DNA of 64,000 nucleotides, from the NCBI GenBank assembly GCA_965206645.1, contig CBDBKE010000003.1, positions 288,001 through 352,000 of the forward strand, given 5' to 3'. The position numbers and the translations under genes were made by a program. The DNA is from Terriglobia bacterium (GTDB taxonomy: Bacteria; Acidobacteriota; Terriglobia; JAJPHL01; JAPKYU01). Under the pieces are notes generated by a model. That model was not told the origin of the DNA. It saw only the letters and a list, made by a program, of their open reading frames with translations, and ran no database searches. Below, piece after piece: positions 1-64,000 of this stretch (the stretch's first letter is position 1; every line of letters starts with the position of its first letter).

Positions 1-498
1 CGCTGCGGCTGCTGACCTTGCTGGATGAGTACACGCGGGAATGCCTGGCGATCCGGGTGGAGCGGAGGATGGGCAGCCAACAAATCATTGAGGCGTTGTC
101 GGACGTGATGTTGTGGCGAGGGATACCGGAACAGATTCGATCCGACAATGGTCCCGAGTTCATCGCCAAACAACTGCGCCAGTGGTTGGCAAATCTAGGG
201 ACCGGGACACTGTACATCGAACCGGGCAGTCCCTGGGAGAACGGGTACTGCGAGAGTTTCAATGGGAAGCTGCGGGACGAATGCCTGAATGGAGAGATCT
301 TCTACTCGTTGAAGGAGGCACAGGTGCTGATTGAACAGTGGAGGGTGCAATACAACACGGTGCGGCCGCACTCGGCGCTCGGCTATAGGCCCCCGGCGCC
401 GGGGGCTTATAGCCATCCCCTGCCACTGAAACCAGTTTCACAGCCCCAGGCTGCGATGTGAACTCTCACTACGGTTGGTACAAAAATCGGTCTGGTCA
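1..498 (+). mobile_element. IS3-family element type A, copy 1 (3' part; runs off the window start)
   Basis: rve integrase core (IRSDNGPEF, WENGYCESFNGKLRDE). The right terminal IR ends GTACAAAAATCGGTCTGGTCA at 498. Near-identical to 12511-13008. Confidence 0.95.
18..461 (+). CDS. IS3-family transposase OrfB, C-terminal part
   Basis: DDE/rve motifs; partial at the window edge. Confidence 0.9.
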   Translation: MLDEYTRECLAIRVERRMGSQQIIEALSDVMLWRGIPEQIRSDNGPEFIAKQLRQWLANLGTGTLYIEPGSPWENGYCESFNGKLRDECLNGEIFYSLKEAQVLIEQWRVQYNTVRPHSALGYRPPAPGAYSHPLPLKPVSQPQAAM

Positions 499-646
499 CT
501 ACCACATCGGTGTTCCCCTGTCGCTCTGGGATGGCTTGCTTGAGGTGTGCGAGTGGGCATTACTGCAGGACGACTGGAAAGACCTCTCCGCCGGTGCCTG
601 CTCTTGCCTGCCGTCCCTCGATGTTGGCGCCGTGGACGTGTCCTTA

Positions 647-982
647 TCAGTTGCTTGCCAGGACGCGTCCCACCGCTTTTTTCACCGCTTCGCCATCTCG
701 TCTCGACAACGTCCCGAGCTTACGGACAACCAGAGCGTCATCGAGGGTGAAGAGCTTAAAACGGACCTTGCAGGGAACGTTGAGACCAGCTTCCCGCCAG
801 CCCTGAATCGCTACGTCGCTCGGCCAATCGCTCCCGGCAGAGGTGATCATAGCCAGGATCGATTGTTCATGAGCTCGATTGAAGTTTGCCGATGAGATGA
901 TCAAGGCCGGTCGACGCTTGGCGGCCTGGCGATCCGTGAAAGGAAAGGGGACGACGACCACATCAAGCGACTCAAAGGTCAC
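647..982 (-). CDS. Type II toxin, PemK/MazF family endoribonuclease
   Basis: DVVVVPFPFTD...KRRPALIIS...AMITS motif; overlaps the upstream antitoxin. Confidence 0.9.
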   Translation of the reverse strand: MTFESLDVVVVPFPFTDRQAAKRRPALIISSANFNRAHEQSILAMITSAGSDWPSDVAIQGWREAGLNVPCKVRFKLFTLDDALVVRKLGTLSRRDGEAVKKAVGRVLASN

Positions 983-1196
983 GCCACGCTTCCTCGTCCT
1001 CGGGCGAGATCCATTCGCTCAGAACCTCGGAGAGGCCCTGCAGGTAGTCGTCCTGCCCCGGCATCACCTTGCGTACTACCAGATGATTACCCTTGATCTC
1101 GAAAGCGATCACATCACCCGCGCCCAGGTTGGCCGCCTCACGGATGCTCTTGGGGATCGTCGTCTGCCCACGTGCGGTGATTTTAGCGAGTTCCAT
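972..1196 (-). CDS. AbrB/MazE/SpoVT-family antitoxin
   Basis: AKITARGQTTIPKSIREA motif, acidic C-terminus EW.SPEDEEAWRDL, 74 aa. Confidence 0.9.
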   Translation of the reverse strand: MELAKITARGQTTIPKSIREAANLGAGDVIAFEIKGNHLVVRKVMPGQDDYLQGLSEVLSEWISPEDEEAWRDL

Positions 1197-1199
1197 TTG

Positions 1200-1236
1200 C
1201 TTACTTCACTGATATTCTGATCATACAGATAGTAAG
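1200..1236. promoter_or_regulatory. Possible TA autorepression operator
   Basis: CTTACT...AGTAAG inverted repeat in AT-rich DNA directly upstream of the antitoxin start. Confidence 0.35.
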
Positions 1237-1439
1237 ATAGAACAGAACTGAACGCAATCCCATTTTGGCTGTACAAAGCGGGCCTGGAGGTGACGCGGCA
1301 GGGCCCAGCATTGCTTCACCGCGTCCGATCCGCAGAGCGGTGGCCAGTGGCGACTGAAAGGAACCATCTATGAGCAAGACTTCCAACGGCCCGAGGGGCA
1401 TGGGAGGATAGGCAACGAAATTGAGAGAAAGCCTGAGCA

Positions 1440-1622
1440 GGGGGCCGTTCGGCCGTCAGCCATTGCAACAACAAACGGGCGGCCTCTGCCTGCCTCGCAT
1501 CGTCATCCACCAGATAGCGGACTGGGACGTTGGTATCCAGCGCGATCACTCTTCGCACGCTCCCTCGGCAACGGCCCGTTCCAAGTCCTCCAGCGTCACG
1601 GGCGGACCGTCATGTTTCAATG
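1440..1622 (-). pseudogene. Relic second TA pair: antitoxin C-terminus (1546-1622) plus truncated PIN/VapC toxin (from GTG 1549)
   Basis: LKHDGPPVTLEDLERAVAEGACEE* overlaps (M)IALDTNVPVRYLVDDD. The PIN similarity ends after about 35 aa, and the antitoxin 5' end is cut by the IS at 1623. Confidence 0.7.
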
Positions 1623-2607
1623 GGCGTTGTTGCGTAATTCGCGCTCGCGGCGAACCGGGCCGAGAAGCTCATCCGCCTCAGTACACGCGCTCCGATCGTG
1701 GCATTCCAAGCTCCGCCATCCGGTTCAGCACAGCGCACTTGATCGCGGCTTCGACTGCTTGGTTCTTGACCGTGCGGGCCGAGAGGCTTACCCCGAGTAT
1801 CGCCTTGTACCGTGAGACCGCATTCTCCGCCACGCTCTGGCGAGTGCAGCCACTCGACTTCCGCCACTCATAACGGCCCTGCGTCCTAATACGCCGGAGA
1901 TGGGTATCACGCATCGCACGCCACGGAGGCGGATGAGAGTCTCGGCTGCATCGTGCATTGCGTCGCGGCAAGATCGTCACGATAGCGTCGTGCTGGAGCA
2001 CGGCCTCGTAGCAGGAACCCGTGTCGTAGGCCCGGTCTGCGGAGACTTGCCCGATCGAACCAGGAGTCTTAGACAGCAACGAAGAGAGCCTTCGGGCGTC
2101 GTGGACGTTGCTCGCAGTCAGGTCCATCGCAACGATCTCTTTCGTCGTCTCATCGACGCCTAGGTGGAGCTTTCGCCATGTCCTACGGCGGAGGGTTCGG
2201 TGTTTTCTGATGTGCCACTCACCGGCTCCGTAGATCTTCAGGCCCGTCGAATCGATGACGACATGTCGTGGTCGATCCGTGGGCCCTACACTCAGTCGGA
2301 CGTCGACGGCGCTTTGCCTTCGGCTCACCGTGCTGTAGTTGGGCACTGGGAGGTCGAGAGCCATGAGCGCCACGATGGATTGAAGGAACCCTTGAGTGGT
2401 CCGTAGGTTGAGGTGAAACACCGAATTCAGGACCAGCGCACATTGGATCGCCGCATCTGCGTAGACCTTGGGCCGGCCTCGCCCTTCGAAGGGTCCTGGA
2501 TGACGCCAGGCAGCGACTGCCTCCGTGTCGAACCACAGTGTCAGCTGCCCACGTTTCACCAGAGCCCGGTTGTACTCCTGACCTGCCGGCTTTCTTCGGA
2601 CCACCGA

Positions 2608-3531
2608 TTACTGGAGAACAGCGCCAGTCGGCATGGTTAAGTCGCTCTCGTGTTCTTCTTGGTCAGCGTGAGCCGGCATCGCCGGCGAGCGCCCACCGTC
2701 ATCCGAGCCAGCACGGAGCTGCGCTTTGAACTCGGCTGGCGTCAGATAGCCAAGGCTTGAGTGCGGTCGCACGTCGTTGTAGTGCCGTCGCCATTGCTCG
2801 ATCCCCACCTTCGCGTCCACGCGGTTCCGAAACCACTGCAGGCTCAGATACTCGTCGCGGAACTTCCCGTTGAACGATTCGTCGGTCGCATTCTGCCACG
2901 GCTTGCCCGGCTCGATGAGCGCGGTTTCGATCTGCGCCTGGAGCAGCCACCGGAGAATCGCACCCGCAACAAACTCGGGGCCGTTGTCGGACCGGAGGTA
3001 ACGTGGGGCTCCGTGGACGCTCACGAGCTGCGTGAGCACCTCGATAACGCGCCCGGACCGAATGCCGCCGGCCACGTCGATCGCGAGTGACTCGCGGGTC
3101 CATTCGTCGACGACGGTGAGGCACTTGAGCGTCTGCCCATTCGCGCAGGTGTCGAACACGAAGTCGTACGCCCAGACGTGATTGACCGCAGTGGCGGGCA
3201 CCGGGCGGGGCCGGCTCAGGGCGACCCGGCGCCGCGGCCGCCGCCGAGGCACCTGCAACCCCGCCTGGCGCCAGAGGCGATGGGTCCGGTCCGTGCTCAT
3301 CGTGTGCCCTTCGCGTTTTAGGAAAATCCGAATCCGGCGATAGCCGTACCGCGGATACTGCGCCGCCAGACGACGCATCGCGGCCAGCGCCGGGGCATCC
3401 CGGTCGACCAGCCGCGACTGGTAGCCCAGCGTGGACCGTGCGACGGAGAGCAAGGCGCACGCGCGGCGACCCGACAGACCGCGTGCACGTGCATACGCGA
3501 CCTGCGGCCGGCGCACGCGTGCGCCTACCAT
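2608..3531 (-). CDS. IS3 transposase OrfB
   Basis: YPRYGYRRI, WAYDFVFD and LRSDNGPEF motifs. Confidence 0.9.
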   Translation of the reverse strand: MVGARVRRPQVAYARARGLSGRRACALLSVARSTLGYQSRLVDRDAPALAAMRRLAAQYPRYGYRRIRIFLKREGHTMSTDRTHRLWRQAGLQVPRRRPRRRVALSRPRPVPATAVNHVWAYDFVFDTCANGQTLKCLTVVDEWTRESLAIDVAGGIRSGRVIEVLTQLVSVHGAPRYLRSDNGPEFVAGAILRWLLQAQIETALIEPGKPWQNATDESFNGKFRDEYLSLQWFRNRVDAKVGIEQWRRHYNDVRPHSSLGYLTPAEFKAQLRAGSDDGGRSPAMPAHADQEEHESDLTMPTGAVLQ

Positions 3532-3788
3532 TTTTTTCGGGTGATCTCCTTGAGCACGTCGATCTCCAGATCTCGATCGGCCACCATCTTTTTCAGCCGG
3601 CCGTTCTCCTGCTCGAGCTGCCGCAGCCGCTTCACATCGGCGGGCTCCAACGTGCCGAAGTGTTTCCGCCAGGCGTAGAGCGTCTGGGCGCTGACGCCGT
3701 TCTTTTTGGCCACCTCCGGAACGGGCCGCTGATCGGCCTCGCGGAGGATCGTCACCATCTGCTCTTCGGTAAACCGGGTCTTCTTCAT
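3525..3788 (-). CDS. IS3 transposase OrfA (HTH)
   Basis: MKKTRFTEEQ...RLRQLEQENGRLKK. Confidence 0.9.
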   Translation of the reverse strand: MKKTRFTEEQMVTILREADQRPVPEVAKKNGVSAQTLYAWRKHFGTLEPADVKRLRQLEQENGRLKKMVADRDLEIDVLKEITRKKW

Positions 3789-4041
3789 GGCTCCCTCGTT
3801 TCTCCGAGGGCGCCATTCTCTCAGGCTTCAGCTGGTCCGGAAATCGCCAGGCAGGTCACTCCGGCCAGTTGCGAACCTTATATCGGAAGGTGTAGTCGCT
3901 TTTGCCCATCCCCTAGCCTATCAGGGGGGAGAGCGTTGGGGATGGAGTCAGATTTCTGCAACAACGCCGGCCAGCAAAGCAAACAAAGCAATTTTCATAA
4001 TTGGAATCTCCTCAGAGAAACGCGCTGAGCCACGGCGAGAC

Positions 4042-6903
4042 CTACTTGCCCTTCAGTTGCTCCCAGGTCTTCGGTCGCCATTCCCGCGCCAATCGCTGGG
4101 CCTCGGCGACTTGTGAAGCAGTCATCTTCTCTGCCAGTTTGTCCCTCGCTACTCGGTAATCCTCTGCTTTCCTTGTAGTAGTCCGTGAGGCCGCCAAGTT
4201 AACCCACTTGTGGGCTTGGACGTAGTCCTGGGGTACGCCATCCCCGTTGGCGTACATGAAACCGAGGTTGTGTTGGGCACTAGCGTCGCCCTGCTCGGCG
4301 GCCTTGCGATACCAACCCACGGCCTCTTGGTAGTCTTGGGGCACGCCCTCGCCTTTGTCGTACATGACACCGAGGTTGTATTGGGCAGCAGCGTCGCCCT
4401 GCTCGGCAGCTTTGCGATACCAACTCCTGGCCTCGGCATCGTTCTCCGGTACGCCCTCGCCTTTGTCGTACATGACACCGAGGCTGAATTGGGCACCAGC
4501 GTCGCCCTGCTCGGCGGCCTTGCGATACCACTTCACAGCCTCAGCATCGTTTTCCGGCACGCCATCCCCGTTGGCGTACATGAAACCGAGGTTGAATTGG
4601 GCACCGGCGGTCCCCTGTTCGGCGGCGAGCCGAAACCACTTCACAGCCTCGGCATCGTTCTCCGCCACACCCGTACCATCGGCGTACATGACACCAAGGT
4701 TGAGCTGAGCGCGGGCTACTCCCTGCTCAGCGGCCATCCGGTACCACTTCACAGCCTCAGCATCGTTTTCCGGCACGCCATCCCCGTTGGCGTACATGAA
4801 ACCGAGGTTGAATTGGGCACCGGCGGTCCCCTGTTCGGCGGCGAGCCGAAACCACTTCACAGCCTCGGCATCGTTCTCCGCCACACCCTCACCGTCGGCG
4901 TATATGGCACCGAGGAAGTATTGGGCACCGGCGTGACCTTGTTCGGCGGCGAGCCGATACCACTTCACAGCCTCAGCATCGTTTTCCGGTACGCCCTCGC
5001 CGTTGTCGTACATGAGACCGAGGCTGAATTGGGCACCGGCGTCGCCCTGCTCGGCGGCCTTGCGAAACCACTTCACAGCCTCGGCATCGTTCTCCGCCAC
5101 ACCCTCACCGTCGGCGTATATGGCACCGAGGAAGTATTGGGCATTGGCGTGACCCTGCTCGGCGGCGAGCCGATACCACTTCACAACCTCAGCATCGTTT
5201 TCCGGCACGCCATCCCCGTTGGCGTACATGAAACCGAGGTTGAGCTGAGCGCGGGCTACTCCCTGCTCAGCGGCCATCCGGTACCACTTCACGGCCTCGG
5301 CATCGTTTTCCGGCACGCCCTCGCCGTTGGCGTACATGGCACCGAGGAAGTATTGGGCATTGGCGTGACCCTGCTCGGCGGCGAGCCGATACCACTTCAC
5401 AGCCTCAGCATCGTTTTCCGGCACGCCATCCCCGTTGGCGTACATGAAACCGAGGTTGAGCTGAGCGCGGGCTACTCCCTGCTCAGCGGCCATCCGGTAC
5501 CACTTCACGGCCTCGGCATCGTTTTCCGGCACGCCCTCGCCGTTGGCGTACATGGCACCGAGGAAGTATTGGGCATTGGCGTGACCCTGCTCGGCGGCGA
5601 GCCGAAACCACTTCACAGCCTCAGCATCGTTTTCCGGTACGCCCTCGCCTCTGGCGTACCGGAGGCCGAGTAAGAATTGGGCATTGGCGTGACCTTGTTC
5701 GGCGGCGAGCCGATACCACTTCACAGCCTCGGCATCGTTTTCCGGCACACCCTCGCCTCTGGCGTACCGGAGGCCGAGTAAGAATTGGGCACCGGCGTGA
5801 CCTTGTTCGGCGGCGAGCCGATACCACTTCACAGCCTCGGCATCGTTTTCCGGCACACCCTCGCCTCTGGTGTGCATGACACCGAGTCTGGCTTGGGCCG
5901 TAGCGTTCCCCTGCTCAGCGGCCATCCGGTACCACTTTGCGGCCTCGGCATTGTCCTGCGGCACACCCGCACCATCGGCGTACATGACACCAAGGTTGAG
6001 CTGAGCGCGGGCTACTCCCTGCTCAGCGGCCATCCGGTACCACTTCACGGCCTCGGCATCGTTTTCCGGCACGCCCTCGCCGTTGGCGTACATGGCACCG
6101 AGGAAGTATTGGGCATTGGCGTGACCCTGCTCGGCGGCGAGCCGATACCACTTCACAGCCTCAGCATCGTCTTCCGGCACGCCCTCGCCGTTGGCGTACA
6201 TGGCACCGAGGAAGTATTGGGCATTGGCGTGACCTTGTTCGGCGGCGAGCCGATACCACTTCACAGCCTCGGCATCGTTTTCCGGCACACCCTCGCCTCT
6301 GGCGTACCGGAGGCCGAGTAAGAATTGGGCACCGGCGTGACCTTGTTCGGCGGCGAGCCGATACCACTTCACAGCCTCGGCATCGTTTTCCGGCACGCCC
6401 TCGCCGTTGGCGTACATGGCACCGAGGAAGTATTGGGCATTGGCGTGACCTTGTTCGGCGGCGAGCCGATACCACTTCACAGCCTCGGCATCGTTTTCCG
6501 GCGCACCCTCGCCTCTGGTGTGCATGACACCGAGTCTGGCTTGGGCCGTAGCGTTCCCCTGCTCAGCGGCGAGCCGATACCACTTCACGGCCTCGGCATC
6601 GTTTTCCGGCACGCCCTCGCCGTTGGCGTACATGGCACCGAGGAAGTATTGGGCATTGGCGTGACCCTGCTCGGCGGCGAGCCGATACCACTTCACAGCC
6701 TCAGCATCGTTTTCCGGTGCGCCCTCGCCGTTGGCGTACCGGAGGCCGAGTAAGAATTGGGCATCGGCGTCACCCTGATCGGCGCGGCGGCGGATTTCCG
6801 TGAGCGGGTCCGGGTCCTGCCCGAGCGCCCAAGGCGCGATTAGCGTCAACGCCAGCACGGAAAGGGCAAGAACCGCCGTCTGTCTCCTTTTTGCCCGTTT
6901 CAT
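4042..6903 (-). CDS. Secreted Sel1-like repeat (SLR) protein, 24 repeats
   Basis: Signal peptide followed by 24 x 36-aa units (AQxxLGxxYxxGxGVPENDAEAVKWYRxAAEQG) and a typical SLR C-cap (MTASQVAEAQRLAREW). Confidence 0.95.
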   Translation of the reverse strand: MKRAKRRQTAVLALSVLALTLIAPWALGQDPDPLTEIRRRADQGDADAQFLLGLRYANGEGAPENDAEAVKWYRLAAEQGHANAQYFLGAMYANGEGVPENDAEAVKWYRLAAEQGNATAQARLGVMHTRGEGAPENDAEAVKWYRLAAEQGHANAQYFLGAMYANGEGVPENDAEAVKWYRLAAEQGHAGAQFLLGLRYARGEGVPENDAEAVKWYRLAAEQGHANAQYFLGAMYANGEGVPEDDAEAVKWYRLAAEQGHANAQYFLGAMYANGEGVPENDAEAVKWYRMAAEQGVARAQLNLGVMYADGAGVPQDNAEAAKWYRMAAEQGNATAQARLGVMHTRGEGVPENDAEAVKWYRLAAEQGHAGAQFLLGLRYARGEGVPENDAEAVKWYRLAAEQGHANAQFLLGLRYARGEGVPENDAEAVKWFRLAAEQGHANAQYFLGAMYANGEGVPENDAEAVKWYRMAAEQGVARAQLNLGFMYANGDGVPENDAEAVKWYRLAAEQGHANAQYFLGAMYANGEGVPENDAEAVKWYRMAAEQGVARAQLNLGFMYANGDGVPENDAEVVKWYRLAAEQGHANAQYFLGAIYADGEGVAENDAEAVKWFRKAAEQGDAGAQFSLGLMYDNGEGVPENDAEAVKWYRLAAEQGHAGAQYFLGAIYADGEGVAENDAEAVKWFRLAAEQGTAGAQFNLGFMYANGDGVPENDAEAVKWYRMAAEQGVARAQLNLGVMYADGTGVAENDAEAVKWFRLAAEQGTAGAQFNLGFMYANGDGVPENDAEAVKWYRKAAEQGDAGAQFSLGVMYDKGEGVPENDAEARSWYRKAAEQGDAAAQYNLGVMYDKGEGVPQDYQEAVGWYRKAAEQGDASAQHNLGFMYANGDGVPQDYVQAHKWVNLAASRTTTRKAEDYRVARDKLAEKMTASQVAEAQRLAREWRPKTWEQLKGK
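4180..6771 (-). repeat. 108-bp coding tandem array, 24 units
   Basis: Exact 108-bp periodicity; many units near-identical at DNA level. Confidence 0.95.
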
Positions 6904-7079
6904 CGTTCTTCCAAATCAGTCGGCCCATTCTCCCACGCTCCCAAGGCAATAACCACACAGAAACAAGCCGGCCACAAAAGGGGGCTAAACGTCCTTGAGA
7001 GAGAACTAGCGGTTGGGGCCATAGTCTCGATCCGGCCCGAACCGCTGCTGCTGTATTTGCCGCGGATATGGTTCAGCCC

Positions 7080-7713
7080 GGTACTGTCAAGTTAGCGTTC
7101 GTCGAGCGAGCCGGTACTCGGGATCGTGATCTCAGTTCGAGTCAGGCGGCGATCGTGACTGCATCCCAAATGAGAAAAGAGCGTCCTCGTAGCTCCCGAT
7201 GATGCACCGCTCGCACCAGGTGACGGCCAACGCGGAAGAGGTTGCGGACGAGTCCATGCACGGACAAGAATCGTTGTGCCTGCCCGGGAGATTTGAACCG
7301 GCGCATTTGTCGCTCGCGTTGCCGTGTGGGCTGGTGGGAGACTTCGGCGCGATTGTTCTCGTATCGGTCCGTGCGATGGGCGACGGACGGCATGACCGCT
7401 CGGTGCGCAGCCCTGTAGCTGCTCAGCTTGTCGGTGACCAACCGCCCAGGCGTACGCTCCTGGCCCTTCAACAGCTTGCGGAAAAAGCGTGTAGCCGCCC
7501 GACAGTCGCGATGCGACTGGACGAGGATATCGATGACGTCACCATCTTGATCGACGGCACGCCAGAGATAGCGCCGCTGTCCCTGGATGGTGACGAAGAC
7601 CTCGTCCAGGTGCCAGATGTCGCCCAGCCGGCCCTGTCGACGCTTGAGCCGGCGAGCGTATACTGAACCGAACGTGAGGCACCACAGCCGGATCGCTTCG
7701 TAGGACACCGCAA
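7080..7713 (-). mobile_element. IS6-family element, 5'-truncated (transposase remnant 7142-7708)
   Basis: WHLDEVFV, YLWRAVDQDG, VTDKLSSY and NNRAEVSHQPTR motifs; terminal IR GGTACTGTCAAGTT at 7080; the N-terminal codons are missing. Confidence 0.9.
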
Positions 7714-7832
7714 GGTATTGTCAAGTTGAGGCTGACGGCTGTTTTTGATGCTCAGCATGGCGGGTTCGAGACGGGCTGGAGCGCAATATCTTGGGGGTCG
7801 ATCGACGAGCTTTTCGTCAACTTGACAATGCC
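7714..7832. mobile_element. 119-bp MITE-like element with IS6-type TIRs
   Basis: GGTATTGTCAAGTT (7714-7727) and AACTTGACAATGCC (7819-7832) are inverted and match the IS6 end at 7080. Confidence 0.7.
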
Positions 7833-10334
7833 GCTCAGTTAGCTCGGTATGTTCGGCGCGACGACCTGGACCGCTTTCGACAGGTTGTGCTTGATGTCCT
7901 CAGCGTACCCGATCCGCAATTTGACCTGCCGCTTGAGGAGCGCTGGAGTGCTGGTGTCCATGGCCAAGTGCCCGCACACTCATCCGGCTTGTGTGAAGGA
8001 CTGGCGGCGACGTTGGCAATCATGGGAGCGCGCGAAGAGGTTCCCACGGTTGCAGGAGGAGTGACCTTGCGCCAGCAAGCCGAGTCGATCGTAAATGAGC
8101 TACTTGGCCGCGCAAATCAGGACATGAGACTCTGGCTTTCCCTTAGCCATGTGCTTCCCTTGCTGGCCGAGGCAGCCCCGGACGTGTTCCTGGAAGCGGT
8201 AGAAGACGGACTCAACGGTGACAACCCTGTGGTTATGGAGCTTTTTGTCGAAGCCCCAGGTCCATTGTTTGGGTCGGCCCACCATACGGGACTCTTGTGG
8301 GCACTCGAGTCGCTCGCTTGGAGTCCGGATCATCTTGCTCGTGCGGCGCTCGTCCTTGCGACCCTGGCACGCCGGGATCCTGGGGGTCAGTGGGCGAACC
8401 GGCCTGCGGAGAGTCTGCGGGGGGTCTTCTTGCCATGGTCGCCTCAGACGACGGCGAGGGTGGAAAAGCGGATGAGTATCATTGATCGACTACGGGAGCG
8501 CACACCCGACGTTAGTTGGAAGTTGATGAAAGAACTCTTACCTGAGACACATGGCACCGGCCATTTCTCAGCGAAACCACAGTGGCGAGATTGGGCTCCC
8601 GACGAGGGTCCGCAAGTCACACGCGGGGAGTTGTTTGAAGTAACGAAGGAAGTCCTGCAGCGATTGCTTGAGGACGTTGGGGCGCTGAGGTCGCGCTGGG
8701 AGGATTTGATCCGTGCTCTCGCGGATCTGCCACTCGAGTTGTATCAAATGATCGTTGAACGCCTCGGTAGTCTCGACGCGGATGCTCTAGAGGAGGAAAG
8801 TCGCGTTCGGATTTGGTCTGCGCTTCGCACGCTTCTCTCGCATCATCGGTCCTTTTCCGATGCACAGTGGGCGCTTCCTGCGGATCGCCTTGACCAGCTT
8901 GATGATTTGTTGGAGCGTTTTGCTCCGGAGGATTTCTCCGATCGTTTTGGTTGGCTGTTCGCCGACCACATAGAGCTTCCTGAAGGCATGGAGCAGGACT
9001 GGGATGCGAAAGAACACGCTGTGGAAGCTGCACGGCTCGACGCTGTCAGAAAGATCCATGGGGAGCGCGGTCTGAAAGGGCTTCTCGCGTTGGTGCCTTC
9101 ACTTGAGCGCGCGTGCTGGTTGGGAGCCACGCTGGTCAAGGGCGATCTTGTCGGTGAGCATGAGGAGAACGCGATCTTATCGGAATACTTGGCCCATGAG
9201 GACAGCAAGAAATCGGATTTCGTGCAAGGTTTAGTGTTCGAACGAACCCGTACGCGTGGCATCGAGTGGGTGCGAGCGAAGGTCCTTGGTCCCGGCCAGG
9301 GTTGGGCTGCCAAACAGCGTGGAGTGTTTTTGAGGCATGTGCAGCCTCAACCAGCAGCCTGGGATCTCGTATCCCAGCTCGGTGCAGAAACTGAGAAAGA
9401 GTACTGGCGGGCGATGGTTCCATGGAGATTCGAAAAGAAACATTACAACGATTACCTCGTGCGGAAACTGTTGGAGCATAATTGGCCATTTACCGCCACT
9501 CAGGTGCTCCATGCGGGTCTTCGAAATGAGGCCGATGTTTCCCAGTCTCTTATCGCGGATGTCCTTGAGGCAGCCATCCGTGCAGACCCCCAAAGGGATC
9601 ACTACGGGCATTCGTTCTCCTTTTGCGCCGCGCAGTTGCTCGACCGGCTGGTTTCAGGGGAAGTGGCCGAAGAACGCATCGCCCGCATCGAATGGGCCTA
9701 CCAGCCGTTACTGCGGTCTGATCGCGAACCGAAGTTTCTTCAAGGGGAACTCGGTCGCAGTCCGTCGTTTTTCGCCGAGATTGTGTCGCTTATCTATTGT
9801 GCTGAAGGTGAAGAGCCCGGCGCTGTATCAGAAGAACGGAGGAATATGGCGCGTCTTGGCCACGACCTCCTGGACTCTTGGCATACGCCTCCGGGCTCGA
9901 CAGAAGATGGCTACGTTAATGCGCAGGAACTGCGCGAATGGATCGACCACGCTCGTCGTCTTGTTGCGGAGGGTGGACGTGGAGCGATCGGCGATGAAGT
10001 GATCGGGAGAGTGTTAAGTGGTTCGCCAAGAGGACAGGACGGCACGTGGCCCGTGGAAGCGATTCGTAACGTCATTGAAGATGTTGCAAATAGGGATTTG
10101 GAACGTGGCTTTGAGGTCGGAACCTTTAATGGCCGAGGTGTGGTAAGAAAGAATCCGGCTGAGGGCGGAGAACAGGAGCGTCAATTGACAAAGCGATACG
10201 AGAAGCATGCGGAAGCGGTGGGCGACCGGTGGCCGCGGACTGCCGCCATGCTGCGAAGGATAGCGGAGACGTATCGGACGGAGGCCCGCAGAGAGGACGA
10301 TCAGTCGGAACTGATGGGAAATCTTGATCAGTAG
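7833..10334 (+). pseudogene. 5'-truncated large alpha-helical protein (~830 aa remain), possibly defence-associated
   Basis: Long open frame whose start lies inside the MITE. It carries LPLLAEAAPDVFL, GLLWALESLAW and the C-terminal GGEQERQL...RWPRTAAMLRRIAE, which I recall from ~1250-aa HTH/ATPase proteins (not verified). Confidence 0.6.
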
Positions 10335-10659
10335 TGCCACTTGACCTTCGACGGCTTGAACATGAGCACTGGAGAAGCGAATTGTATTGCCGCCTAATCA
10401 ACGAAATCTCGAAACACTTGGCGATAGGGGTTGGGTGGTTCATACTCGTGGATTTGGAGAGTCCTGGTTTCCGGAAATTCTTATATCTGACTTATGTAGC
10501 CACCTAGCTTGGAAAGAACTCATGCCCCAGAGTGAACGGGTTCTAAACCCGTATTTTCGATTTGATTCCGACATTTCAACATTGCAGAGAACTTCAGCGT
10601 CCCTATTGATAGGGGCTCAAGCACCATCAAAGTGCCATGGAGCTCAAGCACCTAATGGG

Positions 10660-10838
10660 TGCGGTCGCCTTGCCATCGTCTGCGGAGCAGGCCGCTATCG
10701 TTGCGTACGTCGATCATGCCGTCGCCGATGTAGCAACATCTACAGACCGCGCGGGGTGGCAGGTCGACCTCATCCGGGAATACCACACACGCCTCATCGC
10801 GGACGTAGTCACCGGCAAGCTCGATGTTCGAGAGGCGG
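10660..10838 (+). pseudogene. hsdS: Type I R-M specificity subunit, C-terminal relic
   Basis: LPSSAEQAAIVAYVD...LIREYHTRLIADVVTGKLDVRE is the conserved HsdS C-terminal helix. Confidence 0.75.
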
Positions 10839-11728
10839 TCGAGTTCTGGTTCCGGCCTGTGGCCGCCGCCAGTGGTCGGCACCGGCTCGATCTCAGCGTC
10901 CTCGTCCGCCAGCAGGACGTGTATCGCCACCTTCTTCTCGACCCGGTAGCTGTCCATGTCGATGGACTCAAGGATGCCTTTGGACAGATCCTTTTCCACG
11001 GGCGCGGGGAGCTTTGGCACGAGGAAGTTCAGGAAGATGGAGAGCTTCTCCCACTCGGCGTTCGTGTAAGGCAGGATCGAAGCGAGGAAGCCGTACCCGT
11101 GCACGAACGCCTTGGCCTTGCCCTTGAAGTCCACCTGCCCGTCCTCGTCGAGTTGCTCCTTGTAGACCGCAACACAGGCGTCGAGGATGGGGTCGGACTG
11201 GTCGCGGTCGGCCCCACCCAGGTAGAGCGTCACGAGTCGCTCGATCTCCGCGTCTGCATACACCTGATAGCCGTCGAGTTCAACCTTGAGGTCGTGCAGC
11301 TTGTTGGGATCCGTCTTCTCGCTAAGGATCGTCGCCCGGTAGTAGTCAGCGAACACCTCCCGAACGGTATCGGAACCGTTCATGAAGTCGAGCACAAACG
11401 CGTCATGTTTCTGCGGGTGCGCCCGATTGAGACGCGACAGCGTCTGGACCGCCTTTATCCCGGACAAGATCTTGTCCACGCACATTGTGTGCAACAGCGG
11501 CTCGTCGTAGCCGGTCTGGAACTTGTCGGCACAAATGAGTAACCGTTACGGGTCCTGCTGGATCTCGTCGGCGATGCGCCTGGAAGGGAAGCCATTGAGG
11601 GCCACCTCACTGACCTGCAACCCGCCAAACTCGTGCTCGCCTGAGAAGGCGACGATGGCCTGATACGTGCTCTTGCGCTCCAGCAGGTACTGCCGGATCG
11701 CGTGGTAATACTGGATCGCGAGATCGAT
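10823..11728 (-). pseudogene. hsdR: Type I R-M restriction subunit, internal relic
   Basis: AIVAFSG, ICADKFQTGYDEPLLHTM and AVQTLSRLNR helicase motifs; in-frame TAA at 11546-11548; both ends lost. Confidence 0.85.
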
Positions 11729-11825
11729 GTCACAATGAACCCGACGCGCGGGTACAACTGACCTGACCGGCACTTTTTGTACCAAGTGGAAAGAGAGAGA
11801 ATCCACTTGAGAAGGAAGTGAGGTC

Positions 11826-12104
11826 ATGCCGACAAGGAGTTACAAGCCGGAGCAGATTGTAGCGGTGCTACGGCAGATAGAAGTGCAGATGGGGAACGGG
11901 AAGACTGCGCCCCAAGCCTGCAAAGAAGCTGGAATCCACACCCAAACCTACTACCGGTGGCGGAAGGAATACGGCGGGCTGAAGGTGGTGCAGGCAAAAC
12001 GGCTGAAGGAGTTGGAGAAGGAAAACACGCGGCTGAAGCGGTTGGTAGCGGAGCTTTCTCTGGAGAAGCAGGTGCTGCGGGATGTGGCACAGGGAAACTT
12101 CTGA
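11826..12104 (+). CDS. IS3 transposase OrfA
   Basis: YKPEQIV...TYYRWRKEYGG...RLKELEKEN. Confidence 0.9.
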   Translation: MPTRSYKPEQIVAVLRQIEVQMGNGKTAPQACKEAGIHTQTYYRWRKEYGGLKVVQAKRLKELEKENTRLKRLVAELSLEKQVLRDVAQGNF

Positions 12105-12970
12105 GCCCTGAGCGGCGGCGTTGTGCGGTGGAGCGTGCGTGGGAGCAACACGGGTTGTCGGAACGGCATGCCTGCCGGCTGCTGGGGCAATGGCGAGGGA
12201 CACAACGATACGAGCCGATTCATCGGGTGGACGAGGATGCTCTGACCCGAGCGATCATTGCCCTGGGAGCGAAGTACGGGCGATATGGCTACCGGAGGAT
12301 CACAGCGTTGCTGCGGAGTGCGGGCTGGGAAGTGGGCAAGGACCGGGTGCAGCGGATTTGGCGGCGGGAAGGGCTGAAAGTGCCGCAAAAACAAAGGCCG
12401 CGAGGACGGCTGTGGCTGAACGACGGTTCCTGTGTACGACTGAGGCCGGAGCGACCGAACCACGTGTGGAGCTACGACTTCATGAGTGCCAGAACGCACG
12501 AGGGGAGAACGCTGCGGCTGCTGACCTTGCTGGATGAGTACACGCGGGAATGCCTGGCGATCCGGGTGGAGCGGAGGATGGGCAGCCAACAAATCATTGA
12601 GGCGTTGTCGGACGTGATGTTGTGGCGAGGGATACCGGAACAGATTCGATCCGACAATGGTCCCGAGTTCATCGCCAAACAACTGCGCCAGTGGTTGGCA
12701 AATCTAGGGACCGGGACACTGTACATCGAACCGGGCAGTCCCTGGGAGAACGGGTACTGCGAGAGTTTCAATGGGAAGCTGCGGGACGAATGCCTGAATG
12801 GAGAGATCTTCTACTCGTTGAAGGAGGCACAGGTGGTGATTGAACAGTGGAGGGTGCAATACAACACGGTGCGGCCGCACTCGGCGCTCGGCTATAGGCC
12901 CCCGGCGCCGGGGGCCTATAGCCATCCCCTGCCACTGAAACCAGTTTCACAGCCCCAGGCTGCGATGTGA
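12101..12970 (+). CDS. IS3 transposase OrfB (probably expressed by -1 frameshift)
   Basis: YGRYGYRRI, WSYDFM and IRSDNGPEF; start approximate. Confidence 0.88.
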   Translation: MSPERRRCAVERAWEQHGLSERHACRLLGQWRGTQRYEPIHRVDEDALTRAIIALGAKYGRYGYRRITALLRSAGWEVGKDRVQRIWRREGLKVPQKQRPRGRLWLNDGSCVRLRPERPNHVWSYDFMSARTHEGRTLRLLTLLDEYTRECLAIRVERRMGSQQIIEALSDVMLWRGIPEQIRSDNGPEFIAKQLRQWLANLGTGTLYIEPGSPWENGYCESFNGKLRDECLNGEIFYSLKEAQVVIEQWRVQYNTVRPHSALGYRPPAPGAYSHPLPLKPVSQPQAAM

Positions 12971-13008
12971 ACTCTCACTACGGTTGGTACAAAAAATCGG
13001 TCTGGTCA

Positions 13009-14085
13009 CCGTGTGGTCCGTTTGTCGCAGGCCTCATAGGGCGTCGCCGGCAGGGGCAGCAGCCTCTGTTGATCCTTCGCGAACCGCTCGCCGATCGTCT
13101 CTTGATGTCCTCGCAGACGCCGCTCTCGCCGCCGGGTGCACTGTTCCCGCAGCTTCGCGTGCAACTCCTCCCAGCTGGCACACCGCGGCACCGGCACCAG
13201 GAAGTTCCGCCGCACGTAACCCACTAGTCCTTCCACTTTCCCTTTGTCATTGCCCTTGCCCGGTCGTCCGAACTTCTCCGCAAACAGGTAGTGACTCTGC
13301 AGTTCGGAGAACGCCCGCGTCTTGTTCCGTGTTCCGTCACCCAGGATCTGCCTCACCGCCAGCTTGGTGTTGTCGTACAGGATCGTGCGAGGCACTCCGC
13401 CGAAGTAGCCGAACGCCTGGTTGTGCCCTTCTAAGAACGCTTCGGTCGTCTCAGCCGGAAACGCCATCACGAAGCAGTCGTCCGATTGCGGCAGCTCCAT
13501 CACGAAATAGTGCGCCTTGCGCTCCACCCCGCCGATCACCACTTGCGCTTCGCCAAAGTCGGCCTGGGCCTCCCCCGGTGGATGCTCCAGCGGCACGAAC
13601 ATCTCCCGCTGGCTCAGCTTCCGCAGCCGCACGTAGTCCTTCACGATGGTGTAGCCGCCCGGGAATCCGTGCTCCTCCCGCAGCCGCTCAAAAACCCGCT
13701 TGGCCGTGTGGCGTTGCTTCTTGCTCTGGGCCTTATCTTGCTCCAGGATCTGGTCGATGATCCCCACCCAGGCATCCAGCTTCGGCCGCCGCGCCGGCTG
13801 CTGCCGCCGATAGCCCGGAGGGATCGAGTACCGCAGCATCTTGCGGACCGTCTCGCGGGCTAGCCCGAACTGCCGCGCCGCCTCCCGTTCACTGATCCCC
13901 TCAGCCTGAACTGCTCGTCGAACACGCGCATAGAGTTCCACTGTGTGCACACCTCCGGCGTTTCACAAAACACATCAGAATCACAATGTTTGATGGAATC
14001 GAACTGCGCTGGTCTAATTTTGCACCGCCAGAAACCGCCGCTTACGCGGCGCTCCCTGGTCTATTATTGCTCCGGCGTTCATACA
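13009..14085 (-). mobile_element. istA: IS21-family element, truncated (istA 5' part 13009-13950; istB absent)
   Basis: GEAQADFG, ILYDN and KGKVEGLVGYVRRNF motifs; left end TGTATGAACGCC with a repeated TAGACCAG motif; cut by IS3. Confidence 0.88.
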
Positions 14086-14327
14086 CTTCCCCGTGACAGG
14101 AAGTCCACGCGGCTGTCGCTCTGTCCCTGATTCGCTTCAAAGCTCAGGGGCAGCTTGCCGTACGCCTCCACGACCTGCGGCTTGTTCGCCTTTGCGATCT
14201 TCGCCGACGAGTTTGGCTTGTGCTCAAGGCCAGACCCGGACCCCAGCTCCACCACAGCGGTGCCTAGCAGCCCAAGCGCTAGAAGCGCCATTCCCGGTCT
14301 TGCACTACGAAGCAAGGTCCTGCGCAT
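14086..14327 (-). pseudogene. N-terminus of a secreted SBBP/beta-propeller repeat surface protein, truncated by IS21
   Basis: Signal-like segment followed by YGKLPLSFEANQGQSDSRVDFLSRG, the typical N-terminal motif of SBBP-repeat proteins. Confidence 0.75.
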
Positions 14328-14398
14328 GGCTATCCCCCTCGGAGGTGAAAGACCAAAGATTATCGCCTGCCGGGTCGCATGTCCAGGAAAGCCTGATT

Positions 14399-14577
14399 AG
14401 GTCTCCACTTACGGCTAGCGTTTGTCAATCCCGGTTTCAGTTGGCCGTGTAGTCGGCTTACCGGAAACTGACCCTCTACGCCCGCCTGGGTGGTGGGTCA
14501 GTTTCCGATAAGGGCGTTATACATCCAAGTGGGCTGCGTGGCAGCATAGGCAAACACTAACCGACTAGTGGAGACCT
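14399..14577. repeat. Nested inverted repeats (outer ~27 bp, inner 18 bp)
   Basis: Outer arms AGGTCTCCACTTACGGCTAGCGTTTG and CAAACACTAACCGACTAGTGGAGACCT. Inner arms CTTACCGGAAACTGACCC (14457-14474) and GGGTCAGTTTCCGATAAG (14495-14512). Confidence 0.75.
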
Positions 14578-14819
14578 ATCCAGGGAAACTTGACTAAATG
14601 TCTACGGCTCAGACACTTGAAGCCGCTATGGAGCCTGGCAACTGGACGAAATCAATTCATTGCCAGATGCGGATTTCGCGAGGGGAATCGAGCGCCTGCA
14701 CGATTGCGCCCGTCATTAGTCCGCCCCCGCAGGCAAGTCAACGCGAGCGCGGCCTACTCCGAGAAGTCTAGGCGGTGCAGGAGGGAGTGGAAGCGAGGGT
14801 GGGGGTACACGCGGTCGAA

Positions 14820-16508
14820 TCAGGGGTCCACTTTAAGCTTGACTGGGCCGCGGTCTCGCTCCTTAGAGGCGTGATCCTGCCAAGCAGACGCCCGGTCCTT
14901 CTCGCCTAAGGCACCTTCCGGCTGCTGCCACGGCCCCCGCGGCACTTTCAACTCCGGCATGGGGGCCGCCTGAAACAATCGTCGGCAGGGTTTCGCCAGC
15001 CACCGCGCCCACTTAGCGGCGCGATTCACCTGGGCGCTGTCGGCGGCGATGCCGGTGTTGGCGTACATCTGTCGGTAGAGTTTTGAAATCAACACAAAAG
15101 TAAGCCGGGCCCGTAGGGACCTTATGAAGAGGGATCGCTTCCAAATCGATCGCAAGCGATAAAAACGGTCCCAAACATCCTGGGTGCGCCGACGGATCTC
15201 GTCGGCGGACATGACCGGATGGGACATGTACATCTTCGGTCGAAGAGCCTGGGGAATCAGCCAGTAGCGCGTCAGCGGGATGCCGGCAATCCGGGTGGTA
15301 TTGCTCTCCATCTTCTTTTCCCAGCGCTGGAAATCCACCGTTCCGGGGAAAGGCGTCAACAACACGAACTGCGCAAACGTCACCTCGGCCTCCTGTGCCA
15401 GAGCGGCGGTAGCCTCAAAGGTATCCGGCCGGTCGGTGGGGAGCCCAAAGATGAATGAGCCCAGGACGTGTACACCGTGTTCCCGAAAAGTGCCGAGCTG
15501 ACGAACCAGGCTGTCGCCCGCGGAGTTGAACTCCTTGTGGACAGCCTTCAGTCCTTCCGGGGTGACCGATTCAACTCCCACCAGCGCTCCCTTGATCTTG
15601 GCTCTGCGCATTGCCTCTAGGAATTCGGGATCGTCTGCCGCCTCCATGGTGATTTGCGTGAAGAACACCATGTCCTTGGGCAGCTCCGCCAGGCGCGCCA
15701 TCAATTCGAACCGTTCTTCGCGCAGGGCCAGCAGCTCGCTCAGCCGTTGTTGGTTGTTCTGACGCTCGGCCAGTCTCAGGTCCTCAAGTGTAACCGGATA
15801 AAAGTTGTCGTCGGCGAGCGCAATGAACCGAAACCCCCGGCGGCGTAGTTCGACAATTTCCTGAATGACCACGTCCGAAACACGCTGGCGTGGGCGCTGG
15901 CCGTCCGTACGCCAGACCGAACAAAACGAGCAGTGCTTCGGGCATCCGCGTACGGTTTGGACCGAGGCCCACATGTATCTATCGGGCGGCAGCAACTCCC
16001 AACGCGCTGGCAGGAACTGGTCGGCCTCGATGCGCCCGCCCTCGTAGAGGTGCTGGGGCCCTCCGTTCGTGCAATCGGCCAACACCCTCGCCCAAACCAC
16101 GTCTCCATCGCCTTTCACCACCGCGTGTGCACCTCCTAACTCGTACGCTTCCTCCGGGTAGAGGCTGGTGTGAATGCCACCGAAGATCACGTAAGCTCCG
16201 CGTTCACGAGCCATCTGCCCTACTTCGTAGCCGCGCAGAGCATTGCCGCTATGGATCCCGATTCCAACCACGTCGCCCGGTTTGATCTCCGTGAAGTAGG
16301 TTGGCTCGAGCGATTCGTCGACAAGTAGGGGGTCTCCGAAGGCGTGTGGGGTAGCAGCAGCAATTACGTAGAGCCATCGTGGCGTAATAACGCCTATACC
16401 AAACGATAAGTGATTTGGATTGACCAAGTGCACACGCACGGAGCTATTCTTCTCCCCTGAAATCCGATTCTGAACAGGAATTTCCGATTCCAACTTTACC
16501 TTTAACAT
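14820..16508 (-). CDS. B12-binding domain radical SAM protein
   Basis: QTVRGCPKHCSFC (CxxxCxxC), N-terminal B12 domain with IFGGIH, and DDNF; start could be 16508 or GTG 16439. Confidence 0.88.
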   Translation of the reverse strand: MLKVKLESEIPVQNRISGEKNSSVRVHLVNPNHLSFGIGVITPRWLYVIAAATPHAFGDPLLVDESLEPTYFTEIKPGDVVGIGIHSGNALRGYEVGQMARERGAYVIFGGIHTSLYPEEAYELGGAHAVVKGDGDVVWARVLADCTNGGPQHLYEGGRIEADQFLPARWELLPPDRYMWASVQTVRGCPKHCSFCSVWRTDGQRPRQRVSDVVIQEIVELRRRGFRFIALADDNFYPVTLEDLRLAERQNNQQRLSELLALREERFELMARLAELPKDMVFFTQITMEAADDPEFLEAMRRAKIKGALVGVESVTPEGLKAVHKEFNSAGDSLVRQLGTFREHGVHVLGSFIFGLPTDRPDTFEATAALAQEAEVTFAQFVLLTPFPGTVDFQRWEKKMESNTTRIAGIPLTRYWLIPQALRPKMYMSHPVMSADEIRRRTQDVWDRFYRLRSIWKRSLFIRSLRARLTFVLISKLYRQMYANTGIAADSAQVNRAAKWARWLAKPCRRLFQAAPMPELKVPRGPWQQPEGALGEKDRASAWQDHASKERDRGPVKLKVDP

Positions 16509-16865
16509 ACAATCATACGCCAGTCGCCCTCTTGTGCCAAGCTCACATCGCCATGGCCGCGATGGGGGGGAATCCCGGCTCGTTTTGGCAGTTCGGATGC
16601 TGCGATCATCCCGGCGGTCGACCGTTGTCCACACAAACGTCCACACGGAAAAGTCGGAAGCCCCTCCTTAAGCTTGCCCCTCGGCTCCTCGTTGAAAAAA
16701 CTTCTTCTCGAACTCCTCGCTGGGTGTTATCTTCCTCTGCATTCGGGTGTCCCTCCTTCTCGATAAGTGTTTTTGCAGGACAACTTCATTGAAAAGGGGT
16801 TATACACCGGGCTCCTTTTACAGGAAGATTAAGACATCAGCGTTGATCCAACAGGAGGAGGAACT

Positions 16866-18994
16866 ATGAAATTGATGAAAACCTCCCGAATGATGGATTG
16901 GGGTATAAGAATCCTCCTGCTCCTGTTGCTTCTCTTCAGTACCCTTCTCGCCCATAAATCCCCCTTTCTGGAAGGGACAAGCGAATCCCGGCAGCTCGCC
17001 CTGCATTTTCAGGAAGTCGCTCTCGATTCCATGAAGGACAGTACCTCCGACCGGGCCCGAGCGATTGAACTCTATTGGCAAGCCCATCGGATGGCAGGTC
17101 GCGACGTAGCGCCAGACCAGATGCAACGGCTGCTCACGAAACTCTACTCGCAGTTGCCAGGCAGCCGCATTGCCCGCGTAACTCTGAGCCGCTCCGGTTG
17201 GCAGACCCAGGGCCCTGCCGAACCGGTTATTCTTACCCAGGGTAAGCTCTCCCATCATCTGCTGCTGATTCTCGCCAACCAGACCCGAGAGCCGCACCGC
17301 TTCTCGGTGTCAGGAGCCGACGCGGCGGTGGACGTGCTGGGAGAATCTCGATCGCTGGTGGCCGGAGGCTCGACGGGTCTTTTTGTGCGCCTGGCGAGCC
17401 AACGCCTGGGCCGTTTCCGCTCCTCGCTGCGCCTCGAATCCGCCGGCCAAACCGTGGCAGTGCCTATTCATTACGAAGTGCGCCGGTCGGGACGCCTAGT
17501 AGCTCGTCTGTGGGATGCTGAGGGACGCCCCACGGCGGCGCGTATCTTTCTCCGGGCGGCCGGCGGATTCACCCACATTCCGGAGGGGAGCATCGACCGG
17601 GTGATGTGGATTTCGGGGGAACACTTCTTCTACGCGGACGCCGTGGTGCAGGCCGACTTGCCCCAGGGGAAAGCCAGCCTGGAGGTGGTCAAGGGCTTCG
17701 ATTACCTCCCCGTCACCGTCGAAGTGAACATCAAGGCCCAGGAGACCGCCTGGATAGATGTGCGTCTCAAACGGCTAGAAGGGATGAATGCCCAAGGCTG
17801 GTACAGCGGCGATGTGCATATCCACGGTAACTATCGGGGCGATCAGTTCATCACGCCGGAAGATAATTTCCTGATGGTTCGAGCCGAAGACCTGAATGTG
17901 GGCAACATGATGGTGGCCAACTCCGACGGAGCCCAGATTCACGACGAGCAGCATTTTGCGGGCAAGCTGCATGCGCTGTCCAGCCCAGAGCACCTGATGT
18001 ACTGGAACGAAGAGATGCGCAACCGCAGTATGTACGGGCATTTGATTTTGCTGAAGCTGAAGGAACTGGTGCGGCCCATCTATACGGGTTTTCCGGGAAC
18101 CCCGAATTGGGAGGATTACCCTGCCAACTATTATCATGCCCGGAAGGCCCAAGAGCAGGAAGGACACGTAGCCTACTCCCACCCAGCGTTAGTCTTTGAT
18201 GAAATTCCGACTGCATACCGGGCGCAAGAAGCGGTGGTGGATGTTCCTTTGGGACTGGTGGACGCCTTTGAAGTATTTAACAGCCGCGACGAACCCTCCA
18301 TGGCCCTCTGGTACAAATTCCTCAACACAGGTTTCAAGCTGGGCATCGCCGGTGGAAGCGATGCTATGATCAACCACAAATATATCTTTGTGGCCGGCGG
18401 AGTGCGGGCCTATGTCTACACCGGCCCCGAGTTCACCTATGAAAAATGGGTGGACGGCTTCGAGCCTTCGCCACGGTGGGCCCGTTGCTGTCCTTCGAGA
18501 TCGAAGGCCACCTCCCTGGTCAGGAGTTCCGTGTTCCCCAAGGATCGGTCCAGCTTACGGCCAGTGCCCGCGCTGTCTCCTGGATTCCTATGACGAAACT
18601 GGAGATTGTGTCCAACGGGAAAGTCATTGATGCCGTCTCTAGTGAGGTTCCCACAAAGCGGCTGGAGTGGACGGGCGTCATATCAGTGGAGCGCAGTTCC
18701 TGGGTGGCGGCGCGGGTGTGGGGCCCCGAACACCGGCGAATTGCCAACTCACCTTTTGTTTTTGCAGAACGGCGCTCGCCACTGCTGCTTCTAGCCCACA
18801 CCGGCGCCTCCTACGTGCATATCGGGGACTCGCCCATCTTTTCCCCGAAAGATCACGCCTTCCTGCTGCGGTGGATCGACAGTCTGATCGAGCAAGTTAA
18901 AACGCGCGGGCAGTTTGCCACCCAGGACCGCCGACAAGAAGTCATCAAGACCTTCCTGCGGGCCCGAAGGATCTACGAAGTAATGAGAGAATAA
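16866..18994 (+). pseudogene. CehA/McbA-family PHP metallohydrolase, frameshifted near 18460
   Basis: GWYSGDVHIH, YGHL, YSHP and GGSDA motifs; the C-terminus (RAFATVGPLL...WVAAR...AHT) continues in another frame. Confidence 0.8.
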
Positions 18995-19016
18995 AACGAC
19001 GGATAGGAGAGATAAG

Positions 19017-20465
19017 TTGAGAGAGGGGCATTATGCATTCGATGTCATGGCGTTCGGTGTTGCAGGGGTTGGTAGCGTGAAAACGGGACTCAGCCGGCGG
19101 CAGTTGCTAATAGGAATGGGGGCGCTGGCGGTGCGCGACGCCCACGGCCAAGCCCGCGTGCACCGCCAGCCGAAACCGTTGCCGAAGGGCGCGGTGACCA
19201 ACGATTGGCCCGCGTTTCTGGGGCCGTCGCACAATGCGGTGTCGACCGAGACCATGCTGAGACGGAAGCTGCCGCCTCCCCTGGTGTGGGAGTTTCCTAA
19301 GGGGACCGGATACGCGTCGCCGGCCATCGCGGGGAAACGCCTCCTGCTCCTGCATCGCTTGAAGAACGGGGAAATCGTCGAGTGTCTGCACCCGGATACG
19401 GGGTCGAGGCACTGGCAGTTTCGATATGCGACCGCGTACAAGGACCGGTACGGGTATAACAACGGTCCACGGTCGAGCCCGGTCATCGATGGCGAGCGGG
19501 TGTACACGATGGGGGCCGAAGGGAAGCTGCATTGTTTGGAGCTTGGATCGGGGAAGCTGGTTTGGAAACGGAACCTGCCCGCCGACTACAAGGTGCGGCA
19601 GGATTTCTTCGGGACCGCATCGACTCCGTTAGTGGAAGGCAAGCTGCTGATTGTCAACGTGGGCGCCCCGGGTGGGCCGTGCGTGGCTGGGCTGGACAAG
19701 GCAACGGGTCGAGAAGCCTGGCGCGCCGGGAAGCAGTGGGGTCCCAGTTACGCGTCACCAGTTCCGGCGGTGATCCACGGAAAGCGGCGGGTGTTTGTGT
19801 TTGCGGGAGGCGATTCGAATCCGCCAACGGGCGGGCTGCTGTCGATTGACCCGGCGACCGGGAAGGTGGATTTTGTATTCCCATGGCGGAGCCGCAGCTA
19901 TGAGTCGGTCAATGCGTCGTGCCCCGTGGTGTTCGACAACAAGGTGTTCATTTCGGCGAGTTATCGCAAAGGAAGCGCACTTTTGGAGCTGCGGCCGGAC
20001 TTCACGCCCAGGGTGGTGTGGACCAGGAAGGATTTCGGGCTGCACTTCAACACAGCGATTCACCGGGAAGGTTACCTGTACGGGTTTGACGGGCGGAACC
20101 GGCCCGACGCATCGCTGGGGTGCCTGGACGCGGCGAGTGGAAAAGTGGTGTGGAAAGAGACTCCGGAATGGACGGAGACGTTCAAGGTGGGAGGCAAGCA
20201 GCGGAAGGAACTCTTGGGAACGTACCGGGGATCGCTGCTGGCGGCGGACGGGCAATTCCTGTGCCTGGGGGAATTGGGACATCTGCTATGGATGGACCTG
20301 ACACCGAAGGGGTACAAGATGGTATCGAGGGCATGGCTGTTCGGGGCGCGCGAGTCGTGGACGTTCCCGGTGCTCAGCCGGGGCCTGCTGTATGTGGTGC
20401 AGAACACTCGGGACATGCTGTCGGGGGCAGGTCCCCGGCTGCTGTGTTACGACCTGAGGGCGTAG
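19017..20465 (+). CDS. PQQ-binding-like beta-propeller protein, probable Tat substrate (start probably GTG 19077)
   Basis: SRRQLL twin-arginine motif; DWPAFLGP, GYASPAI, GPRSSPVIDG and SYASP. Confidence 0.85.
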   Translation: MREGHYAFDVMAFGVAGVGSVKTGLSRRQLLIGMGALAVRDAHGQARVHRQPKPLPKGAVTNDWPAFLGPSHNAVSTETMLRRKLPPPLVWEFPKGTGYASPAIAGKRLLLLHRLKNGEIVECLHPDTGSRHWQFRYATAYKDRYGYNNGPRSSPVIDGERVYTMGAEGKLHCLELGSGKLVWKRNLPADYKVRQDFFGTASTPLVEGKLLIVNVGAPGGPCVAGLDKATGREAWRAGKQWGPSYASPVPAVIHGKRRVFVFAGGDSNPPTGGLLSIDPATGKVDFVFPWRSRSYESVNASCPVVFDNKVFISASYRKGSALLELRPDFTPRVVWTRKDFGLHFNTAIHREGYLYGFDGRNRPDASLGCLDAASGKVVWKETPEWTETFKVGGKQRKELLGTYRGSLLAADGQFLCLGELGHLLWMDLTPKGYKMVSRAWLFGARESWTFPVLSRGLLYVVQNTRDMLSGAGPRLLCYDLRA

Positions 20466-20601
20466 AGCTAGGCTTGCCAAAGGCCCAACAGACCTGTGAC
20501 CGAGCCCGAGCCGATAGGAAAAGTCCGGCAACCCTTCCACAATTTGGCATGCATGAACGACCCGCTGGCAATCAACTGAGGCGCTCGCTCAAGAAAGAGC
20601 A

Positions 20602-22236
20602 TTGACCACGGAGATGTTCCAAGCCTTGGACTGGGCGGTCGTCGCGCTCTACTTTGCGGTTGTCATGGGCATTGCCGTCCGGGTGATGCGCAAACGGGCA
20701 AAGGACTCGGCCGACTACTTCCTGGCAAGCCGGCATGTGGGCTGGTACGTGATCGGCTCCTCCATCCTTGCCTCCAATGTCGGTTCAGAGCACATCGTGG
20801 GCTTGGCCGGCACCGGAGCAAGCAGCGGCGTGCCACTCGGCCACTACGAGCTCCACTCTTGGTGCGTCTTGCTGTTGGGGTGGGTCTTCGTGCCGTTCTA
20901 CTTGCGCACCCGGGTCTTCACGATGCCTGAGTTCCTGGAGCTCCGCTACACGCCGAAGGCGCGCTGGTTTCTGTCCGTGATCTCGCTTATCGCTTACGTG
21001 CTCACGAAGGTATCGGTCACTGTGTACGCCGGCGCGATTGTCTTCCAATCGCTCATGGGGGTGGAGTTTTGGACCAGCGCGCTCGTGGTCGTGCTGCTCA
21101 CCGGCCTGTACACCATGCTCGGCGGGCTTCGGGCTATCGTGTACACAGATGCGGTGCACGTAGTCGTCCTGATTTTGGGATCGATTACAGTGACGATCGT
21201 GGGCATCGTGGAGGTCGGGGGGTGGGACAACGTGCTGTCGACGGTGGGCAAGGATCACCTCAACATGTGGCCGCCACTCGACTCCAGTTTTCCGTGGCTC
21301 GGCCTCCTGCTCACTGGCTCCATTGTCGGCATTTGGTATTGGTGCACCGATCAGTGCATCGTCCAACGGACACTGGCGGCCAAGGACGAAGCAAACGCCC
21401 GCAGGGGAACGATCTTTGCGGGCTACCTGAAACTTCTCCCATTTTTTATCTTTCTCGTCCCCGGGATCATCGCCTTTGCCCTGAACAAGCAAGGCAAGCT
21501 CCACTATGAGACGGCGGACCAGGTCTTCCCTACAATGGTCAGGACTCTGATCCCGGTGGGCGTGCGGGGACTCATTGCCGGCGGCTTGATCGCGGCACTT
21601 ATGAGCTCGCTGGCTGCGGTGTTTAACGGCTGCTCGACCCTGTTCACCATGGACATCTACAAGAAGCTCCGACCCGAAGCCACCGAGGCGACGCTGGTGC
21701 GCGTGGGACGCATCGCCACGACGGTCGTCGTCGCCTTGGGGATCGCCTGGATTCCGGTTCTAAAGGGGATGTCGGAGGAGAGTTCGCTCTATAAGTACCT
21801 CCAAAACGTACAGGCTTACATTGCTCCGCCGATCACGGCGGTCTTCCTGCTCGGCGTCTTCTTCAAGCGGATCAACGGCAAGGGCGCCCTCTCGGCGCTG
21901 ATCGCCGGCTTCCTTCTGGGCATGAGCAAGCTCGCCGTCGAGGTCTTCCCCGTGGAAGGGGTACCGCTGCTCCATGCCTACGCTAGGATTAACTTCCTAT
22001 ACTTTGCGCCAGTTCTGTTTCTCATCGCCGTCGCCATCATGACCATCGTGAGCCTCCTGACTGAGAACCCATCGGAACAGAGGCTGAGGGGACTGACCTA
22101 CGCCACGACCTTGGCACAGGACAGGGCGCTCTCCAGAGCGAGCTGGAGCAGCAAGGAGGTGATCCACACGGCGATTATCATTTCGGTCATCGTCCTCATA
22201 ATGATCTATTTCTCCCCGCTTGGAGTGGCGGGATAA
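20602..22236 (+). CDS. Sodium:solute symporter (SSS, SGLT-like)
   Basis: DYFLASR, SNVGSEHIVGLAG and WYWCTDQ.IVQR motifs; multiple TM helices. Confidence 0.93.
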   Translation: MTTEMFQALDWAVVALYFAVVMGIAVRVMRKRAKDSADYFLASRHVGWYVIGSSILASNVGSEHIVGLAGTGASSGVPLGHYELHSWCVLLLGWVFVPFYLRTRVFTMPEFLELRYTPKARWFLSVISLIAYVLTKVSVTVYAGAIVFQSLMGVEFWTSALVVVLLTGLYTMLGGLRAIVYTDAVHVVVLILGSITVTIVGIVEVGGWDNVLSTVGKDHLNMWPPLDSSFPWLGLLLTGSIVGIWYWCTDQCIVQRTLAAKDEANARRGTIFAGYLKLLPFFIFLVPGIIAFALNKQGKLHYETADQVFPTMVRTLIPVGVRGLIAGGLIAALMSSLAAVFNGCSTLFTMDIYKKLRPEATEATLVRVGRIATTVVVALGIAWIPVLKGMSEESSLYKYLQNVQAYIAPPITAVFLLGVFFKRINGKGALSALIAGFLLGMSKLAVEVFPVEGVPLLHAYARINFLYFAPVLFLIAVAIMTIVSLLTENPSEQRLRGLTYATTLAQDRALSRASWSSKEVIHTAIIISVIVLIMIYFSPLGVAG

Positions 22237-22659
22237 CATCTCCAGTGAATCCTCGGTGCATTGGTGCATCGAGGGACAGCCGATAGTCGCGCACAACCGT
22301 TCGACAAGGTCCTCCGTTGCGCATGGGACGGCATCGATTCACCTCGGCAGGCTGAACGCTGTCGGTTCGGGCGGGCCCTGACACCTGTAGCCTCTCATTT
22401 CGTTCTGAAGCACAAGTAAACACTAACCAACTAGTGGGGACTTGTTCACTGAACCTGAGGCAAGCGTCCTGTACTCAGAGACTTGGACCGAGGCGAAGCA
22501 GGCGACTGCACGTCGATGGTGGCGGTGTTGCTTTGGGAGCCCTCCTGGGTCTACTCTACCTACCTCGGCGGCATCGGCTTCGAGGTTGGCAGATGTAGAA
22601 TTTTCGCTGGGGCAAATCCAAATCGGAAATCGCGAGCAAACTATCGGAGGAGGCGAACG

Positions 22660-23319
22660 ATGTCCTTACGCATAAACGACGAAGCACCTAATTTCACCAC
22701 CGAAACCACCCAGGGTACGATCAACTTTCATGAATGGATTGGCGACGGCTGGGCGATCTTGTTTTCACACCCGAAAGACTTTACTCCGGTGTGCACTACG
22801 GAACTGGGCTATATGGCAGGCCTCCAACCCGAATTCGAGAAGCGAAACTGCAAGATCATCGGGTTGAGCGTGGACCCGGTGAACAATCACAGCAAGTGGG
22901 CAGCGGACATTGAGGAGACTCAGGGCCACAAGGTGACCTACCCGATGATCGGCGACCCGGGACTCAAAGTCGCCAAGCTTTATGGGATGCTGCCGGCCCA
23001 AACCGGGAATACCTCTGAGGGCCGTACCGCGGCGGACAATGCCACCGTGCGCACGGTGTTCGTGATCGGTCCAGACAGGAAGATCAAGCTGATGCTCAGC
23101 TACCCGATGAGCACCGGCCGTAACTTTGACGAAGTACTGCGGGTCCTTGATTCGATGCAGCTCACGGCCAGGCACAAAGTTGCCACACCGGTGAACTGGA
23201 AGCAGGGCGATGATGTCATCATCCTGCCGTCGGTGTCGGACGAGGACGCGAAACAGAAATTCGCCGGCGGCTGGAAGGCGCCCAAGCCTTATCTTCGCAT
23301 CGTCCCTCAGCCGAAGTAG
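22660..23319 (+). CDS. 1-Cys peroxiredoxin (Prx6)
   Basis: FSHPKDFTPVCTTE, GRNFDE and ATPVNW; GGAGG RBS before ATG 22660. Confidence 0.95.
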   Translation: MSLRINDEAPNFTTETTQGTINFHEWIGDGWAILFSHPKDFTPVCTTELGYMAGLQPEFEKRNCKIIGLSVDPVNNHSKWAADIEETQGHKVTYPMIGDPGLKVAKLYGMLPAQTGNTSEGRTAADNATVRTVFVIGPDRKIKLMLSYPMSTGRNFDEVLRVLDSMQLTARHKVATPVNWKQGDDVIILPSVSDEDAKQKFAGGWKAPKPYLRIVPQPK

Positions 23320-23498
23320 CTTAAGTTTTGGCGCCGCGACTGCTCGACCTTGAGAGCCGATTCCACTCGTCTGAGTTTCCGAGAAGGTTACACTAACCCG
23401 GCGTGCTTCGTGGTCATGCGTCGGCTTGCTGTGGGTGTCTTATCGTGCACGCAGTAGGCCGAAATCGGAAATTCCCCTTCTAATCGGAAGGAGAGGTC

Positions 23499-26423
23499 AT
23501 GATCCTCAAGCAGTATTATCTCGGCTGTCTCGCCCATGCTTCTTATTTACTAGGTGATGAGGGGAGCCGGACGGCGGTCATCGTTGATCCTCAGCGTGAT
23601 ATTGACCAATATCTGGCAGAGGCCGCGGAGCAACAGCTGAAGATCAGTCACGTTATCCTTACCCATCTGCACGCCAACTTCCTCGCGGGGCATGTGGAGC
23701 TGAGGGAACGTGCCGGGGCCAAAATCTGCCTGGGCTCCCAAGCGAAGGCCGAATACGAGTTCATCGGTTTCAAAGATGGCGACAGTTTGGAATTTGGAAC
23801 GCTAAGACTGAGTATCCTCGAGACACCCGGTCACTCACCGGAATCTATGTCGATAGTTGTTTACGATCTAATCTCAGACTCTCAGAAACCGTGCGCGGTC
23901 CTCACCGGTGACACACTCTTTATCGGCGATGTGGGTCGCCCGGATTTGAGGATGTCCCTTGGGTTTTCGGCACAACAGCTCGCTGGATTGCTCTACGATT
24001 CGCTGCACCAGAAACTGATGAAACTGCCGGATGAAACACTGGTTTATCCGGCGCACGGGGCCGGATCTTTATGTGGAAGGCAATTGAGCACCGAAACCGT
24101 ATCCACGATTGGCGCCCAGCGCCAGTACAACTACGCGCTACAACCCATGAGTAAGAAGGAGTTCGTACAACTGGTCACCGCTGAACAGCCTGACGCTCCG
24201 TCCTACTTCACTTATGACGTGATCCTCAACGCGAAAGAGCGGCCAACTCTGGAGGAGAGTCTAGAGCAGCATTTGAGACCGATCAAGTTGCCCCAATTCC
24301 TCGAAATGGCCAACTCCGGAGCACAAGTTGTAGATGTGCGCGATCCGACTGAATTCTCAGGCGGTCACCTTGCCGGCAGCATAAACATCGGCCTGGCCGG
24401 GCAGTTTGCGAGCTGGGCCGGCACGTTGCTCGACATGCAGAAGGCAATCATGATCATTACTTCGCCCGGATCCGAAAAGGAGGCAGCGATGCGCCTCGGT
24501 CGCATCGGCTTCGACCACTTGGCTGGCTATCTGAAGGGCGGCATGGAGGCCGTTCGCTCGTATCCCGAACTCGTTCAAAGTGTCACCCGGTTGACGGCAA
24601 CGACACTCGCCGAACAACTGGCCTGCGAGACTCCGCCTCTGGTTGTGGACGTTCGCAACGACAAGGAGAGACAGGAAAAGCGGATCGAAGGGAGCTTTCA
24701 CATTCCTTTGACCCGTCTGCGAGAACGAATCGGGGAGCTGCCCCGTGACAAGAATCTGGTTGTCCACTGTGCAGGAGGCTACCGTTCCTCCATGGCTGCG
24801 AGCTTGCTTCGACAGTTTGGGATCAAGGATGTGTGCGACCTGCTTGGCGGGATTACTGCATGGGAGAAATCAGGGTTCGAGATCCTAGAAGGTGGGACAG
24901 CCCAAGCGAGCAAGCTTATGAGACCTACCGAATATTCCGAAAGGACTCTTGAATTGGCAGGCTGGCCTGACCTGCCTGGCGATTTCCGGACCAGCTGAAG
25001 CCTGAGAGAATGGCGCCCTCGGAGAAACGAGGGAGCCATGAAGAAGACCCGGTTTACCGAAGAGCAGATGGTGACGATCCTCCGCGAGGCCGATCAGCGG
25101 CCCGTTCCGGAGGTGGCCAAAAAGAACGGCGTCAGCGCCCAGACGCTCTACGCCTGGCGGAAACACTTCGGCACGTTGGAGCCCGCCGATGTGAAGCGGC
25201 TGCGGCAGCTCGAGCAGGAGAACGGCCGGCTGAAAAAGATGGTGGCCGATCGAGATCTGGAGATCGACGTGCTCAAGGAGATCACCCGAAAAAAATGGTA
25301 GGCGCACGCGTGCGCCGGCCGCAGGTCGCGTATGCACGTGCACGCGGTCTGTCGGGTCGCCGCGCGTGCGCCTTGCTCTCCGTCGCACGGTCCACGCTGG
25401 GCTACCAGTCGCGGCTGGTCGACCGGGATGCCCCGGCGCTGGCCGCGATGCGTCGTCTGGCGGCGCAGTATCCGCGGTACGGCTATCGCCGGATTCGGAT
25501 TTTCCTAAAACGCGAAGGGCACACGATGAGCACGGACCGGACCCATCGCCTCTGGCGCCAGGCGGGGTTGCAGGTGCCTCGGCGGCGGCCGCGGCGCCGG
25601 GTCGCCCTGAGCCGGCCCCGCCCGGTGCCCGCCACTGCGGTCAATCACGTCTGGGCGTACGACTTCGTGTTCGACACCTGCGCGAATGGGCAGACGCTCA
25701 AGTGCCTCACCGTCGTCGACGAATGGACCCGCGAGTCACTCGCGATCGACGTGGCCGGCGGCATTCGGTCCGGGCGCGTTATCGAGGTGCTCACGCAGCT
25801 CGTGAGCGTCCACGGAGCCCCACGTTACCTCCGGTCCGACAACGGCCCCGAGTTTGTCGCGGGTGCGATTCTCCGGTGGCTGCTCCAGGCGCAGATCGAA
25901 ACCGCGCTCATCGAGCCGGGCAAGCCGTGGCAGAATGCGACCGACGAATCGTTCAACGGGAAGTTCCGCGACGAGTATCTGAGCCTGCAGTGGTTTCGGA
26001 ACCGCGTGGACGCGAAGGTGGGGATCGAGCAATGGCGACGGCACTACAACGACGTGCGACCGCACTCGAGCCTTGGCTATCTGACGCCAGCCGAGTTCAA
26101 AGCGCAGCTCCGTGCTGGCTCGGATGACGGTGGGCGCTCGCCGGCGATGCCGGCTCACGCTGACCAAGAAGAACACGAGAGCGACTTAACCATGCCGACT
26201 GGCGCTGTTCTCCAGTAATCGGTGGTCCGAAGAAAGCCGGCAGGTCAGGCCAGCAAGGCTTACCTCTTACAAGCTAGGAGACAGGTGCTATTGCAAGGCC
26301 GACAATGTGGACCCAGGAGCATGTTTAACGCGGACCGATGGTTCCACCAAAGAAGAGGCCGAGAAACGAGCTATTGAAAGGGCTGAGAAGTATCTTTCCC
26401 GAACCAAGAGGTTGTCGGCCTAG
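23499..26423 (+). CDS. MBL-fold plus two rhodanese domains (persulfide dioxygenase/sulfurtransferase-like); C-terminal domain split by IS3 at 24968
   Basis: THLHAN, TPGHSPE, LTGDTLFIGDVGRPDL, YPAHGAGSLCG and HCAGGYRS. The frame currently stops at 24998 inside the IS; removing the IS restores it to TAG 26421-26423. Confidence 0.85.
24968..26247 (+). mobile_element. IS3-family element type B, copy 2 (1280 bp; orfA 25038-25301, orfB 25295-26218)
   Basis: Near-identical to 2579-3858 in the opposite orientation; 4-bp target duplication GGCC. Confidence 0.95.
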
Positions 26424-26531
26424 ATTGCTTTGCTGAATTGCCAAAGCCCTCTTGACCAACGCAAACACCCCTCCCCACAAGCCAGCTCGCGTTGACTTGT
26501 CTTCAGGTACGGGCTAGGAAAGCTTAGACGC

Positions 26532-28067
26532 CTAGAAGATCACCTGCATCCGGCTCAGAAAGCTGAAGTGGTCCCGCTTGCCAGAGGTCGGCGCACGGCC
26601 GGGGTCCCTGAAGCGCTCCAGAACGAAGTTCGACTGGTAGCGAACAAACTTGGTCAGCCACCAGTTGAGGCCGAAGGTGTAGGCCTCGTGTCGGTTGGGA
26701 TTGAACGCATCGTGCATTTGCAGGTTCTCATAGCGGAAGGCCAGTTCCCAGGCGCCGAGACCGCCTTTGTCTCCCAGAAAGGCCGACCGGGGGCTGATTC
26801 CCCGCCGCCTTTTTCCCTCGCCAGTCAGCAGATAACTCGCCTGCAGCAGATACCCCTTGCCAACCACACCAGGCAGGTTCCCGCTGCCGGCGTCGAGCCC
26901 TTCCCGGAACTGGTTTGTCTGGACGTACTCGCCCCGCAAGGAAAAGTTGCGATGATTCCACCAGAACTCCCCGTTGGAGCGCTGGACCTTGCCGTTCACC
27001 GCCACCCGGTCGAAGAAGGTGATGCTGCGGCTGGCGGTGCGCCCGCGGAAGCTCCCTACGCCCTCGTTGCGTCCTTGCGACACGGCACCGCCAAAACTGA
27101 AGTTCTTCAGGATTGTGACCCCTCCTTTCTTGAAGGGGGTGAAGCGCAAGCGCAAGAACGTCTCGGGCGTCGCGTTCGTCGCCCTCAACAGCTCGCCGCG
27201 CCCGTTGAAGGCGCCGAGGTAGTACTGGAAAACACCATCGGTTACTTTCCCGTGGATCATCAGACCTTGACTGCGACCCGGCGCCAGGTTGTTGACGCTG
27301 GAGCGCTCGACAAAATCCATGTATTTCGACGATTGCGATTGCTCCTGGCTGAAGGGGGCCTTGAACTGCCCAAACTTGACCTGGAAAGGCTTGATGTAGT
27401 TGATGTTCAGGAACCCATCGCGCAGCAGCGTGGTGCCGACCTCTGCGAAGTCGGCCTGCACCTTGTACTCATAGTGTTTAAACAATTGCCCCTCCGCCTC
27501 CAGCCGCGCCCGGCGGATTAAAAACATCCCTGGCGGGGTGACCTCCCCGGTGTGGCTACGCCAGTCGAACTGCATGCGTCCGCCGAATTGCATGTAGAAG
27601 GTGCCGTCGGCGTTGCGGATATAGGGGTGGCTGCCGGTCCATCCAGCGGTGAGCGGCGAGGCCTTCTCTTGCCCGTGTTGAGTTTCCGCAGGCTTTTGCA
27701 CGTCGGACCGTACTGGCACGAGCGACTGGGCCAGGGCATTCACCTCCCCGGATGTGCGGTTCATCTCTTCCTGGGCGGTTACGCCGCGCTCGAGTGGTTC
27801 TGAGGCCGAGGCCGAGCGCGGCTCCGACGCGGAGTGGGTTCGCTGCTCGGCCAACTGTTGTTGCAGGGCTCGCAGCAGGCGTTCTTGGTCTTTCAGCATG
27901 CGTTCCAGTTCCAGGATACGGACCTGATGTTCTTCCAGCTTCCTCCGGACGTCATTGTAGGAAAATGTTTGAGCCTCCGCGTCGCGCTCACCGGCGCGTG
28001 CTGTCCCCGCCAAAAGAAAAGCCGCGAGCAGGCAAGTTGCCGCACGGCGAGCGAATGCAAACGTCAT
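26532..28067 (-). CDS. OprO/OprP-family porin with N-terminal coiled coil
   Basis: Signal peptide; GRMQFD, IRRARL, KFGQFKAPFSQE, GAWELAFRY, GLNWW and terminal Phe. Confidence 0.88.
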   Translation of the reverse strand: MTFAFARRAATCLLAAFLLAGTARAGERDAEAQTFSYNDVRRKLEEHQVRILELERMLKDQERLLRALQQQLAEQRTHSASEPRSASASEPLERGVTAQEEMNRTSGEVNALAQSLVPVRSDVQKPAETQHGQEKASPLTAGWTGSHPYIRNADGTFYMQFGGRMQFDWRSHTGEVTPPGMFLIRRARLEAEGQLFKHYEYKVQADFAEVGTTLLRDGFLNINYIKPFQVKFGQFKAPFSQEQSQSSKYMDFVERSSVNNLAPGRSQGLMIHGKVTDGVFQYYLGAFNGRGELLRATNATPETFLRLRFTPFKKGGVTILKNFSFGGAVSQGRNEGVGSFRGRTASRSITFFDRVAVNGKVQRSNGEFWWNHRNFSLRGEYVQTNQFREGLDAGSGNLPGVVGKGYLLQASYLLTGEGKRRRGISPRSAFLGDKGGLGAWELAFRYENLQMHDAFNPNRHEAYTFGLNWWLTKFVRYQSNFVLERFRDPGRAPTSGKRDHFSFLSRMQVIF

Positions 28068-28338
28068 AAAGTTTCCTCCGGCGATTTTCTATACCAGGAC
28101 GTAATTGTAGACTTGAAGAGTTGGAAAGTTACCTATGCTCTTGGCCGGGAGGCCCGAAGCTCGAACCTGGAAAGGAACCGCCTCTGAATGCTCTGGGACA
28201 ACCCATCTACGATCAAAGCCAGCCCTTTGCCCCGACCGAACACCGGTGCGACCACAGAAGCAAACAACCACCGGCAGACAGGCCGTTCTCGTCACCGTGA
28301 TGATGATGCGGAGACCTTCGGTCGATCCACCGATTCCT

Positions 28339-29049
28339 TTACCCTGTGCGCTGGTACGCCGAGGGGTCGAGCACGACGATCGTGGGTCGGCCCGGCTTCG
28401 GCCTCGGCAGTGGCAACTCGACCGTGTGGTGGCGCACGAAGAAAACAGGATCCTCGGCCCGGTGCTCGATGAAGTCGTCGATCTTGGACATCTCGAACGA
28501 CACCGGCGGGATGTTGTAGTGCATCGGCACGAGCCACTTCGGTTTGAGGAGATCGATCATGGAGTCCAGCTCTTCGTGTGTCGGCGTGAGTTGCTCGCCC
28601 GTGAGCGCGAAAAGTACATCGCAGTGCCCGGTGAAAGGCTCCATTTGGTCGTGCGGCAGTTGGTGGGGGCCGACGTCGCCCATGTGGACAAACCAAAGGT
28701 CGCCAAGATTGAACGCGTACAGGGCGTTGTCCATGGGCTCGTGTTCGGGGTGCTTGGGGTCTTCGCGGGCCTGGGCCGTGAGCACCGGTTGCCCGCTGAT
28801 CTTCGCCTTGGTCTTGCCCTGGGCCACATCGAGCGCGTTGATCACGCGGGGGCTGCCTTTCACGAGCCCGATGTTAGAATGCGCCTCGTCCGTCAATGAA
28901 CTGGCAATTACGGTGTCGGCTTCGAAGCGCGTTCCCGGATCGGACAAACCCAACTGTTCGTAGCGAAGTGGATCGGTGACGAGGACGGGACGGCCATTTT
29001 TCCACAGCCTGAAGCAAGCGTGGCCGACGAACTCAAGTTGCACACTCAT
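28339..29049 (-). CDS. MBL-fold hydrolase (Lactamase_B_3-like), degenerate metal motif
   Basis: GHACF, VTDP, VHMGD and VPMHY. Confidence 0.8.
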   Translation of the reverse strand: MSVQLEFVGHACFRLWKNGRPVLVTDPLRYEQLGLSDPGTRFEADTVIASSLTDEAHSNIGLVKGSPRVINALDVAQGKTKAKISGQPVLTAQAREDPKHPEHEPMDNALYAFNLGDLWFVHMGDVGPHQLPHDQMEPFTGHCDVLFALTGEQLTPTHEELDSMIDLLKPKWLVPMHYNIPPVSFEMSKIDDFIEHRAEDPVFFVRHHTVELPLPRPKPGRPTIVVLDPSAYQRTG

Positions 29050-29273
29050 TATTACTCTCCTGAAGCGATGCTAACTTTCAGCCTGTATCATATGTCCTGA
29101 CGCAGGAACCAGCATAAATTTGGGTTTCCATCGGCTGGCGATCCCGACGAAGAGCTGCTTGACGGGCGGCTGAGAGGAGCCTAAGATGCGTCTGCCCGAG
29201 ATCGTCGGTGTTTTCGTCGTACGAGGCGAGGCGATAACGGGTAAATTGAGCTGCGAATAGGCTGGTTGACCAA

Positions 29274-30044
29274 ATGGACGTGAATCCTCTCAAAAAGATA
29301 TGGCAGGCTGGTGGCGTGGCCGTCGGCACCATGATCTTGTACAGCACTGACATTGCAACTATCGAGATCGCCGCCGCCGCCGGCCTTGATTTTGTCATGC
29401 TTGACGTGGAGCACCGCCCCCACAATCCGGAAACCATTCACGACCTGGCGCAGGTCGCGCGGCTCACCGGCATGGCTCCGCTGATCACCACAAAGGATAT
29501 CAGCTATCACGCAATCGATCATGCCTTGGATTCCGGTGCGTCCGGCATCGTGCTCCCTCACGTCGAAACGACCGACGACGTGGCGCAGGCGATCGCTGCG
29601 GTGCGGCATCCTCCCAAGGGCAAGCGGGGCCGGTGTGGTACGGCCGGTCACAATCTATACGTAGCTCGGCCCATTGCCGAGGAGGTCGCCGACTATGATC
29701 GGCAAATCTCTCTGGTGCTGAAGGTCGAGTCGGAGTCGGCCATCCGCAGATTGGATGAACTCGTATCTTTGGGCGATGTCGATGGCGTGATGATCGGGCC
29801 AACTGATCTGTCGCTCGATTTGGGGATTCCTGGGCAAACCCACCATGAGCGATTCCGAGAGTTGGTTGAGCACGTTCGTAATGTTTGTCGCCAACGAGGT
29901 GTCCATTATGGCGCTCTGGTCTCCTCGCCTGACGGCGTGCCGGACGCCATCAAGCAAGGCGCGTCTTGGGTGATCGTGGGAAGCGAAATCGAACCACTCG
30001 TCGCCACCTGGAAAAGGGCCAGCCAGGCCAAGCACACGGCGTAA
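29274..30044 (+). CDS. HpcH/HpaI-family aldolase
   Basis: GLDFVMLDVEH, LDSGASGIVLPHVE, PPKGKRG and IGPTDLS. Confidence 0.9.
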   Translation: MDVNPLKKIWQAGGVAVGTMILYSTDIATIEIAAAAGLDFVMLDVEHRPHNPETIHDLAQVARLTGMAPLITTKDISYHAIDHALDSGASGIVLPHVETTDDVAQAIAAVRHPPKGKRGRCGTAGHNLYVARPIAEEVADYDRQISLVLKVESESAIRRLDELVSLGDVDGVMIGPTDLSLDLGIPGQTHHERFRELVEHVRNVCRQRGVHYGALVSSPDGVPDAIKQGASWVIVGSEIEPLVATWKRASQAKHTA

Positions 30045-30133
30045 TGTAGGGGCGCCACGAACTCGGTTCGCCTCAACGGGTGACAACACCCTCCTCATGG
30101 TAGGAGGCCGGTCGGCGCGACACAATTAACCTC

Positions 30134-31021
30134 ATGAAAGTCAGAATCGGCTCATCACCCTGCTCGTGGGGCGTCAACTTTGCCAGCGATCCTAAACAAA
30201 TCCCTTGGCAGCGATTTCTGGATGAACTCATCCAGGCAGATTATGAGTGGATCGAACTTGCCCCGTACGGCTATCTGCCCACCGATCCGAAGATTCTTCG
30301 CCCGGAACTGGAACGCCGAAATCTGAAGGCAGTCGCATGCGACGTGATGCTACCGCTGGAAGATCCGGCGTTGTGGCCAGTCATAAAAGAAGAGGCGCTC
30401 AAAGTGGGTGCAATGATGGCGGGTGTGGACGGAAAATATGTGATGCTCCTCGACGACGTCTACATCGATCTGCATACTGGGAGGCCGACGGGCCCGAGCC
30501 GTCTTGACGAAGACGGGTGGAAGAGGTTGATCCAAACGACACAGACACTGGCCGATCTGGTTCACGAACGCTTTGGGCTTGAACTCGTTTTTCATCCCCA
30601 TGTCGAGACCCACGTCGAGCATGAATACCAGATCGAAGCCCTTTTGGAACAGACTGACCCGCAGCGCGTTTCCCTTTGCTTGGACCCTGGCCACCATGCC
30701 TATGGCGGGGGAGACCCTGTTGCTTTTCTGAGAAAACATCACGCTAGGATCCGGTACCTGCACCTGAAGAACGTTGACCGCCAGATCCGGGCGAAAGTGG
30801 CGGCCGAACGCATACCCTTGAACAAGGCCACCGAGATGGGCATCTTTTGCGAACCGGCCCAAGGGATGGTGGATTTTTTCGCTTTTCGCGATGCACTGCA
30901 GGAGATTGCTTACGATGGCTGGGCGATTGTGGAACAGGACATGTATCCGACGGCGTTCGATAAACCGCTGCCCATCGCCAAGCGGACACGTGCCTACCTG
31001 CGCGAGATTGGCATTGGGTGA
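30134..31021 (+). CDS. Sugar phosphate isomerase/epimerase, IolE (2-keto-myo-inositol dehydratase)-like
   Basis: PCSWGV, ELAPYGYLP, FHPH, LDPGH, YLHLK and IVEQD. Confidence 0.82.
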   Translation: MKVRIGSSPCSWGVNFASDPKQIPWQRFLDELIQADYEWIELAPYGYLPTDPKILRPELERRNLKAVACDVMLPLEDPALWPVIKEEALKVGAMMAGVDGKYVMLLDDVYIDLHTGRPTGPSRLDEDGWKRLIQTTQTLADLVHERFGLELVFHPHVETHVEHEYQIEALLEQTDPQRVSLCLDPGHHAYGGGDPVAFLRKHHARIRYLHLKNVDRQIRAKVAAERIPLNKATEMGIFCEPAQGMVDFFAFRDALQEIAYDGWAIVEQDMYPTAFDKPLPIAKRTRAYLREIGIG

Positions 31022-31073
31022 CAAATGAAGCAGCGGCGAAGGTTGCCACTGCCCATCAACCTGGTTGCCACTG

Positions 31074-31174
31074 CTGGCCATCAACCTGGCCATCAACCTG
31101 GCCATCAACCTGGCCATCAACCTGGCCATCAACCTGGCCATCAACCTGGCCATCAGCCCGGCCATCAGGCTGGC
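31074..31174 (+). repeat. Intergenic 12-bp tandem repeat (CTGGCCATCAAC) x6 plus 2 degenerate units
   Basis: Six perfect units at 31074-31145. Confidence 0.95.
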
Positions 31175-31197
31175 TGTCCTTTAGGAGGGAGGTTCGT

Positions 31198-32181
31198 ATG
31201 AAACTTGGCGTCAATACCTTTTTTCTTTTGTGCTTTGAGTTCGAGGAGGCGCTGGACTTCCTCCAAAAGCGCGGCGTGCAGACGATTGAGGTTGGGGTTT
31301 TGGAAGAGCCCGCCCGCAAATTTTGCGACACTGAAAAGCTTCTCAAGGACAAAGGCGAGCTGAACCGATGGCTGGATAAGTTGAAACAGCATGGCCTGGA
31401 AATCAGCGCGTTCTGTGCGCATGGAGAGCCCTTGTCGCCCAACAAGGAGGTGGCAGGAGCGTACTCCCGGGGGTTCCGCGAGATTTGCCAGCTGGCGGAA
31501 GCGGCCGGTGTCGACCGGTTGGTGGTCTTGTCCGGTCTCCCAGAGGCTGGTCCCGGAGAGACGACCCCTTACTGGGTCGCCGACTCCACCAAAACCTTCA
31601 GCCATGACATTACGCGTTGGCAGTGGGAACAGCGTCTGATCCCCTATTGGCGCGAACACGGAAAAATTGCTGAGGACCACGGCTGCAGGGTGGCGGTCGA
31701 GCCCCAGCTCTGTGATCTCGTCTACTCTCCGCAGACGTTGATGAAGCTGCGCGAGGCGGTTGGACCGGTGATCGGTTGCAACTTGGATCCGTCGCACCTG
31801 TTTGTGCAGGGCATGGACCTGATCGAGGTGGTCAAGTACTTGTCCGATGCAATCCTTCACGTTCATGTTAAAGATATTCGTTTTGATCGCGGCCGAATGG
31901 CAGTACAAGGCCTCCTTGACCCCGCGTCCCATATGACACCTGGCGGGCGTTCCTGGGTCTTCGCGCTGGTCGGGTGGGGCCACGACCAACTATTCTGGCG
32001 TGACTTCCTATCGGCTTTACAGTTCGTCGGTTACGAGGGCGCTCTCTCGATCGAGATGGAGTGTGATTATTTTGATGTCAAAGAGGGACTTGAAAAGTCG
32101 ATTGAGTTTCTAAAGCCACTTATTCCAAAAAAGCTGCCCGGCAAACGGTGGTGGGGATATGCCGGGTGGGAGATGCCCTGA
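31198..32181 (+). CDS. Sugar phosphate isomerase/epimerase (AP endonuclease 2 TIM barrel)
   Basis: AGGAGG RBS before ATG 31198; NLDPSHL, HVHVKD and LSIEME. Confidence 0.85.
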   Translation: MKLGVNTFFLLCFEFEEALDFLQKRGVQTIEVGVLEEPARKFCDTEKLLKDKGELNRWLDKLKQHGLEISAFCAHGEPLSPNKEVAGAYSRGFREICQLAEAAGVDRLVVLSGLPEAGPGETTPYWVADSTKTFSHDITRWQWEQRLIPYWREHGKIAEDHGCRVAVEPQLCDLVYSPQTLMKLREAVGPVIGCNLDPSHLFVQGMDLIEVVKYLSDAILHVHVKDIRFDRGRMAVQGLLDPASHMTPGGRSWVFALVGWGHDQLFWRDFLSALQFVGYEGALSIEMECDYFDVKEGLEKSIEFLKPLIPKKLPGKRWWGYAGWEMP

Positions 32182-32322
32182 GAGCTCGTGGGAGTTTGAG
32201 ACGTTTTTTAAAGGAAAAGACCTGCTCTTAGGATTCCATCCGGTGCAACCCCGGCATCTGCCCAAATACGCTGCGGTTCTCGTCACCTTCGGAGGATTGG
32301 TTCATATCCTTCAAACGGAGCG

Positions 32323-33060
32323 TCACCTCGCGGTGGACATCTTGAGGTCGGTGGAGCGCATTACCGCAACGTTTTTCTCTTTGAAGGAGGCGCGCATCTT
32401 GTCGACGCTACCGGTGGGAAACCCGACCGCTCGCGTCGCATCCTCAACGACCACCGGTTCAAAGCCCTCGGATACCGCCCCTTCAGCCGACCAGCCTACG
32501 CAGTAGTCGAACGCCAATCCCACCAAGAAGCAACGGCGCACCCCTCGGTGGCGGAGCCGTTCGGCCAAGCCCGTCGCACGCCGGAGGTTGTCGAAAAAAC
32601 CGCTGTAGGAGTCGAACTTGGGGTCCAGACCCTTCCCCTGGACAAAGGCGAAGTCCGATTCCGACAGCGCCGGGTGCAGTTCCGCCTCCGTCGTGCCGGC
32701 AATGGCATGATCGGGCCAGAGGACCTGCACCTGGACCTCGCTGAGGTATTGTTTCAATTCGGCCAGCGTGAACCCGGCGTGCGGTGCCAAGCAATGCTGT
32801 GCTTCGGTCCAGGCCGCAACGGCTGCCGGCGTCAGAGGTGTCATTGGCGCAAAGTCAACGTAGGAACTGGCCAACGAAATATGCCCGCGCGGGTGCTGGT
32901 CCTTGGTGGCGAGCCGGCGCGAGGGCGGGAAGCTCTCCATCAGTTTCCGCACCACCGGCACCACCTGATCGCCCTCCTCGACGGGCAGGCCGCCGCCGGG
33001 CATGAACGTCGGCTGCACGTCTACGACGAGCAGCGCATCTGTCTCCAAGTTCAGCAGCAT
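32323..33060 (-). CDS. pncA: Nicotinamidase/pyrazinamidase
   Basis: LLVVDVQ, D.HP..H, WPDH, KG....DSYSGF and GLAFDYCV. Confidence 0.85.
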   Translation of the reverse strand: MLLNLETDALLVVDVQPTFMPGGGLPVEEGDQVVPVVRKLMESFPPSRRLATKDQHPRGHISLASSYVDFAPMTPLTPAAVAAWTEAQHCLAPHAGFTLAELKQYLSEVQVQVLWPDHAIAGTTEAELHPALSESDFAFVQGKGLDPKFDSYSGFFDNLRRATGLAERLRHRGVRRCFLVGLAFDYCVGWSAEGAVSEGFEPVVVEDATRAVGFPTGSVDKMRASFKEKNVAVMRSTDLKMSTAR

Positions 33061-33160
33061 GTTCTCCTACCTTCGAGCACTGAGGGAACCGCGCCGCAGA
33101 GCGCGACTCTATCACGGGAGGACAGCTTCGCAGACCCGGTGGCTAAAGGTGATCGCGCGA

Positions 33161-33454
33161 TTAGACGGTGGGTGAGGAGACCACCTGAAACGATTTCCGC
33201 GAGGGCTGAGGAGAGGGGGGTTGTTCCGCTTCCGTGGGATCGGAGTTGCGGTAGCGGAAGGCGAGCAAGAGAATGCTGCCCATAATGGCCACAGGAGGAA
33301 TCAGCAAGACCAGGATACCCAGGTTCAGTGCCTTTATAGCCTCCGAGTCCTGGGCCGCGGCCGTGCTGTAGCACATGGCACACTGCGCGGCGGCAGACGA
33401 AGCAGTGACCGCCAGAAGCAGGAGAACGAGGGCGAGGGCACGAGGGAAGGTCAC
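33161..33454 (-). CDS. Small membrane protein with QCAMC motif (last gene of the cox operon)
   Basis: Signal peptide, CxxC, LN.GIL.LL TM helix; overlaps the subunit IV stop. Confidence 0.75.
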   Translation of the reverse strand: MTFPRALALVLLLLAVTASSAAAQCAMCYSTAAAQDSEAIKALNLGILVLLIPPVAIMGSILLLAFRYRNSDPTEAEQPPSPQPSRKSFQVVSSPTV

Positions 33455-33762
33455 GGCTGGCCCAACTCCAGGATGCGGAGGCTATCCGGGTAAAACACGA
33501 ACAGCAGGCTGATGGCGACCACTAGCGCGGGAACCAGCGTCAATACCAGCCGCAATCGCTCGAATCGCAGGTGCATGAAGTAGGACATGATCAGGGCTGC
33601 CTTGACTATGGAGAGGCCCATCAGCAGGGTGAGCATCGGTACGGGCGGCAGTTGCAGGTAGGCGAGGAATATCTCCACACCGGTGAGGCCGAGCAGCCAG
33701 CCCCAGACAGCTAAGTAAAGCCGGTTTCCGGCTCCGGCGTGCTCCTCGCTATGCGCGCTCAT
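33451..33762 (-). CDS. ctaF: Cytochrome c oxidase subunit IV
   Basis: KAALIMSYFMHLRFE; three TM helices. Confidence 0.88.
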   Translation of the reverse strand: MSAHSEEHAGAGNRLYLAVWGWLLGLTGVEIFLAYLQLPPVPMLTLLMGLSIVKAALIMSYFMHLRFERLRLVLTLVPALVVAISLLFVFYPDSLRILELGQP

Positions 33763-33781
33763 ATGCCTCCTTCCCTGCCCG

Positions 33782-34405
33782 CTAGATCTTGGTCGACATC
33801 AAATAGACGAGCGGGAAAATGAACATCCAGACCAAATCTACAAAGTGCCAGTACAGCCCGCTGACCTCCACGTCCGTTCCACTCCAGCGACCGGCGCGGA
33901 ACCCCAGGGCCACGATCGTCAGGTAAATCACCCCGATGGCGACGTGGGTCATGTGCAGGCCGGTCAGAGTAAAGAAGGTGGCTCCGAACAGGGGTGAACC
34001 CCAGGGGTTGCTGAACGGCCTCATCCCCTCGTGGATCAGACCGAGCCACTCATTCGCGTGGAGCACGATAAACGCCAGGCCGCCCGCGATGGTGGCGAAA
34101 AGCCATCGGGCCGCCTGCTTGCGGCGGTCCTGATGGGCAGCGGCAACCGCCATCACCATGGTCAAGCTGCTCGAGAGCAGGCAGAAGGTCATGATACTGG
34201 CCAGCGCGATACTGGAGCCATGAAACGGAGTGGGCCAGTCAGTGCTGGCCAGGCGCACGTAGCTGTAGGTTACCAATAACACGGAGAAGGTGAGCGAGTC
34301 GGAGACAATGAACAGCCACATGCCCAGCTTCTTCGAGGGCACCGCATAGGGGCGTACCCCGCCGCCCCAAATCTCCGCCCGAGCCTGTGCTGTTGCGTCA
34401 GACAA
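33782..34405 (-). CDS. ctaE: Cytochrome c oxidase subunit III (copy 2)
   Basis: GMWLFIVSD, FFTLTGLH and GLYWHFVD. Confidence 0.9.
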   Translation of the reverse strand: MSDATAQARAEIWGGGVRPYAVPSKKLGMWLFIVSDSLTFSVLLVTYSYVRLASTDWPTPFHGSSIALASIMTFCLLSSSLTMVMAVAAAHQDRRKQAARWLFATIAGGLAFIVLHANEWLGLIHEGMRPFSNPWGSPLFGATFFTLTGLHMTHVAIGVIYLTIVALGFRAGRWSGTDVEVSGLYWHFVDLVWMFIFPLVYLMSTKI

Positions 34406-34411
34406 TTTTCC

Positions 34412-35056
34412 CTACCTCCAAACCAGAAACAGCAAAAAGATGAAGACCCACAAACCACCCAGGAAATGCCAGTAGACGGCGGTCACCTCCACCGCGGCGC
34501 GCGGGGCCGGACCCGCTCCCGCGCGCGCCGCCTGGAAAGCTACATAGAGCAGCGCAACTTCGCCGCCCAGCAGGTGCAGGCCGTGGGCGGCTGTCAACAA
34601 GTAAAAGAAGGAGCTGCTGGGATTGCTGGCCAGATAGACGCCGCGATCCGTCAGTTGCCACCATGCTCCCAGTTGGCCGACCAGGAACGCCACGCCTAGG
34701 GCTGTGGTCGCCGACCACCAGCGGCTAAACCCGTCTCGCAGCCCGCGGTTCAAGCAATCGCGAGCGCGCTCCAGGGCCAGGCTGCTGGCTGCCAGCAGCG
34801 CCGTATTCAACCACAGGATGGCAGGCAGCTCCAGAGGTTGCCAGTCCTTGCCGAGACCACGGCGCACGATGTAGGCGCTGGAAAAGGCGACAAACATCAT
34901 CATGATGGGCGCCAGGGCAATCCAGATACCCGTGCGGTAGACGCGCCGGTTGGGTTGGGGACCGGCACGGCCTCCTTCATCACCGAAGCCGCCGTTGCGC
35001 GGGCCACGTCCCCCGACGCCCGGGACTTTCTCCACAGTTTCAGAAGCAACCGGCAT
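34412..35056 (-). CDS. ctaE: Cytochrome c oxidase subunit III (copy 1)
   Basis: FFYLLTAAHGLH and YWHFL. Confidence 0.88.
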   Translation of the reverse strand: MPVASETVEKVPGVGGRGPRNGGFGDEGGRAGPQPNRRVYRTGIWIALAPIMMMFVAFSSAYIVRRGLGKDWQPLELPAILWLNTALLAASSLALERARDCLNRGLRDGFSRWWSATTALGVAFLVGQLGAWWQLTDRGVYLASNPSSSFFYLLTAAHGLHLLGGEVALLYVAFQAARAGAGPAPRAAVEVTAVYWHFLGGLWVFIFLLFLVWR

Positions 35057-36798
35057 CAGGTTTTTACAGCCTCCGGCGGAGCGTCTTGCATGATGTAGTC
35101 CCGCGGCGCGCCGGGCACACCGTACTCATACGGCCCATGATTAACAACGGGCTCCCGCCCTGCGAAATTATCGTGGGGCGGCGGCGAGGGAACGGTCCAT
35201 TCCAGAGTGGTCGCCTCCCAGGGATTCTCGCTCGCCTTCGCACCCTTGAACATGCTCCAGAACAGGTTGAACAGGAAGACCAGCTGAGCGGCAGCTGTGA
35301 CGAAGGCGGCAATGGTGATGAAGACATGTACCGGCTCCAGCGGCGCCAGAAAATCCACCCCGCTAATCTCCGAGTAGCGCCGCGGGTGCCCCACCATGCC
35401 CAGGAAGTGCATGGGCATGAAAATGGCGTAGACACCCACGAAGGTGAACCAGAAGTGGATCCGGCCCAAGGTCTCGTTCATCATGCGGCCGAACATCTTG
35501 GGGAACCAGTAGTAGGTGCCGGCAAAGATGCCGAAGATGGCGGCCACGCCCATAATCATGTGGAAGTGGGCGACCACGAAATAGGTGTCGTGGAAATAGA
35601 TGTCCACCGAAGGCTGGCCGAGGAAGATGCCGCTGAGCCCGCCGGTGACAAACAGCGACACAAAGCCCAGCGCAAACAGCATTGGAGTGGCAAAGCGGAT
35701 GTTGGCTCCCCACAGGGTCCCCAGCCAGTTGAACGTCTTGATGGCGGAGGGCACGGCGATGGCCATGGTCAGCACCGAGAAGGCCAGGCTGGAGTAAGGG
35801 CTCATCCCGCTGATAAACATGTGATGGCCCCACACGAAGAAGCCCAGCATGCCGATGCCCAGGAGGGCGTACACCATCGCCCGGTAGCCAAAAATGGGCT
35901 TGCGGGCGAAGGTGGACAGGATCTGGGAGGTGGCGCCCATGCCGGGCAGAATGGCGATATAGACCTCCGGGTGGCCGAAAAACCAGAACAGGTGCTGCCA
36001 AAGCAGTGGTGAGCCGCCCTTGTGATCAATAATCCGGTCACTGAGGATTAGCCCGCCGGGGACGAAAAAGCTGGTGCCCGCCGAGCGATCCATGATCAGC
36101 AGGATGCCAGCGGCGGCCAGCACCGCAAAGGCCAGCAGGGCCAGAATCGCGGTGGTGAACCAGGCCCAGACCGTCAGGGGGAGGCGCATCAGCGACAGCC
36201 CCCGGGCCCGCAAGTCCAGTGTGGTCACGATGAAATTCAGAGCTCCCAGCAGTGAGCCAGCACAGAAAAAGACCAGGCTGACGATCCACAGCGTTTGTCC
36301 CATTCCCTGACCGGGGGCGGCTCCGGGCAGCGCGCTCAGCGGCGGGTAGGCGGTCCAGCCGCCGCTGGCGGGCCCGCCAACGACAAAAAAGGAAGCGACC
36401 AGGACGCACAACCCGACGAAGGTCACCCAGAAGGAAAGCATATTCAGGATTGGGAAGGCCATGTCAGCCGCGCCAATCTGAATGGGCAGCACGTAATTGC
36501 CAAAGCCGCCCTGCGGCGCGGTGGTCAGCACAAAAAACACCATCAGCGTTCCGTGCATGGTCATCAGCGCCAGGTAGGTTTCCGGCTTCATGATGCCCAT
36601 CCCGGGCAATTCAGCCGATGGCCACACCAGGTGGAACCGCATCAGCATCGACAGGCCCATTGCCAGGAACACCGAGAACAGAGCCAGCATGTAATACTGA
36701 ATGCCGATGACCTTGTGGTCGGTGCTGAAGATGTACCTGCGGATGAAGCTCTTAGGAGCTTCGTGGGCAACGGCATGTGCATGCGCCATCTCTGCCAT
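35056..36798 (-). CDS. ctaD: Cytochrome c oxidase subunit I (A1 type)
   Basis: TDHK, WFFGHPEVY, WGHHM and HDTYFVVAHFH. Confidence 0.97.
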   Translation of the reverse strand: MAEMAHAHAVAHEAPKSFIRRYIFSTDHKVIGIQYYMLALFSVFLAMGLSMLMRFHLVWPSAELPGMGIMKPETYLALMTMHGTLMVFFVLTTAPQGGFGNYVLPIQIGAADMAFPILNMLSFWVTFVGLCVLVASFFVVGGPASGGWTAYPPLSALPGAAPGQGMGQTLWIVSLVFFCAGSLLGALNFIVTTLDLRARGLSLMRLPLTVWAWFTTAILALLAFAVLAAAGILLIMDRSAGTSFFVPGGLILSDRIIDHKGGSPLLWQHLFWFFGHPEVYIAILPGMGATSQILSTFARKPIFGYRAMVYALLGIGMLGFFVWGHHMFISGMSPYSSLAFSVLTMAIAVPSAIKTFNWLGTLWGANIRFATPMLFALGFVSLFVTGGLSGIFLGQPSVDIYFHDTYFVVAHFHMIMGVAAIFGIFAGTYYWFPKMFGRMMNETLGRIHFWFTFVGVYAIFMPMHFLGMVGHPRRYSEISGVDFLAPLEPVHVFITIAAFVTAAAQLVFLFNLFWSMFKGAKASENPWEATTLEWTVPSPPPHDNFAGREPVVNHGPYEYGVPGAPRDYIMQDAPPEAVKT

Positions 36799-36835
36799 CG
36801 CTAGTCCTCCTCAGCACCTCCGGCCCTTCCGGCCG

Positions 36836-37624
36836 TTACTCAACTGCTCGTTCTTCCAACCACTTCTCATAGTCTTGCTCCGAAAGCACATCCAGGAAAC
36901 TGCGCATCTTGTAGTGCCCCAGGCCGCATAGCTCAGCGCAGACGATCTCGTATTGGCCGACCCGGGTGGCAGTGAAATGCGCGCGGATCACCATGCCCGG
37001 CACGGTGTCTTGCTTGAGCCGCAACTCGCGCACAAAGAAGCTGTGGGTCACGTCTTTGGAGCGCAGGATCAGCTCCACCGGGCGGTTGATGGGCACCGCC
37101 ATAGTCGGCACCACAATGTCATCGCCGGCAGCGGCATCCGTGTCATCCAGGCCCAAGGGATTGCCGGCCGCATCGTTCACCAAGTGGATGTCAGTGCGGC
37201 CGAACTTGCCGTCCGGGCCCGGGTAGCGAATGTTCCAGACAAACTGCTGGCCTACCACCTCAATCTGCATAGCCCCGCGCGGTGCCCTGGCGAAGTAGCG
37301 CTCGGCCCAGACCTTCTGCCCCACCAGATTGATCCCGATGAACATGATGGCGGTGGCTATCGTCCAGACCACTTCCATCCGGTTGCTGCCGTGGGAGTAG
37401 CGAGACTGCTGGCCCCGAGCGCGGTAGCGGAAGATCAGCCATCCCAGCCCAATTTGGGCCGCGAAGAAAATGATGCCGCAGAGCACGAACGTCCAGATGA
37501 TCTGCTGGTCAATGGCGCCCCCGTGTTCGGAGGCCAGCACCGGAAACCACCAGTACTGCCCGGCGAACCCAACTATGCTGGAAATGGTGATCAGGGCCAA
37601 CACTAGGGCCAACGCTAGCGCCAT
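36836..37624 (-). CDS. ctaC: Cytochrome c oxidase subunit II
   Basis: DVTHSF and the CuA motif CAELCGLGHYKM; start 37624 or 37672. Confidence 0.93.
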   Translation of the reverse strand: MALALALVLALITISSIVGFAGQYWWFPVLASEHGGAIDQQIIWTFVLCGIIFFAAQIGLGWLIFRYRARGQQSRYSHGSNRMEVVWTIATAIMFIGINLVGQKVWAERYFARAPRGAMQIEVVGQQFVWNIRYPGPDGKFGRTDIHLVNDAAGNPLGLDDTDAAAGDDIVVPTMAVPINRPVELILRSKDVTHSFFVRELRLKQDTVPGMVIRAHFTATRVGQYEIVCAELCGLGHYKMRSFLDVLSEQDYEKWLEERAVE

Positions 37625-37843
37625 GGTAAGATATCCTCGCTCGAGTCGGGAAACATCAGGCCTTGAGTCCAATCCAACCTGGCAACCTTGGAACCGGACA
37701 ATTTAACCTAACATAGGGCAAACCGGTCAAGTGTATCTTTACTGTTCGCGCCTTTGGACTGTTCGCTTCTTTGGGGGCGTTGGCCGGGGAGCCTGTCCGG
37801 GAGCGCAGACCGAGGTGGAATCCCTGAAGCACAAGGAGTCTCG

Positions 37844-38011
37844 ATGGAAACCGAACGCCTTTCCAGTTTTCAAACGACGCCGGCAGACGCCAATTACAAA
37901 TGCGGCCAGTGCGGCAACGTCTTAAGCTTGAAGAAGGGACAACTGCTGCCGCCCTGCCCCAAGTGCGGCTTCCGCCAGTTTGATCAAACCGAGGCCAGCG
38001 CGGAGTGTTGA
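37844..38011 (+). CDS. Small zinc-ribbon protein (55 aa)
   Basis: AAGGAG RBS; YKCGQCG...LPPCPKCG. Confidence 0.7.
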   Translation: METERLSSFQTTPADANYKCGQCGNVLSLKKGQLLPPCPKCGFRQFDQTEASAEC

Positions 38012-38035
38012 GCTATTCCAGCAGGCCTGCCACGC

Positions 38036-38437
38036 TCACGGGGGCGGTGCGCCCACTGCCTGCAAGGCTGCCGTTTCGTTGGGAAATGAAGGCCATGGCG
38101 CGAAGATGCGCACGTAGCGCATCGGCTCGGCGGCCACCCCGGAGGGCATCACGATTTTCAGTTCAATCTTCCGCTTGGAACATTCCTCCAGCACCGAAGC
38201 CAGCGCCATGATCCCCCTCGTGTCTACATGAGTCACACCACCCAGGCTCAGCACCAGTTGTGCCGGAAGATTACCCAGCCCCGAGCGAAACTTCTCCAGC
38301 AGGCTCTCTGCCTGCTCGGGACGGCTCCATAGGCGTATGTCTCCTTTGACGCGAAAGACCAAGCATTCCCCACGACGCTCCAGTTCCGCTTCCACAGCCT
38401 GTTCCAGCCGCCCAGCCAGCGGCGAGCCCGAGCACAA
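38036..38437 (-). CDS. STAS domain protein (anti-sigma factor antagonist-like)
   Basis: VKGDI...LVLSLGGVTHVDTRGI; start uncertain. Confidence 0.75.
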   Translation of the reverse strand: MCSGSPLAGRLEQAVEAELERRGECLVFRVKGDIRLWSRPEQAESLLEKFRSGLGNLPAQLVLSLGGVTHVDTRGIMALASVLEECSKRKIELKIVMPSGVAAEPMRYVRIFAPWPSFPNETAALQAVGAPPP

Positions 38438-38659
38438 TATCCTTACCCTCGGGCTAATGTCAAACGGTGCGCGGAGCCAAGCCGCTGCAAATGGCTGTGT
38501 GTGAGTTGAGGGAGGATGCAGGGCTGGTTTGAAACGGAAGCTTCGGCCAAGCTATCCGGATTCCAAAATACAGGCTATTCGGATTTCCAAATAGTTGTAT
38601 CATCGTCCGGGGGGGAGCTGAAGACCGGCCCTCATACAGTAAGGAGACTAGAGACCAGT

Positions 38660-39511
38660 ATGACAAGAACAAGAATTTCATGGCTGCTGCTGGGAGTCTT
38701 GTGTTTGGCTGCTTTTGCCGTGGCTCAAGGCAACGCATGGCAGAAGTACATCATGGCCGGTGCCAAGGCCTACCGAAGTGGTCAGTACGCCAAAGCTGAG
38801 AAACAATGGGTGGCGGCCCTAAAGGAAGCGGGAAAGTTCGGCCAGGAAGACCCCCGCCTGGCCACAACCCTGAACAACCTGGCGGCGCTTTACCAGGCGC
38901 AGAGAAAGTACGCGAAGGCCGAGCCGCTCTACCTACGTGCGTTGGCGATCAAAGGAAAGGCCCTGGGCGAGGAGCATCCGGACCTGGTCCGAAGCCTCAA
39001 CAACCTGGCGGCGCTCTATCGTGCCCAGGACAAGTACAAAGAAGCCGAGCCGCTTTACCAACGAGCGTTGGCGATCCGGGAGAAGGCCCTGGGGAAGCAA
39101 CATCCAGACGTGGCCAAGAGCATCGACAACCTGGCTGAGCTGTATCACGATATGGGCGGGCGCGCGCGGAATCAGGTCGGGCGCGCGACGTTATACCGCA
39201 AGGCCGGGGGGCTCTACCGACGCGCGCTGGCCATCCGAGAGAAGGCCCTTGGGCCGCAGCATCTGGACGTGGGTCAGAGCCTCCACAACCTGGCGTTCCT
39301 CTACTCCAACGACAAGGCGTACAAAGAAGCCGAGCCGCTTTATAAGCGGTCACTGGCGATTTCTGAGAACGCCTTCGGGCCGCAGCATCCCAAGGTGGCC
39401 ACCATCTTGGAGAACTACGCCAAGATGCTACGCAAGACGAAGCTCAGCGATGGTGATGCGGCCAAGCTGGAAGCCCGTGCCAAGGCCATCCGCACCAAGC
39501 ACGCCAAATAG
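38660..39511 (+). CDS. Secreted tetratricopeptide repeat protein (kinesin-light-chain-type 42-aa TPRs)
   Basis: Repeated LNNLAALY...AEPLY.RALAI.EKALG..HP; signal peptide. Confidence 0.9.
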   Translation: MTRTRISWLLLGVLCLAAFAVAQGNAWQKYIMAGAKAYRSGQYAKAEKQWVAALKEAGKFGQEDPRLATTLNNLAALYQAQRKYAKAEPLYLRALAIKGKALGEEHPDLVRSLNNLAALYRAQDKYKEAEPLYQRALAIREKALGKQHPDVAKSIDNLAELYHDMGGRARNQVGRATLYRKAGGLYRRALAIREKALGPQHLDVGQSLHNLAFLYSNDKAYKEAEPLYKRSLAISENAFGPQHPKVATILENYAKMLRKTKLSDGDAAKLEARAKAIRTKHAK

Positions 39512-39700
39512 AACCCGCCGAGGTAGGCCCTTGGAGTGAGCACTCTGGCAAGGTTCTCAGTATCCCGTCTGGGCTGACCATTCCCCTTGCAATTCAGGAC
39601 TGGGGGGCGTAATAAATGGGGTCCGCGCCAGGAGGTTCACGCAATCTTTAAACTGGCTGGAGGCGCCCTGTGAGCGTTTCAACATAAAGGAGGAAAGGCA

Positions 39701-41206
39701 ATGGCCACTGCTACGCAAACCCATAAGTTGGATGACAAGGTAACCCGCTTTGTTTCAATAACTCAAAAGATGCTCATCAATGGAAAGTGGGTGCAATCTG
39801 CGTCGGGAAAGACATTTGCAACCTATAATCCGGCGACCGGAGAAGTTCTTTCCCAGGTTGCCGAGGGAGACCGAGAGGATATCGATCGCGCAGTTAACTC
39901 GGCCCGGGCTGCATTTGACACCGGGCCGTGGTCAAGGCTCACTGCCTCGGAGCGCGGCTGTCTCATTTGGAAGCTCGCTGATCTCCTAGAAAAGAATCTG
40001 GAAGAGTTCGCTCAACTCGAGTCTCTGGACAATGGCAAGCCGCTCAAAGTTGCCCGCGCCGCCGACGTACCACTTGCGGTCGACCTATTTCGCTATATGG
40101 CCGGGTGGGCGACAAAGATCGAAGGAAATACGATTCCAATTTCTGTCCCCTACACCCCCGGCGTGAAATACCTCGCATATACCCTACGCGAGCCGGTGGG
40201 GGTTGTTGGACAGATCATCCCATGGAATTTCCCGCTCTTGATGGCCGCCTGGAAGCTTGGCCCGGCGCTGGCGGCTGGCTGCACGGTGGTCTTGAAGCCG
40301 GCAGAGCAGACGCCTCTCACCGCTATTCGACTCGGCGAACTGATTCAGGAAGCAGGATTCCCTGACGGAGTTGTCAATATCGTTCCAGGATACGGAGAAA
40401 CGGCTGGCGCAGCGATAGCCGCTCATCCGAAAGTGGATAAAGTTGCGTTCACTGGATCCACCGAGGTAGGAAAGCTGATCATTCAAGCGGCCACCGGAAA
40501 TCTCAAGAAGGTCTCTCTGGAACTTGGCGGCAAATCGCCGAACGTTGTGTTGCACGATGCTGATATGCAAACCGCGATTCCTGGCGCGGCGAGCGCAATA
40601 TTTTTCAACCACGGTCAGTGCTGCTCTGCCGGGTCCCGGCTGTACATCGAGAAAGGATCATTTGACAAGGTGGTGGAAGGCATCGCCGAACAAGCCCAAA
40701 AAATCCATGTCGGCCCTGGTTTGGAGTCCTCCACTGATATGGGCCCCCTGGTTTCCGAGGAACAATTGAATCGGGTCTGCGGTTACCTGGAATCCGGATT
40801 TTCAGAAGGAGCCAAGGCAGTTGTTGGAGGCAGCAGGCTCGGCGACAAAGGATATTTTGTAAAGCCGACAGTGTTGGTGAATACCAACGAAAGAATGAAG
40901 GTAGTCCAAGAGGAAATCTTCGGCCCGGTAGTAACTGCCATTCCGTTTCGTGACGCAAATGAACTCATTGCGCAAGCAAACGACACGATCTACGGATTAG
41001 CGGCAGGCATATGGACCCGCGATATTCAAAAGGCAAACCGCATTGCTTCTCAACTCCGTGCGGGCACCGTTTGGATCAACTGCTACAACATCTTTGATGC
41101 GGCGCTGCCTTTCGGCGGATACAAACAATCCGGATGGGGGCGCGAGATGGGACATGAAGTGCTCGAGGCGTACACCGAAGTGAAGTCGGTCTGCACTCCG
41201 ATCTGA
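39701..41206 (+). CDS. NAD(P)-dependent aldehyde dehydrogenase (DhaS/ALDH1-2-like)
   Basis: IIPWNFP, FTGSTEVG, LELGGKSP, GQCCSAG and EEIFGPV. Confidence 0.95.
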   Translation: MATATQTHKLDDKVTRFVSITQKMLINGKWVQSASGKTFATYNPATGEVLSQVAEGDREDIDRAVNSARAAFDTGPWSRLTASERGCLIWKLADLLEKNLEEFAQLESLDNGKPLKVARAADVPLAVDLFRYMAGWATKIEGNTIPISVPYTPGVKYLAYTLREPVGVVGQIIPWNFPLLMAAWKLGPALAAGCTVVLKPAEQTPLTAIRLGELIQEAGFPDGVVNIVPGYGETAGAAIAAHPKVDKVAFTGSTEVGKLIIQAATGNLKKVSLELGGKSPNVVLHDADMQTAIPGAASAIFFNHGQCCSAGSRLYIEKGSFDKVVEGIAEQAQKIHVGPGLESSTDMGPLVSEEQLNRVCGYLESGFSEGAKAVVGGSRLGDKGYFVKPTVLVNTNERMKVVQEEIFGPVVTAIPFRDANELIAQANDTIYGLAAGIWTRDIQKANRIASQLRAGTVWINCYNIFDAALPFGGYKQSGWGREMGHEVLEAYTEVKSVCTPI

Positions 41207-41399
41207 CGCTGCGGCTGTTGGGGGCAATGGTGCGGGGGATCGAGGCGCATCGATTGCCTGCGGGGTAGCTGAACCGCTCGGTAAGAGGAGAAGCGTTCGC
41301 TTCGAGCGGAGGAAGTGCCGGACTGGAGGTCTCCTGACGGCTTGAGCGACCCATCGCGCCCAGGGCTGATCCTGCCGGGCCTATCTCTGCCTCTCGAAC

Positions 41400-42008
41400 C
41401 TAGCCTTGCCTCTCGAAATGGATAAAATCGATCAAGAAGACTGCGCCCAGGAGCACACTTTTAGCCTCTACACTTTTGCCAGGAGGCATTTCGATGGCGA
41501 AGTTGTCCGCAGCGGTGAAGACCTCCTTCAGGGCGCCGCTCCATCTCTTGGTGATCTTTCCCGACTCTTGCTCAATGTCACCGAACCGCTCACGGATCTG
41601 AAACGTCCACGGGTGAAGGATGGGTCCGTACAGCTGGCAGGTCATGTTTCCCGTGGCGTCGGAGACCCGGTAGAGCCGCCGCACCACGGAAAATTCGCGG
41701 TCCACGGTCCCTAACAACCTTCCCTGAGCGTCACGCACGTCGATCTTGTGGAAGTAGAAGCGGAAGGGCCGTTCCAGTCGAAGGACAACGCTACCGTCGG
41801 TGCGCGTCACGATGATGGTGAAGGGCCTCAAGGCTTTGAGAAACAAACGGAGCAACAGGGAGCCCTTCTCTTCAGCCGCAAAGTAGAGCTCGTTCCCCAG
41901 TTCCGAGAGAATCACGTAGCGGTTTCTCGTCTCAAAACCACTTAGAATTTCTCCCCATTCCTTTTTCTGGCTCACCACCAGGGTGTGAACAGAGGCGAGT
42001 GCGTTCAT
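41400..42008 (-). CDS. Phospholipid scramblase-family protein
   Basis: GFETRNRY, RPF, GKITKRWSG..KE.FT.ADNF and LLGAVFLIDF. Confidence 0.85.
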   Translation of the reverse strand: MNALASVHTLVVSQKKEWGEILSGFETRNRYVILSELGNELYFAAEEKGSLLLRLFLKALRPFTIIVTRTDGSVVLRLERPFRFYFHKIDVRDAQGRLLGTVDREFSVVRRLYRVSDATGNMTCQLYGPILHPWTFQIRERFGDIEQESGKITKRWSGALKEVFTAADNFAIEMPPGKSVEAKSVLLGAVFLIDFIHFERQG

Positions 42009-42135
42009 TCAAACCTCCAGAGCTTCATCGGAAATCGGCAGTTTTCCCTAATGATAGAACAGCTTGCGAGGAATTGAAATGCGCTTCAGTTCCGGCTGGA
42101 ACACGTAGCCGACGGCAACATCCCGCAGCCTCGGG

Positions 42136-42144
42136 TGCTATAAT
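42136..42144 (+). promoter_or_regulatory. Extended -10 promoter element
   Basis: TGCTATAAT upstream of the pilS-like gene. Confidence 0.55.
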
Positions 42145-42162
42145 GGCCGCGATCGTTCGGGG

Positions 42163-43854
42163 ATAGAAGCGCTAAATCAGAGGCAGTGGTTGCTGTGGCT
42201 GATCCGCGTCCGGATCGTCATTATTACCTTCCTGCTCGGCATCCAACTGGCGGTGGCGCAGTTAACCCAGGCTCAGATCCCGGTCCGATGGTTCGTCTTC
42301 ACTGTCCTGTTCTGGTATGCGCTGACCATCTTCTTCAGTCTGCTGCTGAAACTCTCCACCGACTACACCATGCAGTCCTACCTGCAGATCATCTGCGACA
42401 TCTGCATGATTACGGCGGTCATCCGTTTCAGCGGGGGGGTGGGCAGCCCCTACTTTTCCCTCTACCCGCTGGTGATCATCCTGGCGGCTATCTCGCTGTC
42501 GAGGGCGGGGACGTACCTGGTCGCCAGCCTCAGCTTCATTCTGGCCGGGGCCACGCTGGAACTCTCCTTGTATAACGAGTTGAAGGATTTTCTCCTTGCG
42601 CTTTCAGAAATGACGCCGGAGCTGCAGGACCTGCAGGTGCGAATCTTTACCAACTTGTTTGCCTTCCTGGCGATGGCCTACCTTTCCAGCAGTCTGGTGG
42701 AGAACCTGCGCAAGACTGGCACCCGGCTTCAGGCCGCCAGCGGCGAGCTGGAGAACCTGCAGGCGTTCAACGAGAACGTGATTGACAGCATGGCCGGCGG
42801 GCTGGTGACCACCGGCCTGGGGGGACGGGTGCTGCTGTTGAACCGGGCCGCCGCGCTGACCCTGGGGCGCTCGCCTGCTGCCGCCGTGGGTCGGCCGCTG
42901 GCGGAGGTACTGCCGGAATTCGCTCGCCTGTCGTTGAATGCCCCAGCACAGGAGGTCGAGATCTTCACTCCCGGCGGGCAGGAGAAATACCTGCGCGTGA
43001 GCGTGTCGGAGCTCACCAGGCCCGACAGCAGCGGACAGGGACATGCCTCGCAGGGACACGTCTACTTTTTTCAGGACTTGACCGAACTGAAGCGGTTGGA
43101 GCGGGAGGTCCGGCTGAAGGAGCGCATGGCGGCGCTGGGCCGCATGGCTTCTGCCATCGCCCACGAGATCCGCAACCCGCTGACCTCGATCGCCGGCTCC
43201 ATCAAGGTCTTTTCCACCCTTGGCTCGCTCCCCAGTGAACAGCAGCGACTGGTGGGGATCGTCGTGAAGGAGTCACAGCGCCTGGATCGCATCGTCTCCG
43301 ATTTTCTGAGCTATTCCCGGGAACGCCGCTATGAGTTTCGCCCGACTGACCTGCACGGGCTGCTGGAAGAAACGCTGGTCCTGCTGGAGAACCATCCCGA
43401 CGCGGGCCGCATCCGCTTCGAGCGCGTCTTTGCAGCCGAGCCGCTGGTGGCTCAGGTGGATCCCGACGCCATCAAGCAGGTCTTCTGGAATATCTGCGAC
43501 AACGCGCTGAAGGCCATGCCCGAGGGCGGCAAGCTGAAGGTGGAAACGGTCCGCGCGGACGGGCATGGCGTGATCCGCTTCCACGACACTGGTGTCGGAC
43601 TGAGCTCGGCTCTTCCGGGAAAAATCTTCGAGCCGTTCCAGTCCGCCTTCTCCAATGGTACCGGCCTGGGGTTGGCAATTGTGTATGAAATCATCACCGC
43701 GCACCAAGGAACGGTCGAGGTCGAATCGGTACCCGAAGGAGGTTCGGTGTTCCAGCTGGAGCTCCCGCTGACCCTGGGGAAACCGAACCTTCCCCGTGCC
43801 GCCGAGCCCGGATCCATTCCGTTCGCGCAGACGCGGAGCGCCGCAACCGAGTGA
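42163..43854 (+). CDS. pilS: PilS-like sensor histidine kinase (apparent start codon is ATA; next possible start TTG 42190)
   Basis: Multi-TM N-terminus, PAS-like segment, IAHEIRNPL and GTGLGL. Confidence 0.8.
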
Positions 43855-43857
43855 GCC

Positions 43858-45246
43858 ATGGCCCACCTGCTGGTGGTGGATGACGAGAAATCCATTTGCG
43901 AAATGCTGGATATCGCCCTGCGCAAGCAGGGCAACGGTCACCTCGCTGGAAATGGCGCGTCGTCGACTGCTCTCCAACATTTACGACATCGTCATCACCG
44001 ACATCAAACTGCCGCAGGGCAGCGGCCTGGATGTTCTGCAACACGTCCGCGAGACCCAGCCTGAGACCCTGGTCATCCTGGTGACCGCCTATGCCTCGGT
44101 GGATTCGGCAGTGCAAGCCCTGAACCTGGGCGCCTTCCGCTACATCATCAAGACTCCCAACCTGGTGGACGAAGTGCGGGTCACTGTGGCCAGGGGAGTC
44201 GAGGAACGCAGCCTGCGGCAGGAAAATCGCGCGCTCAAGCGCGAGCTGCGCAAGAGCCTGGACAGCCTGCTGGGGGTGAGCCCACCCATCAAGGCGCTAA
44301 AGGAGCTGGTGGCCACCGTCGCTCCCACCAACAGCACCATCCTAATCACCGGCGAGAGCGGCACCGGCAAGGAACTGGTGGCCCGCGCCATCCACGCCGC
44401 CAGCGGCCGCTGGGACCGCTCCTTTGTCTCGGTCAACTGCGGCGCCTTCCCCGAGACGCTGCTCGAGAGCGAACTGTTCGGCTACGTCAAAGGCGCCTTC
44501 ACCGGCGCCACCACCAATAAGGAGGGCCTGTTCAAGTACGCCGACACCGGCACCCTGTTTCTGGACGAGGTCGCGCCGAGATGAGCCTGGCGATGCAGGT
44601 GAGGCTGCTGCGAGTGTTGCAGGAGCGGTTGGTGCGTCCGGTCGGGGCCAGCGAGGAGGTGCCGGTGGACGTGCGCCTGATCTTGGCCACCAACAAAGAC
44701 CTTCACCAGCGCGTCCAGGAAGGCACGTTTCGTGAGGACCTCTACTACCGCATCAGTGTCATCCCGGTGGAGTTGCCGCCGCTCCGGGAGCGCCGCGAGG
44801 ACATCCCCCTGCTGGCCATCTATTTCTTGGGGAAGTTTGCTCGGGCGATGAACAAACCGGTCCACAAGATTGACGAGCCGGCCATGAAGTGCCTGAAACG
44901 GTACGACTGGCCGGGCAATGTGCGGGAACTGGAAAACGCCCTGGAGCGTGCCGTCGCCCTGGAAAAACAGGAGGAGGTTGCGGTGTGGACGCTGCCCGAA
45001 CGCGTCTCAGGAGTCGCGCCGCAAGCGGTGGCGGCCGCCGCCAGCGGCGACGGCTCTTCCGTTCCCTCCTCGCTGCCTTCTCTGCCTGAAGCAGGTCTGG
45101 ACCTGGAACAGCACATCACTCAACTGGAGCGCCGTTACATTGAAGCGGCGATCGAGCGCGCCGGTGGCGTTCGCACCCGCGCCGCTGAGCTGCTCCACAT
45201 GAGCTACCGCTCCTTTCGCCACTACGCCAAGAAATACCGCATCTGA
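43858..45246 (+). pseudogene. pilR: PilR-like sigma54 response regulator with two frameshifts (~43933, ~44573)
   Basis: REC domain, [29 protein letters not shown] and Fis-type HTH are spread over three frames. Confidence 0.85.
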
Positions 45247-45269
45247 GGCCACCTCCCCCACCACTCCCT

Positions 45270-45296
45270 TGTCATCCCGAGTGCAGCAAGAGACCT
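45270..45296 (+). repeat. Degenerate REP-like dispersed repeat
   Basis: TGTCATCCCGAGTGCAGCAAGAGACCT resembles the TGTCATCCYGAGCG..GCGA.GGAYCT intergenic repeat family (from recall); single copy in this window. Confidence 0.4.
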
Positions 45297-45340
45297 GATT
45301 TTTCCCGCTTTGCCTGCGGCCGCCGCGCTAGAATCCTGGA

Positions 45341-45814
45341 GTGGCAACCCCTGGAGTAGCAGCCGTGGATGAGCAATTCATGCGCCTGGCGCTGGAGGAA
45401 GCGGAAGCCGCCCGACGGGAAGGGGAGGTCCCGGTCGGAGCGATAGTGGTCTGCGACAACCAGGTGGTGGGACGTGGCCACAACCGCAACATCACCGATC
45501 GCGATCCCACGGCGCACGCCGAAATCCTGGTCCTGCGCGAAGCCGCCCGGCGGCTGGGCAACCACCGCCTGCCCCTATGTACGCTGTATGTTACAATCGA
45601 ACCGTGTGTTATGTGCGCCGGGGCGGCCGTGCAGGCGCGCTTGGCACGGGTAGTGTACGGCTGCGACGACCCCAAGGGCGGGGCGGTTCGGTCGCTCTAC
45701 CATGTGGCCGATGATGCCCGACTGAACCACCGGACGGAGATCGCCGGTGGGGTGCTTGGCGCTGAATGCGCGGAGCTGATCCGCAGCTTTTTTCAGCAGA
45801 AACGCCTTTCCTGA
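45341..45814 (+). CDS. tadA: tRNA adenosine(34) deaminase
   Basis: EVPVGA, DPTAHAE and EPCVMC. Confidence 0.93.
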   Translation: MATPGVAAVDEQFMRLALEEAEAARREGEVPVGAIVVCDNQVVGRGHNRNITDRDPTAHAEILVLREAARRLGNHRLPLCTLYVTIEPCVMCAGAAVQARLARVVYGCDDPKGGAVRSLYHVADDARLNHRTEIAGGVLGAECAELIRSFFQQKRLS

Positions 45815-45839
45815 ACCGGACTGCCCGTTCCCGCCTTGC

Positions 45840-45932
45840 GGTGAGGTGCGAGAGTGGTTTAATCGGGCCGCCTCGAAAGCGGCTGTCCTGGCAGCCCCGG
45901 GACCGGGGGTTCGAATCCCTCCCTCACCGCCA
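45840..45932 (+). tRNA. tRNA-Ser(CGA)
   Basis: GGTGAGG/CCTCACC acceptor stem, GCCGC-CTCGAAA-GCGGC anticodon arm, long variable arm, GGTTCGAATCC and encoded CCA. Confidence 0.95.
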
Positions 45933-46074
45933 CTGCCTAACAAACACGACAGAGCGGCAGCTCGCCGCCCGATCCTGTCCGCTGGCATGCCATCTCGGTT
46001 CGGGGCGACACTAGCGGCAACAAGCAAGGTCCGGGTAGGATAAGAGATCAGATTCCAAGATGGAGGAGGAAAGC

Positions 46075-46458
46075 ATGTCAGTGGCAACTCCACAAGCATT
46101 GCTCGACGCGTTCTTTCGCGCCTTCAACGCGGGCGATCTCGATGCCACGCTGGCCCTCTACGAGCCCAATGCCGCGCTGGTTGCAGAGCCTGGCAAGGTG
46201 GCGCACGGCATGGCGGCTCTGCGCGAGGCACTGGGCGCCTTCCTCGAGATGAAGCCAAAGTTGGCCCCAGAGAAAAGCGAATTGATCACGGCCGGCGACC
46301 TCGCGTTGTCGCTGGTCAAGTGGACCTTGAACGGCACCGGGCCGGACGGCAAACCTCTAACCATGACGGGGACAAGCTCCGACGTTGCACGACGGCAACC
46401 GGATGGGACGTGGCGATTGGTGATCGACAACCCCTGGGGGACAGCCATCGTCGGCTAG
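46075..46458 (+). CDS. SnoaL/NTF2-like (YybH/DUF4440) protein
   Basis: FNAGDLDA.LALYE...DVARRQPDGTWRLVIDNP; GGAGG RBS before ATG 46075. Confidence 0.85.
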   Translation: MSVATPQALLDAFFRAFNAGDLDATLALYEPNAALVAEPGKVAHGMAALREALGAFLEMKPKLAPEKSELITAGDLALSLVKWTLNGTGPDGKPLTMTGTSSDVARRQPDGTWRLVIDNPWGTAIVG

Positions 46459-46492
46459 CAGGGTGCTGAAAGGAATTGGATTAAGCACTCTG

Positions 46493-47142
46493 CTAGAGCA
46501 AGAGCGTCAGACAGCCGGTCACCATGAGAGCGATTGCCCATACCAGATCGAGGTTCAACCAGGCTTTGCGCAAAAGAGCCAGCCCGAACTTTCCATAGAC
46601 CAGCAAGGCAACCAGCCCAGTGACCAGCAAATAGCCCAGGGTGTGAACGAGGGTCGCCAGCAGGATTGTCAGTGGATCTTGGAAAGCGCTCACTTGCAGA
46701 TGATGCTTCCCTAGCAGGGAGTGTCCGGCGTGTTCCCCGGCAGGCATCGCGAGCAGAACCGGCAGGACCATGAAGCCGGCGCCGACGCCATCAGGAATGA
46801 CCAGATGGTGAGGTCGCGGAACCCTACCTGCATTCCGCCCCACCGGGGGTGCCGACCGCGCAAGAGGCGATACAGACCGAAGGCGATCAGAATCAGAGCG
46901 ACGGGAATCTTGAGGTAAGCCAGGGGCACGACCACCTGGATCAACCCGGCGAGCATGACCACCAGACCGATCGCCACACCATGACCCAGGGCAATGGGGA
47001 GCAACGACCGTCCGACAGCCCGGCGGCTCCCCTCCTGCATCCCCAGTGCGACGGCGAACAGCCATCCCATGCCCGGATTGATGCCGTGGTAGGCGCCCAG
47101 CAGAAACAATGCGGGCCAGGCCCAAGACGCCCCCTCGCTCAT
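46493..47142 (-). pseudogene. SBP56-associated membrane protein, frameshifted near 46780
   Basis: LGAYHGINPGMGWLFAVA, WSFLMASA | GFMVLP and AWLNLDLVW lie in two frames. Confidence 0.75.
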
Positions 47143-48543
47143 GGGTAGCAGTAAGAGTCCGAGGAAGCGTCGCCGCCTTCCAGGCGGACCTGATGGCTGC
47201 GCAGGTCTTTGAACTCCAGGAAGAAGCGCTGGTCAATCTCCATGCCACCCTCCGGCTTGGCGTTCACCTTCACCATCCAGCTACGGATGCCTTCCGGATA
47301 GAACTGGTCATCGATGGTTGAGTAGAGGGAGTTGGTGAAATAGATCCGCTGGCCGTCGCGGCTCACCTCGACCATTTGCGGCGCACCGTTCAGCGCCTGC
47401 TTGGGCTTCTTCGGGTGCGCCGCCCGGCGCACGATGCCGTCCAGATGCACCGAGCCGGTCTTCTTGGGGTTAAACGGATCGGCTCACGTCGTACTGGATA
47501 AACTCACCCGTCCCCCAGCAGGCAACATGGAGGAAGCGATCATCCAGAGAGAGGTCGATGTCGGTCACCAACGGCGGAACCGCCTTGAAGTCCTTCAGCA
47601 TGGGCGGGAGCTGATCCGGGTCAGCAGGTTCCGCGGGGATATCAATAACTTTCCGGATCGCCCAGTTGCCGTTCTTGCCTTCCTCCCGGTGCCACAACCA
47701 GATTGACGATGAAAGATCCTTGAGCGAGATCACCACGCCCAGAAAACCGTAAGCCTTGGTGGGGTTGTGAGCCGGCCGAAGATCAAAGGCCAGTTGGTAT
47801 TCCTTGCCCAGGTCCAACACCTGGCGATGGCGCCGCTGGCGCAGGTCCCAGACGTGGATGGCGTGGCCGTAACCGCTGTTGAGCAGGACCTCCGGGATCA
47901 GCCCGTTCTCAAATGTCTTCGGTGTGCCCCACTCGCTGGTGACGATGGTGTCGTAGCCCAGATGCCACCAGAAATCGCAGGCCAGGTACTGAGGTCCGCG
48001 GTCCAGCTCCCACTGGCCGAGCACCTCGAAGTTGTTTTGGTCCATCATGAAGATGCCGCCAGGCCCATCGCCAGTCGGCGAGCCGAGGGCGCTGACGTAG
48101 ATACCCCAAGGGCCACAGTGAACCGTGTGCGGCCGGCTGTAGCCGGTGCGCGCTGCCAGGGTCTCTGCTTCAATCACCTTGACGATCTTCGGCTTCCGGG
48201 GGTTGGGCTTGGTGTCAATGACGTGAATCCGCGAGGAGCGAAGGCCGGGAACGATCAGGTAGCGCCGCTCGAGGTGGGCATGCGGCGCCTGGCCGGCCAG
48301 CAGGCACTGCAGGCGCTCCAGCCGAAGTGGTGGAGCTCATCGCCAGCGTTGGGCATCTCCACCTGGCCAACAACCTGACTGTAGGTGGAAGACGCTGGGT
48401 CGACATCCACTACCGCCAGAGCGTCGTGGCGGCCTTTGTGCTTGGGATTGAGCAGGGCCAGATAGGCCAGCTTTTCCGCCGGCGCCTGCATCGCCATCTT
48501 GGGCGAGGGGTAAAACGTTGGGGCAGGTTTCAAGAGTGCCATG
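47139..48543 (-). pseudogene. Selenium-binding protein SBP56 / methanethiol oxidase family, two frameshifts (~48290, ~47482)
   Basis: TFYPSP, GDELHHFGW..CS, PHTVHC, DIDLSLDDRFL, TNSLYS..DDQFYP and RL.GGDASSD. Confidence 0.88.
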
Positions 48544-48816
48544 GTTCGCTCTCCTTTTCCGTGATTTGCATTCGCTTTGCACGACAACCAGAAGCCCCCG
48601 GCGTGCCTGCGCGGCTGGAGGCCGCCTGCAGGCACGCCGGCAAAGGGAGTATAGTCTAAGCACTCGTCCTGGCGTTTCAAGCAGGAAAAATCTCCGTCGC
48701 AGCTGGCGCAGAGGCAGCGCAACGGGCTCCCAGCGCCGGCGACGCCCCCCGCCTGGCCGATCAATCCCACCGCAACTTAGGTGCTCCCCACGCGAAATGA
48801 ATGTAGAATAGTCAGG

Positions 48817-49992
48817 ATGAGGTGCTTCTGGCGGCTACCCTCCCTGCTGTGCCTCTGCGTAGCACTGGCTGTGGCGGCTGCGGCGCAAACACCGCCCACA
48901 GAGGCGAAGCCGCCGACCACGGCGCCACCACCAGACAGCCAACAGCCGATCCCCACCTTCGTCGGTGGAGTGACCGAAGTGATGGCCCCGGTCACCGTCA
49001 CCGATGAGTATGGCGAATTCGTACTGACCCTGAGGCCGGAGGACTTTCTGCTGTACGACAACACGATTCGCCAGCAGATCAAAGTGCAGTTGACCGAGAT
49101 GCCGCTTTCAGTCGCCATCCTGCTTAGCGTCAGCTCCCGCGTGGAACCTTTGCTTCCTCAGGTGAAGAAGGCGGCACCGCTGTTCACCAATCTGCTGCTC
49201 GGAGAAAATGACGAGGCCGCCCTGATTAGGTTTGATCACCGGGTGGAGGTGGTTCAGAACTTTACTCGCGACCCGGAACGAGTGGAGAAAGTGTTCAAGG
49301 ATCTGAAGCCGGGCAGCGGGCAGTCGCGGCTGACCGATGCGATGGTTCGTGCCCTGTCCATGCTCAGCACTCGTCCCCGGGGACGGCGCAAAGTGGTTCT
49401 GGCTATTGCGGAAAGCCGCGACATGGGCAGTGAGGCAAACTTAGGGTTCGTGATGCGGGAGGCACAACGGGCCAATATCTCCATTTATGCTGTGGGACTC
49501 AGCACGGTCCGCGCCCAATTGACCCGGAAACCACCCCCACCTCCTCCCTCGCGCTTCCCGCCAGGGGCCACCGGCACCATTCCCGGAATCCCGCCGACGC
49601 CCTCCATGGAACTGGCGACCGGCTCCACCGTCAACATTGGCAACCTGCTGGTGGAAGCCTTCCATGGCGTGAAGAACATCTTCTGGGATCACCCGTTGGA
49701 AGCATTTGCCAAATCCACTGGCGCGGTGCTCCTGGACGGGTTCTCCAGTCGTGCGGTGGAGCGAGCGGTGAGCGAGATTTCTCGAGAACTGCGCAGCCAG
49801 TACCTGATTACCTACCGCCCGAACAATCTCAACCAGGCCGGCTTTCACCGCATCAGGGTGGTCGTGGATCGGCCTGAAGTTAAGGTGCGCACTCGCCCGG
49901 GCTATTATTTTCCTGGCGGCAGCCTTCCCGCAGCACCTCCAGCCAAGACTTCCGCGCAGTTTAGCCCGCAGCTTGTGGCCTGTGGTTCGTAG
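48817..49992 (+). CDS. Acidobacterial-type VWA domain protein
   Basis: Signal peptide, PVTVTD, TGA and ELRSQY.I.Y.P...RTRPGYY. Confidence 0.85.
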   Translation: MRCFWRLPSLLCLCVALAVAAAAQTPPTEAKPPTTAPPPDSQQPIPTFVGGVTEVMAPVTVTDEYGEFVLTLRPEDFLLYDNTIRQQIKVQLTEMPLSVAILLSVSSRVEPLLPQVKKAAPLFTNLLLGENDEAALIRFDHRVEVVQNFTRDPERVEKVFKDLKPGSGQSRLTDAMVRALSMLSTRPRGRRKVVLAIAESRDMGSEANLGFVMREAQRANISIYAVGLSTVRAQLTRKPPPPPPSRFPPGATGTIPGIPPTPSMELATGSTVNIGNLLVEAFHGVKNIFWDHPLEAFAKSTGAVLLDGFSSRAVERAVSEISRELRSQYLITYRPNNLNQAGFHRIRVVVDRPEVKVRTRPGYYFPGGSLPAAPPAKTSAQFSPQLVACGS

Positions 49993-50047
49993 CTTGCACC
50001 TCTCCTGCAGGCGTTCCGACGGGTGACTGCAAGCTATGAGCGGGCCG

Positions 50048-50809
50048 CTATCTAGCTGTCCAGCCGCCGTCAATCACGATGTCGGTGCCGGTGATGAAGC
50101 CGGAAGCCTCGGAGGCCATGTACACGACCAGGGGGCCGATGTCGCCTCCCCGGCCCCAGCGCCCCAGCGGAATCTTGCTGACAAACTCCTGGTTCTTGAC
50201 TGGGTCCTCCCGCAGCGGCTGGGTCATTTCAGTGACAAACGGGCCTGGGCTGATGCTGTTCACGGTGATGCCGTGTGGGGCTAACTCAAGAGCGAGCGCC
50301 CGCGTCATCGCCACCAATCCCCCTTTACTGGCGCAGTAGGCGGTGCGTCCAGGCATTGCGATGTGAGCCATGATGGAGGCAATGTTCAGGATGCGCCCAT
50401 AAGACTGCCGGACCATTGGCGCCAGGAAGGCTTTCGAGCAAAGCATGGGGCCGAACAGGTTCGTGGCGATGACTGACCGCCACTCCTCGAAAGGAGATTC
50501 TCCGAGCGTCTTGCGACTGACGGTCCCAGCGTTGTTAATCAGAATGTCGGCGCGGCCAAATTCGTTCAGCACGCGGGCGGCCAGCGTGTCCACAACAGCC
50601 GGGTCCGAGACGTCGGCCGCGCAGCAGAGGTGGCGCGCGCCGCCTGCTAGCTCGCCCGCTACACTTTCCAGCGCCTGGATGTCCCGGCTGACCAGCACCA
50701 CCGAGGCGTTGGCTTCGGCCAGCGCTGCAGCCATAGCTTTGCCCAGCCCGCGGCTGGCCCCGGTCACCACCGCCACCCGCCCCTTCAGAGAAGAGCTTTC
50801 AGGAGTCAT
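50048..50809 (-). CDS. SDR family oxidoreductase
   Basis: TGASRGLG, NNAG and YCASK. Confidence 0.93.
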   Translation of the reverse strand: MTPESSSLKGRVAVVTGASRGLGKAMAAALAEANASVVLVSRDIQALESVAGELAGGARHLCCAADVSDPAVVDTLAARVLNEFGRADILINNAGTVSRKTLGESPFEEWRSVIATNLFGPMLCSKAFLAPMVRQSYGRILNIASIMAHIAMPGRTAYCASKGGLVAMTRALALELAPHGITVNSISPGPFVTEMTQPLREDPVKNQEFVSKIPLGRWGRGGDIGPLVVYMASEASGFITGTDIVIDGGWTAR

Positions 50810-50970
50810 AGAGGGAACCCGACGAAGGAGGCACGCTCAGACTGCGTCCGCAATCATTCATATGCTAACGGAGCACGTGGAGGATAACTGTGGAGGACAG
50901 CTGCCCTCGCTGGTTTTCACAAAGTGGCTGCCGATTCTACGCGAATCCCTTCGTTAAGTGAACCGAACCT

Positions 50971-52533
50971 TCACTTGCGCGATCTGAAATCCGAAGTGCG
51001 CATGAGCTCATGTCGGCCCTTTTGCTTCCAGGCGCTCGTGCGCGGCCCCGAGTTCCGCTGCGAAGTATTCTCTTGCCCATTCCCCCGCCCATTTCCCCAA
51101 TTGTTGCGCCCGGCGGCATAGAGCGCGGCGCCGATCAGGGCGATGTCGGCGAGGTCCGCAGCCCTGCCTGGATCGGAGGTCGGCGCGGCCGCCTGCAGCC
51201 GGTCCAGCAGGCCAGTATCCAGCTCGCCTGCCAGAAACTCGCGATCTTCCAGCAAGCGCTTGAAGAACGGAATGGTGGTCTTGATGCCCGCGATGAAATA
51301 TTCGTCCAGGGCGCGGCGCATGCGCTGGATGGCTTCACCGCGGTCACGGCCCCAGGTGATGAGCTTGGCGATGAGCGGGTCGTACTCGACCGGCACCGTC
51401 CAGCCGGGGTAGACGCCACTATCTTCGCGAACACCCGGCCCGCCCGGAGCGACCAGCTCGGTGATCGTGCCGGGCGAAGGAAAGAACTGATTGTCGGGAT
51501 CTTCGGCGTAAATCCGGCATTCGAGCGCCGCGCCATGCCGTCCGGCCAGCACCTGTTCCTGGGTAAACGGGAGCGGCTCGCCGGCCGCGACCGCCAGTTG
51601 CAGCTTCACCAGGTCCAACCCGGTGACCATCTCGGTGACCGGGTGCTCCACCTGGAGCCGGGTGTTCATCTCAAGAAAATAAAAATTGCGATTGCGGTCC
51701 ACCAGGAATTCCACCGTGCCGGCGTTCCAGTAGTCGGCGGCACGCGCCGCCCGGACCGCCGCTTCCCCCATGCGCCTGCGCAGCGGCTTGTCCACGAGCG
51801 GGGAGGGGGACTCCTCCACCAGCTTCTGGTGGCGGCGCTGGATGGAGCACTCGCGCTCGCCCAAATAGACGAGGTTGCTGTGCAGGTCGCCCAGCACCTG
51901 AATTTCGATGTGGCGCGGCCGTTCCAGGTATTTCTCCAGGTACACTTCCGAGTCGTTGAAGGCGTTCAACGCTTCCGAGCGCGCATCGCGGAAGGCAGCG
52001 GGCAATTCGGCAGCGTCTTGAACCAGACGCATGCCCTTGCCGCCGCCGCCGCACGCAGCTTTCACCATCACCGGGTAGCCCAGCTCGGCAGCTACCGCCG
52101 CCGCCTGCTCGGTGGATTCCACGCTCGACTGGGTGCCGGGCACCACCGGGACCCCAGCGGCCTTCATCGCCTGGCGGGAGCGCGTCTTGGAGCCCATCAG
52201 CTCCATGGCCGCCGAGCTAGGGCCAACCAGCGCGATGTCGCTCGCTTCGCAAGCTCGCGCCAGCTCCGGATTCTCGGCCAGGAATCCGTAACCGGGATGG
52301 ACGGCCTCGGCGCCGGACCGCTTGGCTACCTCCAGGATGCGGTCAATTCGCAAATAGCTTTCCGAGGCCGGCGCCGGGCCGATGGGGTAGGCCTCGTCGG
52401 CGCGCAGCACGTGAAGCGACGTGCGGTCCACTTCCGAGTAGACGGCTACGGTTGCGATACCCATCTCCCGGCAGGCGCGGAGGATGCGCACCGCGATCTC
52501 GCCACGGTTGGCAATCAACACTTTCCGAAACAT
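50971..52533 (-). CDS. accC: Acyl-CoA carboxylase biotin carboxylase subunit
   Basis: MFRKVLIANRGEIA, HPGYGFLAEN, GGGGKGM and EMNTRLQVEHPVTE. Confidence 0.92.
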   Translation of the reverse strand: MFRKVLIANRGEIAVRILRACREMGIATVAVYSEVDRTSLHVLRADEAYPIGPAPASESYLRIDRILEVAKRSGAEAVHPGYGFLAENPELARACEASDIALVGPSSAAMELMGSKTRSRQAMKAAGVPVVPGTQSSVESTEQAAAVAAELGYPVMVKAACGGGGKGMRLVQDAAELPAAFRDARSEALNAFNDSEVYLEKYLERPRHIEIQVLGDLHSNLVYLGERECSIQRRHQKLVEESPSPLVDKPLRRRMGEAAVRAARAADYWNAGTVEFLVDRNRNFYFLEMNTRLQVEHPVTEMVTGLDLVKLQLAVAAGEPLPFTQEQVLAGRHGAALECRIYAEDPDNQFFPSPGTITELVAPGGPGVREDSGVYPGWTVPVEYDPLIAKLITWGRDRGEAIQRMRRALDEYFIAGIKTTIPFFKRLLEDREFLAGELDTGLLDRLQAAAPTSDPGRAADLADIALIGAALYAAGRNNWGNGRGNGQENTSQRNSGPRTSAWKQKGRHELMRTSDFRSRK

Positions 52534-52775
52534 AGAGCGTTCTGCCATTTCACCACAAAGACACAAAGACCTCTCGCAGCGCTTCTTCTGGGTAAAACTC
52601 TGTAGCCCTAACCGGCCTTTTATGGATGCATGGAACGACAAGCCAGCAACCCGGAACCATATCATACCCGCTAATAGTCGATCGGAAGCGCCGGCGGCGC
52701 CCGGGTGTCTCCTACTTCGCATGCCAGGCGATCTTTGATACCTTAGGGGCTTACGCGCATTCAGACGAATCGGGC

Positions 52776-54716
52776 ATGGCGACGATCAAGGTTACTCTCC
52801 CCGACGGCAGTGGGCAGGATTGCGAGAAGGGCACTACTCCCCTTGAGGTAGCCCGCTCGCTGGGCCCACGGCTGGCCCAGGCCGCGCTGGTGGCCCAGGT
52901 CAACGGGAATCTGGTAGAGCTGAAGCGCCCGTTGGAGCAGGATACCCGGCTTCGAATCCTGACCGAGAAAGACCCAGAGGCGCTGGAAGTCTACCGCCAT
53001 TCGAGCGCCCACCTGCTGGCCGCCGCCGTGCTGGAATTGTTCCCGGAAACTAAACTGGGCATCGGCCCGCCCACCGACACCGGGTTCTTCTACGACTTCC
53101 AACGCTCCGAGCGCTTCACTGAGCAGGACCTGGAGCGGATCGAGAAGAAGATGCAGGAGCTGGTCGAGAAGGACCTCCCCTACGACCGGTTGCTATTCCC
53201 CAAGAAAGAGGGTCTGAAGAAATTCGTAGGGATGGGCGAGCAGATGAAGTGCGAGCTGATCAGCGAGAAGGCCGAAGATGTGTTTTCCTGCTACACGTTG
53301 GGGCCGAACTTCATTGATTTCTGCCGCGGGCCGCACATTCCCTCCACCGGCAAGATCAAGGCCTTCAAGCTGCTGTCCATTGCCGGCGCCTACTGGAAGG
53401 GCAACGAGCGCAATCCGCAGATGCAGCGCATCTATGGGACCAGCTTCTACACCCGCAAGGAGCTGGAAGAGTATCTGGCCAGGCTGGAGGAGGCCCGCCG
53501 ACGAGATCACCGCAAGCTGGGGCGTGAGTTGGACCTGTTCAGCGTTCAGGAGGCGGCTGGGCCGGGGCTGATCTTCTGGCATCCCAAAGGCAGCCTGGTG
53601 CGTAAGATCATGGAAGATTGGATGCGGGACGAGTACCTGAAGCGTGGCTACGATCTGGTGTACACGCCGCACGTGGCCCGGCTGGATCTGTGGAAGAGGA
53701 GCGGGCACACCAACTTCTACGCCCAGAACATGTTCGTTCCGATGGAGCTGGAAGACGCTGAGTACCAGCTCAAGCCGATGAACTGCCCCTTCCACATCCT
53801 CATCTACCAGGATCGCCTGCGCAGTTACCGCGAGTTGCCGATCCGGTTCGGTGAGCTGGGAACGGTCTACCGCTACGAGCGCAGCGGGGTGATGCACGGC
53901 CTGCTCCGCGCCCGCGGCTTCACCCAGGACGACGCGCACATCTTCTGCACGCCAGAGCAGATCAAAGACGAGGTGGTGGGTTGCCTGGATTTCGCGCTCC
54001 ACGTGTTCCACACCTACGGCTTCGAGCGTTATCAGGTGGAGCTGTCCACCTGGGATGACGGTGCCTCGGGCAAGTACGACGGCACGTCCGAGCAGTGGCG
54101 CCTGGCGGAAACCGCCTTGCGCCAGGCGCTGGAGGAGCGTGGCATCCCCGTCCAGATCATGCACGACGAGGCTGCCTTTTACGGCCCCAAGATTGACCTC
54201 AAGCTGCTGGACGCGCTGGGCCGGCCGTGGCAGCTCAGCACCATCCAGTTTGACTTTACGCTGCCCCGCCGCTTCGGGCTCGAGTACATCGCTGAGGATG
54301 GCAAGCCGCACCAGCCGCTGATGGTCCACCGTGCCCTGTACGGGGCAGTGGAGCGCTTTTTCGGCGTGCTGCTGGAACACTACGCCGGCGCCTTCCCGCT
54401 GTGGCTGGCCCCGTTGCAGGCCGTGGTGCTGCCCATCAGTGACCGGCACCACGACTACGGCCGGCGGGTGGCGGCCCGCCTGAAGGAGGCCGGGCTGCGC
54501 GCCCGTCCCGATGAGCGGAACGAGAAGGTAACCTTCAAGATTCGGGAAGCGCAACTGCAGAAGGTCCCTTACATGCTGGTGGTGGGCGACCGCGAGGTCC
54601 GCGAGGGCAGTGTCAGCGTCCGCAACCGGCGGCACGGCGACCTGGGCAGCCGCAGCCTGGAGCAGTTCATCACCGAGACGCAGGAGCTGGTCGAGCGCAA
54701 GGTCCCCGCAGAATGA
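52776..54716 (+). CDS. thrS: Threonine--tRNA ligase
   Basis: TGS domain, RHSSAH, CRGPH, KPMNCP and AFYGPK. Confidence 0.97.
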   Translation: MATIKVTLPDGSGQDCEKGTTPLEVARSLGPRLAQAALVAQVNGNLVELKRPLEQDTRLRILTEKDPEALEVYRHSSAHLLAAAVLELFPETKLGIGPPTDTGFFYDFQRSERFTEQDLERIEKKMQELVEKDLPYDRLLFPKKEGLKKFVGMGEQMKCELISEKAEDVFSCYTLGPNFIDFCRGPHIPSTGKIKAFKLLSIAGAYWKGNERNPQMQRIYGTSFYTRKELEEYLARLEEARRRDHRKLGRELDLFSVQEAAGPGLIFWHPKGSLVRKIMEDWMRDEYLKRGYDLVYTPHVARLDLWKRSGHTNFYAQNMFVPMELEDAEYQLKPMNCPFHILIYQDRLRSYRELPIRFGELGTVYRYERSGVMHGLLRARGFTQDDAHIFCTPEQIKDEVVGCLDFALHVFHTYGFERYQVELSTWDDGASGKYDGTSEQWRLAETALRQALEERGIPVQIMHDEAAFYGPKIDLKLLDALGRPWQLSTIQFDFTLPRRFGLEYIAEDGKPHQPLMVHRALYGAVERFFGVLLEHYAGAFPLWLAPLQAVVLPISDRHHDYGRRVAARLKEAGLRARPDERNEKVTFKIREAQLQKVPYMLVVGDREVREGSVSVRNRRHGDLGSRSLEQFITETQELVERKVPAE

Positions 54717-54797
54717 AAACGCCCGCCGGATGAAAACACCGGTAAAAACACAGAAGAAAACAACTGTTTGCCCGCCCCGCCCAGCGAAGTCGCGCTG

Positions 54798-54806
54798 TGC
54801 TATACT
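54798..54806 (+). promoter_or_regulatory. Extended -10 element upstream of infC
   Basis: TGCTATACT. Confidence 0.5.
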
Positions 54807-54888
54807 CGGGGCTCCCTTGGGGACGGCCGCGGCATGCCCGGCCGGTGCAGTAATCCCTGTTCCCACGGTTTAGCAGAGGAGGATTCTT

Positions 54889-55449
54889 ATCGCCCAACAT
54901 TCGAACCGTATCAACGAGCGAATCCGTGCCCGTGAGGTGCGCGTCATTTCCGATTCCGGGGAGCAACTAGGCATCATGCCTCCCATCGAGGCAATCAAGA
55001 TTGCTCGCCAGCAGCGCCTGGATCTGGTAGAGATTTCGGCCACAGCGCAGCCGCCCGTGTGCAAGATCATGGACCACGGCAAGTTCCTCTACCAGGAGAG
55101 CAAGCGCCAGCACGAGGCTCGCAAGCGCCAGCATCATGTGGTGGTCAAGGAAGTCAAGTTCCGCCCCAACGTGGATGAGCACGATTACCAGTTCAAGAAG
55201 AATCATGTCGCGCGCTTTCTCACGGAAGGGGACAAGGTCAAGGTGGTCATCGTGTTTCGCGGCCGCGAGATCACCCACTCCAACATCGGACGGCAGGTGT
55301 TGGAGCGCTTGATTCAGGACATCTCGGGCCTGGGCATGGTCGAGAGTCGTGGGCGCATGGAAGGGCATACCATCATCGCGATTCTGGCCCCGAAAAAGCA
55401 GGCGCAGCAGTCCCGACCGCAATCCTCCGCGTCTGCCGGGCCAGGTTAA
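54889..55449 (+). CDS. infC: Translation initiation factor IF-3 (non-canonical ATC start)
   Basis: GGAGG at 54878-54882, 6 nt before an in-frame ATC; RINERIRAREVRVI and PPVCKIMD. Confidence 0.93.
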   Translation: MAQHSNRINERIRAREVRVISDSGEQLGIMPPIEAIKIARQQRLDLVEISATAQPPVCKIMDHGKFLYQESKRQHEARKRQHHVVVKEVKFRPNVDEHDYQFKKNHVARFLTEGDKVKVVIVFRGREITHSNIGRQVLERLIQDISGLGMVESRGRMEGHTIIAILAPKKQAQQSRPQSSASAGPG

Positions 55450-55574
55450 GAGTTAACAGGTTAAGAGTTAAACAGTTTGAGTGAAGAGTTATGAGTGAAG
55501 GCGGGCTCGGCACGCCATCGGGTTTCACTCATTGTTCATTGAACTCATCACCCTAACCGATTTGAGGTGTGTAG

Positions 55575-55769
55575 GTGCCGAAACTGAAATCGCATCGGGG
55601 CGCTCGTAAGCGCTTCAAGAAGACTGCAACCGGCAAGGTGATGCGGCGTCACGCCTTTGCGCGTCATATCTTGAGCAAGAAATCGCGCAAGCGGAAGCGC
55701 AAGCTGGGAACGGCAGTGGTGGTCGAGGGAGCTGAGGCCAAACGCGTGACGCGCATGCTTGGGCAGTAG
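55575..55769 (+). CDS. rpmI: 50S ribosomal protein L35
   Basis: [17 protein letters not shown]. Confidence 0.96.
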
Positions 55770-55790
55770 ACAGCCAAAAGGAGCAACCCA

Positions 55791-56348
55791 GTGCCCAGAG
55801 TCAAACGAGGAAGCAAGCGCCGGCAGAGGCGCAAGAAGATCCTCGAGCGGGCCTCCGGATATTTCCTCACGAAGTCCAAACTCTTCAGGGCGGCCCGGCT
55901 GCAGGTGGAAAAGGGACTGCGGTATGCGTACCGGGACCGGCGCCAGCGGAAGAGGCAGTTCCGCGCCTTGTGGATCGTCCGCATTGGAGCCGCTGCCCGC
56001 CAGCACCAGCTTACGTACAACCAGTTCATCCACGGCCTGAAGCTGGCCGAGGTGGAACTGGATCGCAAGATTCTGGCCGACCTAGCAGTTCGGGATGCTC
56101 CCGGCTTTGCCACGCTTGCCGAGCAAGCCCGCACTGCTCTGGCAGCACCGCGAAAAGCAACGCCGACTGGCGAAGCCGTGGCAGCCGAGCAAAAACCCGC
56201 GCCGGCTGGCCAAGCTCCGGCAGCCAAGCGAAAACCCACGCCGGCTGGCCAAGCTCCGGCAGCCAAGCTGAAAGCCTCGTCGGTTGGCGAAGTTCCGGCG
56301 GCCAAGCGAAAACCCGCGCCGCCTCGCAAACGCAGCACCGGGAATTAG
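55791..56348 (+). CDS. rplT: 50S ribosomal protein L20 with a repetitive C-terminal extension
   Basis: [23 protein letters not shown] and LDRKILA. Confidence 0.96.
56153..56321 (+). repeat. 39-bp coding tandem repeat (~4.3 units) in the rplT tail
   Basis: AAAACCCGCGCCGGCTGGCCAAGCTCCGGCAGCCAAGCG-like units at 56153, 56192, 56231, 56270 and 56309. Confidence 0.85.
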
Positions 56349-56484
56349 CCGGGCATGCCGGCTTTTCCCGCGCGTCAGCTCGGCAAGGGCAAACAGCAAA
56401 TTCCTGGTCCAATTTACCATGCCGCCCGGTCGGATCTTCCATGCCCCCTGGTCTGGTTTTCTATGCCACCTGGTCTGATTTTCT

Positions 56485-57576
56485 ATGACAATTGAGGAGC
56501 AAGTTCGCCGCAAATTGGAAGAGCTAGAGGTGCGCGAGGAAGCCGAAGTCGCTCGGCTCTTCCAGAAGTTGCGCGAGCAGATGGACCCCGAACTGCGCGA
56601 CCTCGCCGCCTCGGACGATGGTGAGCAGTTTCGCGTGCGCTGGCTGGGACGCAAACGGGGCATTCTGACTGCGGCCAACGACAACTGGCTTAAGCCGGTG
56701 GTCCCGAAGCTGAAGCGCTCCGTCGGCCGGCTGCTCAACGAGCTGAAGCAGCACGCTGGGGAGGCGCTGGAAACCCGCCGCCGGGAACTGGAAGCCGCGC
56801 AGGAGGCGGCGCTCGTGGCCGCCCAGCGCCTGGACGTCACCCTGCCGGGCGTGCGCCGCACGCCTGGCGCCCGGCATCCTGTCCAGACTGCGCTGGAGGA
56901 AATCCAGGAGATTTTCCTCTCCATGGGTTACTCGGTGGAAGTGGGGCCGGAGATCGAGACCGACTACTACAACTTCGAGGCTCTGAACATCCCGCGGGAT
57001 CATCCGGCCCGCGATGCGCAGGACACGCTCTACGTCGCCGGGGACTACCTGCTGCGCACCCACACCTCCCCCGTGCAGATTCGCACCATGGAGCGCCAGC
57101 AGCCCCCGCTGCGGGTGATCGTGCCGGGCAAGGTCTATCGCCGCGATACTCCCGACGCCACCCACTCGTTCATGTTTCATCAGCTGGAAGGGCTGGCCGT
57201 GGATACCCACATCACCTTTTGCGACCTGAAAGGGACGCTCGACCACTTCTTGAAGTGCTATTTCGGCGAGCACGTGCGGACTCGCTTCCGCCCCAGCTTC
57301 TTCCCCTTCACCGAGCCCAGCGCCGAGGTGGACATCTCCTGCATTGGCTGCGACGGCCGCGGCTGCCGTCTCTGCAAGCACTCGGGCTGGATTGAGCTGC
57401 TCGGCTGCGGCATGGTGGACCCGACGCTGTATTCCTTCGTCCACTACGACGCCGAGAAATATTCCGGCTTTGCCTTTGGTATGGGAGTCGAACGGTGTGC
57501 CATGCTCCGCTATGGCATTGATGACCTGCAACTGTTCTTCCAAGGGGACTTGCGGTTCTTACGCCAGTTCCGCTGA
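56485..57576 (+). CDS. pheS: Phenylalanine--tRNA ligase alpha subunit
   Basis: HPARD.QDT, LRTHTSP, FPFTEPS and GFAFGMG. Confidence 0.97.
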   Translation: MTIEEQVRRKLEELEVREEAEVARLFQKLREQMDPELRDLAASDDGEQFRVRWLGRKRGILTAANDNWLKPVVPKLKRSVGRLLNELKQHAGEALETRRRELEAAQEAALVAAQRLDVTLPGVRRTPGARHPVQTALEEIQEIFLSMGYSVEVGPEIETDYYNFEALNIPRDHPARDAQDTLYVAGDYLLRTHTSPVQIRTMERQQPPLRVIVPGKVYRRDTPDATHSFMFHQLEGLAVDTHITFCDLKGTLDHFLKCYFGEHVRTRFRPSFFPFTEPSAEVDISCIGCDGRGCRLCKHSGWIELLGCGMVDPTLYSFVHYDAEKYSGFAFGMGVERCAMLRYGIDDLQLFFQGDLRFLRQFR

Positions 57577-57672
57577 AGACAACGATACAGGCCACTTTGC
57601 GCGGAAGAGGATGGCGACGTCATCGCCCGCCACATTGGGGATTTCTTGGACACCCTAATTAATCTCCAGCAC

Positions 57673-57816
57673 ATGGACGTTTCTTTTTGGACGCTGGTCT
57701 GTTTTGCGATCGCAATGACTTATCTCTTCTTCGCCGTTCGCGCAAATTCTAAAGAAGAGCGCCCAGGACTGGATTTCGGCGGATCGAGTACAACAACAGG
57801 AGTGGGAATTGGATAG
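57673..57816 (+). CDS. Possible 47-aa single-TM small protein
   Basis: MDVSFWTLVCFAIAMTYLFFAVRANSKEERPGLDFGG...; no clear RBS. Confidence 0.3.
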   Translation: MDVSFWTLVCFAIAMTYLFFAVRANSKEERPGLDFGGSSTTTGVGIG

Positions 57817-58099
57817 CGAACCCGCTTTCTCAACAACTATAATTCAACAATCGTGACCACTAACGTTCGACGCGCGAAATCCGCGCCATGAGGTGGTTCA
57901 TTTCAGCCTCACATTTGTCGTTCTGGGAATTGACCCCCATCGCCGGCAAGAGTGCGCTGGGCCGGTGGAGCGCAGAGAAGAGCTCAAAGAGGAGATGTAT
58001 TGCGGGTCAACAGGTGACGAAGTCCTGAGGGATTGAGCCGATGGTCGATCGGGCGCTCTGAAAACGCAATTGGGGATTCAGATTTTGGACTGATGATTC

Positions 58100-60163
58100 A
58101 TGCTTCTGGTTTCCAATTGGCTCCGCGAGTTTGTAGAGATTCCCGTCGAGGACCGGCAGTTGGCCGAGGACTTGACGATGGCCGGCATCGCCATTGATTC
58201 CCTCGGCAGCGCGGACAACGGGGAGAAGGTGCTGGAGGCCGACATCACCACCAACCGCCCCGATGCCATGAATCACTACGGGATGGCGCGGGAAGCCTCG
58301 GCCATTTACGATCGCGACCTGAAGCCCTATCAGGCCGCGCCCGAGGAGGGCGAGCGAGCTGCCGCCTCGTTCGCTTCGGTGGAGATCGCCGACGCCGACC
58401 TGTGCGCGCGCTATTCGGCGCGGGTGATCCTGGGCGTGAAAGCAGGCCCGTCGCCGGAATGGTTGGTGCGGCGGCTGGAAGCGGCCGGGTTGCGCCCAAT
58501 CAATAACGTCACCGACGTCACCAACTACCTACTGCTGGAGCTGGGGCATCCGCTTCACGCCTTTGATTTGGACCGGCTGGCCGGGCGAAAGATTGTCGTG
58601 CGGCGAGCGCGGGCGGGCGAAACCCTGATCACGCTGGACGAAGTGCCGCGCGACCTGGCGCCTCACAACCTGGTGATTGCCGACGCCGAGCGTCCGGTGG
58701 CAATTGCGGGGGTCATGGGCGGGCAACAGAGCAGCATCCACGAGGGGACCAGCAATGTACTGCTGGAGAGCGCCTGGTTTGAGCCGCGTTCGATCCGCAA
58801 GACAGCCAGACAGTTTGGGCTGCATACCGAAGCCAGCCACCGCTTTGAGCGTGGCGCCGACCCGGCCATTCCCGGCCTGGCCGCCGACCGCGCCGCCGAG
58901 TTGATCTCGGCCGTGGCGGGTGGGGAAATCCTGCGCGGCCTGCTCAACGTCTACCCGGCGCGGCAACCACGCTCCCCAATCACTCTGCGCCGGCGCGAAC
59001 TGGACCGCATCCTGGGCGAAGCGGTCCCTTCCGAACAGGTGGAGCGCATCCTGCGCCGTCTCGGCTTCCAAGTGGCGCCAGCCGACGGCACCGAGGGGTG
59101 GACGGCGCTGCCGCCCAGTTTCCGGCTGGACGTGGAGCGCGAAACTGACCTAATCGAAGAAGTGGCGCGCCACTTCGGCTACCAGCGCTTCCCCAGCCGC
59201 CTGCCAGCCTGGACCGGAGTGGCTCACCGCGCTCCCCGCTGGGGCGCGGAATGCGCCGTGCGGGAAACAGCGCTGGCACTAGGCTATAGCGAAACCATCT
59301 CGTTCAGCCTGATCGCGCCGCGCGAGGCCCAGCAATTCTCCAGAGAGCAGCCGGTGCACTTGGCGAATCCGCTCAGCGAAGAAGCCAGCGTGCTGCGCAC
59401 CTCCGGTGTCCCCGGAGCCCTGAGTGCCGTGGAATGGAACCTGAACCGCGGCCAGCGGCGGATCCGGTTATTCGAGATCGGCAAGATTTACCGGGAAGCC
59501 GACGGGGGCTACCAGGAGCCGCCCGTGCTGTGCCTGGCTGCATCTGGGCAGGGGGTCGAGGCCTCGGTCCAGGCGCAGGGGCGAGAGCTGGGCTTCTACG
59601 ACCTGAAAGGGGACGTCGGAACTTTGCTGGAGCGGTTTGAGCACCGCCGGCTTTCTTTTGATTCCGGCGTGGGCGTGGACTACTATCATCCGGGGCGCGC
59701 AGCGCAGGCGGTCATGGACGGCGAAGCTGTAGCGCGCTTCGGCGAAATCCACCCGCAAATCGCCGTTGCCCGCAAATGGCGGCAGCCGGTGCTGGTAGCG
59801 GAACTGTTCTTGGACCGTCTCTGGGGACATCCGTTGCGCCGGCCGCGCTACGAAGCCTTGCCCCGAGTGCCGTCAGTGGCTCGGGACTTTTCCTTGCTGC
59901 TTCCCGAGGGCGTTACATTCGAGCAAGTGGCGCAGGCGGTGCGAAGGCCGGGCATCCCGGAGCTGGCCGAGATTCGGCCGGTGGAGATCTTCCGCGGCGA
60001 GGCGGTGCCGGAAGGCAAGTACAGCCTGCTCTTGCGGCTGGTCTTCCAGCGCCCCGAGCAAACGCTGTCGGATTCTGAGGTCAACCAGTGGAGCCGGGCG
60101 ATTGGCACCGCCCTGGAACAAGAATTGGGCGCCACCCTGCGGACCGAGCAACTGAAAACCTAA
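58100..60163 (+). CDS. pheT: Phenylalanine--tRNA ligase beta subunit (short form)
   Basis: TNRPD, INNVTDVTNY, HPLHAFD, RFERG, DLIEEVAR and the FDX-ACB RDFS segment. Confidence 0.95.
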   Translation: MLLVSNWLREFVEIPVEDRQLAEDLTMAGIAIDSLGSADNGEKVLEADITTNRPDAMNHYGMAREASAIYDRDLKPYQAAPEEGERAAASFASVEIADADLCARYSARVILGVKAGPSPEWLVRRLEAAGLRPINNVTDVTNYLLLELGHPLHAFDLDRLAGRKIVVRRARAGETLITLDEVPRDLAPHNLVIADAERPVAIAGVMGGQQSSIHEGTSNVLLESAWFEPRSIRKTARQFGLHTEASHRFERGADPAIPGLAADRAAELISAVAGGEILRGLLNVYPARQPRSPITLRRRELDRILGEAVPSEQVERILRRLGFQVAPADGTEGWTALPPSFRLDVERETDLIEEVARHFGYQRFPSRLPAWTGVAHRAPRWGAECAVRETALALGYSETISFSLIAPREAQQFSREQPVHLANPLSEEASVLRTSGVPGALSAVEWNLNRGQRRIRLFEIGKIYREADGGYQEPPVLCLAASGQGVEASVQAQGRELGFYDLKGDVGTLLERFEHRRLSFDSGVGVDYYHPGRAAQAVMDGEAVARFGEIHPQIAVARKWRQPVLVAELFLDRLWGHPLRRPRYEALPRVPSVARDFSLLLPEGVTFEQVAQAVRRPGIPELAEIRPVEIFRGEAVPEGKYSLLLRLVFQRPEQTLSDSEVNQWSRAIGTALEQELGATLRTEQLKT

Positions 60164-60179
60164 ACCGGACAGACGAGAA

Positions 60180-60470
60180 ATGGCCCAACCAACCCCTGGC
60201 GGCGAGCGGCAGACTCTGGAGCAGCTCCAGGAACTCGAGGAACGGATCGTCGATACCATCCGGCTGCTGACCCAGATGCGGCAGGCGCGCCAGGCGGCGG
60301 AAACCACGGCGGCCCAGGTACGCGCCGAGCTGGCTGGGCGTGACGCGGAAGTTGCCGCCCTGCGCCGGCAACTGGCGGAAGCCCACAAGGAGCGCGAGGA
60401 GGTCCGCCGGCGAGTAGAAAAATTGCTGCGGCAGATAGACTCCTTGACCAAGGAGCTAACTGACGGATAA
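60180..60470 (+). CDS. ZapB-like coiled-coil cell division protein
   Basis: All coiled-coil, ends EREEVRRRVEKLL; lies between pheT and zapA. Confidence 0.7.
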   Translation: MAQPTPGGERQTLEQLQELEERIVDTIRLLTQMRQARQAAETTAAQVRAELAGRDAEVAALRRQLAEAHKEREEVRRRVEKLLRQIDSLTKELTDG

Positions 60471-60549
60471 TAGCGCGACCTGCTTTCAGCCGCCTGCCTT
60501 TAACAGGCTGAGCAGGGGAGGCAAACCACGCAGCAGAGAAAGCGAATCC

Positions 60550-60855
60550 GTGGCTGAAACTTCTGGAATTCGCGTTGTCATCTACGACCAGGTTTACCAC
60601 ATTCGTCCGAGCGGCGACTCTGCCCCGGAACAGGTGGAATGGCTGGCCCGGTACGTGGACACCCGCATGCGGACGATCGCCGGAAAAACTCGGGACGTGG
60701 ACTCGCTTCGGGTGGCCGTGCTCACCGCGCTTCACATTGCCGATGAGTATCACTCCGTGAAAAGCAACCATGAAGCGCTGCTGGAGGCGGTGAGCGAGAA
60801 AAGCGCCGAGTTCAGCCGCTTGCTGGACACCGAACTCCGCAAAACCGCCGTCTGA
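60550..60855 (+). CDS. zapA: Cell division protein ZapA
   Basis: V.IYDQ.Y, LARYVD.RM and AVLTALHIADE. Confidence 0.9.
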   Translation: MAETSGIRVVIYDQVYHIRPSGDSAPEQVEWLARYVDTRMRTIAGKTRDVDSLRVAVLTALHIADEYHSVKSNHEALLEAVSEKSAEFSRLLDTELRKTAV

Positions 60856-60941
60856 GACAGGTGTCCGTGTTCTGGCGCCAGCACCTTTCGTTCCCGGTCG
60901 ACACCTAGCATCTGAAACCTAAGGCCTGACACCTTTCCATC

Positions 60942-61724
60942 ATGCGAATCCTGTTCATCGGTGACATTTACGGCAGTCCCGGCCGCAAGGCGGTGGCCGA
61001 TTACCTGGCCGACATCGTTTCCAACAAGAAAATTGACCTGGTCGTGGCCAACGGCGAGAATGCCGCCGCCGGCTTTGGCATCACGCCGCGGCTGGCTGAA
61101 GAACTGTTTCAACTAGGCATTGAGGTGATGACCACCGGCAACCATGTCTGGGATAAGAAGGAAATCCTGGACTATTTGGGTCAGCAGCCGCGGCTGCTGC
61201 GGGGTGCCAACTACCCGGCCCAGGCGCCGGGGCGCGGACTCTTTTGTGGCCGGACGCGGGAAGGGGTTCCTTATGCCGTGCTGCACCTGATCGGGCGCGT
61301 TTTCATGGAGCCGCTCGATTCCCCCTTCCGAACCGCCGAAGCGGAGCTGTCCCGGTTGCCGGCCGAGTGCCGCATTCGCATCGTGGACTTCCATGGCGAA
61401 GCCAGTTCCGAGAAGCAGGCGTTTGGCTGGTTCCTCGATGGGCGGGTCACCGCAGTCATCGGCACACACACGCACGTGCCGACCGCCGACGAGCGCGTGC
61501 TGCCCGGCGGCACTGCCTACATCACCGACGTGGGGATGACCGGCCCCTACGAGTCAGTGATCGGCGTAGACCACCAGATCGCTCTGCAAAAATTCCTCAC
61601 CCACATGCCGGTCCGCTTTGAGCCGGCCCGGGGCGATGTGCGCCTTGCTGCAGTGATCCTTGACGCCGATGAAGCCACCGGACGCGCCCGTTCCATTGAA
61701 CGCTACATGCTTTCGGTTTCTTGA
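60942..61724 (+). CDS. ymdB: TIGR00282/YmdB-family metallophosphoesterase
   Basis: LFIGDI.G.PGR, NGEN, TTGNH, DFHGEA.SEK and GTHTH. Confidence 0.92.
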   Translation: MRILFIGDIYGSPGRKAVADYLADIVSNKKIDLVVANGENAAAGFGITPRLAEELFQLGIEVMTTGNHVWDKKEILDYLGQQPRLLRGANYPAQAPGRGLFCGRTREGVPYAVLHLIGRVFMEPLDSPFRTAEAELSRLPAECRIRIVDFHGEASSEKQAFGWFLDGRVTAVIGTHTHVPTADERVLPGGTAYITDVGMTGPYESVIGVDHQIALQKFLTHMPVRFEPARGDVRLAAVILDADEATGRARSIERYMLSVS

Positions 61725-61785
61725 ATTCTTCCTTCTGTGCTTGAGCTGGAACTGCTGGACAGGAGGAACGTCGACCGCTGCCCTC

Positions 61786-63000
61786 TCACTCCGGAGCCGG
61801 TTTCTTGCGGCGCAGGAACGCGGGCACATCCAGGTCATCTTCGGCAAACTCTCCACCGAGCTGGTGCACTAATTCCTCCCGGCGCACGTCCTGGCCCTTG
61901 GGCACCGGAGGCGCAGGCATCGGGGGGGCCGTGCGAATCGGAGGCGGCGAAGGAGACGGGGCCTCCTCGGGCGTTTGGGCGGCCTTCGCCGCGGTGGTGG
62001 CAACTGCCGCGGCGCTCCGTCCACCGACGGTTTCCGAGCGAAACCCGGTGGCGATCACGGTAATCTTGACCGAGTCTTTCATCTGATCATTCAGCACCGC
62101 GCCGAAGATGATGTTGGCGTCTTCGTGCGCCGCCTGGTGGATGATGGAGGAGGCTTCATGGACCTCGTGCAGCATCAGGTCGCTGGAGCCGGTGATGTTG
62201 ATCAGGATGCCTTTGGCGCCCTGGATCGAGGCATCTTCCAGCAGCGGGCTGGAAATGGCGCGGTTGGCCGCCTCCACTGCCCGGTTCTCCCCCGAGGCCA
62301 CCGCCGTTCCCATCAACGCATAGCCCATTCCCTGCATCACCGCTTTTACGTCAGCAAAATCGCGGTTGATGATGCCGGGAATGGTGATGATATCGCTGAT
62401 GCCCTGGACCGCCTGGCGCAGGATGTCGTCGGCGATGTGGAAAGCTTCAAAGAAACTGGTTCCGTGGTCCAGCAACAGTAGGCGTTCGTTGGGGATGGTG
62501 ATGACGGTATCCACAGTTTCGGCCAGCGCGTTCAGTCCTTCCTCGGCCTGCTGCATGCGGCGTCTGCCTTCAAAGGGAAAGGGCTTGGTGATGACGGCGA
62601 CCACCAGCGCGCCCAGTTCGCCGGCCAGCGAAGCGACAATGGGCGCCGCGCCGGTACCCGTGCCGCCACCCAAGCCGGTGGTCACGAAGATCATGTCGGC
62701 GCCTTCCAGCGCTTCGATCAGTTTGTCAGTATCCTCCAGCGCGGCCCGGCGGCCAAGGTCCGGGTTGGCGCCGGCTCCCAGTCCTTTGGTGAGCTTGGAG
62801 CCAATCTGCAACTTCACCGGGGCCTGCGACTGGCGGAGAGCCTGGGCATCGGTGTTGGTCACCAAAAATTCCACGCCTTCCATGCCCACCGAGATCATGC
62901 GGTTGACGGCGTTGCCGCCTCCCCCGCCGACCCCGATCACTTTGATTCGTGCGCCACCACGCGGCTCGTCGCCAAAACTGAATTTGATGGTTTCATCCAT
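61786..63000 (-). CDS. ftsZ: Cell division protein FtsZ
   Basis: [17 protein letters not shown] and C-terminal LDVPAFLR. Confidence 0.97.
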
Positions 63001-63022
63001 AAAGCCACTCCAATGCGCTTTT

Positions 63023-64000
63023 CTATCCTTTGCCCGCGAAAAAGGTCCGAATCCGGGGTCCCAGGCCCGTCCGCTGGGATTCTTGGCGCTGGCGCACGCG
63101 TTGGGCGAAGAACAACAAGCCGACCAGTGCAGCGTAGGCTGGGTGCTCCAGTGTTTCTGGTCCGCCATCCAGTTTAGCCGGCAGGCCGATGCGGGCGGGA
63201 ACGTCCAGAACCTCCTCGGCGACGTCGCACATCCCCGCCAGTCGGGCGCCGCCGCCAGTCAAGACTACTCCCGCACCCACCTGGCGCTCCAGGCCCACGC
63301 GGCGCAACTCGTCACGTACCAGGGCGAGCACTTCTTGGGCGCGCGGCTCCAGGATATCGGCCAGAGCGCGCTGGGGCATCAGCCGAGACGGCCGGTCGCC
63401 AACGCTGGGCACCTCAATGGAAGTGTTTTCTCCGGCCAGCAGGTGAGTCGCCACACCAAAGCTGCGTTTGATCTTCTCCGCATCGGGGATGGGGGTACGA
63501 AGGCCGACTGCAATGTCATTGGTGAAATGATCACCTCCGATCGTAATGGTGACGCAGTGCTGCAGTGCCCCCTGGCGGAAGACTACTACATCCGTCGAAC
63601 CGGCACCGATGTCCACGAGCACCACCCCAAGCTCCCGCTCATCACTGTTTAGCACGGCCTCCGAGGCGGCCAGCGGTTCGAGCACGGTCTCCTCCACAAC
63701 TAAGCCGGCCCGGTTCGCGGCAGTGACCAGGTTGGTAACAGCGCCGGAGGCGGCCGTCACGATGTGCACGTTGACCTCCAGCCGACCCCCGATCATCCCC
63801 ACCGGGTCGCGGATGCCATCCTGAGAATCCAGCAGGAATTCCTGGGGCACGACGTGTAGCACGGTGCAATCCGACGGCAGCGGGATCGTCCGGGCTACCT
63901 CCACCGCTTTGCGCACATCCTCGCGCTGTATCTCTCGATGGCGGGAAGAAATGTTGATGCCCCCCCGGCTGTTGACCCCTTTCAGCTGGGAGGCCCCCAA
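63023..64000 (-). CDS. ftsA: Cell division protein FtsA (5' end outside the window)
   Basis: [22 protein letters not shown] and VLTGGG. Confidence 0.96.

Follow-up and report, generated by a model that had tools for sequence, protein, structure and literature searches.

The minus strand of the 64-kb stretch of DNA analysed here (the window) contains, at positions 4042..6903, an intact gene for a Sel1-repeat protein of 953 amino acids, identified from its open reading frame of 2859 uninterrupted nucleotides and a Pfam search. This search revealed 24 stretches of Sel1 (PF08238), with an E-value of 4.1e-268 and a score of 856.9 bits against a cut-off of 30.7, and no other domain above its cut-off in the 953-residue protein. 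Residues 45-908 (4180..6771, minus strand) form an array of 24 units of 108 bp, delimited by repeat and unit alignment, in which unit 24 is a degenerate capping unit. The 24 units of exactly 36 amino acids described in the initial annotation were recovered from the reading frame, the 24 Pfam stretches and the constant spacing of the motif AAEQG, which occurs 23 times in the protein and is separated by 36 residues in 22 of 22 intervals. Tandem Repeats Finder delimited the repeat at 4235-6784, with a period of 108, 23.6 copies, 81% matches and 0% indels, and gave a higher score to a period of 216 (84% matches) than to that of 108.

Residues 1-29 (MKRAKRRQ...APWALG|Q; 6817..6903, minus strand) resemble a signal peptide by heuristics: a net charge of +5 in residues 1-9, a hydrophobic core, a site A-L-G|Q that fits the -3/-1 rule and no cysteine. 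The Sel1 protein is thus predicted to be exported by a Sec-type leader without lipobox, and its earlier description as secreted agrees with these heuristics. A eukaryotic-type repeat domain and a heuristic export signal are therefore both present, as in the eukaryote-like proteins of sponge symbionts. The C-terminal tail (residues 909-953 and the stop codon; 4042..4179, minus strand) has relatives in other Sel1 proteins, being encoded by 176 of the 205 candidate stretches in a search of genome contigs (best identity 74%) and retrieving 102 proteins when searched alone (best identity 69%). By sequence, this tail appears to be a capping module widespread among Sel1 proteins.

The gene is a 3.1-kb island between insertion sequence (IS) copies, and its neighbours are transposases and unrelated genes. 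On the 3' side are a 1281-nt IS with an rve/IS3-type transposase (2578..3858, minus strand; ORF 2608-3816), one of 35 near-full-length copies, and a 111-nt end fragment (3858..3968, no strand assigned) of another multi-copy IS, a 1062-nt element. A 634-nt IS6/IS240-type element (7073..7713, minus strand; DDE ORF 7142-7708), one of 11 near-full-length copies, is located 169 nt upstream of the Sel1 start codon. A composite transposon around the gene was considered and rejected because the flanking IS belong to different families. The 5' end of the gene, with 38 nt of upstream DNA, the signal peptide and unit 1 (6664..6941, minus strand), is common with a paralog in the source genome (G000:C4:45140-45417; 98.9% over 278 nt, identical protein start), and the 3' end with 73 nt of downstream DNA (3969..4251, minus strand) has been copied as a truncated relic at G000:C2:834968-835250 (99.6% over 283 nt), a site that is syntenic with the ortholog locus of the congener G003 (96.4% over 783 nt). 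A promoter and terminator scan detected no signal upstream of the Sel1 gene. These surroundings (two IS types at 35 and 11 copies, an islanded gene with 169 nt of upstream DNA, a relic of the same gene at the ancestral locus and no promoter-like site found upstream in the scan) would suit a functionless runaway expansion, in which the array drifts in length under weak selection and the gene decays in an IS-ridden genome.

A recount by unit gave the same number for every helix-A type as the initial annotation: six YF-AM (units 2, 4, 6, 7, 12 and 14), four FL-LR (1, 5, 10 and 11), two each of AR-VM (3 and 9), LN-VM (8 and 20), LN-FM (13 and 15), YF-AI (16 and 18), FN-FM (19 and 21) and FS (17 and 22), one YN (23) and one HN (24). 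Units 7, 12 and 14 are identical in DNA, as are units 5 and 10, and the pairs 3/9 and 13/15 differ by 1 nt per 108; a near twin exists within 1 nt for 9 of the 24 units, within 5 nt for 14 and within 8 nt for 18. Same-type units are therefore near-identical in DNA, as had been noticed, although a lack of adjacent twins is common enough in shuffled unit orders, with a P of 0.13 by the adjacent mean and of 0.23 by the minimum. The coupling described between the end of one unit and the start of the next was also found: an M at position 31 has VA after it 4 times out of 5, and a K has DA after it 4 times out of 4.

The recombination test carried out on the 18 distinct sequences of units 1-21 revealed all four gametes in 216 of 595 pairs of informative sites, with a minimum of 10 recombination events, and the clustering of site compatibility was matched in 0 of 5000 permutations of the site order. 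All 35 informative sites have just two alleles and fall into shared haplotype blocks, and units 8 and 20 share the helix-A half but differ in the helix-B half. Units are mosaic, as the chimaeras listed earlier had suggested, and the exchange points fall in conserved sequence, also as described. Near-identical pairs (up to 5 nt) amount to 0/20 at lag 1, 5/19 at lag 2 and 3/16 at lag 5; the excess of similarity at lag 2 against shuffled unit orders has a P of 0.007, uncorrected and for one of 12 lags examined. All nine exact in-register repeats of at least 90 nt span a unit border, the longest being of 203 nt. This longest repeat (unit coordinates 11.86-13.73 = 13.86-15.73) marks units 12-15 (5152..5583, minus strand) as a recent tandem duplication of a two-unit block of 216 bp.

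Near twins at lags 2 and 5, together with repeats that span the borders, indicate multi-unit duplication by in-register homologous recombination, and the unit alphabet with its non-adjacent scatter results from duplications of two-unit and five-unit blocks and from half-unit conversion tracts. The array thus displays the marks of concerted evolution, namely in-frame copies identical in DNA, exact tracts that cross unit borders, mosaic units and a number and order of units that differ between relatives. Similar patterns were found in 6 of 16 sampled long Sel1 arrays and in two further arrays of the relatives. A literature search on Sel1-like repeats and concerted evolution retrieved no relevant paper, and in the part of PMC2639597 available Sel1 appeared only in the reference list.

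The genome G003, whose recA is 92% identical in DNA to that of the source genome, encodes an ortholog of 654 amino acids and 16 units with the same leader and tail. By recA, the source genome is assigned to Acidobacteriota. Units 10-13 of this ortholog reappear nearly unaltered in the 24-unit array, amplified and re-assorted at half-unit resolution; unit 9 differs from ortholog unit 12, and unit 18 from ortholog unit 10, by 1 nt per 108 each. The segment from the second half of unit 8 to unit 10 (5692..5961, minus strand) is collinear with ortholog units 11b-13 (11 differences in 270 nt), and that from unit 18 to the first half of unit 19 (4774..4935, minus strand) with ortholog units 10-11a (5 differences in 162 nt). 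Ortholog units 2-8 have no counterpart in the 24-unit gene, and no close source of the helix-A types YF-AM and VAR-LN was found in G003 or in the rest of the genome. The comparison of unit order among relatives proposed in the initial annotation has therefore revealed a different number and order (24 versus 16 units), in one orthologous comparison. A recent transfer between the two species was considered, with single units 99% identical and recA 92%, and was dropped because both the syntenic flank and the collinear blocks show an identity of about 96%.

In the sister species, the same recombination process has enlarged another Sel1 paralog, which has 5 units in the source genome and 10 in G003, eight of these being 0-8 nt apart; the 10-unit paralog is homogeneous and shows hardly any helix-A diversity. 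The ortholog query found no match in two more congeners, G001 (96% complete) and G002 (62% complete). Searches for closer strains found none close among 7994 long Sel1 proteins (whole protein; best 53-66% identity over part), and those for a closer strain or ortholog none close in metagenome contigs (best 70%) or genome contigs (best 74%).

Programmed variation was also considered as the source of the mosaic units, with silent donor cassettes of the pilin or VlsE type, or a diversity-generating retroelement, rewriting helix A. Variation of the pilE/pilS and vlsE type draws on silent donor copies elsewhere in the genome, and diversity-generating retroelements have a template repeat and a reverse transcriptase, with variation at template adenines. 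Mosaic units with conversion tracts in a protein exported by heuristics, from a probably host-associated bacterium, are compatible with such a system, but no unit outside the gene exceeds 95.3% identity in the genome, except unit 1 of the C4 paralog (98%), and the best unit matches outside the gene (75-95% identity) are all in ordinary paralogs. Biallelic sites in haplotype blocks are also unlike random adenine mutagenesis, and no reverse transcriptase is present among the neighbours, so that this mechanism is considered very improbable.

Part of the 64-kb stretch is contained in 20 public sequencing runs of 9 studies, one of them labelled as sponge metagenome and most with coded labels. The four runs compared consist of short Logan contigs, whose pieces within the array measure 74-205 nt; since the public runs give only such short contigs, the unit order rests on the assembly. 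An invention of the unit order or number by the assembler, which exact repeats of up to 203 nt, the size of these pieces and some different in-register joints could favour, is judged extremely unlikely: the genome consists of 4 contigs without N despite a 1.28-kb IS that is present 35 times with at least 95% identity, which suggests that long reads were used, frame and 108-nt phase are perfect, local sequences of the array, type-specific junctions among them, match runs of four studies at 99-100% identity, and the ortholog of the independent genome G003 has collinear blocks in common. In three DNA-type runs 28 to 30 of the 30 bins were covered. Metatranscriptome library contigs include array-internal sequence, with a 205-nt piece over unit 8 (1 mismatch), that may be DNA carry-over or derive from a near-identical allele, and the RNA-library contigs over the gene start, as well as the contigs leaving at 6938, belong to the C4 paralog.

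Several in-register joints absent from the window were observed in the runs, from nt 18 of unit 1 to a VAR-LN-type unit (X1, X3 and X6) and from 4938 to 4510 (X3, X6 and X8). They may correspond to paralogs, other strains or graph paths.

The near-invariance of helix B pointed out in the initial annotation and its call for a per-site analysis of selection are both answered by the pN/pS ratios, which amount to 0.78 in the helix-A half but fall to 0.14 in the helix-B half, where pS nevertheless reaches 0.35. Positions 1, 3, 6, 7, 10, 11, 13 and 14 of the unit are variable, each with 0.7-2.0 bits, and change together in linked types; the variable positions correspond to those in 22 units taken from 5 paralogs (Spearman 0.66, P 1e-5). 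The pN/pS of the eight most variable codons, a post hoc choice, is 2.07, so that diversifying selection may be acting instead of simple tolerance. The constraint on helix B, the absence of indels across 24 units in an open frame of 2859 nt, the native-like composition of the gene (GC3 0.72) and the array-internal sequence in RNA-library contigs argue against the functionless expansion mentioned above, which is regarded as distinctly unlikely.

Variable positions share one helical face (helical-wheel moment 0.43, P 0.039). By sequence, the solved relatives are 6ok3 (E-value 8e-101), 4bwr (EsiB; 3e-94), 8sxq (LceB) and 1ouv (HcpC), and in solved Sel1 proteins helix 1 forms the concave surface, which is less conserved, and helix 2 the convex one, as described in the available parts of PMC3851747 and PMC10868440. 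The common surface anticipated for the variable residues would thus be one face of helix A, the concave-lining helix, as judged from homology and the helical wheel, and this fold geometry would place them in the groove, where helix A may bind a ligand, by analogy with these structures.

The initial annotation had proposed a candidate TALE-like modular code. In such a code, each unit type would read one element of a linear or periodic ligand, and shuffling would be an adaptive re-targeting. TAL effectors likewise consist of tandem helical repeats, similar in length and wound into a superhelix, their arrays alter by recombination between repeats, and the repeats differ essentially at two adjacent residues, each repeat reading one DNA base; they also have regions for type III secretion, nuclear localisation and activation. 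The 24-unit protein has instead a Sec-type leader (by heuristics), no further domain and eight linked variable positions per unit rather than one or two free specificity residues. A few helix-A types on an invariant framework, an order and number that differ from those of the ortholog, variable residues on one helical face, the post hoc ratio at eight codons and three superhelical turns that could in principle enclose a polymer (geometry from the available text of PMC3851747) are all compatible with a code. However, the eight positions co-vary as linked haplotypes, block duplications account for the sequence order, and the same pattern occurs in unrelated long Sel1 arrays and in the homogeneous 10-unit paralog. 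Nor was there any hint of a linear ligand, a donor cassette store or dedicated machinery; Pfam showed no nucleic-acid-binding or other partner domain above cut-off, and the literature search found no Sel1 protein with one-unit-one-monomer recognition. Such a code is hence highly improbable, and the encoding of specificity by repeat order is a speculation. Of the proposed diversification of an exported scaffold by cassette shuffling, the re-assortment by recombination and the change of order and number with respect to the ortholog are retained, and the alphabet as a code is replaced by block duplications and conversion tracts.

Taken together, the locus is probably best explained as a recombining, exported 24-unit Sel1 solenoid that has been re-assorted by ordinary in-register homologous recombination. 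The product would be an alpha/alpha solenoid of Sel1-like repeats from an IS-rich acidobacterium, with about three superhelical turns if it winds like the solved Sel1 proteins, at 7-8 units per turn, helix A lining the inner concave surface and helix B being outer. A few ancestral unit halves, present also in the 16-unit ortholog of the sister species, would have been amplified and re-assorted, with two-unit or five-unit blocks duplicated through unequal exchange between repeats and unit halves shuffled by gene-conversion tracts about half a unit long. Selection would fix the framework (helix B and loops) at the protein level, about eight helix-A positions remaining diverse, as in Sel1 generally. 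The function is most likely that of a putative protein-binding or envelope-binding scaffold in the periplasm or the extracellular space, like the eukaryote-like proteins of sponge symbionts, and the source bacterium may be associated with a sponge host.

A further, rather doubtful proposal is that the array is a natural combinatorial library, with the helix-B framework fixed by selection and recombination re-assorting old helix-A faces. One host target would then meet differing concave surfaces and array lengths in the sister lineages of a host-associated acidobacterium. Selection would act on unit composition, and perhaps on order, without a one-unit-one-monomer code, and the same engine would drive at least two Sel1 paralogs of the genus.

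Genomes of sponge-associated and other host-associated bacteria are repeatedly marked by repeat proteins of eukaryote-like type, Sel1 among them, few of whose partners are known. The locus is a clear case of repeat evolution, not a new kind, and an unusually legible one, in that a sister species preserves the pre-expansion state, copies have not yet diverged in DNA and half-units can be traced singly. Plain homologous recombination is thus able to produce a striking alphabet of repeat types, which advises caution against reading codes into arrays, and the locus provides a natural pair of variants (24 and 16 units, different helix-A sets, one framework) usable for comparisons of binding or host uptake.

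According to the available parts of PMC12625764 and PMC13747020, sponge-associated genomes show a strong enrichment of Sel1 domains, many of the repeat proteins have export signals and genes in variable, non-conserved contexts, one exported Sel1 protein of sponge-associated bacteria is expressed in a metatranscriptome, and single ANK, TPR and NHL proteins alter uptake by sponge cells. The assays in the accessible sections of PMC13747020 included no Sel1 protein, and the sponge link of the genome studied here is the label of one run containing part of the stretch. A literature search on sponge Acidobacteria and eukaryotic-like Sel1 proteins retrieved no relevant paper.

EsiB (c5321) of E. coli CFT073 (4BWR), 6OK3, LceB (8SXQ) and HcpC (1OUV) belong by sequence to the same repeat family, and the solved Sel1 proteins also have 36-residue helix-turn-helix units, an N-terminal export signal and a C-terminal capping helix, as far as covered by the available text of PMC3851747 and PMC10868440. 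They have 8-11 units, compared with 24 here, where the identity between units is far higher and some copies are identical in DNA. EsiB is reported to bind secretory IgA (PMC3735183, part available). The periplasmic Sel1 proteins MerG, ExoR, MotX and AlgK (NCBIfam) resemble the 24-unit protein in repeat and C-terminal cap, the best MerG stretch placing residues 795-944 on model positions 58-212 of 217. These models have 211-448 positions, and high scores are sums of 9-22 repeat stretches of the 24-unit protein. A MerG or ExoR equivalog (NF033786, NF045484) was rejected, since the scores add up 15 and 22 stretches on models that are 217 and 267 positions long; AlgK and MotX scores were under their cut-offs, and no mer, exoS/chvI, flagellar or alginate genes were found in the neighbourhood.

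Domain repeats mostly expand by several domains at once in the middle of the array, as concluded by Bjorklund, Ekman and Elofsson (2006) in the available portion of PMC1553488, and the Sel1 array resembles the cases of that survey in its multi-unit, mid-array duplications and its autocorrelation at lags above 1. The survey deals there mainly with eukaryotic proteins and older duplications, whereas copies in the Sel1 array are still identical in DNA and, unlike those cases, its pre-expansion state persists in a sister species. Variation of Sel1 repeat number and rearrangement of motifs have already been published for SlrV / msf of Haemophilus influenzae, Sel1 proteins with signal peptide whose repeat number varies by strain. 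The available part of that report (PMC4792463) proposes modular rearrangement, expansion and contraction of the repeats as a route of rapid evolution, and names TAL effectors as fellow solenoids. The motifs of one SlrV / msf protein scatter over the motif tree, like those of the 24-unit array; however, these proteins have 2-5 repeats and, in the text available, vary mainly in gene copy number, whereas here a single gene has 24 units, whose half-unit reassortment can be followed back to an ortholog.

The Sel1-repeat protein gene (window 4042-6903, minus strand) is a single open frame of 953 codons, and its product consists, in this order, of a signal-peptide-like segment, a short helix, 24 units of exactly 36 residues each and a 45-residue tail. 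Heuristics point to a signal peptide at the N-terminus (net charge of +5 in residues 1-9, a hydrophobic core and A-L-G|Q), and cysteine is absent from the whole 953-residue protein. The Pfam analysis has revealed 24 Sel1 repeats (E 4.1e-268) and no second domain, and the closest solved structures by sequence were the Sel1-like-repeat proteins 6ok3, EsiB (4bwr), LceB (8sxq) and HcpC (1ouv). The array of 108-bp units described in the initial annotation was recovered: the motif AAEQG occurs 23 times, with 22 of 22 spacings equal to 36 residues, and Tandem Repeats Finder gave a period of 108 with 23.6 copies and zero indels, the period of 216 having a higher score. The helix-A types, named by their residues, and their positions were also right in every count that could be checked. 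Other open frames of up to 487 codons cross the array in antisense or off-frame, including window 4210-5673 (plus strand); such frames are to be expected when the repeat unit contains no stop codon, and they are no evidence for genes.

Near identity of the DNA of same-type units was found as reported: units 7, 12 and 14 are identical, as are units 5 and 10, and the pairs 3/9 and 13/15 differ at one base each. Twin groups include 9 of the 24 units at up to 1 difference per 108 nt, 14 at up to 5 and 18 at up to 8. The proposal of chimaeric units was upheld by recombination analysis of the 18 distinct sequences among units 1-21, in which 35 informative biallelic sites were present and four-gamete combinations appeared in 216 of 595 site pairs. 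These units require a minimum of 10 recombination events, and when the site order was permuted 5000 times, compatible sites never clustered as strongly as observed. The units are recombinant mosaics; in units 8 and 20, for instance, the same helix-A half is joined to different helix-B halves.

Twins had been described as scattered and non-adjacent. No adjacent pair lies within 5 nt (0/20), but the placement of same-type units is not random, such pairs occurring at distances (lags) of two units (5/19) and five units (3/16). The mean distance at lag 2 was below that of shuffled unit orders (P 0.007, uncorrected and for one of 12 lags), and the missing adjacent twins were not unusual alone against shuffled orders (P 0.13 and 0.23). 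None of the nine longest exact repeats in register (108-203 nt) stays within the unit borders chosen in the initial annotation. The exact repeat of unit positions 11.86-13.73 at 13.86-15.73 is a fresh tandem duplication of two units, and positions 4.51-6.16 recur exactly five units apart, at 9.51-11.16. Such a pattern is the hallmark of unequal homologous recombination in register, by which multi-unit blocks are duplicated, together with shorter conversion tracts. The coupling noticed between the end of one unit and the start of the next (M followed by VA in 4/5 cases and K followed by DA in 4/4) is real and arises because copied tracts ignore the chosen unit register. Exchange points fall inside conserved blocks because homologous recombination requires such blocks, so their location is not an extra finding.

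A protein search of 40 related genomes yielded Sel1 matches in 28 of them, with a clear ortholog in one congener, G003; two other congeners gave no match to the window-protein query. The G003 ortholog (654 aa) has a leader and a tail as in the window protein and 16 units, one of them cut to 22 residues and one with 38. Between G003 and the genome of the window (G000), recA DNA is 92% identical and the syntenic DNA adjoining the gene 92-96%. When both arrays were compared at half-unit resolution (54 nt; a and b, first and second halves), the stretch 8b-9-10 of the window array was collinear with 11b-12-13 of G003 and differed from it at 11 of 270 nt, 18-19a differed from its G003 match 10-11a at 5 of 162 nt, and 23b, 24b and the tail matched G003 14b, 16b and tail (2/54, 1/54 and 6/138). 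The diverse G003 units 2-8 had no counterpart in the window gene in this comparison, and the window YF-AM and VAR-LN helix-A halves had none in G003, their best matches there differing at 7 and at 12-16 of 54 nt. The two genes differ in unit number, 24 versus 16, with only some blocks collinear. The half-unit matches therefore indicate that the window lineage amplified and re-assorted a few unit halves that already existed before the two species diverged. The window array has nine surplus units, each no more than 5 nt from a twin, a number close to the eight-unit gap between both genes; this gap may be due to gain in the window gene, loss in G003 or both, two genomes giving no root.

Units 1-21 differ considerably at synonymous sites (pS 0.32), which makes the unit types old; only the twins are recent. 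The helix-A half shows a pN/pS of 0.78, and in the helix-B half a pN/pS of 0.14 at a pS of 0.35 implies that purifying selection keeps helix B constant in protein, rather than mere erasure by conversion. Each Sel1 paralog of G000 has its own uniform helix-B signature. The variable positions of the array are those variable in 22 units from five paralogs (Spearman 0.66, P 1e-5); array and paralogs have similar entropy in helix A (0.84 versus 1.06 bits), and the array has far lower entropy in helix B (0.23 versus 0.85 bits). The eight most variable codons gave a pN/pS of 2.07, a value for codons chosen for their variability, in which recombination precludes a proper site test. The suggestion that variable residues share a surface was supported by a helical wheel, in which positions 3, 6, 7, 10, 11 and 14 point to the same side, no more than 75 degrees away from a common direction (moment 0.43, P 0.039); position 1 corresponds to the inter-repeat loop in the EsiB register. 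The parts of the EsiB and LceB reports consulted describe a concave surface formed by helix 1, less conserved than the convex one formed by helix 2, and a superhelix with seven to eight units per turn and a pitch of 60-65 Å (PMC3851747, PMC10868440). By analogy, 24 units would give about three superhelical turns.

The recA gene places G000 (4.4 Mb, four contigs, no N) in Acidobacteriota, with best named matches of 80-84%. A 1281-nt IS3-type element (window 2578-3858; 35 near-full-length copies in G000) lies 185 nt past the stop codon of the Sel1 gene, and a 634-nt IS6-type element (window 7073-7713; 11 near-full-length copies) ends 169 nt before the start codon, so that the gene forms a 3.1-kb island between IS copies. 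The IS load is very high, with further elements at window 11957-12970 and 25010-26218 and genome-wide, and the same IS families are present in G003 at 98-99% identity, though recA DNA is only 92% identical. Over its first 240 nt and the 38 nt before them, the gene shares 98.9% identity with a contig 4 paralog (G000:C4:45140-46065; 296 codons from ATG in a 299-aa frame) whose signal peptide and first unit match the window gene; this 5' end is either shared or converted, or is the source of the one in the window gene. The last 210 nt plus 73 nt downstream are 99.6% identical (283 nt) to a truncated relic on contig 2 (G000:C2:834896-835250), a 93-codon frame with the last half-unit and the tail. 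This relic adjoins a nuclease-like gene, exactly at the position of the intact G003 ortholog; therefore, the gene or a copy of it moved and the old copy was cut down, probably through IS activity. Directly next to the relic is an IS end whose terminal letters are those of the element preceding the window gene. Elsewhere in the window, an 847-codon open frame (7791-10334, plus strand) without Pfam or NCBIfam match has a GC3 of 0.585 versus 0.69-0.81 in its neighbours, and may be foreign, fast-evolving or no gene. A radical SAM/B12-binding gene (14820-16646, minus strand) adjoins a divergent CehA/McbA-family metallohydrolase gene (16866-18593, plus strand), with no link to the Sel1 gene.

Parts of the stretch were found in 20 public runs from 9 studies, including one labelled sponge metagenome and four metatranscriptome libraries; three DNA-type runs covered 28-30 of 30 bins, and an RNA library covered 25. 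Run contigs inside the array are pieces of 74-205 nt with 99-100% identity, which support the local sequence and are compatible with expression, and are too short to confirm unit order. In-register joints of non-neighbour units were also observed (window 4510-4938 and 4699-6754; runs X1, X3, X6 and X8), the joint 4938 to 4510 having a depth of 64-250 in three runs from different studies; they could reflect array orders of other strains, paralogs or assembly-graph paths. As far as the consulted parts of two sponge studies go, sponge-associated bacteria are enriched in Sel1, with export signals and with genes in variable contexts (PMC12625764), and single ANK, TPR and NHL proteins altered sponge-cell uptake, Sel1 not being among the proteins assayed (PMC13747020).

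The recombination process is not special to the window gene. A separate Sel1 paralog has 5 units in G000 (C4:445140-446009) versus 10 in G003 (462 aa, L024 1813-3201, G003:C2), where eight units differ from each other by only 0-8 nt and a one-codon insertion is found in one unit. Array expansion has occurred here for a second time in the genus, independently of the window gene. Uniform helix B with more varied helix A was also found in 6 of 16 other long Sel1 proteins from database matches, a non-random sample of 4 high scorers and 12 with Sel1 or TPR-type repeat families only, or without a relevant second-domain family. One of them, P0003, has three near-identical, non-adjacent unit pairs. 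The same contrast between helices A and B holds for two long arrays of related genomes (mean identity 0.60/0.80 and 0.57/0.73), and the window protein, with 16 near-identical unit pairs, is the most extreme among those examined.

The initial interpretation thus stands as regards an exported, recombining Sel1 scaffold; the TALE-like code is wrong or at least unsupported. Several results run counter to a code or to a dedicated device: variation sits in eight linked positions and not in one or two free ones, a second domain is lacking, no suitable unit-like donor DNA was found elsewhere in G000, and the neighbours of the gene are transposases and unrelated genes. On the present analysis, the gene contains coding repeats that evolve in concert, their framework being conserved and their putative binding face variable. 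According to the parts of the literature consulted, repeat arrays usually grow by multi-domain duplication in mid-array (PMC1553488). Rapid evolution of binding through rearrangement, expansion and contraction of Sel1 modules was already proposed in a study of variable Sel1 genes in Haemophilus influenzae, which counts TAL effectors as solenoids too (PMC4792463). The window array is an unusually legible example of an already known kind of repeat array.
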